A stretch of DNA of 32,000 bases from Chloroflexota bacterium (GTDB taxonomy: Bacteria > Chloroflexota > Anaerolineae > Anaerolineales > UBA11579): contig JACPVG010000019.1 of the NCBI GenBank assembly GCA_016191875.1, positions 58,020-90,019 of the forward strand, in the 5' to 3' direction. The notes below the pieces were generated by a model, which saw only the letters and a list, made by a program, of their open reading frames with translations, was not told the DNA's origin and ran no database searches. Shown here one piece after another: positions 1 through 32,000 of this stretch. Each line of letters opens with the position of its first letter. Within the stretch, counting starts at the first letter, position 1. A program made the position numbers and the translations under genes.

Positions 1-1272
1 CCAGGCCAGGTTGACATCGCCGCGGATGTGCTTGCTGCTCATCACGTCGTAGGCTCCGCCGTATGCCTTGCGGGTGATCACGGTCAGTTTGGGCACGGTG
101 GCCTCGCAATAGGCGTACAGGAGTTTGGCCCCGGAGCGGATAATGCCGGCATGTTCCTGCACCGTGCCGGGCATGAAGCCGGGCACGTCTTCAAGAGTGA
201 GAATGGGCAGGTTGAAGGAGTCGCAGAAGCGGATGAAGCGGGCGGCCTTCTCGGAGGCGTTGATATCCAGCACGCCGGCCAGCACAGCCGGCTGATTGGC
301 GATGATGCCGATGGCATGCCCACCCAGCCGGGCGAACCCGACCACGATGTTAGCGGCGTAGGCCTCCTGGATCTCGAAGAATTCCCGGTCGTCCACAATC
401 AGGCTGATGATCTCCTTCACGTCGTACGGTTTGCTGGGATCGTCAGGGATAATGGCGTCCAGGGCGGCCTCGCGGCGCAGCGGGTCGTCGCGGGTGGGTT
501 TGAAGGGCGGGTCTTCCATATTGTTTTGCGGCAGGAAGCCGAGCAGTTTGCGAATCATGTAGAGGGCGTCGGCTTCATTTTCGGCCGTCAGGTGGCACAC
601 GCCGCTCACTTCGGCATGCACGCTGGCGCCGCCCAGTTCCTCGAAGGAGACGTCTTCATGCGTAACCGCCTTGACCACTTCCGGCCCGGTCACGAACATA
701 TAGGATGAGTTCTTCACCATCAGGATGAAATCGGTGAGGGCCGGGGAATAGACCGCGCCCCCGGCGCAGGGTCCCATGATGGCCGATATCTGCGGGATGA
801 CGCCGGAGGCCAGCGTATTGCGCAGGAAGATATCGGCGTAGCCGCCCAAAGAGATCACGCCTTCCTGAATGCGCGCGCCGCCCGAATCGTTCAGGCCGAT
901 GATGGGCGCGCCGTTTTTCAACGCCATGTCCTGAATCTTGACGATCTTTTCCGCATGCACTTCGCCCAAGCTGCCGCCGAACACGGTGAAATCCTGGCTG
1001 TATACGTATACCAAGCGCCCGTCGATGGTGCCCCAGCCGGTCACCACGCTGTCTCCCAGGAACTTCTTGTCGTCTAGGCCGAAGTCGGTCGTGCGATGCG
1101 TGACGAAGGCGTCCAGTTCGCGGAACGAGCCCTTGTCCAGCAGCAGGTCGATGCGCTCGCGGGCGGTCAGCCGGCCGCGTTCGTGCTGGGCATCGATGCG
1201 CGCCTGCCCGCCGCCCAGCAGCCCCTCGGCGCGCCGCCGGCGCAGTTCCTCAATTCTGTTGTTTTCGCTCAT
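1..1272 (-). CDS. pccB: Acyl-CoA (propionyl/methylmalonyl-CoA) carboxyltransferase beta subunit; C-terminal end cut off by the window edge
   Basis: Absent from the ORF track because the frame runs off the left edge. Reverse-strand ATG at 1270-1272 with GGAG 6 nt upstream. My translation is [50 protein letters not shown]...[41 protein letters not shown]...[19 protein letters not shown]...[24 protein letters not shown]. These are textbook carboxyltransferase (PccB/MmdA/AccD5) motifs. The frame stays open to position 1. Confidence 0.9.
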
Positions 1273-1693
1273 GATTTGCTCCAAAAAAGGATCGCGCCTG
1301 AGGGCGCGTAAGAATCCAGGCCACCCATGTCAGGATGATCAAGGTGGCCGCCAGCGCAAAGGCCGTATTGGTTCCGGCCAGCGGGCTGGCGGAAAGCGCC
1401 AGCCGTTCCAGCCAGGCATAGGCCACGAACGCAACCGCGCCGGCGGCGGTCAGCCCGGCTGCCCACCTGCGTCCCAGCCACAGGCCGGTTCCGGCGGCCA
1501 GACCGCCGGCCCCCAGCAGCACACCGCTTAGAATCCACACGGCCGGGGGAAGCGAGAAGGCAAGATCGCCGAGGAAGGCCATTTGCCGCCAGGCGAAAAG
1601 GGCCCGGCCCAGCTGGCCCATCGCGATGATTAACACGAAGGCAGCCAGCCACGTTACGGAAGCCGGCCGCCGCTCAGGCAAGGCCAACCACAT
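1250..1693 (-). CDS. Small hypothetical integral membrane protein (about 4 TM helices)
   Basis: Track ORF 1250..1732. I prefer the internal ATG at 1691-1693 (MWLALPERR...) because the longer form overlaps the upstream gene further. The sequence has hydrophobic helices ([58 protein letters not shown]). No family recognised. Confidence 0.45.
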
Positions 1694-2168
1694 ACTGCTC
1701 CAGGTCCGGCTGGTGTTCCAGGTAATGCCCAAAGGTGTTGCCGCCGAGTAGACGGTAGGGCGAGCGGTCGTCCCATCCTTCGGGGGCGTGGTTGAGCTGC
1801 TTGTCGGAGAGCGTGCGCAGGTAGGCTTCCAGCCGGTGCAGGCTGGCTTCCCATTCCCGGCGCAGGAAGTCCAGCGGGAGGTCGCGGTGGGCGGCGAACA
1901 CCTGGGCGTTCAAGGCGTTGAAATCGTCCAGCGCGGGGACAACGCCCCCGGCCTGCATCAGCATGACGCGCGTCATAGCGTAGCCCTCCCACCACAGGAT
2001 GTGGCCCATCAGGTCCTTCACCGACCAGTCGTCCTGCGGGCCGGGACGCCGGGTTATCTGCTCGTCGGAAAGGTCCGCCCACAAGGCGGCGAATTCCGCC
2101 CGGCCGCGCCGCATGGTCAGAATAAATTCATCAACGGGCATGGACTTGGGGTATTCGGGGTCTGCCAT
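1674..2168 (-). CDS. DinB/ClbS-like four-helix-bundle protein
   Basis: 164-aa ORF with AGGAGGAG just upstream of the ATG at 2166-2168. The pattern WSVKDLMGHILWWEGY...GNTFGHYLEH, with spaced His residues, is typical of DinB/ClbS-type bundles. This is a family-level call only. Confidence 0.6.
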   Translation of the reverse strand: MADPEYPKSMPVDEFILTMRRGRAEFAALWADLSDEQITRRPGPQDDWSVKDLMGHILWWEGYAMTRVMLMQAGGVVPALDDFNALNAQVFAAHRDLPLDFLRREWEASLHRLEAYLRTLSDKQLNHAPEGWDDRSPYRLLGGNTFGHYLEHQPDLEQYVVGLA

Positions 2169-2187
2169 CGGTCTCCTCCTGAGGTCG

Positions 2188-3219
2188 TCAGGGAATGTCG
2201 AGGGTGATCTTGCCCATCTGCTCGCCCTGAGCCAACCGCTGCTGGGCGGCGGCGGCTTCCGCCAGGGGAAAGGTCATGTCCATCACGGGTTTGAGTGCCC
2301 CGGCGAAGACGAGGCCCATGACCGTACGGAAATCGGCATGGGTGCCCATCGTTGAACCGATGATGCTCAGGTGTTTGCCGAACATGTAGCGGTTGTCGAA
2401 CTCGAATTTGGGCGCGCCGGTGTTGCCGACGGTGAGCAGACGGCCGCCTTTGCGGAGGGCGCGCAGGCTGTGGGCGTAGGTTGTGCCCACGTTGTCGACC
2501 ACAACATCGACGCCCTGTCTGTCGGTCAGCTGGAAGACGGCCCTGGACCAATCCTCTTCCTGTGAGCGGTCGATGAGGCTGTCTGCGCCCAGCGACTCGG
2601 CCAGGTCCAACTTGGCGCGCCCGGAACCGACCACGTACACCTGCGCGCCAGCCAGTTTCGCCACTTGGATGCAGGCTGTGTTGACCCCACCGGAAGCCCC
2701 TACCACCAGCAGTTTCTCGCCGGCGCGCAGGTTTCCCCGGACGATGAGCGAGTGCCAGGCCGTAAGGAAGACGAGCGCGGCCGCCGCGGCGGCATGCGGG
2801 TCGAAGTCTGCTGGAATCGGCAGGGCGTTACGGGCCGGGACGGCGACGTATTCGGCGTAGGTGCCACGAATCGTTTCGCCAAGCAGGTTCCAGTTGCGGC
2901 ACTGGTTGTCCAACCCGGCCAGGCAGAATTCGCAGGTGCTGTCGCTCAGGTTGCCGTTGATGACCACGGGCGTGCCAATTTCCGGAGCGGTTACGCCTGC
3001 ACCAAGGGCGACGACCGTGCCGGCGCCATCCGCTCCGGGGATGTGCGGATATTCGAGTTTGAGTCCCGGCCAGCCCTCCCGCACCAAGATATCCACCCGG
3101 TTGAGGGCCGCGGCGCGCGACCGCACCAGCACCTGCCCCGGCCCAGGTTCAGGGGTTGGGAATTCTGCCAGCTTCAATTTTTCGGGACCGCCGTGCTCGT
3201 CCAGCAGGATGGCTTTCAT
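2188..3219 (-). CDS. Zinc-type alcohol dehydrogenase / quinone oxidoreductase (MDR superfamily)
   Basis: Track ORF 2188..3324. The likely true start is the ATG at 3217-3219 (MKAILLDEHGGPEKLKL...), preceded by GGAGA. It has a GroES-like N-terminal region (GADGAGTVVALG) and a Rossmann motif (LLVVGASGGVNTACIQVAKLAGAQV). Confidence 0.85.
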   Translation of the reverse strand: MKAILLDEHGGPEKLKLAEFPTPEPGPGQVLVRSRAAALNRVDILVREGWPGLKLEYPHIPGADGAGTVVALGAGVTAPEIGTPVVINGNLSDSTCEFCLAGLDNQCRNWNLLGETIRGTYAEYVAVPARNALPIPADFDPHAAAAAALVFLTAWHSLIVRGNLRAGEKLLVVGASGGVNTACIQVAKLAGAQVYVVGSGRAKLDLAESLGADSLIDRSQEEDWSRAVFQLTDRQGVDVVVDNVGTTYAHSLRALRKGGRLLTVGNTGAPKFEFDNRYMFGKHLSIIGSTMGTHADFRTVMGLVFAGALKPVMDMTFPLAEAAAAQQRLAQGEQMGKITLDIP

Positions 3220-3278
3220 GGGCTGATCTCCGCAGGCATTATAACTGGCGCACGGCATACAGGTTGTATGGCGGTAAA

Positions 3279-3692
3279 ATGGAAGAAACCCTGTGTTCTT
3301 TCTGGAGTCAACCCGTGACCGCATCCTTCCTGCACGCCCGCCTCGCCAACACTGCTGGCCTGTACTTCCTGCTCATCGCCCTGTGGGGCTTCTGGCGTTT
3401 TTTCCGTAAGCAGGGCATCGACCCGGCTTACCGCGGCGCGCTGCTGGTGGGCGAGCTGCTGGTCATCTTCCAGGCGCTGCTGGGAGGTTATCTGTGGATC
3501 GCCGGACTGCGACCGGCGCGCGTCATCCACCTCCTGTATGGCATTCTGATCCCGGCGGTCATCCCGATTGCTTTTACCTATACGAAAGGGCGCGAAGGAC
3601 GCGCCGAGATCCTCATCCATGCCACAGCGCTTCTCATTGGGGTGGGTCTGGTCATGCGGGCATCTTTCACTGGCGAACTGGCGCTGCCGTAA
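3279..3692 (+). CDS. Hypothetical membrane protein (about 4 TM helices) upstream of the bc operon
   Basis: Track ORF 3156..3692 overlaps the divergent MDR gene. The internal ATG at 3279 (MEETLCSF...) or the GTG at 3315 is more plausible. Hydrophobic helices include GLYFLLIALWGFW, LLVGELLVIFQALLGGYLWIA, LLYGILIPAVIPIAF and ALLIGVGLVM. Confidence 0.45.
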   Translation: MEETLCSFWSQPVTASFLHARLANTAGLYFLLIALWGFWRFFRKQGIDPAYRGALLVGELLVIFQALLGGYLWIAGLRPARVIHLLYGILIPAVIPIAFTYTKGREGRAEILIHATALLIGVGLVMRASFTGELALP

Positions 3693-3837
3693 GCCATAGC
3701 CAGGAGCATCTGGGCGCGGTTTCTGCCTGCTGTTTCCGGGGCGCGGCCGACTTTGGGCAGCCTAGCCGTCTCCACATCCATTAGCGGGGCTAATCCATCC
3801 CAAAAAGGCGAATCGGTCAAATCTAATCGGAATTGGC

Positions 3838-3866
3838 TTGTTTCTAAAAATCTCTTGTGATAGAAT
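3838..3866 (+). promoter_or_regulatory. Candidate sigma-70-type promoter of the Rieske/cyt b operon
   Basis: TTGTTT (3838-3843), 17-nt spacer, TAGAAT (3861-3866), with an extended -10 TG at 3858-3859. It lies in a locally AT-rich stretch. GAGGAG at 3893-3898 precedes the ATG at 3907. Confidence 0.45.
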
Positions 3867-3906
3867 CCGCAATGCTTTTCCCAGACCAAGATGAGGAGTA
3901 GTTGGC

Positions 3907-4482
3907 ATGAGTGAAGCAACGGCTTCAAACGATCCAATCGGCGCGCAAGATGAACAGTTGGCCGTGAACCGCCGGGAGTTCTTGAACCTGGCTTGGCTTG
4001 CTTCGCTGGGCTTCCTCACACTTGAGGTCAGCGGGTTCACGATTGCGTTTGCCTACCCGCGTTTCAAGGAAGGCGAATTTGGCGGCATCTTTACCTATGG
4101 CCCAGTTGCTGACCTGCCGGAAGTGAATACTTCCCCGTTGAACTATCCCAAGGTCAAATTCTGGTTGTCTCACACGGAAGAGGGCATCTATGCTCTGTAC
4201 AAAGTATGCCCGCATCTGGGCTGCCTCTACGGTTGGAGCGACCAGGAATTCAAGTTCATCTGCCCCTGCCACGGCTCGCAATACGAGTACAACGGCACCT
4301 ACATCCAGGGACCAGCGCCGCGCAGCCTGGATCGCTTTGTCATTCGTATTGTCGACGGGCAGACCGGCGAGGAGCTGGCCGTAACGCCGGATGATGGCGG
4401 GCCGGTAGCCGTGCCTGACAACCCCAACGCTGTCATCCGCGTCGACACCGGCGCTAAGATCATCGGCGAGGTCCACGACTGA
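3907..4482 (+). CDS. Rieske [2Fe-2S] subunit of a cytochrome bc/b6f-type complex
   Basis: Cluster boxes CPHLGC and CPCHGS are present. The N-terminus is twin-arginine-like with a membrane anchor (NRREFLNLAWLASLGFLTL). The cytochrome b gene follows immediately. Confidence 0.92.
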   Translation: MSEATASNDPIGAQDEQLAVNRREFLNLAWLASLGFLTLEVSGFTIAFAYPRFKEGEFGGIFTYGPVADLPEVNTSPLNYPKVKFWLSHTEEGIYALYKVCPHLGCLYGWSDQEFKFICPCHGSQYEYNGTYIQGPAPRSLDRFVIRIVDGQTGEELAVTPDDGGPVAVPDNPNAVIRVDTGAKIIGEVHD

Positions 4483-4537
4483 TTGCCTGGCCAGGGCAGC
4501 CCCCTGACCCTTCCAAAACATCTGGAGAGTCGAGAAG

Positions 4538-6280
4538 ATGCTAAACTCACTGCGTCAACGCCTCAGTAACATCCCGCGCGGCGAGGATCTGCGCAACCGC
4601 ATCCGCACGCTGATCGACGACCGTGTGCGCATCATCACCGCCGGGCTGTCGATCCGCGAATTGCGGGCGGTGCTGCGCGGCGACCCACCGACGGAGAAGC
4701 CCAACCCGCGTTACAAGGTCATCACTACATCCTTCATCGCTCATCTGCGCCCGCGCTACTATCCGCAGGGGTCCACCTGGTTCACCCATACGTTCCGCCT
4801 GGGCTGGTTCACGACTTTCTTCTTCATGGTCGAACTGATCACCGGCCTGGTGCTGATGGTTTACTACGTCCCGTTCCCGGACCAGGCGTACGGCTCGATT
4901 CTCGAGATCGAAAGCAATGTGTTCCTGGGCGAATTGTGGCGCGACCTGCACCGACTAGGCGCCGAGGCGATGGTGCTGTTCACCTGGCTACACCTATTCC
5001 GCACGTATTTCACCGGCTCCTACAAGGGCGCCCGCACCTTCACCTGGCTCACTGGCGTGCTCCTGCTTGCCATCACGGCCTGGCTGTCTTTCACAGGCTA
5101 CCTGCTCACCTGGGACCAACTAGGTTACTGGGCCATCACGGTCGGTTCGAGCATGGCAGAAGCTGGCCCGGTCTTCGGACCGGCCACCAACCTCATCCTG
5201 CGCGGCGCACCGGATATCGGGGTGGGCGGCCTGTTACGTTTCTACCTCAACCACGTCGTACTCTTCCCGCTGGTGGCGATCCTCTTCATCAGCATCCACT
5301 ATTACAAAGTCTCGCGCGAACACGGCATCTCCCTTCCGGCAGCCATCGAGGAAGGCGATGTAAACGACAACAAGAAAAAAGAAGCCAACCGCCGCGTTGA
5401 CCTCATCCCCGACCTGCTGACCCACGAGATCTTCCTGGTGAGCGTGGGCATCCTGGCGCTGCTGCTGATCCTGTACTTTGACCTGTTCAACTCCCCGCTT
5501 GAAACCCACGCCAATCCGCAGGCCACGCCGCTGGATACGAAAGCGCCGTGGTATTTCTGGTGGCTGCAGGGTCTGCTCAAGATCGACCCGGCCAAGATCA
5601 TCGAAAACCTGGTCAATCCGATTCTGGCCCTTCCGCTCCTTAAACCGCTCGGTTTGCCGCCGCTGGAACTCAGCCGCCTGCTGAACTCGAAGTTCATCAT
5701 GGGCCTGATCGTCCCGCCGGTTGTGGTGGGCATCCTGTTTGTCATTCCCTACATCGACCGCAACCCCGCCCGCCTGGCACGCAAACGTCCATTTGCCATC
5801 CTGTGGGGCATCGCCTGGATCTTCATTCTACTGGCGCTCTCCTACATGGGACTGCCGCAGTTCGGCATCGAGACCCCGGCCGCCACACGCGTGATCCAGG
5901 ACTTGGCCCCGGAAGAGGGCATGGGCATCTTGCGGGAGACGCCCTATGAAGAGTTGCTGCCGGGCATCTACACTGTGGGCGAAACCGATCCTGACGGCAT
6001 TTGCCCCAGCGATTTCTCCTATAGAAACCGGGAGACCGGGGAAGAAGTGATCGGCTGCCCGCATCTGACGGAAGTGTTCGCCCAGTTCTCGGAAGGCCTG
6101 CTCAGGGCCGAAGAAGAGGGCCGTCTTCCGGACTTACATGCCACCATGCTCATCGAGCAGTTCGGCCCGGAACTCATCCGCGTCGAATTGGATGTGATCT
6201 GGACCGACCCGGAAACCGGGGCTACGAAGATTTATGCGAAACACTACTTCCTGCATGAAGACCGCTCGCTGGAAGAGTAA
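4538..6280 (+). CDS. Cytochrome b (fused b6-like core plus subunit-IV-like part) with a long soluble C-terminal extension
   Basis: Helix B reads HRLGAEAMVLFTWLH (13 residues between the His). Helix D reads HVVLFPLVAILFISIH (14 residues between the His, the b6/Firmicute-type spacing). The Qo-site region KAPWYFWWLQ lies in the subunit-IV-like part. GGAGAG sits upstream of the ATG. Confidence 0.9.
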   Translation: MLNSLRQRLSNIPRGEDLRNRIRTLIDDRVRIITAGLSIRELRAVLRGDPPTEKPNPRYKVITTSFIAHLRPRYYPQGSTWFTHTFRLGWFTTFFFMVELITGLVLMVYYVPFPDQAYGSILEIESNVFLGELWRDLHRLGAEAMVLFTWLHLFRTYFTGSYKGARTFTWLTGVLLLAITAWLSFTGYLLTWDQLGYWAITVGSSMAEAGPVFGPATNLILRGAPDIGVGGLLRFYLNHVVLFPLVAILFISIHYYKVSREHGISLPAAIEEGDVNDNKKKEANRRVDLIPDLLTHEIFLVSVGILALLLILYFDLFNSPLETHANPQATPLDTKAPWYFWWLQGLLKIDPAKIIENLVNPILALPLLKPLGLPPLELSRLLNSKFIMGLIVPPVVVGILFVIPYIDRNPARLARKRPFAILWGIAWIFILLALSYMGLPQFGIETPAATRVIQDLAPEEGMGILRETPYEELLPGIYTVGETDPDGICPSDFSYRNRETGEEVIGCPHLTEVFAQFSEGLLRAEEEGRLPDLHATMLIEQFGPELIRVELDVIWTDPETGATKIYAKHYFLHEDRSLEE

Positions 6281-6298
6281 CCGAGGAGCGCAAGGACA

Positions 6299-7108
6299 AT
6301 GAAACGAATCCATCTTGAGATTGCCCTCGGCACGATCTTCATCATCTTGAGTTCGGTGGTGTTGATCGTGATGGCCGCCGAAGAACCCGGCCGCCTGGCG
6401 CGCTTCGAAGTCGAACAGCGCGCCGAGCAGATCGAGTTCGGGGCGGCGGTGTTCGAGATCAACTGCACCTCATGCCACGGCTCGCATGCCCAGGGCATCC
6501 CCGGCAAGGCGCCGTGCCTGCGCTGCCCGGAACTGTTCGCCTCGCGCCTGGCAGAGGTGGGCTGGCCGGGTAGCCTGGAAGACTACATCGTCTCGGTGGT
6601 GAGCACGGGACGCCAAGTCAGCACGCGCCCGGCCCTGTATCAGGGCGAGGGAAAGGGCCCGCCCGTGATGCCCACCTGGTCCGAGCGCTTTGGCGGGCCG
6701 TTGCGCGACGACCAGATTCGGGCTGTGGCCGCTTTCATCGTCAACTTCCAGGGCTGGGCGGAGAATCCGGAGGTCGTTCCCACTCCGCTGGTGGCCGTGG
6801 ATATAAACGATCCGGTGTCGCTCGGGCGAGTGGCCTTCGTCCAGTACGGGTGTATCGGCTGTCATGCCATCGATGGGCTCAGCCAGGCGACAACCGGCCC
6901 GGCGTTGGACGGCGTGGCAACCCGCGCCGAAACGCGCACAGGTTACGAATCCGCTGAGGACTACATCCGCACGTCCATCCTCAACCCGGGCGAATTCGTG
7001 GTTGAAGGATTTGGCGATGGAATCATGCCGACTAACTTCAGCGAGCTCATCTCCGAAGCCGACCTGGAAAACCTGGTGTTGTTCCTGCTCTCGCTCACCG
7101 AGCCTTAG
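6299..7108 (+). CDS. Membrane-anchored dihaem c-type cytochrome
   Basis: Two CxxCH motifs (CTSCHG, CIGCHA), each followed by a candidate Met ligand (PVMPTW, GIMPTNF). N-terminal TM helix IALGTIFIILSSVVLIVMAA. GAGGAG lies 10 nt upstream. Confidence 0.88.
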   Translation: MKRIHLEIALGTIFIILSSVVLIVMAAEEPGRLARFEVEQRAEQIEFGAAVFEINCTSCHGSHAQGIPGKAPCLRCPELFASRLAEVGWPGSLEDYIVSVVSTGRQVSTRPALYQGEGKGPPVMPTWSERFGGPLRDDQIRAVAAFIVNFQGWAENPEVVPTPLVAVDINDPVSLGRVAFVQYGCIGCHAIDGLSQATTGPALDGVATRAETRTGYESAEDYIRTSILNPGEFVVEGFGDGIMPTNFSELISEADLENLVLFLLSLTEP

Positions 7109-7204
7109 CCGCGACGGACCTGCCAATGATACCAGCCCCTCCGCCCAGCTCGGGCGAGGGGCTGTTTCTTTGCGGATGATATACTTGCAAATCGAGGCTG
7201 TATC

Positions 7205-8104
7205 ATGCAGAAACATCTCGCCAACCTAGCCGTGCTCCTGTCCGTGATCGCGCTGGGCGCCGCGGCCGCCTGGCAGGAGCCGCCCGCCGGCGACCCGGTG
7301 GTCGGTGCTCACATCTACGATGCCTGGTACAACGTTCAGGACGTGGCCCCACCTGCCGGGGACCACCCGCTGTGGCGCACACAGACGAACAACAAGCGCA
7401 GTGGGACGGTCACCTGGCGCTGCGTGATCTGCCACGGCTGGGACTACAAGGGCGCCGCCGGGATCTACGGGCCCGGGAGCGACGAGTACACTGGGTTTCC
7501 CGGCGTGATCGGCGTGGTGGGTTCCTCGGAGGCCGATATCCGCGCCTGGCTGGATGGCACCCGCAACCCGAATCACAATTTTGCCCGATACCTTGCCCCC
7601 GGCTACGTCAACGACCTGATCACATTCCTGCGTACCCGGCTGGTCAACACCGACCTGCTGGTCAACCCCGCCAGTGGCGCCGCGCTCGGCAATACCAGCC
7701 GCGGTGGGGTGCTGTATGCCAGAGACTGCATCGAATGCCACGGCCCGGAAGGGGCAGCGGTGAATTTCGGCAGCGCCAATGCCCCTGTGTTCCTGGCCGA
7801 CCTGGCGATAGCCAACCCCTGGCGACTGATCCACAAGAGCCGCTTCGGGCAGGCGCTTTCCACAACGCCCGCCGCTGAACAGATCGGCTGGACCTTGCAA
7901 GACGTGGCGGACTTCACCGCCTATGCCCAAACGCTCCCGCCAGCAAAACCCGGCATCACATTCAACCCTGAAGCCGCCGGTCCGGACTACGAACAGCAGG
8001 GCGATACCACGCCGATTGTGATTGGAGGCATCGTCATCCTGGGGGTCGTGCTGGGCGCAATGATGATAAGCCGGGCGCGCGAACAACTGGAGCCCGCTGG
8101 ATGA
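7205..8104 (+). CDS. Second dihaem c-type cytochrome with signal peptide and C-terminal TM anchor
   Basis: Two CxxCH motifs (CVICHG, CIECHG). N-terminal signal MQKHLANLAVLLSVIALGAAAAW. C-terminal helix IVIGGIVILGVVLGAMMI. Confidence 0.85.
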   Translation: MQKHLANLAVLLSVIALGAAAAWQEPPAGDPVVGAHIYDAWYNVQDVAPPAGDHPLWRTQTNNKRSGTVTWRCVICHGWDYKGAAGIYGPGSDEYTGFPGVIGVVGSSEADIRAWLDGTRNPNHNFARYLAPGYVNDLITFLRTRLVNTDLLVNPASGAALGNTSRGGVLYARDCIECHGPEGAAVNFGSANAPVFLADLAIANPWRLIHKSRFGQALSTTPAAEQIGWTLQDVADFTAYAQTLPPAKPGITFNPEAAGPDYEQQGDTTPIVIGGIVILGVVLGAMMISRAREQLEPAG

Positions 8105-8110
8105 GCGCTA

Positions 8111-8139
8111 TTGACATGCATTCTCTCCTACGGTATCCT
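8111..8139 (+). promoter_or_regulatory. Promoter of the SRP RNA gene
   Basis: Perfect TTGACA (8111-8116), 17-nt spacer, TATCCT (8134-8139). The predicted transcription start at about 8146 coincides with the base of the SRP RNA helix. Confidence 0.6.
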
Positions 8140-8143
8140 ACTC

Positions 8144-8257
8144 GCCGCCTAGGCGGGTCCGGCGCGGCAAGGCCTTGTGAACCTCGTCAGATCCGAAAGG
8201 AAGCAGCGATAAGCAGGTCGCCTTGGGTGCCGCCGGGTTGCCTGCCTGGGCATTTTT
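8144..8257 (+). ncRNA. ffs: Signal recognition particle RNA (small bacterial 4.5S type); ends approximate
   Basis: GUCAGAUCCGAAAGGAAGCAGCGAUAAGCAGG (8187-8217) matches the universally conserved domain IV core of E. coli 4.5S RNA (GUCAGGUCCGGAAGGAAGCAGCCAAGGCAG), with a GAAA tetraloop at 8195-8198. The flanking arms (8144-8186 and 8207-8251) fold into one long imperfect hairpin. TTTTT follows at 8253-8257. Confidence 0.85.
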
Positions 8258-8273
8258 CCAGCCCTTTGCAGCA

Positions 8274-9686
8274 ATGAACCCCCCATTTTCGCAAAAAAAT
8301 CTAATGAGCCTGGCCGGACTGAGCGTTGCCGCCGGTCTGGCCCTGATGGCGTGGCCGGCCTTCCGTCATTCTGTATTCGTGCAGGTCAATGGCGCGCCGC
8401 CATGGGTTGCTACTGTCTGGGGGGCGACTGTGGGCGCGGCACTGCACAACGCCCATGTGGATGTCTATCCGCAGGACAAGGTATTCCCTGGACTGGATGC
8501 GCCCCTGAAAGATGGCCTGCTGATACAAGTCTGGCCTGCCCGCCCGGTGGAAATCCATGCCGCGGATGTGGTCCTTGTGATTTTGACCGCTGAACGAGTG
8601 CCCGCCAACATACTGCGGACTGCCGGTTTCCGCCTATACGCCGGCGATCAGGTGCTGGCAGACGGCCTGCCCGTTGACCCGCAGGCGGAAGCGCCGGCGT
8701 CTGGATTCCAGGTGCTGGAACTACGACCGACGCTGGCCACCCGGTTGACGCGGGACAAGGAAACCCTGCGGCTGTTCTCTCCCGGCCCCACACTGGCCCA
8801 GGCACTGCAAGATAACCAGATCAAGTTGTACGCTTCAGACCTACTCCAGCCGCCGCCTGAAACGTTGCTGGTGGAGGGCCTCACGGCCGGCCTCGCCAGC
8901 GGCCAGGTCATCACCGTTCAAATCGGCGAACGCTCCATCACCACCCGCGCCGCGGGCGCGACCGTCGGCCAGGCGCTGGCCTCGGCAGGGCTCTCCCTGC
9001 AAGGGCTGGACTACAGCATCCCGGCCGAAGGCCTGCAGTTGCCCTCCGACGGGAAGATTCGCGTGGTGCGGGTGCGTGAGGAAATCGCCCTGGAACAGAC
9101 GCTGTTGGCATTCGAGACGCAGCTCCAGCCAATGCCCGAGGTCGAGATCGATACGCTCCAGGTGGTGCAGGCCGGCGAATACGGACTGAAGGCCCAGCGT
9201 GTGCGTATCCGCTTTGAAGATGGCGAGGAAGTAAGCCGCAGTGTCGAGGATGAATGGGTGGCGCGCCAGCCTGTGGCGCGCGTCCAGGGTTACGGCACGA
9301 AAATCGTCATCCGGACGGCCAACACGCCTGACGGCACGATCGAGTACTGGCGGGCGGTCGAAGTCTACGCCACATCCTATGCGCCCGCCAACGCAGGCAC
9401 GCCGGTGGACGCGCCCAATTACGGCATCACATACAGCGGCCAGCCGTTGCGCAAGGGCCATATTGCCGTCATCCGTTCCTGGTACCCCTATCTGGCGGGC
9501 TGGTCTTTCTATGTTCCGGGCTATGGCATCGGCACGGTGGCCGACATCGGCGGCGGATTCCCGGACCGGCATTGGATCGACCTCGGGTATACAGACGCGG
9601 AGTACGTCGCATGGCATGAATACGTCACGCTGTACTTCCTGACGCCCGTTCCTCCAGAAGACCAGATCCTGTGGGTTCTGCCTTGA
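8274..9686 (+). CDS. YabE/RpfB-like cell-wall protein (DUF348 repeats, G5 domain, C-terminal 3D domain)
   Basis: Track ORF starts at a TTG at 8223, inside the SRP RNA. The ATG at 8274 (MNPPFSQKNLMSLAGLSVAAGLALMAW, a signal anchor) is the first start clear of the RNA. The C-terminus YATSYAPANAGTP...GITYSGQPLRKGHIAVIRSW...GYGIGTVADIGGGFPDRHWIDLGY is 3D-domain-like. The preceding VEDEWVARQPVARVQGYGTK is G5-like. Confidence 0.75.
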   Translation: MNPPFSQKNLMSLAGLSVAAGLALMAWPAFRHSVFVQVNGAPPWVATVWGATVGAALHNAHVDVYPQDKVFPGLDAPLKDGLLIQVWPARPVEIHAADVVLVILTAERVPANILRTAGFRLYAGDQVLADGLPVDPQAEAPASGFQVLELRPTLATRLTRDKETLRLFSPGPTLAQALQDNQIKLYASDLLQPPPETLLVEGLTAGLASGQVITVQIGERSITTRAAGATVGQALASAGLSLQGLDYSIPAEGLQLPSDGKIRVVRVREEIALEQTLLAFETQLQPMPEVEIDTLQVVQAGEYGLKAQRVRIRFEDGEEVSRSVEDEWVARQPVARVQGYGTKIVIRTANTPDGTIEYWRAVEVYATSYAPANAGTPVDAPNYGITYSGQPLRKGHIAVIRSWYPYLAGWSFYVPGYGIGTVADIGGGFPDRHWIDLGYTDAEYVAWHEYVTLYFLTPVPPEDQILWVLP

Positions 9687-10540
9687 TGGCCGGGCGGATC
9701 CCGGTGGACTTGCCCCCGCTGAATGTCTCCCAATTGCTCAGGCAATTCGGCCTCCGGCCGGATAAGCGATTGGGTCAGAATTTCCTCATCGACCCCGGCG
9801 CGTTGAAGAAGGTGGTTACCGCGGCCGCCATCCCGCCGGGCTCCACGATCCTTGAGATCGGCCCCGGGGTGGGCAGCCTCACCCGCTACCTGGCGCTGGC
9901 CGCCCGCCGGGTGGTGGCGGTGGAACTGGATGAACGCCTGCTGCCACCCCTGGCGGAGGTGCTTGGGCCTCACGCCAACGTGAAGGTCGTGCCGGGTGAT
10001 ATCCTCGCCGCCGATGTGGATGCCCTGGTAGATGGGGAGCCGTACGATGTCGTCGCCAACATCCCGTACTACATCACATCGGCTGTCGTGCGCCACCTGC
10101 TGACGGCCAGGCAGCGACCGGGCAGCATCACGCTGACGGTGCAGGCCGAGGTTGCCGGACGCATCTGCGCCGGACCGGGCGCGCACAGTTTGCTCTCCCT
10201 GAGCGTGCAGATCTTCGGCAACCCGAGCATTCGCGCTCACATCCCCGGCGGGGCATTCTATCCGCCGCCCAAGGTGGACAGCGCGGTGGTGCACATCGGC
10301 CTGTACGACCAGCCGGCCGTCCCCGCCGGTCGGATGGACGTGTTCTTCCGGTTGTTGAAGGCCGGATTCAGTCAGAAACGGAAGAACCTGCGCAACAGTC
10401 TGAGCGCAGGTTTGGGCATGGAGAAGGCCCAGGTTGAAGGGCTGTTGGAGAAGGCTGGATTGGACCCCAGCCGGCGGGCGCAGACGCTGAACGTGCCGGA
10501 ATGGCTGGCGCTGGTTGATGCGTATAGCCTATTTGCCTGA
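9686..10540 (+). CDS. rsmA: 16S rRNA (adenine1518/1519-N6)-dimethyltransferase
   Basis: RLGQNFLIDPGALKKVV, ILEIGPGVGSLT and NIPYYITS are KsgA/RsmA signatures. The ATG at 9686 shares one base with the upstream TGA (9684-9686). The track's GTG at 9671 is the alternative start. Confidence 0.9.
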   Translation: MAGRIPVDLPPLNVSQLLRQFGLRPDKRLGQNFLIDPGALKKVVTAAAIPPGSTILEIGPGVGSLTRYLALAARRVVAVELDERLLPPLAEVLGPHANVKVVPGDILAADVDALVDGEPYDVVANIPYYITSAVVRHLLTARQRPGSITLTVQAEVAGRICAGPGAHSLLSLSVQIFGNPSIRAHIPGGAFYPPPKVDSAVVHIGLYDQPAVPAGRMDVFFRLLKAGFSQKRKNLRNSLSAGLGMEKAQVEGLLEKAGLDPSRRAQTLNVPEWLALVDAYSLFA

Positions 10541-11269
10541 ATTCCCTCCCAGCGGATGCAGGTCGTTGTAGCGAGTGAGCACCCACCACACCCGCCAGGC
10601 GGCCTCGAACTGAATGCGCCAGTTCATTTTGGATTCCCCCCAGGTGCGGTCGGAAAAGTAGATAGGCGCCTCGGCGAAGCGATAGCCCAGGCGGTAGGCC
10701 ACATAGGCCGTCTCGATCTGGAACACGTAGCCGTTCGAGAGGATGCGCTCCCACGGCATAGCCGCGATGACTTCGCGCCGCCAGAGCCGGAAACCGCCCG
10801 TCACGTCCCTGATCGGCAGTGAAAGGATCGACCGGCCGTAGAAGTTCGCCCAGCGTGAGAGCCCCTTGCGCCATAGCGGCCAGTGGACGTCCACTGAACC
10901 GCCCAGCACGTAGCGGCTGCCAATGACCACGTCGGCGTCCGCCAGCCGGGAAACCATTTCCGGTAGTCGGTCGGCTGGATGGCTGAAGTCTGTGTCCATC
11001 TGGCCAACGACTTCGGCGCCGCTGTTCAGCGCCTCCCGGAAGCCGAGGCGGTAAGCCCCGCCCAGGCCGCGCTCGTCCCGCCGGTGCAGGGCACGGATTC
11101 GGCCGGATGACTTCCGGGCCAGTTCTTCAGCCAGTTGGCCGGTCCCATCCGGGCTATTATCATCCACGATCAGCAGCGAGAGTTCGAGCGGCAGCCCCAG
11201 CAGGATGGGGGCCAGCGCTCTCAGATTTTCAAGTTCGTTGTAGGTGGGTAGAATGATGGTCAGGCGCAC
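10529..11269 (-). CDS. GT2 polyprenol-phosphate mannosyl/glycosyl transferase (Ppm1/DPM1-like)
   Basis: LTIILPTYNELENL...LLIVDDNSPDGTGQLAEELA...RRDERGLGGAYRLGF. Track ORF starts at 11338 and overlaps the upstream regulator gene. The GTG at 11267-11269, 9 nt after that gene's TGA, is more plausible. Confidence 0.8.
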   Translation of the reverse strand: MRLTIILPTYNELENLRALAPILLGLPLELSLLIVDDNSPDGTGQLAEELARKSSGRIRALHRRDERGLGGAYRLGFREALNSGAEVVGQMDTDFSHPADRLPEMVSRLADADVVIGSRYVLGGSVDVHWPLWRKGLSRWANFYGRSILSLPIRDVTGGFRLWRREVIAAMPWERILSNGYVFQIETAYVAYRLGYRFAEAPIYFSDRTWGESKMNWRIQFEAAWRVWWVLTRYNDLHPLGGNSGK

Positions 11270-11279
11270 GGAGGCCAGC

Positions 11280-12140
11280 TCAGGTTGGGCGACGCAGCAG
11301 GGAAGACTTGAGGGCCTCCAGGGACTTGAACGGCCCATCGGCCGGGGAAGCCACCAGACTGACGATCTGCAGCCGGCCCTTGTTGGCGGGCGAGAGTTGG
11401 GCTTCGCGGTCTTTGAGCGGGTAGAAATACTCCAGCGATTGCAGCAGACGGGCGACGAGCGTTTTCTCCAATTCGGCGGCTCGCTCCGGGCCTGTAAGGA
11501 TGCAGAAGTCGGTGGTGGTCAGGTGGCCGACGAAATCGTCGCTGTGCTCGCCTTCATGCAGGGCATTGTAGATCATCACGCTCATCGCCCGCAACACGTC
11601 GTCGGCCGCCACAAAGCCGTGCGCCTCACGAAAGCGGTCCAGGTTGATGATGGTGATCACCAATAGGGTCCATTCCGCGCGGGCGAGCAGGTCGTTCAGT
11701 CGTTCGTCGACCAGCGCGCCGTCCGGTAGGCCGGTGACCGGGTGAGTGAGCGTGTTCTGGCGGTTGCGGCTCAGAGCATTGCGCACCCGCAGCCGCAGTT
11801 CCTGGACGTCGAACGGCTTGGTGATGTAGTCTTCCACGCCGATCTCCAGACCTTTTAGCTTATCTTCGCGTTCGCGTTTTTCGGTCAGGAAAATGATGGG
11901 CAGGTCGCGGGTATTGCGATGGGCGCGCAGCCGGCGGGCGACCTCATAGCCGTCGATGTCCGGGAGGCGGATATCCAGCAGGGCCAGGTCGATCTGGTTG
12001 GATTCGGCGACCTGCAGGGCATCTTCGCCCCAGTTGGCTGTCAGGCAGTCATAGCCCTGCACCCGGAAATAGGCGTTGAGCATCTCGGCGACATCCGGGT
12101 CGTCTTCCACGATCAGGATGGTGGGGTTGGATTCGGCCAC
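11280..12140 (-). CDS. Response regulator: REC domain fused to a degenerate (non-catalytic-looking) GGDEF domain
   Basis: The REC part reads ILIVEDDPDVAEML...LALLDIRLPDIDGYEV...PIIFLT...KPF. The GGDEF-like part opens with HPVTGLPDG, but the signature is LTTTDF (11505-11522) where GGDEF/GGEEF is expected. There is no RxxD I-site 5 residues upstream. GTG start lies 4 nt after the V4R gene stop. Confidence 0.85.
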   Translation of the reverse strand: MAESNPTILIVEDDPDVAEMLNAYFRVQGYDCLTANWGEDALQVAESNQIDLALLDIRLPDIDGYEVARRLRAHRNTRDLPIIFLTEKREREDKLKGLEIGVEDYITKPFDVQELRLRVRNALSRNRQNTLTHPVTGLPDGALVDERLNDLLARAEWTLLVITIINLDRFREAHGFVAADDVLRAMSVMIYNALHEGEHSDDFVGHLTTTDFCILTGPERAAELEKTLVARLLQSLEYFYPLKDREAQLSPANKGRLQIVSLVASPADGPFKSLEALKSSLLRRPT

Positions 12141-12144
12141 GTTA

Positions 12145-12780
12145 TTAGGAGATAGGTTCTTTTTGTATCACAAAGCGGCAGACTTCGGCGCCCATCGCAC
12201 GGCATTCCGATTCGTTGACGCGGAATTCGCTGCCGCCGGAAAGCCATTTCAAGCCCTCCTGCAGCAGGCCGGCGGCGATGAAGCACACGGGTTTGTCCTC
12301 GCCTGAACGGCCCTGGCAGCATGGGCATTGGTGGATGACGTAGTGGAACTCGGTGTCGAACTCTTGGACCGTGGAGTGTTGGTCGCTGATCTGGCTGAAG
12401 ATCTGCGCCATGGCGTTCAGGCCAATCTTGAGTTTGGCGCCCAGCGGCAGCACCTTGAACGCTAGATCGCCGGCGCCCGCCATCGCGCCGAAATTGCGCA
12501 GCGCGTCCGAAAACGTGGCGCGCCCGGCGCGCAGAGCCAGACCGCGGCCGCCGCGCGGGCCGTACATCTCCTCCAACGCCAGGTTCATCATGGAATAGTC
12601 GGAGAAGTCGAACTGCTTCTCCAGATTGGTGGGAGGGTAATTGTCGATCAGGTTGGGCAGGTGGGCCAAGTTGAGGATGGCATTCAACCCGTTCTTGCCC
12701 ATCACCTCTTCGAGAGCCCCGAGCGTGATCAACGCGAAACGGTTAGGGTAGTACAGGCCGCTCTTTGGAATTGGCTCCAT
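12145..12780 (-). CDS. V4R (4-vinyl reductase-like) domain protein
   Basis: The C-terminal half HQCPCCQGRSGEDKPVCFIAAGLLQEGLKWLSGGSEFRVNESECRAMGAEVCRFVI fits the V4R Cys/Gly pattern (C..C...C...G...G...E.eC.a.G...C.F). Confidence 0.75.
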   Translation of the reverse strand: MEPIPKSGLYYPNRFALITLGALEEVMGKNGLNAILNLAHLPNLIDNYPPTNLEKQFDFSDYSMMNLALEEMYGPRGGRGLALRAGRATFSDALRNFGAMAGAGDLAFKVLPLGAKLKIGLNAMAQIFSQISDQHSTVQEFDTEFHYVIHQCPCCQGRSGEDKPVCFIAAGLLQEGLKWLSGGSEFRVNESECRAMGAEVCRFVIQKEPIS

Positions 12781-12797
12781 GGTGTTTCGTCCGGCCC

Positions 12798-13169
12798 TTA
12801 GAGCATCGTCGCCAATTCTTCGACGGCGCGTTTCATTTCAAGGAGGATCAACCCCAGTTTGGCTTCTTTGCGGGCCATGATCGTCAGCACAGCTTCTTCG
12901 CCGACGGCCATAAGCATGACGTAGCCCTTTTCCCCTTTGATATAGACCTGGTCGAGGACGCCACGGCCCAATTCGGATGCAATGCGCTCGCCCAGCGAGA
13001 GCATTGCCGCCGACATGGCCGAAACGCGGTCTTCTTCAATTCCTTGCCGTAGCAGGGATGCGATGCTCAGGCCATCCACGCTCACAATCGCGGAGCCTTC
13101 GATGTCTGGTGACGAAGCCTGCATGTCTCTCAGGCGGTCCACCAGTTTCTGAGTGCGTGATGTCGACAA
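12798..13169 (-). CDS. Roadblock/LC7 (MglB-like) domain protein
   Basis: DIEGSAIVSVDGLSIASL...DRVSAMSAAMLSLGERIASELGRGVLDQVYIKGEKGYVMLMAVGEEAVLTIMARKEAKLGLILLEMKRA is a typical Roadblock/LC7 fold sequence. I place the start at the TTG at 13167-13169, 6 nt after AGGAG. The track's start at 13223 has no SD. Confidence 0.8.
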   Translation of the reverse strand: MSTSRTQKLVDRLRDMQASSPDIEGSAIVSVDGLSIASLLRQGIEEDRVSAMSAAMLSLGERIASELGRGVLDQVYIKGEKGYVMLMAVGEEAVLTIMARKEAKLGLILLEMKRAVEELATML

Positions 13170-13237
13170 AGCCTCACTCCTGATTGGAGATATACACCAT
13201 CTGCCGCGGCCAAGCCCGCCCACCGCGGCACTGGACT

Positions 13238-13266
13238 AATTTAGCACACCCACCCTGTTTCGTCAA
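13238..13266 (-). promoter_or_regulatory. Promoter of the Roadblock-V4R-REC operon
   Basis: On the minus strand: TTGACG (13261-13266), 17-nt spacer, TAAATT (13238-13243), with an extended -10 TGc. A leader of about 60 nt contains an 8-bp hairpin (TGCCGCGG...CCGCGGCA). Confidence 0.55.
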
Positions 13267-13331
13267 GCAAGGCCAGTTTTGGGCCGGATTCCAATCCTGC
13301 AAGGGTACCGAAAGACCGTCGCGCGGCTGCA

Positions 13332-13340
13332 TGCTATAAT
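13332..13340 (+). promoter_or_regulatory. Extended -10 promoter of hutI
   Basis: TGcTATAAT (13332-13340), a perfect -10 with an extended TG. The -35 is weak (AAGACC). The ATG at 13361 is preceded by GAGG. Confidence 0.5.
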
Positions 13341-13360
13341 CCCGCCGTCGAGGCGACCCA

Positions 13361-14614
13361 ATGTTGATTCACTCTGCCAATCAAATTCTCACCCTGGCGG
13401 GCGGACCGCAGAAGGGCGCGCGCCTCGGCCGCCTGGGCATCCTGGAAGACGGCGCCATCTACATCGAGGACGGGCGTATCGCCGCCGTAGGCCCCAGCGG
13501 CGAACTGCGCCGCCGTTATGCCGGCGCGCCGGAAGTCGACGCCATCGGCCGGGTAGCGCTGCCGGGCTTCGTAGACCCGCATACGCACGTGATCTGGGCC
13601 GGGGACCGGGCGGCGGAGTTCGAGTTGCGCCTGGAAGGCAAGGCCTACCTGGAGATCCTGGCGGCAGGCGGCGGCATCCTCTCCACAGTGCGCGCCACGC
13701 GCCGCGCCAGCCCAGATGACTTGATTGAACAGACGCGCGCCCGCCTGCGCCGAATGCTGCAGCACGGCACGACGACGGTGGAGGCAAAGACCGGCTATGG
13801 CCTCGACCAGGAAACGGAACTGAAGATGCTGGCAGTCTTGCTGGCCCTGGCGCAGGAAGGCCCCTGGGAACTGGCTATCACTTATCTGGCTGCCCATGCC
13901 GTGCCGCCGGAATACGAAAACCGGTCCGACGAATATGCGCAGGAGATCGCCACGCGCTGGCTGCCGCAACTGGTACCCTGGTGGCGCGAACATGCCGCCG
14001 GGCAGTCGCTGCCATTCGTGGATGTATTCTGCGAAACCGGCGCCTTTACGGTCGCGCAGACCGAGGGTATCCTGCAAGCCGCCAAAGACCTGGGCTTTCA
14101 GCTAAAAGTCCACTCGGATGAGTTCGACAATCTGGGCGGCACGCGCTTGGCCGCCGGATTGGGGGCAGTATCCGCCGACCACCTCGTGGCCGCGTCGGAT
14201 GATGACATCAGGGCGCTGGTCGCGAGCGGCACAGTGGCCGTGGCTCTGCCTGGAACGCCGTTCGGGTTGGGTTTGCCCGGCTACGCGCCTGCCGGGCGCA
14301 TCCTGGCGGCGGGCGGCACGCTGGCGCTGGCAAGCGATTTGAATCCCGGCACCAGTTGGTGCGAGAACATGCAGATGGCGATCGCCCTGGCCTGCCGGTC
14401 CATGAAGCTGACCCCTGCCCAGGCCATCGCCGCCGCGACCATCAACGCCGCCGCCGCCATCGGCTGGCAGGACCGCGTGGGTTCCCTGGAGATAGGCAAG
14501 CAGGCCGATATCCTCCTGCTCGATGTACCGGACTACCGCCATCTGGGCTACCGTTACGGTGTCAACCTGGTCGGCACGGTCATCAAACGCGGCCAAATCG
14601 TCTTCGAAGCCTAA
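13361..14614 (+). CDS. hutI: Imidazolonepropionase
   Basis: PGFVDPHTHVIWAGDRAAEFELRLEGKAYLEILAAGGGILSTVRATR...GTTTVEAKTGYGLD...KVHSDEF...ADHL...ALASDLNPGT are HutI/amidohydrolase signatures along the full length. Confidence 0.92.
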   Translation: MLIHSANQILTLAGGPQKGARLGRLGILEDGAIYIEDGRIAAVGPSGELRRRYAGAPEVDAIGRVALPGFVDPHTHVIWAGDRAAEFELRLEGKAYLEILAAGGGILSTVRATRRASPDDLIEQTRARLRRMLQHGTTTVEAKTGYGLDQETELKMLAVLLALAQEGPWELAITYLAAHAVPPEYENRSDEYAQEIATRWLPQLVPWWREHAAGQSLPFVDVFCETGAFTVAQTEGILQAAKDLGFQLKVHSDEFDNLGGTRLAAGLGAVSADHLVAASDDDIRALVASGTVAVALPGTPFGLGLPGYAPAGRILAAGGTLALASDLNPGTSWCENMQMAIALACRSMKLTPAQAIAAATINAAAAIGWQDRVGSLEIGKQADILLLDVPDYRHLGYRYGVNLVGTVIKRGQIVFEA

Positions 14615-14635
14615 CGAATTACCCGGAGAATCCCT

Positions 14636-14827
14636 GTGGTCGAATCCACGCTTGAGTCATTCACTTCACTGCTCGTGCCCATGCTTGCCTTGCTGGGTGT
14701 CGGCCTGCTCTGGCTACTGATTCGCTCCGTATTCCGGCTGGCTTCGCGCACGTTCCTGCTCGGCTGCGGCATGCTCTTTGGCCTGGGCGTCGCCTGGCTG
14801 TTTGTGGCCGCTGTAAAGTTCTTCTAA
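14636..14827 (+). CDS. Possible small 2-TM membrane protein
   Basis: 63-aa ORF with a GTG start that fills the hutI-HD gap. It has two hydrophobic stretches (LLVPMLALLGVGLLWLLI, LLGCGMLFGLGVAWLFVAAV). There is no other support. Confidence 0.3.
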   Translation: MVESTLESFTSLLVPMLALLGVGLLWLLIRSVFRLASRTFLLGCGMLFGLGVAWLFVAAVKFF

Positions 14828-14832
14828 CCCAT

Positions 14833-15468
14833 ATGCCCACCAGCGAACAGGCTCGCGCCTGGTACACAGACAACGACCCGACCCATGATTTCGCCCACAT
14901 CCTGCGGGTGTTGGCTCTGGCCCGGCATATCGCCGCGGCCGAAGGCGCGGATATCGAAATCGTGGAAGCCGCGGTGCTATTACACGACGCCCAGGGCAGC
15001 GACCCCGGCCAGGCGCAGGCGCGCGCCAGCCACCATGAGGGGTCCGCCGAGTTCGCCGGCGTGGTGCTGGCCGCCGAAGACTGGCCGCCCGCGCGCATCG
15101 CCGCCGTACAGGCCTGTATCCGGACACACCGCTACCGGACCGGGGAAGTCCCTGAAAGCCTGGAAGCCAAGGTGCTTTTCGACGCCGACAAGCTGGATGC
15201 CATAGGAGCCATCGGGGCGGCGCGGGCGTTGGCTTTTGCCGCCCGTTCCGGGCAGCCGTTCTACCAGGAACCATCCGAACGGTTCAGGGCCACCGGGGAA
15301 CTCGAAGAAGGTGAGGCGCGCTCCGCTTACCATGAATACGTGTTCAAGCTGGGGCGACTACGCGATCGGTTGCATACCCGGACGGCGCGTGAAATCGCCA
15401 ATCGGCGGCACAAGTTTCTATCAGATTTCTTTACTCAATTGGGGCAAGAAATGCGCGGCGAGGCTTGA
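14833..15468 (+). CDS. HD-domain metal-dependent phosphohydrolase
   Basis: HILRVLALARHIA...AAVLHDAQG...FDADKLDAIGAIGAARA gives the H..HD..D pattern of HD-superfamily hydrolases. Confidence 0.8.
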   Translation: MPTSEQARAWYTDNDPTHDFAHILRVLALARHIAAAEGADIEIVEAAVLLHDAQGSDPGQAQARASHHEGSAEFAGVVLAAEDWPPARIAAVQACIRTHRYRTGEVPESLEAKVLFDADKLDAIGAIGAARALAFAARSGQPFYQEPSERFRATGELEEGEARSAYHEYVFKLGRLRDRLHTRTAREIANRRHKFLSDFFTQLGQEMRGEA

Positions 15469-15479
15469 GCCCTGCCGGC

Positions 15480-15989
15480 TCAGTCCCCGATGGATGCGCG
15501 GATGTCTTCGCGTAGGAATTCGATCACTTCCAGCGAGATCTGGATGTCCCAGGATTTCGTTTCTTCATCCAGGTCCTGGAATACGACCATATCCCTGCGG
15601 GTCTTCGTGGTTTCACCTTCGGCCAGTAGCCGGATGATGAAATGGCTGTGAACGTATTCTCCCAGCTGTTCCAGCATCTCCTCGCGTTTTCCATCCAAGA
15701 TATCTTCGAACAACTCATCCAGCTCGCCTAAGGAAGATTCCTTCACGGCTGTCCGGAAGAAATTCGCTACAGTGTAGGGGACCAGCCGGTTGAGACTCTG
15801 GGCATCGGCTGGCAGTTCGTCGAATGGGCGCAGCATGGGATTCTTCTTGGCTTCCGGATCACGCTTTTCGCCGTATGTCCAGCCCTGGCTGAATTTAGTG
15901 TTCAACCAGCGAGTGTGCGACCGGAGTGCGCACTCCTCATACCGGCCGTTGTTGATGAAATCGCTCAGGAAGGAATACGCATTGGTCAT
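15480..15989 (-). CDS. RyR (ryanodine-receptor-type) domain protein, apparently two repeats
   Basis: ALRSHTRWLNTKFSQGWTYGEKRDPEAKKNPMLRPFDELPADAQSLNRLVPYTV fits the bacterial RyR consensus (H..W....GW.YG..rd...K.hP.l.pyeeLp...k..dr). A second, weaker repeat follows (YVHSHFIIRLLAEGETTKTRRDMVVFQDLDEETKSWD). TATAAT lies on the minus strand about 23 nt upstream of the ATG. Confidence 0.65.
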   Translation of the reverse strand: MTNAYSFLSDFINNGRYEECALRSHTRWLNTKFSQGWTYGEKRDPEAKKNPMLRPFDELPADAQSLNRLVPYTVANFFRTAVKESSLGELDELFEDILDGKREEMLEQLGEYVHSHFIIRLLAEGETTKTRRDMVVFQDLDEETKSWDIQISLEVIEFLREDIRASIGD

Positions 15990-16137
15990 GGGAATCGACT
16001 CAGGGAATTATACTCTGCCGGTTTCTATAGGCTCATGATAATCGAGGTCGACTTTCGGCGCGGGATGATATCATGACAGATTCGCAAGGATGCCCTTGCC
16101 TTGTCCTGTGGGCCCATTCTTGGGCTACAATTAGGGC

Positions 16138-16758
16138 ATGAGCATGCCTGAAGGCTCCATTCTCGTTGTTGAAGATATGCCGCAGATTCGTGGTCTGCTG
16201 GAAGTCACGCTTCGCTTCGAAGGGTATCCGGTCGAATCCGCCAGCAATGGCCAAGAGGCCCTCGAGATGATCAAAGCCAAGCCGCCGGTGCTGATCATCA
16301 CCGATATCCTCATGCCGCAAATGGACGGCTACGCGATGGTCTATCGCCTGCGCAAGGACCCGGAAACCCGGAAGATCCCGGTTGTATTCCTCTCGGCCAC
16401 CTACGTCACCAAAGAAGACAAGGATTTCGCCCTGAGTCTGGGCGCGGTGCGTTTCCTGGAAAAGCCCATCGACACGCACGATTTCCTCCTGACCATTGGC
16501 GAGATACTCGCCCGCGGACCGGGCGAAGCTCCCGAGCCGCCGGATGAGAAGAAATTCTATGAGGGCTACCGGTTGCGGCTGGAGAACAAACTGCGCCAGA
16601 AAAACCAGCAGATCGCCCGCACCGAGAACTTGCTGTACGCTCTGCCAGACACGCAGCGCCCGGCCTTTGAGAAACTGCTGGAAGAAACGCGCATGCACCG
16701 TGACGAGATCGTTTCCGACCTGGAAGATGTCATCCAGCAGTTAAAGCGCCTCGGATAG
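16138..16758 (+). CDS. Single-domain response regulator (REC) with C-terminal coiled-coil tail
   Basis: ILVVEDMPQIRGLL...VLIITDILMPQMDGYAM...PVVFLSA...KP is a REC pattern. The tail RLRLENKLRQKNQQIARTENLL...LLEETRMHRDEIVSDLEDVIQQLKRL is heptad-like. Confidence 0.85.
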   Translation: MSMPEGSILVVEDMPQIRGLLEVTLRFEGYPVESASNGQEALEMIKAKPPVLIITDILMPQMDGYAMVYRLRKDPETRKIPVVFLSATYVTKEDKDFALSLGAVRFLEKPIDTHDFLLTIGEILARGPGEAPEPPDEKKFYEGYRLRLENKLRQKNQQIARTENLLYALPDTQRPAFEKLLEETRMHRDEIVSDLEDVIQQLKRLG

Positions 16759-16778
16759 CCCGCTTTCCCATCCATTCC

Positions 16779-17576
16779 ATGCAGCCGGGCATCGACGACC
16801 TCCTGCGGCTGGCGCGCGGCGCGGGCGATATCCTGCTTGCCCACTTCGACCGCCCCTTGAAAATCGACCATAAGGGAGCAGTGGACCTCGTTACCGAGGC
16901 CGACCGCCAGTCTGAGGACTACCTGCTGGCCGAGATAAGGCGCGCCTGGCCGGAGCACAGCATTCTGGCGGAAGAGAGCGGCCAGCAAGACGGCACCAGC
17001 GATTCGGCCTGGCTGATCGATCCGCTGGATGGGACGACAAACTTCGCCCACGGTCTGCCCATCTTTTCCGTGTCCATCGCTTTTGCAGATGCCCAAGGCG
17101 TGCAGTTGGGCGTGGTCTGTGACCCGACTCGCGCCGAAGCCTTCTGGGCGGCGCGCGGGCAGGGCGCCTGGCTGGGTCAGCGACAGCTGCACGTCAGCGA
17201 CGTTCGCGATCTGGTCAACAGCCTGCTGGTGACCGGTTTCCCCTACGACCGGGCGGCCAACCCGGACAACAACCTGGATTATTTCAACCACATCATGCTG
17301 CGTTGCCGGGGAATCCGGCGGCTGGGTTCGGCGGCGCTGGACCTGGCCTACGTGGCAGCCGGGCGGATGGACGGCTTCTGGGAGATTCGCCTCCAACCCT
17401 GGGATGTGGCGGCCGGAATGCTGATCGCTCAAGAGGCCGGCGCGGTGGTCACCCGTCTGCACGGGGAGCCGGATGTGCTGCGCCGGCCATGCAGCGTGCT
17501 GGCGGCCAACCCGGCTCTACATCCCCTGCTGTTGAACGAGATGCTGCGGGTGCGGGAACAGCGCGCTCAACCCTGA
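16779..17576 (+). CDS. suhB: Inositol monophosphatase family protein
   Basis: AEESG...WLIDPLDGTTNFAHGLPIFSVSIA...PWDVAAG are IMPase/SuhB motifs. Confidence 0.88.
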   Translation: MQPGIDDLLRLARGAGDILLAHFDRPLKIDHKGAVDLVTEADRQSEDYLLAEIRRAWPEHSILAEESGQQDGTSDSAWLIDPLDGTTNFAHGLPIFSVSIAFADAQGVQLGVVCDPTRAEAFWAARGQGAWLGQRQLHVSDVRDLVNSLLVTGFPYDRAANPDNNLDYFNHIMLRCRGIRRLGSAALDLAYVAAGRMDGFWEIRLQPWDVAAGMLIAQEAGAVVTRLHGEPDVLRRPCSVLAANPALHPLLLNEMLRVREQRAQP

Positions 17577-18385
17577 TTGTGGCGCAGCCGCGCGGCCAGC
17601 TGGCCGAAGTCCACCGGCGCGGTCATGTCCAGAGTCAGCGGGGTAACGGCTACATGTTTCTTGCCTAGCACCACGTGAACGTCGCTGTCTTCCGGGAAGA
17701 GTTCGAGGTTGGTCTCCATGGTATAACCCAGCGCCTGAGGTTCATCTAGCTTATGGCGCGCTGGCGGCTGCGGCACATAGTAACGCGCCGTTGCCAACCG
17801 GGTCACTTCCCAGGGAGTATCCTCGCTCGCTCCATACGGAACTTCCACTTTCAGGAGCTGTACAGAAGGATCGAATCCGCCGGAGATCAGGCTCTGGGCG
17901 AAATACCTCGTGAAGTGAGCGGCGACCTTGAAATCGATTTCGCGACTGTAAGAGAGATGGTATTCTTTGGCGGTATCCAGCGAGATCGCCAAGGAAGGGA
18001 TGCCATGCGCGGCGCTTTCCATGGCGGCCCCAACCGTCCCGGAAATGGTGACGCCCGTGCCAAGATTGAGGCCGTAGTTGATTCCGGATACCACTACATC
18101 TGGCGCGGCGGGCATGATCTCCAGGATGGCATGTTGCACGGTCTGAGCCGGGCTGCCGCCGACGGCGTGCACCGTCCACTCCTTGCCGTGAACCCGCATC
18201 GTCTGGGCGGTGATGCGCCCGTCGGACGTGGCAGGCATGGAGCGGCCTGCGCCACTGGACTGCTGGCGCGGGGCTGCTACCCAGACGTAACCGAGTTTGC
18301 TCAGGGCTTCCGCTGCCGCCCATAGGCCGGGCGAGTCGATGCCGTCGTCGTTGGTGAGGAGGATTTGCGGCTCTAAGGATTTCAT
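17567..18385 (-). CDS. surE: 5'/3'-nucleotidase SurE
   Basis: ILLTNDDGIDSPGLWAAAEAL...VSGINYGLNLG. Track ORF starts at 18418. The ATG at 18383-18385 (MKSLEPQILLTNDDG) gives the usual SurE N-terminus. Confidence 0.88.
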   Translation of the reverse strand: MKSLEPQILLTNDDGIDSPGLWAAAEALSKLGYVWVAAPRQQSSGAGRSMPATSDGRITAQTMRVHGKEWTVHAVGGSPAQTVQHAILEIMPAAPDVVVSGINYGLNLGTGVTISGTVGAAMESAAHGIPSLAISLDTAKEYHLSYSREIDFKVAAHFTRYFAQSLISGGFDPSVQLLKVEVPYGASEDTPWEVTRLATARYYVPQPPARHKLDEPQALGYTMETNLELFPEDSDVHVVLGKKHVAVTPLTLDMTAPVDFGQLAARLRHNQG

Positions 18386-18408
18386 GAATGGCGCTCCAAC
18401 GCGTATTG

Positions 18409-18487
18409 AGTAGCCCACTGAGTGTCTTTTTGCATGGGTCTCCGACCTTCCCGCGAGATATTCCTCGAAAGATGGCTATGGGCTACT
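18409..18487 (-). ncRNA. Unclassified structured element, copy A (in the surE 5' leader)
   Basis: On the minus strand it reads AGUAGCCCA-N61-UGGGCUACU, a 9-bp closing helix. It is about 75% identical by hand alignment to 27159..27237 on the plus strand. Shared blocks are CAUCUU, CGAGGAA, CUCGCG, GGAAGG and AAGAC. It ends 23 nt upstream of the surE ATG. Confidence 0.5.
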
Positions 18488-18557
18488 TTTATAGTTGGCC
18501 GCTGTTCCTCTCCGACGGAATTCAAAACACCTGCGGCCAACACCCTGGCAAGCCCCC

Positions 18558-18566
18558 ATTTTACCA
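18558..18566 (-). promoter_or_regulatory. Extended -10 promoter for the surE leader
   Basis: Minus strand TGgTAAAAT, the same nonamer as the tRNA-Ser promoter at 23091-23099. The -35 is poor. It predicts a leader of about 165 nt that contains an 8-bp hairpin (UUGGCCGC...GCGGCCAA) and element copy A. Confidence 0.4.
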
Positions 18567-18625
18567 ATCTGTTAGGCTGCGGATGAGGGAAATCGGTTAG
18601 AATTCTGCCTGAAAGGAGGGATTAG

Positions 18626-19393
18626 ATGAAACTCAAAAATCCTCTCATTCCCTTAATGCTTGTCTTGGCTTTGGTTTTTTCGGCTTGCGGCCCCAGCGCA
18701 GAAGAGGTTGCCGCTACCTACGTCGCCGAAACGGCGGCAGCTGCCAGCCCGACACCGACCGAGACGCCAATACCCACCGACACACCCACGCCGCTCCCAC
18801 CCACAGAAACGCCTGCGCCGCAGTTGAAGCTCATCCTGAGCGCTGCCTCGTTGCGCGCCGGTCCGGGCTCCTCCTACGAGCAATCCGGCAGCGTTTCCAA
18901 GGATGACGAATTCACCCTGATCGGGCAGGCGTTTGACTGCACGTGGTATTACGTGCAGCTGGCGGATGGCACCACCGGGTGGCTGTCCGGCGTGACGGTA
19001 ACCACGCTCACGCCGTGCGACCAGATCGAGGAAGCGGAAATTCCGCCCACGCCGGTGGTCGAAGCCACGGCCACTCGCACGCCGGTAGCGGCGTCCGGGG
19101 GTTCCGGCGGCTCCTCCGGCGCGCCAGCCGGCGGCAGTACAACCTCCAGCGAGTGCAACGGCTACAACCCATGCCCGGGCCATCACTCAGTCAAGGTCAA
19201 TAACAAGACCGGTGCCAACGTCACGCTGTCTTTCGTCGGTCCGGCCAACTACAACATCACTCTGGGGCCTGGCAACGGCCAGCGTATCTACATCCTGCCC
19301 GGCCGCTACACAATCTACATTTCGATGTGCGGGACGACGTACTACGTCGATCACCAGATCAACTCAAACTGGTATCTGGATCTGAAGTGCTGA
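18626..19393 (+). CDS. Lipoprotein with Pro/Thr linker, SH3b-like domain and Cys-containing C-terminal domain
   Basis: Signal plus lipobox MKLKNPLIPLMLVLALVFSAC. PT-rich linker SPTPTETPIPTDTPTPLPPTETP. SH3b-like LRAGPGSSYEQSGSVSKDDEFTLIGQ...WYYVQLADGTTGWLSG. AAAGGAGGG SD upstream. Confidence 0.8.
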   Translation: MKLKNPLIPLMLVLALVFSACGPSAEEVAATYVAETAAAASPTPTETPIPTDTPTPLPPTETPAPQLKLILSAASLRAGPGSSYEQSGSVSKDDEFTLIGQAFDCTWYYVQLADGTTGWLSGVTVTTLTPCDQIEEAEIPPTPVVEATATRTPVAASGGSGGSSGAPAGGSTTSSECNGYNPCPGHHSVKVNNKTGANVTLSFVGPANYNITLGPGNGQRIYILPGRYTIYISMCGTTYYVDHQINSNWYLDLKC

Positions 19394-19414
19394 CGGCAAA
19401 TAATTTCAAATAGA

Positions 19415-19461
19415 AACAAACACGCGAGGACGTTCATCACGAACGTCCTCGCGTGTTTGTT
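19415..19461. terminator. Bidirectional intrinsic terminator: perfect 21-bp stem with a 5-nt loop
   Basis: AACAAACACGCGAGGACGTTC (19415-19435), loop ATCAC, GAACGTCCTCGCGTGTTTGTT (19441-19461). It lies between convergent genes ending at 19393 and 19461. T-rich tracts flank the stem on both strands. Confidence 0.8.
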
Positions 19462-20882
19462 CAAGGCATCGGGTTGCTATTCAGCCAGTCCGAACCCAGC
19501 TTCACGATGATATCCACCGGGCTGTTGGGGTCGTAGCGCTGAAGAATCTGCGCCTCACGGATGCCCAGCATCTGGACCAGGAACTGCACCGCGTAGGGGT
19601 TGCCGGTGTAATCGATGACCGTTGTCAGGCTGTAGGGCTGTTCGGCCTGACCCACCGAAACCACATTCGCCCCGAACCCTTTCAAATAATCCCCGGTGCG
19701 CTGCCCCAGGCCACCGCCGCTGGCGCCATCCTGCACGGCAATGCTGGCGAATTCAAGCTGCATGCGCTCGGCCGTGTTTCCGGGGGTGAGCGGGCTAAAG
19801 GCTCCGCCGGTGGGGAAGATCTGGTCCCGCAACACGCGGATGCGGTCAGGAATCGGAATCAGGATCGCCAGGTCGTCGGGCGAGGTGCCGAAGGTCACGT
19901 AGCGCTCGTCAATGACGCCGCGCTGGATGCCGCCATCCGGAATCTGGTTGGCAAGCACTGCCAGCTTAAGGGCGTCTTCGAAGGGCAGGTTGGTGCGGAT
20001 GCCGCCGCTCAACTCGGCGTAAATCTCCGGGGCGTTTGCAAGCAGACGCTGGAAGGTGCGCGGCTCCAGCAGGCGGTTGCGAATCGCAAGGATGACCTGC
20101 TGCTGGCGTGCCGCTCGATCGAAGTCGCCGCCGGGCGTTGAGCGGGTGCGGGCGTAGGCCAGCGCCAGGTCGCCGGGCAGTACCTGGCGGCCGGGCTTGA
20201 GGGTGCGCGGCGGCTTGTCACCGATGGGGTCGACTCGAATCGGCTCGGGGATATCCAGCTTTACCCCGCCAATCAGGTCGATGAATCGGATGAACGAGTT
20301 GAAATCCACCACGGCATAGTAGTCGATAGGGACGCCCAGTGTTGCCTCCACCGTCGCCATCGCCAGGGCCGGGCCGCCGCCGGGCACTTTGTAGATATCG
20401 CCGAAGTAGTAGGCGGTATTGATCTTGTTGGGTTTGAAACCGGGGATATTGGCCCACAGGTCGCGTGGCACGGATAGGATGCCGGCCGTCTTGGCCAGCG
20501 GGTCGATGGTGAGCAGGATCATCGTGTCGCTGCGCGAAGCGGTCTCGCCGGCGCTCCAATCGCGGTAGTCGAGACCCATCACCAGCATGGTCACCCGGGT
20601 GGTGCCGTCCCAGGGTTCAGGCGTGGGCGGTGCAAAGGAGAGACTGAAGGGGTCAGGTGTGTTGGTGGCCGCGCCGGCCGCCGCTGGGCCGCCCGGAGCA
20701 CCCAGAAACTGGCGAATCAGGCGGTCCGGCCCCTGCGACAGGAGGCGACCCAGCACGAAGCCGGCAAACGCAAGGGCCGTTCCCGTCATGACGAACACTC
20801 CCAGGAGCAACAAGGCACGCCCCCCGGCTGGGAGGGTAAGAGTCGGCTTGGCTGGTTGGGTTGGTCCGTTTTGGCGTTGCAT
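19461..20882 (-). CDS. LytR-CpsA-Psr (LCP) family cell-envelope glycopolymer ligase
   Basis: N-terminal TM helix, then SDTMILLTIDPLAKTAGILSVPRDLWANIPGF..NKINTAYYFG and ALAYARTRS...DFDRAARQQQV, the LCP core motifs. A C-terminal LytR_C-like region follows. Confidence 0.88.
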   Translation of the reverse strand: MQRQNGPTQPAKPTLTLPAGGRALLLLGVFVMTGTALAFAGFVLGRLLSQGPDRLIRQFLGAPGGPAAAGAATNTPDPFSLSFAPPTPEPWDGTTRVTMLVMGLDYRDWSAGETASRSDTMILLTIDPLAKTAGILSVPRDLWANIPGFKPNKINTAYYFGDIYKVPGGGPALAMATVEATLGVPIDYYAVVDFNSFIRFIDLIGGVKLDIPEPIRVDPIGDKPPRTLKPGRQVLPGDLALAYARTRSTPGGDFDRAARQQQVILAIRNRLLEPRTFQRLLANAPEIYAELSGGIRTNLPFEDALKLAVLANQIPDGGIQRGVIDERYVTFGTSPDDLAILIPIPDRIRVLRDQIFPTGGAFSPLTPGNTAERMQLEFASIAVQDGASGGGLGQRTGDYLKGFGANVVSVGQAEQPYSLTTVIDYTGNPYAVQFLVQMLGIREAQILQRYDPNSPVDIIVKLGSDWLNSNPMP

Positions 20883-20883
20883 C

Positions 20884-22182
20884 TCAGCTCCCGGGCGTGG
20901 CCGTCTCCGTTGGGGAGGGCGTACTGGTGGGGGTCTCAGTGGACGGAGCGGGTGTAGCGGTCTCTGTCGGACTGGCCGGCGGGATCGTGGCTGTGGGTGT
21001 TGCTGTCGGGCTGTCCGGGGCGGCCGTGCTGGTAGCCGTATCCGTTGCGGGCAGCGTTGGGGTGCTGATGCCGGCGGTGGCCGAAGACAGGGCCGTGGGC
21101 GTGAGCGTGGGCGTCAAAGAGGGGGTGAGCGCCAAACAAAGTTCGTCCACCGCCCGGGCCGTGGCGGCTACGTCGTTGTTGTTGGCGGCATTGAGGGCGG
21201 CGCGGTATCCCTCCGCCGCGCCGCACCAGTCCTCGCGCCCAGCCATCTGGTCGGCGATCTGCACCAGCGAAGACCAGTAGCGGTAGAAGGCGGTCAACCC
21301 GGATTCATCGCGCAAGTTGGGGGCGACGGCGACCAGTTGGCCGTAATATCCGGCGGCGATCTCGGGGTAGGCGATCCAGAAACTATTACCCAGCAGGTAT
21401 AGGCGCGCCCAGCCGCGATAGACCCCGGCCTCGGCGTCCAACGGGCCGAAGTTTTCCGCCAGCGAGAAATCGTATATACCGGATTCCAGTTCGCCGCGGT
21501 TGAGGATCTTATCCACGCCACGGTTGCGCAGGGCGAGGTAAATCAAGCCATCCACGTCGGCCACGCGGTAACCGGGGTCGGTTTTGCGCAGGGCGGCCAG
21601 CACATCCAATGTTTGATCCCACTGGCGGGAGGCTGCCAGCGCAGCGGCCTGGGTATAGAGTTCCTCGCTGGGGCGCGGGTCGAGTGTGGGGGTAGCGCTT
21701 GGAGCAGCAGGGGGCGTTACCGTGGCGGTGGTGTTCAACAACAGGGAAAGCTCCACCCAACGCTCGGCGGCCGCGGTGTAGCTCTGGTCCTGCGTAAATA
21801 TGAATTCAAACCGCTGGCGGGCCAGTTCAAGGTTGCCATTCTGGATATCCTGCAGTGCCAACTGGTATTGTTCGTCCAGATAAACGCGCGCCCCAGAAGT
21901 GGCCGAAACAGAAATTGCCCGCCGCCCGCTGCCCGCGCCGACAAGCGTGCTGGACACGAACAGGAGCGCCAGCGCGGCTGCAAATGGCATCAGGCGCAGG
22001 AGAATTCTCGCGCCGCCGGGCGGCGGGGCTGAAGGTGGTTCGGCGTGAGCGCGCTGGGGCCGGGTGCGTTGGGTCATCCCCGGTTGCGTTTCGTACAGCG
22101 GCTGGCTTGGCTGGGTGGTTGCCGGGCCGCGGGCGCGCCGGCTGGGACGGGTGTCGCCGGGTTTCGGTTTGGGCGTTGTCAT
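20884..22182 (-). CDS. Membrane-anchored hypothetical protein (helical repeat-like ectodomain, Pro/Thr/Ala-rich C-terminal tail)
   Basis: Its stop TGA (20884-20886) is 1 nt from the LCP gene ATG, so the two are translationally coupled. One TM helix (LMPFAAALALLFVSSTLVGA). The last ~90 residues are a TP/TA low-complexity tail. Start is either the ATG at 22180-22182 or the track's TTG at 22227. Confidence 0.6.
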   Translation of the reverse strand: MTTPKPKPGDTRPSRRARGPATTQPSQPLYETQPGMTQRTRPQRAHAEPPSAPPPGGARILLRLMPFAAALALLFVSSTLVGAGSGRRAISVSATSGARVYLDEQYQLALQDIQNGNLELARQRFEFIFTQDQSYTAAAERWVELSLLLNTTATVTPPAAPSATPTLDPRPSEELYTQAAALAASRQWDQTLDVLAALRKTDPGYRVADVDGLIYLALRNRGVDKILNRGELESGIYDFSLAENFGPLDAEAGVYRGWARLYLLGNSFWIAYPEIAAGYYGQLVAVAPNLRDESGLTAFYRYWSSLVQIADQMAGREDWCGAAEGYRAALNAANNNDVAATARAVDELCLALTPSLTPTLTPTALSSATAGISTPTLPATDTATSTAAPDSPTATPTATIPPASPTETATPAPSTETPTSTPSPTETATPGS

Positions 22183-22275
22183 ACGAAGCGGATTCCAAGA
22201 GTATTGTACCTTTTGGACGATGCGCAAACCCTAAAATCGTACGAAAGTGTGACCGGCACGAGGTAGAATGCGCCT

Positions 22276-22638
22276 ATGCTGCGCGAAGAAACCGTCCGAC
22301 AGAACAAAGGCGAGCCGCGCCGTCGCTGGTTTGCGGATGATTATTTCGATCTGATTCTATGGGAATCAGGAGGAGAGTTTACCCAGATGCAGTTGTGCTA
22401 TGACCGCGACCGGGATGAGCATGCGCTCATCTGGCGCTCGCAGGGCGGTTTTGCCCACTTCCGGGTGGATGAGGGCGAGTTTGGCCGGCTGAAGAAATCC
22501 AGCCCGATGATGGTGGATGACGGCAAGTTTGATGGGCCGCGGCTACGCAGGGAATTTGCGGCGCGCGGGCGTGGTCTGGAGCCGGCGGTGCGGCGCTGGG
22601 TGGGCGCGAAATTGCGGGAGTTCTGCGAAGGGCGTTAG
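22276..22638 (+). CDS. Hypothetical protein
   Basis: 120-aa ORF with coding-like composition. TAGAAT (22264-22269) lies exactly 6 nt before the ATG and there is no SD, so the mRNA may be leaderless. No family recognised. Confidence 0.5.
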   Translation: MLREETVRQNKGEPRRRWFADDYFDLILWESGGEFTQMQLCYDRDRDEHALIWRSQGGFAHFRVDEGEFGRLKKSSPMMVDDGKFDGPRLRREFAARGRGLEPAVRRWVGAKLREFCEGR

Positions 22639-22640
22639 GG

Positions 22641-22681
22641 AACAAAAACGGGCTGTGTCCTCCTCCTTGGAAACACAGCCC
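22641..22681 (-). terminator. Intrinsic terminator of the tRNA Ser-Ser-Arg operon
   Basis: 9-bp perfect stem GGGCTGTGT (22650-22658) / ACACAGCCC (22673-22681). On the minus strand it is followed by GTTTTTGTT (22641-22649). Confidence 0.7.
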
Positions 22682-22713
22682 ATTCGGCGTTCGGCGAAAC
22701 TATCGCCTGGATA

Positions 22714-22790
22714 TGGCGTCCTCGGCACGATTCGAACGCGCGACCTCTTACTCCGCAAGCAAGCGCTCTATCCAGCTGAGCTACGAGGAC
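22714..22790 (-). tRNA. tRNA-Arg, anticodon GCG as I read it; CCA encoded
   Basis: Minus strand: GTCCTCG TA GCTC AGCTGGATA GAGC G CTTGC TTGCGGA GTAAG AGGTC GCGCG TTCGAAT CGTGC CGAGGAC G CCA. This is a complete cloverleaf with 7-bp acceptor, TTCGAAT T-loop and anticodon-loop positions 34-36 = GCG. Confidence 0.9.
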
Positions 22791-22868
22791 GTTACCAACA
22801 TTTCTGGCCGCACACTGTGAGGCATACGACCGGTTGCGGCTGGGAAGTATACCAGCATTCACAACAGG

Positions 22869-22959
22869 CGGGGAGGGCGGGATTCGAACCCGCGACCGGG
22901 TTTTACCCCGGAACCCACTTAGCAGGCGGGCGCACTAGACCGGGCTATGCGACCTCCCC
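22869..22959 (-). tRNA. tRNA-Ser (GCT), class II with long variable arm
   Basis: Minus strand: GGGGAGG...CCCGC CTGCTAA GTGGG, variable arm TTCCGGGGTAAAACCCGGTC, GCGGG TTCGAAT CCCGC, CCTCCCC G. It is followed by CCT, so CCA is not fully encoded. Confidence 0.9.
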
Positions 22960-22972
22960 GAATGGATGTTGC

Positions 22973-23063
<91 letters not shown>

Positions 23064-23090
23064 GGGGTTGATGGTTCCCTCCCGAGCGGG

Positions 23091-23099
23091 TCGTATTTT
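23091..23099 (-). promoter_or_regulatory. Extended -10 promoter of the tRNA cluster
   Basis: Minus strand TGgTAAAAT. The -10 hexamer ends 27 nt upstream of the tRNA-Ser(TGA) 5' end at 23063. A second TGgTATACT (minus strand, hexamer at 22846-22851, TGg at 22852-22854) precedes tRNA-Arg. Confidence 0.5.
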
Positions 23100-23148
23100 A
23101 CCATATTGATTCACGATGACGCGATTCTCCCATCGAGGTCGTCGATTC

Positions 23149-23961
23149 TCAGGGCGCGGCCTTGCGTCCGACGATGAGGATGTGGCGGTTGGCGAACGAG
23201 GCGTCTCCGCTTTCCCAGTTCTGCGGCACCAGCCAGGCGCGGGCGGTTTCTGAGAACCCCGCCATCCGGAGGCGCAATTCCGCAATCGTCTCTGGCGAGC
23301 AGCCCTGGCGACCAGCCCACTCGAGGAAGGTGTGCCGCTTAGTCATCACCTGAGTATGCTCCACGACAAGCCCGGCGGCCACGAACAACCCACGCCATGC
23401 TTCTTTTGTGAAGGCCCGGTTGTGGCTTGGATCGCGCAGTTTCTCGAAACTGTCGACTTCCTGCGCGGCCTGTCTGTCATCCGGCAAAACGTGGTCCTGG
23501 ACCAGGAGCACGCCGCCCGCTCTCAACACGCGGGCCGACTCACGAACGAATTTGGCCGCATCCGGAAAATGGTGCGCGGCAATTCGACAGGTGACGGCGT
23601 GGAAGTGATCGCTTTGAAAGGGGAGGTCATCGGCCATCGCCTGGCGGAAGGAGATATTGGGCGCGTTCCGGCTCTTGATGTATTCCGCGGCAGCCTGGAG
23701 CATCCTGGCGGTCAGGTCGCTGGCGACGACGTGCCGGACGTAAGGGGCAAAAGCCAGGGCGGTGTGGCCGCCCCCCGTGGCTACGTCCAGCACCTCCCAA
23801 TGCGGCTGCGGGTTCGCCAGCTCCACCAGGCGGGTCAGGTCGTTGCCCTGAGCATGGCTGGGGCTGTGGACGTAATGGTCAGCGAACTCGCCGAACCGTC
23901 TTTCAGACAGCGAACTGGGGTCATCCCGGTTGTCCATGGCGCCTCCCGGTGAATTCATCAT
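23149..23961 (-). CDS. Class I SAM-dependent methyltransferase
   Basis: VLDVATGGGHTALAFA (motif I), VVASDLT, and AVTCRIAAHHF...GGVLLVQD are typical of the Methyltransf_11/UbiE-like fold. Confidence 0.85.
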   Translation of the reverse strand: MMNSPGGAMDNRDDPSSLSERRFGEFADHYVHSPSHAQGNDLTRLVELANPQPHWEVLDVATGGGHTALAFAPYVRHVVASDLTARMLQAAAEYIKSRNAPNISFRQAMADDLPFQSDHFHAVTCRIAAHHFPDAAKFVRESARVLRAGGVLLVQDHVLPDDRQAAQEVDSFEKLRDPSHNRAFTKEAWRGLFVAAGLVVEHTQVMTKRHTFLEWAGRQGCSPETIAELRLRMAGFSETARAWLVPQNWESGDASFANRHILIVGRKAAP

Positions 23962-24120
23962 ATCAGAGAAGACGATGAAAACAAAACCGACCTGATTGGG
24001 TAAAATTCAGTTCAGATTGGGGCGAGAGCCGAGGATCCAGGACTGGTTCTTGTAAGAGGCGGACTTGCCCGTCCCGAAAGCCGGGCGAGTCTTGGAGCCG
24101 GGCGGGTGGGGTGATACTGG

Positions 24121-24441
24121 TCAGTTCTTCAATACGACCAGCAGGAATTTCCCTTTGTTCTTGGCGACCAGGGCGTGAGGCAGGTCGGGCGGCATGTGTA
24201 GCCAATCTCCGGTCCGGGCGGTGATCTTTTCACCTGCCAGGGTGAGCTCGAACTCCCCGCTCAGGAACTGCAGCAGCGCGTGCTGCGGTGTGCTGTGTTC
24301 GGTCAGCTCCTGTCCAGCATCGAAGCCGAATAGTGTGGCCTTGAAGGCATCGGTATTCGCCAGCGTCTGGCTTATCACGCCGGCGGGCGGAATCTCGAGC
24401 GCATGGGCGGCCAGATCGGCCGCGAAGGTGAAACCAGGCAC
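24121..24441 (-). CDS. Cupin domain protein
   Basis: The 106-aa beta-rich sequence GQELTEHSTPQHALLQFLSGEFELTLAGEKITARTGDWLHMPPDLPHAL matches the cupin two-motif layout (G..l..H......e...vl.G......g.......Gd......H). Confidence 0.7.
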   Translation of the reverse strand: MPGFTFAADLAAHALEIPPAGVISQTLANTDAFKATLFGFDAGQELTEHSTPQHALLQFLSGEFELTLAGEKITARTGDWLHMPPDLPHALVAKNKGKFLLVVLKN

Positions 24442-24447
24442 ACGATT

Positions 24448-24717
24448 TTAATTCGCCAGAGAGGCCTGCTGCTTCTCGTACAGCAGCATCCAGGAATCGT
24501 AGGCATCCGGCCAGTTATCCTGGTCGATGATCAGAGTCTTCTCTATGCCGTCCCGATCGGTCATGTGGATGGTGACGACCTCGGTGCGTTCCGGGTCGCG
24601 GATCTCCAACACGCAATCGGCCACATCGAAGGCGTTCAGCATCAGTTTGCCGGCGAAGCAGGCTTCGCAGGCGGGAGCGTGGCGGGTGCACAACGTGCGA
24701 TTCATGATGACTTTCAT
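24448..24717 (-). CDS. Small Cys-containing hypothetical protein
   Basis: 89-aa ORF that ends 6 nt before the cupin gene start. The N-terminal C-x6-C-x2-C (CTRHAPACEAC) plus a later Cys could bind metal or an Fe-S cluster. I cannot place it in a family. Confidence 0.45.
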   Translation of the reverse strand: MKVIMNRTLCTRHAPACEACFAGKLMLNAFDVADCVLEIRDPERTEVVTIHMTDRDGIEKTLIIDQDNWPDAYDSWMLLYEKQQASLAN

Positions 24718-24900
24718 CAGTTGTCTCCTTCTGGCTTCTTACCAGGCTGCGGGTAGTGGACAAAGTTTGCCCACTTGCCCTGCTTTCATTGCTACCAGAA
24801 TAGCAGGAGGATTGCAACGTTATCAGTGGCAAATGTCCCCGCGGGCGCGGGACATCTGCCACCTCTCCAGAAATTAGACTTGACCTATCCTAATTGAGAG

Positions 24901-24928
24901 TTGAAATCTCCAGGTTTTACTTTATCAT
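24901..24928 (+). promoter_or_regulatory. Candidate promoter of the HD-GYP gene
   Basis: TTGAAA (24901-24906), 16-nt spacer, TATCAT (24923-24928), in a markedly AT-rich intergenic stretch. Confidence 0.4.
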
Positions 24929-24976
24929 CGAGAATAGGATGGGAAACCGATAGACCGGCGAACGAGGAACTATACC

Positions 24977-25763
24977 TTGTTGAAGCGTATTTTCCAGACC
25001 GGGGCGTTTATTCGACTTGATGGTCGGGCGCCCACCGACGACCTGATGGGCTGGCGCGAGCGGGTGTACCAGACCTTGGTGTGGTGGGTGCTGGTCGTTG
25101 GTTTTGTGGCGCTCGTCCCCAGCGTGTGGCTCTCGATTCAGGTCCGACTGTTCGGTCTGGCCGCCTTCGATGTTCTGGCCAATTGCCTTGTCCTGCTCCT
25201 GGCACGCGCGCGGCGGGTGGCTCATATCTGGCGGGCGCGGGTGCTCATGCTGTTACTCGGTCTGGTGGGCGCGGCGCGTGACCCGGATGACGGTGCTGCT
25301 GGCAGAAAAGGTGGGCGTGCTGTCCGGGGAGATGCCCCATATCTGGCGCGGAGCGCTGCTGCACGATATCGGCAGGATCGGCGTGCCGGATGCCATCCTG
25401 CACAAAACAGGCTCGCTCACCGAAGAAGAGTGGGGAGTCATGCACACCCATCCACAACTGGCGCGCGATTGGCTGAACGATATCGCCTATCTGCGCAAGG
25501 CGATTCCGATCCCGTGGTGCCATCATGAGAAGTGGGACGGCAGCGGCTATCCGCAGGGCCTGAAAGGTGAGCAGATTCCACTGGCAGCGCGCATCTTTGC
25601 CGTGGTCGATGTGTATGACGCCCTGACGTATGACCGGTCTTATCGCGCCGCCTGGACAAAGGAAAAGGCGCTTGCCTACATCCGAGAACAGGCCGGGAAA
25701 CACTTCGACCCCAAGGCGGCAACGGCGTTCCTTCAGATGATCGCCGAGCAGACTGAAGCCTAG
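24977..25763 (+). pseudogene. HD-GYP domain phosphodiesterase, apparently frameshifted (membrane N-terminus and catalytic domain in different frames)
   Basis: Frame of ORF 24977..25528: the first ~95 aa are credible TM helices (VWWVLVVGFVALVPSVWL, FGLAAFDVLANCLVLLL, VLMLLLGLVGA), then the translation becomes Arg/Ala-rich nonsense. Frame of ORF 25098..25763: the first ~57 aa are nonsense, then a clean HD-GYP domain follows (RRVTRMTVLLAEKVG...ALLHDIGRIGVPDAIL...HHEKWDGSGYPQGL...VVDVYDALTYDRSYR). The switch maps to about 25260-25285. Confidence 0.6.
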
Positions 25764-25772
25764 CCGCGCGCC

Positions 25773-26759
25773 TCACCCGTTTTCCACTGCCCGGCGGGCA
25801 GCCATCAGGTTGCCATGCGGGGCGATGATGGGGCTCACGCAGCCGGTCCCGAGAATCAGCCGCTTTCCGTCCGTGGCTTCCAGCGCGTTCCGGGCTTCGC
25901 GTTGGACGTGCTCAGGTGTGCCGAAGACCAACGTTTCTTCCTGGCGCAACCCACCGCACACCAGGCCCGAGAATCTTTGGCTGCCCTCTGCCAGGCTGGG
26001 GGGAGTTTCCCGGTCGTGCCAGTTGATCACCTGCACCGGGTAATCGGCGAGCAGGTCAAAGTGGACGTCCGCGCCGTGCAGGTGCAGGGCGTTCAGCCAT
26101 AGGCCGCTGGCGGCCTCCAGGCAGGCCAAGTCGTCTTCCCGGGCGACTTCTGCATACTCTCTGGCGCTCAACTGCCCGGCCCGGGCGTGCTGAACAGCGT
26201 AGAAGATGCCGCTGATGCCGGCCTGGGTCGCAGCCAGGATGAAACGCCGGGTGGACTCGGTGATGATCTTGAGAGCGCGGCGAAGTCGTTCGGGGTGTTC
26301 TTGCAGATGCTTGAGCAGGCGCGCGTCGCCAGCCAGTTTGCGAGCCTGTGCAAGTGGGCTGAACACGGTCTCTAACACGGGGGTACCCGGTTCCAGCGCG
26401 TCCACGATCATCTTCAGTCCGCCCAGTTGCTCGGCCAGGTGCCCGCTGTGTGGATTGTGCGGAATCAGTTTGTCCCAGTCCTCGGGCGTCTGCACCAGGG
26501 TTTCCGCCCGATCGCGCGTTCCATGCGGGTGGCCGCGCTATTCATCGGCCGCGCCCCAATCGTAGATGAAGTATGAAGAGGACGGGGTTACCTTGACCAG
26601 GTCCCAGTCGTACGTGCGCTGCCAGGCGAGGTGCGCCGCGGCCAGCGTCGCGGCGCACAGGTCGTCCACCGGGAAATGCCGCCAGAGCGCGACCGGCGGC
26701 CGGTCGGGGGTCTTTCCAGCCATGGCGGTTTCGATGCGTTGCCTGTGGGTGAGTGACAT
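25773..26759 (-). pseudogene. Uroporphyrinogen decarboxylase (URO-D/MtaA-like) family gene interrupted by one in-frame TAG
   Basis: Track ORFs 26538..26816 and 25773..26495 are in the same frame. They are separated only by a TAG (26538-26540) and 14 sense codons. Joined from the ATG at 26757-26759 they give 328 codons, a normal URO-D family length. Motifs: PDRPPVALWRHFP near the N-terminus and a TIM-barrel-like C-terminal part ending ILGTGCVSPIIAPHGNLMA. Confidence 0.65.
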
Positions 26760-26765
26760 GGTGCA

Positions 26766-26774
26766 GTTATACCA
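26766..26774 (-). promoter_or_regulatory. Extended -10 promoter placed for a leaderless URO-D family transcript
   Basis: Minus strand TGgTATAAC, then 6 nt (TGCACC), then the ATG at 26757-26759. No SD is possible in that space. Confidence 0.45.
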
Positions 26775-26877
26775 AAACGAATTGGTGGAGCAAAGAGGAA
26801 AACCCGGTTCATGCAATGAATGCGTTCAGCACGTTCCAGCCCGCTCTAGGGGAACCCTGCAAGCGCCGATTTCCGGG

Positions 26878-26906
26878 TTGCTAAACGCCTGCTCGTGTGG
26901 TAGACT
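26878..26906 (+). promoter_or_regulatory. Promoter of rpmB
   Basis: TTGCTA (26878-26883), 17-nt spacer ending in an extended TGg, TAGACT (26901-26906). A leader of about 60 nt runs to the ATG at 26974, with AGAGGA as SD. Confidence 0.5.
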
Positions 26907-26973
26907 TCGCTGGTTATTTCAAGCCAGTTACCCGGAATCATCCCGGTTCAAATGAAAGCAAGAGGATTCTACG

Positions 26974-27159
26974 ATGGCAAAGTGTGCAAACTGCGGTAAG
27001 GCGACGACATTCGGGCAGAACCGCCCGTGGTCCAAAAAGGCAACCAGGCGGATGTTCAAAGCCAACCTGCAAAAAGTGACCGTGCTGGAGAACGGCAAGT
27101 CGGTCAAAAAGGTGCTGTGTACGCGTTGCATTCGCACGATGGTGAAGACGCCGGTCTAA
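26974..27159 (+). CDS. rpmB: 50S ribosomal protein L28
   Basis: [56 protein letters not shown] matches the L28 pattern (MAk.C..CGK....G.n.shs...tkR.f.pNLq). Confidence 0.92.
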
Positions 27160-27237
27160 GTAGTCCATAGGCATCTTACGAGGAAACTCGCGCTGGAAGG
27201 CTGGGGTCCTTTATAAGAAGACTTTCGGTGGGCTACT
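27159..27237 (+). ncRNA. Unclassified structured element, copy B (between the rpmB stop and its terminator)
   Basis: AGUAGUCCA-N61-UGGGCUACU, a 9-bp closing helix with one U-G pair that exists only in this orientation. It has an internal CGAG-GAAA-CUCG tetraloop hairpin. It is homologous to the reverse complement of 18409..18487. It begins at the last base of the rpmB TAA. Confidence 0.5.
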
Positions 27238-27263
27238 TAGGCGGCTCTACCCTTTAACATTCG

Positions 27264-27293
27264 GAGCCACGGTAAGACCGTGGCTCTTTTGAT
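27264..27293 (+). terminator. Intrinsic terminator after rpmB and element B
   Basis: GAGCCACGG (27264-27272), loop TAAGA, CCGTGGCTC (27278-27286), then TTTTGATT. Confidence 0.8.
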
Positions 27294-27983
27294 TCAGGCT
27301 GTTGAATCGCTGCGCTGTTCAGCCAGCGCAGCATGCAGCGCGGCCATCCCGGCTGCGAGGCCCTGGGGGTGCTTGAACAGCGCATTCCCCGCCACGAACA
27401 CATCCGCCCCGGCGGCCCGTGCCAGCGGCGCGGTTTCGGCGCCAATGCCGCCATCCACCTGCACGTGCGTTACTGACCCGGCGGCGTCCAGCCAGGCCCG
27501 AATTCGGCGCACCTTGTCGAGCACCTCGGGCAGGAACGACTGGCCGGAATGCCCCGGATTGACCGTCATCAACAGAACCAGGTCCACGATTCCAAGTACT
27601 GGCTGAACCGCCTCGGCGGGCGTGCCGGGGTTGATCGCCACGCCGGCCTTGCAGCCCAGCCCGCGGATGACCTGGAGCGTGCGGTGCAGGTTCGGCCCGG
27701 CTTCGACGTGGATGGTCAGGCCGCCCGCGCCCGCTGCGGCAAAGGCTTCGATGTGCAGTTCGGGATTCTCCACCATCAGATGCACGTCCAGGTACAGGCG
27801 GCTGGCCCGCTTGCAGGCCTCCACGACGACCGGCCCCATCGTCAGGTTGGGCACGAAATGGCCGTCCATCACGTCGATGTGAAGCCAGTCGGCGCCGTTT
27901 TGTTCGGCTTCCCGGATTAGTTCGCCCAGGCGGGCGAAATCGGCGCTGAGGATGGAAGGGGCGATAAGCAGCCGGGATGGCAT
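27294..27983 (-). CDS. rpe: Ribulose-phosphate 3-epimerase
   Basis: IAPSILSADFARLGELIREAEQNGADWLHIDVMDGHFVPNLTMGP...DVHLMV...MTVNPGHSGQ...VDGGI are Rpe signatures. Confidence 0.92.
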   Translation of the reverse strand: MPSRLLIAPSILSADFARLGELIREAEQNGADWLHIDVMDGHFVPNLTMGPVVVEACKRASRLYLDVHLMVENPELHIEAFAAAGAGGLTIHVEAGPNLHRTLQVIRGLGCKAGVAINPGTPAEAVQPVLGIVDLVLLMTVNPGHSGQSFLPEVLDKVRRIRAWLDAAGSVTHVQVDGGIGAETAPLARAAGADVFVAGNALFKHPQGLAAGMAALHAALAEQRSDSTA

Positions 27984-27997
27984 CTGGCCTCTACCCT

Positions 27998-29128
27998 CTA
28001 ACGAAGAGAGAACATCACGTTGTAGACCCAGAACCAGAAGGGGAACAGGCCACCCACAGCTAGCAGGGCGACCAAGCCGAGCGTGACGGCGGCCCAGTCA
28101 ATCTCAAAGAAGGATGTGTCCGGCTCGGCACGCACCGGGCGGCTGGGGGATGTGCCGCCACGTGTCTGGCGCGGCTGCGGCCGGGTGGCGGCATTGGCGG
28201 CTTGCCTGCCTGCGGCCGGCGGTGCGTTCGGGGGGTGATTCTGGCTGGCGGTTGGGCGCGCCTGACCGCGCCGGGCTCCCTGGGGCGGCGTAGCCTGGCC
28301 CTTCAGGCGGCCGGAGATGGTCTGCAAGACACGGCCGAGTTGATCGGCGGTGCGATAACGCTGAGAGGGCTCCTTCGAGAGCACCTTCAGGATGACCTCT
28401 TCGAGTTCGGACGGAATGAGCGGATTGATCTCGCGCGGGCGGATGGGCGCGGCGCGGCGGTGCAGTTTCGCCAACTCGGCTGACGTCCCGGCGATGAACG
28501 GCAACTGGCCGGTGAACATGTGGTACAGCACCACCCCCAGCGAGTAGACATCCGAGGCGGGCGAGGGCGGGCTGCCGCCGGCCTGTTCCGGCGAGAAATA
28601 CTGCGGCGATCCCCAGACCACATCGGCTTCTTCATCCGGCCCGATGGAAGAGAGCACCCGGGCGATGCCGAAATCCGTCACCTTCAGACGCTGGTCGGGC
28701 GTGACCAGAAAGTTGTGCGGCTTGACGTCACAGTGCACGAGGTCGGAGCGGTGAGCAAAGCCGATACCGGCGCAGGCCTGGATGGCGAGGTGAATGCCTT
28801 CATCCACCCGGAGGCGGCCGCGCTCGCTAACGATGGTGTTCAGGTCTTTGCCCTGAATGAACTCCATGACAATGTACAGGCGGTTGTCGTCAAAGCCGAA
28901 GTCGTAGACGGTGACGATGTTGGGGTGGGAGAGGTTGGCGGCTGCTTTGGCCTCTTCGCGGAAGCGTTCGCGGAAATTGGGGTCGGCGCTGTAGTCTTCG
29001 CGCAGTACCTTGATGGCCACATCGCGCTCGAGCATCAGGTCGCGCCCGCGATAAACCACGGCCATCCCCCCTTTGCCGAGTACGTCATCAATGCGGTAGC
29101 GGCTGTTGAGCAGCGCCTGGGCGTTCAT
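27998..29128 (-). CDS. Hanks-type Ser/Thr protein kinase, anchored by a TM helix at the extreme C-terminus
   Basis: LGKGGMAVVYRG, AIKVL, HRSDLVHCDVKPHNFL, TDFGIA and SPEQ are present. Track ORF starts at 29326. The ATG at 29126-29128 is preceded by GGAAGGAAGG. A basic Pro-rich linker is followed by the TM helix VTLGLVALLAVGGLFPFWFWVY about 8 residues from the end. Confidence 0.88.
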   Translation of the reverse strand: MNAQALLNSRYRIDDVLGKGGMAVVYRGRDLMLERDVAIKVLREDYSADPNFRERFREEAKAAANLSHPNIVTVYDFGFDDNRLYIVMEFIQGKDLNTIVSERGRLRVDEGIHLAIQACAGIGFAHRSDLVHCDVKPHNFLVTPDQRLKVTDFGIARVLSSIGPDEEADVVWGSPQYFSPEQAGGSPPSPASDVYSLGVVLYHMFTGQLPFIAGTSAELAKLHRRAAPIRPREINPLIPSELEEVILKVLSKEPSQRYRTADQLGRVLQTISGRLKGQATPPQGARRGQARPTASQNHPPNAPPAAGRQAANAATRPQPRQTRGGTSPSRPVRAEPDTSFFEIDWAAVTLGLVALLAVGGLFPFWFWVYNVMFSLR

Positions 29129-29255
29129 CTTCTGCCTTCCTTCCGGAGAATTGTACTGGAAAGGCGGGGCGATGTCCAACCTGCGAAAGTAGGAGGGTCC
29201 TCTTAGTGGGTCGGGAGAAGGACGTGCTGAAGTGCGGGAATTCAGTGAGCGGTCG

Positions 29256-29675
29256 TTATGGAGTCGCGGGCGAGGGCACACTCTCAATAAGGTTTTGGCG
29301 CGCGACCTCGAACAATGTTTCCGCAAACTCTCTGTCGTAGATGAGGTAACTCTGCGTGGTCTCGTCCTCGAAATAGAATGTCACCATTCCGTACAGTTGG
29401 CCGAGGGGCCGGTCCTCTGCTGGCTCTACCGGCTGAATTCTTTCCTGCAGTTGCTCGAAAAGGATGTCAATATTGAACGCCTCGCCGCGCACCGGGTCGC
29501 CCAAGAGCGCTCCATAACCCAGCCGGGCCACCCCCTCCCGCTGGACGACCAAGTAGGTCTCACCATGCGGGAAATCGAGGGAAATGGCAGTGACGGCAGA
29601 AGACTGCGTTCGGCAACCCACAAACAAAAGCCCCCATAGCGCTAGGGCAATGGGGGTGTAGACAGGTCTGCGCAT
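29256..29675 (-). CDS. Small lipoprotein, function unknown
   Basis: Track ORF 29256..29726 overlaps tRNA-Lys. The ATG at 29673-29675 gives MRRPVYTPIALALWGLLFVGC, a signal peptide plus lipobox. Confidence 0.6.
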   Translation of the reverse strand: MRRPVYTPIALALWGLLFVGCRTQSSAVTAISLDFPHGETYLVVQREGVARLGYGALLGDPVRGEAFNIDILFEQLQERIQPVEPAEDRPLGQLYGMVTFYFEDETTQSYLIYDREFAETLFEVARQNLIESVPSPATP

Positions 29676-29695
29676 GGTGAATGCCTGAAAAGAGG

Positions 29696-29767
29696 TGAGC
29701 GCGACAGGACTCGAACCTGTAACCAATAGCTTAAAAGGCTACTGCTCTGCCATTGAGCTACGCGCCC
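29696..29767 (-). tRNA. tRNA-Lys (TTT)
   Basis: Minus strand: GGGCGCG TA GCTC AATGGCA GAGC A GTAGC CTTTTAA GCTAT TGGTT ACAGG TTCGAGT CCTGT CGCGCTC A. It is followed by CCT, so CCA is not encoded. Confidence 0.9.
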
Positions 29768-29795
29768 GTGCGGGGTCCGACAAAACGGCGTGGGG

Positions 29796-29824
29796 ATTTT
29801 ATCACGCACACCGGGGAGCGTCAA
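29796..29824 (-). promoter_or_regulatory. Promoter of tRNA-Lys
   Basis: Minus strand TTGACG (29819-29824), 17-nt spacer ending in TGa, TAAAAT (29796-29801). The predicted start is about 22 nt upstream of the mature tRNA 5' end. Confidence 0.65.
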
Positions 29825-29911
29825 ATCGCTTCCCGAAACCTGGGCAGCTGCGTCAGTCCGCGTTTGCGTAGGTCTGGGTGGTTCTCAAACGAAAGTTTAA
29901 CGCCGCCTGCC

Positions 29912-29939
29912 TTGACAGATGCAAGGGGGATGGTAGGAT
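29912..29939 (+). promoter_or_regulatory. Promoter of trxA
   Basis: TTGACA (29912-29917), 16-nt spacer ending in TGg, TAGGAT (29934-29939). AGGAG SD precedes the ATG at 30007. Confidence 0.55.
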
Positions 29940-30006
29940 GCATTTACCCTGGAAGCCCCCGCCTTTAGGCGTGGGGGGTAGTCACGAGCCTAAACTTTAG
30001 GAGTAG

Positions 30007-30342
30007 ATGATGGCGAATATTCCCGAGATTAACGAAGAAGATTTCCAGAGCCAGGTGCTGGATGCCGCCGGCCCGATCCTGGTGGATTTTGGCGCCACCT
30101 GGTGCAACCCCTGCAAGATGCTCGACCCCATCGTGGACGAACTGGCCGCTGATTGGGCCGCCAACGTCAAGTTCGTCAAGGTGGACGTGGACAGCAACCC
30201 GATGGTGGCGATGAACTATCAGGTAATGGGCGTGCCGACCCTGCTCCTGTTCAAGGGCGGGCAGGTGCAGGAGCGTCTGGTGGGCTATAAACCCAAAGAC
30301 CAGATCGTCGCCAAACTCAGCCCACACCTCGAATTGGCCTGA
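30007..30342 (+). CDS. trxA: Thioredoxin
   Basis: FQSQVLDAAGPILVDFGATWCNPCKMLDPIVDELA...VKVDVD.NP..A..Y.V.GVPTLLLFKGG is the thioredoxin fold sequence. The active site reads WCNPC. Confidence 0.9.
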   Translation: MMANIPEINEEDFQSQVLDAAGPILVDFGATWCNPCKMLDPIVDELAADWAANVKFVKVDVDSNPMVAMNYQVMGVPTLLLFKGGQVQERLVGYKPKDQIVAKLSPHLELA

Positions 30343-30356
30343 ACTCAACTCCCATG

Positions 30357-30381
30357 CCCCGCTTTCACAGCGGGGTTTTTT
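30357..30381 (+). terminator. Intrinsic terminator of trxA
   Basis: CCCCGCT (30357-30363), loop TTCAC, AGCGGGG (30369-30375), then TTTTTT (30376-30381). Confidence 0.85.
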
Positions 30382-30477
30382 GTCGGCGCGGGCACCGACG
30401 GATTTCTTATGCGCCTATGTTATGATGAATATGCGGCAAACGTCATACTCGACCAACTCATGAAGGAGGTCCCTGCC

Positions 30478-30684
30478 ATGACGGCGCGCGATGTCCGGAA
30501 ATCGGAAGCAAAGGGCCTGCGGCGGCGAGAGCCCCAGCCGTGGTACCCCACGGATACAACCTTCAAAGTGTGCCCGAAGCATAAGCGGCAGTTCTTCCAG
30601 GACTATGAAGATGCTCAGGTCGGTTCTGTGGAAGAGTGCATCATCTGCCATCCGCCGGAGGAGAGCGACGCGCTGGGGGGATAG
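30478..30684 (+). CDS. Small hypothetical protein with Cys/His pairs (possible zinc ribbon)
   Basis: AGGAGG lies 8 nt before the ATG at 30478 (MTARDVRKSEAKG...). It has CPKH ... CIICH pairs. The track ORF starts earlier at 30409, without an SD. Confidence 0.4.
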   Translation: MTARDVRKSEAKGLRRREPQPWYPTDTTFKVCPKHKRQFFQDYEDAQVGSVEECIICHPPEESDALGG

Positions 30685-30703
30685 GAAAGTATCGAAAACA
30701 AAT

Positions 30704-30745
30704 AAACGGGTATCAGGCTGACTCCACGACCCGACGCCCGTTTTT
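30704..30745 (+). terminator. Weak candidate terminator between convergent genes
   Basis: AAACGGG (30704-30710) can pair with CCCGTTT (30737-30743) and is followed by a T-run. The loop is long (26 nt), so support is weak. Confidence 0.25.
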
Positions 30746-30755
30746 GCTTGCCGAT

Positions 30756-31727
30756 CTAGTCGGGCTTTTCGCCGGGTTTGTGATAATGCCGTAGCACGTA
30801 CACTGGACGACCCTTAATCTCCTGGAAGATATACCCAATGTAGATTCCCACAATACCCAGACTGGCCAGCGTTGAACCGCCCACGAACAGGATGACGAAC
30901 ATCAGGGAAGACCAGCCCGGCGCCAGCGTGTGCCCCAGGCCGCGCAGCCAGAACGACAGCACGTAGGCGAGTTCAAGGAACGCGAACAGCAGAAAAGCTG
31001 CGCCCATCCCGACCATCAGGTAGAGTGGGCGCAGTGTGAACGAAAACAGTGCATCGGCCGCCAGGCGGGACATCAGGCGCAGTGAATATTTACTGCGCCC
31101 ACCCAGCCGTTCCGGCATTGTGTAGGACCGGATGATGGACGGGAAGCCAATCCAGGCGGTCATGCCGCGCAGGAAGCGGTGGTACTCCGGCATCTTGCGA
31201 AGCGCCTCCACTGCCGGACGGGTGAGCAGGCGAAAGTCGGCCACACCGGGCGCGATGGGTGTGCCGCTGACTTTGTTGATCAACCAGTAAAACAACGCCG
31301 AACTCAGGTCTTTGAACCAACCCTGGCGGGCGTGTTTGCCCCGCTGCATCTGCACCAGATCGTAACCGGTTTCAGCCAGCCCCAGCATGCCGGGGATTTC
31401 CTCTGGAGGGTTCTGCCCGTCGCCGTCCATGCAGATGACCGCGTCGGCGTCTGCCAGATCCAGCCCGGCACTGAGCGCGGCCTGATGACCGAAGTTGCGG
31501 CTAAGTGTGGCGACGCCCACGCGTGGGTCGGCCGCCGCCAGCGAGGCCAGTTCCTGCGGCGTGCCATCCCGTGAGCCATCATCCACATACAGGATGGTGA
31601 AGCGCTGGGGCAGGGCGTCCAGCACTGTCGCCAGGGATTTGTGGAAGGAGGTCACTACCCCCGCCTCGTTATAAACAGGGACAATGATGGCGACAGCTCG
31701 AATCTCGCGGCGGATTGTTTCGGTCAT
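30756..31727 (-). CDS. GT2 polyprenyl-phosphate glycosyltransferase (GtrB/ArnC-like) with two C-terminal TM helices
   Basis: VAIIVPVYNEAGVV...ILYVDDGSRDGT...RNFGHQAALSAGL...DGDGQNPPEEIP, followed by two hydrophobic helices (LYLMVGMGAAFLLFAFLELAYVL, LMFVILFVGGSTLASLGIVGIYIGYI). Confidence 0.88.
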   Translation of the reverse strand: MTETIRREIRAVAIIVPVYNEAGVVTSFHKSLATVLDALPQRFTILYVDDGSRDGTPQELASLAAADPRVGVATLSRNFGHQAALSAGLDLADADAVICMDGDGQNPPEEIPGMLGLAETGYDLVQMQRGKHARQGWFKDLSSALFYWLINKVSGTPIAPGVADFRLLTRPAVEALRKMPEYHRFLRGMTAWIGFPSIIRSYTMPERLGGRSKYSLRLMSRLAADALFSFTLRPLYLMVGMGAAFLLFAFLELAYVLSFWLRGLGHTLAPGWSSLMFVILFVGGSTLASLGIVGIYIGYIFQEIKGRPVYVLRHYHKPGEKPD

Positions 31728-31761
31728 CCGTGTCTCTAGGCTGTGTAGTGAAAGAGTATTC

Positions 31762-32000
31762 TTACTCGCATGTCAATGCCAGCATGGCCTCAAGCGTGGC
31801 GGCATCCGGCGCGGCGGCGCTGGACTGGACGCGTTGCCAAACGGCGCACAGCATGGCTGCGGTGAGCGGATTGATGTCGAGCGTCTGGCGGGTGAGGTCT
31901 TCGGCCCGGCTCCAGCGCCCGGTCATGGCATAGCCTTCGATGAACAGCACGCGTTCGGTGGCATGGTTGGGGCTGTCATCCAGGCCGAAGGCGGCATCGC
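31762..32000 (-). CDS. C-terminal end of an unidentified protein; the N-terminus lies beyond the window
   Basis: The frame of track ORF 31762..31950 stays open upstream to the window edge (...DAAFGLDDSPNHATERVLFIEGYAMTGRWSRAEDL...). Too little sequence to assign a family. Confidence 0.35.
   Translation of the reverse strand, partial: DAAFGLDDSPNHATERVLFIEGYAMTGRWSRAEDLTRQTLDINPLTAAMLCAVWQRVQSSAAAPDAATLEAMLALTCE

Follow-up and report, generated by a model that had tools for sequence, protein, structure and literature searches.

A two-copy 79-nt palindromic element beside rpmB and surE in an Anaerolineae chromosome, a candidate lineage-specific small dispersed repeat

The spacer between rpmB and the convergent rpe gene of an Anaerolineae chromosome contains a 79-nt segment (copy B) whose ends pair with each other and which recurs, inverted and 8.7 kb away, upstream of surE (copy A). 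The initial annotation of this DNA described the pair as an unclassified structured element, and its account of copy B implied a conserved structured RNA tied to rpmB. Is the element such an RNA, or did it reach these two sites by other means? The 32,000-nt stretch that we analysed (the window) is an ordinary chromosomal region carrying cytochrome b/c genes, a ksgA-like rRNA methylase gene, SRP RNA, surE, LytR, tRNAs, rpmB, rpe and a Ser/Thr kinase gene, and no transposase, integrase, HUH or RAYT-like gene was found among the 33 window ORFs scanned.

Table 1. Positions of the element, its parts and neighbouring features in the window, and of hairpin family members on other contigs (contig:positions)
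Feature	Position	Strand	Basis or remark
Copy B of the 79-nt element	27159..27237	+	between rpmB stop codon and terminator; two-copy covariance model 106.8 bits
Copy B closing stem, 5′ arm (AGUAGUCCAU)	27159..27168	+	pairs with 27228-27237 in minimum-free-energy and consensus folds
Copy B closing stem, 3′ arm (GUGGGCUACU)	27228..27237	+	minimum-free-energy and consensus folds
CGAG-GAAA-CUCG internal hairpin, copy B	27179..27190	+	read directly from sequence
rpmB (ribosomal protein L28)	26974..27159	+	ORF list; Pfam Ribosomal_L28
Intrinsic-terminator-like hairpin with T-run, common to convergent rpmB and rpe	27263..27287	+	strong
rpe (ribulose-phosphate 3-epimerase), convergent with rpmB	27294..27983	-	Pfam; same neighbour in L018 and L020; synteny anchor
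Copy A of the 79-nt element	18409..18487	-	divergent SH3-domain gene/surE spacer; two-copy covariance model 107.2 bits
CGAG/CUCG internal hairpin, copy A, loop GAAUAU	18467-18454	-	read directly from sequence
surE (5′/3′-nucleotidase)	17567..18385	-	translation; 100% match to MBI3159506.1, SurE of a Chloroflexota MAG
Bacterial small SRP RNA	8151-8250	+	68.9 bits
Cluster of three tRNA genes	22717-23063	-	
Further tRNA gene	29696-29767	-	
Hairpin family members	L008:503-600, L009:884-977, L011:4996-5090, L012:4996-5091, L013:4995-5090		
Hairpin family members	L014:3993-4088, L015:3996-4093, L016:3994-4088		
Hairpin family members	L026:17031-17128/17274-17371/17517-17614/19435-19532		

The two copies are homologous. 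Copy B reads AGTAGTCCA-61 nt-TGGGCTACT on the plus strand and copy A, taken as the reverse complement of its interval, reads AGTAGCCCA-61 nt-TGGGCTACT, with coordinates, terminal strings and 61-nt interiors as they were first reported. An ungapped comparison finds 60 of the 79 positions identical, whereas other 79-mers from both window strands match copy B at 19.8 positions on average (s.d. 3.8) and at 36/79 at most, which upholds the claim that the likeness exceeds that of unrelated intergenic DNA. A degenerate 27-nt pattern from the 5′ half, with up to three mismatches allowed, matched copies A and B alone in the window and nothing in 100 shuffles. The blocks common to both copies are CCATAG, CATCTT, CGAGGAA, CTCGCG, GGAAGG, AAGAC and GTGGGCTACT, and every block that had previously been named as shared is present in both.

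The element has sharp edges: the similarity ends at 10-bp inverted termini, AGTAGYCCAT...GTGGGCTACT, beyond which the flanks are unrelated. Conservation peaks at the ends and in the 5′ subterminal part, and the centre is variable (9/17 columns differ between columns 45 and 61 of the 83-column alignment of the two copies). The G+C content of the element is 48–51% versus 62% for the window. No reading frame is open in both copies, each being broken by stops in at least one of them, and a coding function is ruled out by these stops in every shared frame.

In both copies the termini form a 10-bp closing stem, AGUAGYCCAU/GUGGGCUACU, with one or two G·T pairs. The sole difference between the two stems is a C-G pair in copy A versus U·G in copy B, as the initial annotation had observed, and pairing is kept on the proposed strand; the two U·G pairs of the copy B stem become A·C mismatches on the opposite strand. 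The internal CGAG/CUCG hairpin reported for both copies is also confirmed, its 4-bp stem being kept despite loops of different length, GAAA in copy B and GAAUAU in copy A. Predicted folding energies indicate a clear orientation preference for copy B only, at −31.4 kcal/mol (z −3.65) in the proposed orientation and −18.7 (z −1.72) on the opposite strand; the corresponding values for copy A are −27.6 kcal/mol (z −2.90) and −29.2 (z −2.70). Copy A folds about equally well antisense. The interior structures predicted for the two copies disagree. Base changes within pairs comprise, besides the exchange in the closing stem, one putative double change in a weak interior pair, and covariation statistics need more than these two sequences.

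Neither copy matches a recognised RNA family, in agreement with the initial annotation, which had called for an Rfam check. At gathering thresholds, Rfam 15 reports four tRNAs and the SRP RNA, all of them ordinary, in the whole window and nothing else. With the cut-off relaxed to E = 10, scans of both copies place nothing over the element; the permissive matches lie on the terminator near copy B or are noise far under the gathering scores. Mismatch patterns, self-BLAST and a two-copy covariance model recover the two copies alone within the window. Run with filters off, the same model found no third copy in about 35 kb of this genome, made up of the window and a ~3 kb extension from Logan contigs (the same DNA is present in SRR12113421), and it found no copy in about 88 kb from five related contigs.

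Broader searches were likewise negative. A 21-nt block identical in both copies had one chance cyanobacterial match among 185,579 representative genomes (one per species) and is therefore no widely conserved motif. The strict element pattern had no match in JGI metagenomes, scans of viral contigs gave nothing or chance matches, and neither plasmids nor phages yielded a BLAST match to the window copies; a plasmid BLAST with 8 kb of window sequence was uninformative. Gene callers predict a spurious ORF across copy A, and a protein search with it yielded no candidate further copy; a literature search for the stem sequence returned unrelated primers only, and no similarity to named repeat families appeared in the Rfam and BLAST collections searched. 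The sequence family of the element had no counterpart in the databases searched.

The orthologous sites of relatives bear on the origin of the element. Copy B begins, as had been noted, on the last A of the rpmB TAA stop codon, and a strong terminator follows after a 25-nt spacer. The distance from the rpmB stop codon to rpe, 134 nt in the window, is accounted for by the 79-nt element, this spacer and the terminator; it is 62–64 nt in relatives. Three distinct relatives (L018/L019, L020 and L021; L28 87–88% identical) keep the order rpmB→ ←rpe ←kinase, and in each the rpmB stop codon is followed by about 30 nt and an analogous terminator, with the element absent. The rpmB coding sequences align with those of the relatives up to the stop codon, and L021 shares GGTCTAAG too. 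Copy B thus looks like 79 nt inserted after the rpmB stop codon and ahead of a terminator that was already there.

Copy B is flanked by TA on both sides (TA-element-TA) and may have inserted at a TA. Such an insertion would have converted GTC-TAG-GCG into GTC-TA[A...T]TA-GGCG with a stop codon kept; if the TA was duplicated, GTC-TAG-GCG would already have ended rpmB, and the first A of the element would have recreated TAA.

Other features of this site were recorded. In L020, a 15-nt mini-hairpin, TACCCAT-T-GTGGCTA (L020:10190-10204), lies 3 nt past the rpmB stop codon at the site orthologous to copy B and resembles fused element termini (TAGYCCAT/GTGGGCTA). A match of this quality would be expected by chance in the orthologous spacers with a probability of about 0.01, in a comparison made post hoc, and the mini-hairpin could be a relic, a proto-site or a coincidence; local alignment detected no significant element remnants in L005 or L020. 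Synteny with the relatives breaks directly upstream of rpmB, where the window has URO-D-like, HD and cupin genes versus Asp23-FakA-DegV-DegV-RecG in the relatives, and is kept downstream with rpe and the kinase gene. The 129-aa ORF directly upstream of rpmB (26566-26955, +) has no Pfam match.

Copy A ends 23 nt upstream of the surE ATG, in the presumed surE 5′ UTR, and with these 23 nt alone between element and start codon, surE transcription must start within or upstream of the element. The SH3–surE spacer is 240 nt long in the window versus 78 nt in L003/L004 (SurE 74% identical), which keep the order unknown gene–LytR–SH3↔surE and lack the element. It is also absent upstream of surE in L005 and L006. 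The flanks of copy A are AA and CA, with no TA, and the SH3–surE spacers of the window and its relatives are too diverged to align at the copy A junction.

Two further observations concern this neighbourhood. An ATG within copy A, preceded by GGAGA, opens a 17-codon upstream ORF (18435-18382, −) whose TGA overlaps the surE ATG (ATGA), an arrangement that could couple surE translation to its own. Copy B has no equivalent ATG, and this upstream ORF is thus a property of the insertion site rather than of the element. Between the convergent SH3-domain and LytR genes, a 47-nt near-perfect palindrome (ACACGCGAGGACGUU...AACGUCCUCGCGUGU, 19415-19461) lacks a clear T-run and is probably a terminator-type hairpin working in both directions.

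Taken together, the element-free syntenic relatives, the palindromic boundaries, the conserved ends around a variable centre, the low G+C content and the location at ORF ends argue for a small palindromic repeat and not for a conserved cis-regulatory RNA. The implied RNA tied to rpmB finds no support in the rpmB spacers of the three relatives or in the surE spacers, all of which lack the element. The reading that we favour, with a probability that we put near even, is a lineage-specific, non-autonomous small palindromic dispersed repeat of the MITE/REP kind. Such a repeat would have come to lie in two spacers of a chromosomal region of this Anaerolineae lineage that is ordinary in all other respects. 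The enzyme that moved it would work in trans from another place in the genome and recognise its termini; it could be a transposase that uses the inverted repeats as substrate or an enzyme that handles the hairpin in single-stranded form. Both copies would then be carried in mRNA, sense to the neighbouring gene, copy B in the rpmB 3′ UTR and copy A in the surE 5′ UTR, where so stable a hairpin might incidentally affect how the mRNA decays, is processed or is translated.

The initial annotation had itself named a MITE/REP-type repeat as the outcome that would speak against a structured RNA. Absence at both orthologous sites fits that scenario better than a conserved RNA; the many genomic copies that it foresaw would be its decisive part. 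Weighing against the favoured reading are the number of known copies, two, 8.7 kb apart in the ~35 kb read, the AA and CA flanks of copy A, termini that are short for a MITE, the lack of a mobilisation gene among the window ORFs scanned, and the conserved 5′-half interior (CAUCUU-CGAG hairpin-GGAAGG), which exceeds what inverted termini alone require. The direction of change was considered as gain in the window lineage or loss in a common ancestor of the relatives; loss may have occurred, the relatives being distant (SurE 74%, L28 87–88% identical).

The main rival to an inserted repeat is a young, lineage-restricted functional structured RNA module, which we regard as rather unlikely. It would be a cis-acting mRNA element (for stability, processing or protein binding) or a pair of small-RNA paralogues, and its functional core would be the conserved 5′ half (CCAUAG-CAUCUU-CGAG hairpin-CGCG-GGAAGG), presented by the closing stem. 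Several properties of the element agree with this tentative alternative. Both copies lie sense to the adjacent gene and would therefore be transcribed, the one stem substitution pairs on this strand only, and the CGAG/CUCG hairpin is retained through a change of loop length. The 5′ half is long and near-identical amid otherwise uneven conservation, coding potential is lacking, and copy B folds better in sense than antisense (z −3.65 against −1.72).

These properties must be set against the comparative data. None of the relatives examined has the element at the orthologous position, and its conserved 21-nt block is absent from the representative genomes; the two contexts, a ribosomal protein gene 3′ UTR and a nucleotidase gene 5′ UTR, are functionally unrelated. 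The antisense fold of copy A is about as good as its sense fold, the predicted interiors disagree, two sequences give no covariation test, and a consensus scan detected no promoter-like site next to either copy. The functional and the repeat readings are compatible with each other, as repeats of this kind, when transcribed, often function as RNA.

A metagenome scan with the element termini alone (AGTAGYCCATAG-N45-70-GTGGGCTACT) returned two elements, in L008 and L009, whose mutual homology extends far past the search pattern, and BLAST from L008 revealed relatives on many alphaproteobacterial plasmids. The resulting set (L008, L009, L011-L017 and L026) shares a strand-specific hairpin of about 95 nt with the core GUCCAUAGG-AGGGA-CCC...GGG-AGGUN-CCUGUGGGC. 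Compensatory changes occur in 13 of its 27 pairs, a level reached by 0/500 shuffles, and slid controls collapse. This family is a genuine structured element; an Rfam scan of the L008/L009 hairpin gave no match, and the family may represent an element, so far undescribed, that acts as single-stranded DNA or as RNA. Its members follow DUF6878 in ssb-DUF932-radC leading-region-like blocks, lie inside the istB-distal end of IS21-like insertions or follow a tniA-tniB-tniQ module. In L012, the hairpin and IS21 interrupt a protease gene that is intact in L008, and in Acetobacter pAOF1 four same-strand copies, three of them in a 243-nt tandem, lie beside ssb and primase genes near the TraA relaxase gene.

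The window element resembles this family in being a strand-specific hairpin of similar overall length. The same six basal pairs (G-C, U·G, C-G, C-G, A-U, U·G), invariant in the family, occur in copy B with both wobbles, and some members have the same outer AGUAG/CUACU. The interiors, however, are unrelated: the alphaproteobacterial hairpin has inside it a long covarying helix that is rich in G+C and contains a conserved internal loop, AGGGA/GAGGU, whereas the window copies carry CAUCUU, the CGAG hairpin and GGAAGG. The contexts are wholly different as well, with conjugative leading-region-like blocks, IS21-like ends and a tniABQ module on one side and housekeeping chromosomal spacers on the other.

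A wider, undescribed strand-specific hairpin superfamily sharing the basal stem GUAGUCCAUAGG/CCUGUGGGCUAC, with the window element as a part of it, therefore appears quite improbable to us. The shared stem would be the site that one enzyme or host factor recognises in all members, as single-stranded DNA or as RNA, and the alphaproteobacterial mobile elements would be its best-sampled branch. The route by which the family was found, its well-supported structure and the invariant basal pairs speak for such a link, and a model built from independent plasmid members (R1) ranks copy B first in the window. That top rank corresponds to only 13.8 bits (E 0.26) over the basal stem only, and copy A reaches 7.9 bits (E 5.6) at rank 21, compared with 62–94 bits for true members, so that the covariance model gives no significant match to the window element. 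Furthermore, the search that returned L008 and L009 used the termini of the window element itself, and the family varies in its outer stem, which leaves an independent overlap of about 6 bp that could be chance given the many hairpin families. It would be surprising if the closing stem AGUAGUCCAUAGG/..GUGGGCUACU marked a widespread, undescribed class of strand-specific hairpin modules recognised as single-stranded DNA or RNA by a conserved factor, with one branch carried by conjugative leading regions, IS21-like ends and Tn5053-like modules of Alphaproteobacteria and a second one present as a miniature mobile element in Chloroflexota chromosomes.

An inert relic of a single local intergenic duplication within the 9-kb neighbourhood, with neither mobility nor function, would account for two known copies 8.7 kb apart and inverted, with nothing similar in the collections searched, but we deem it a poor candidate, as exact palindromic boundaries at both sites with flanks that share nothing are unexpected for a random segmental duplication, synteny across both sites is otherwise undisturbed, and conserved ends around a variable centre argue for constraint. 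The two inverted copies were also considered as the ends of a composite transposon or of an invertible segment, which was rejected: the synteny of the relatives runs straight through the copy A site, and the segment holds housekeeping genes and tRNAs.

If the element is an inserted palindromic repeat, it adds one more lineage-specific family of this sort, in a poorly studied uncultured Anaerolineae lineage. It would explain an unclassified "structured" stretch in a ribosomal protein 3′ UTR and caution against labelling it a regulatory RNA, and it could serve as an annotation aid and as a marker for strain typing and for tracing the mobilising enzyme. Its importance would be greater if genome-wide copies showed covariation, which would make it a mobile RNA module with a function, or if the basal stem in common with the alphaproteobacterial hairpins proved real. 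The latter family, with its strong covariation, strict strand bias and lack of an Rfam entry, may merit its own description.

Among known systems, we compared the element with bacterial MITEs, namely Correia/NEMIS of Neisseria, RUP of Streptococcus, ERIC and Nezha of cyanobacteria. It falls in their 70–300 bp size range (MITE properties per PMC3733652), and its terminal inverted repeats, AGTAGYCCAT/GTGGGCTACT around a short unit without coding capacity, let the whole unit fold as a hairpin. Like MITEs, it is intergenic next to coding regions, would be co-transcribed and is present or absent between related genomes, both orthologous sites being shorter and element-free in syntenic relatives at the genus level or further. 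The TA on either side of copy B recalls the TA-duplicating MITE families. Unlike in MITEs, the inverted termini measure 10–13 bp instead of the usual 15–30, a putative TA duplication is seen at one copy (TA/TA at copy B, AA/CA at copy A), two copies are known, and no parent insertion sequence with matching ends was identified.

The second comparison is with GTAG-tagged REP dimers and REPINs, which are mobilised by RAYTs. A REP unit is defined by a GTAG tag followed directly by its own short stem-loop with a stem of 6–13 bp, and head-to-head dimers have GTAG on the outside and units 20–100 bp apart (PMC3733652). Unlike in REPs, no stem-loop of its own is conserved across the two copies in either half of the element: none forms from the letters that follow GTAG (YCCATAGSCATCTT) and their mirror partner, and the sole conserved small hairpin, CGAG/CUCG, lies 16 nt from GTAG and is unmatched in the 3′ half. 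In this element GTAG is one of the paired parts of the long closing stem, and no RAYT gene was seen among the window ORFs scanned. A strict REP dimer is ruled out by the missing unit stem-loops. The likeness to this group lies in the ends and the setting. In both copies GTAG occupies positions 2–5, next to the outer 5′ terminus, and is mirrored by CTAC next to the outer 3′ terminus. Their stems contain G·T/U pairs, which in such repeats with GTAG-type termini suggest transcription (Di Nocera et al., PMC3733652), and GTAG repeats have been reported from Chloroflexi (PMC3733652). Copy B lies just after an ORF between convergent genes, and small palindromic repeats are intergenic, often within 20 bp of ORF 3′ ends between convergent genes, and co-transcribed (PMC3733652).
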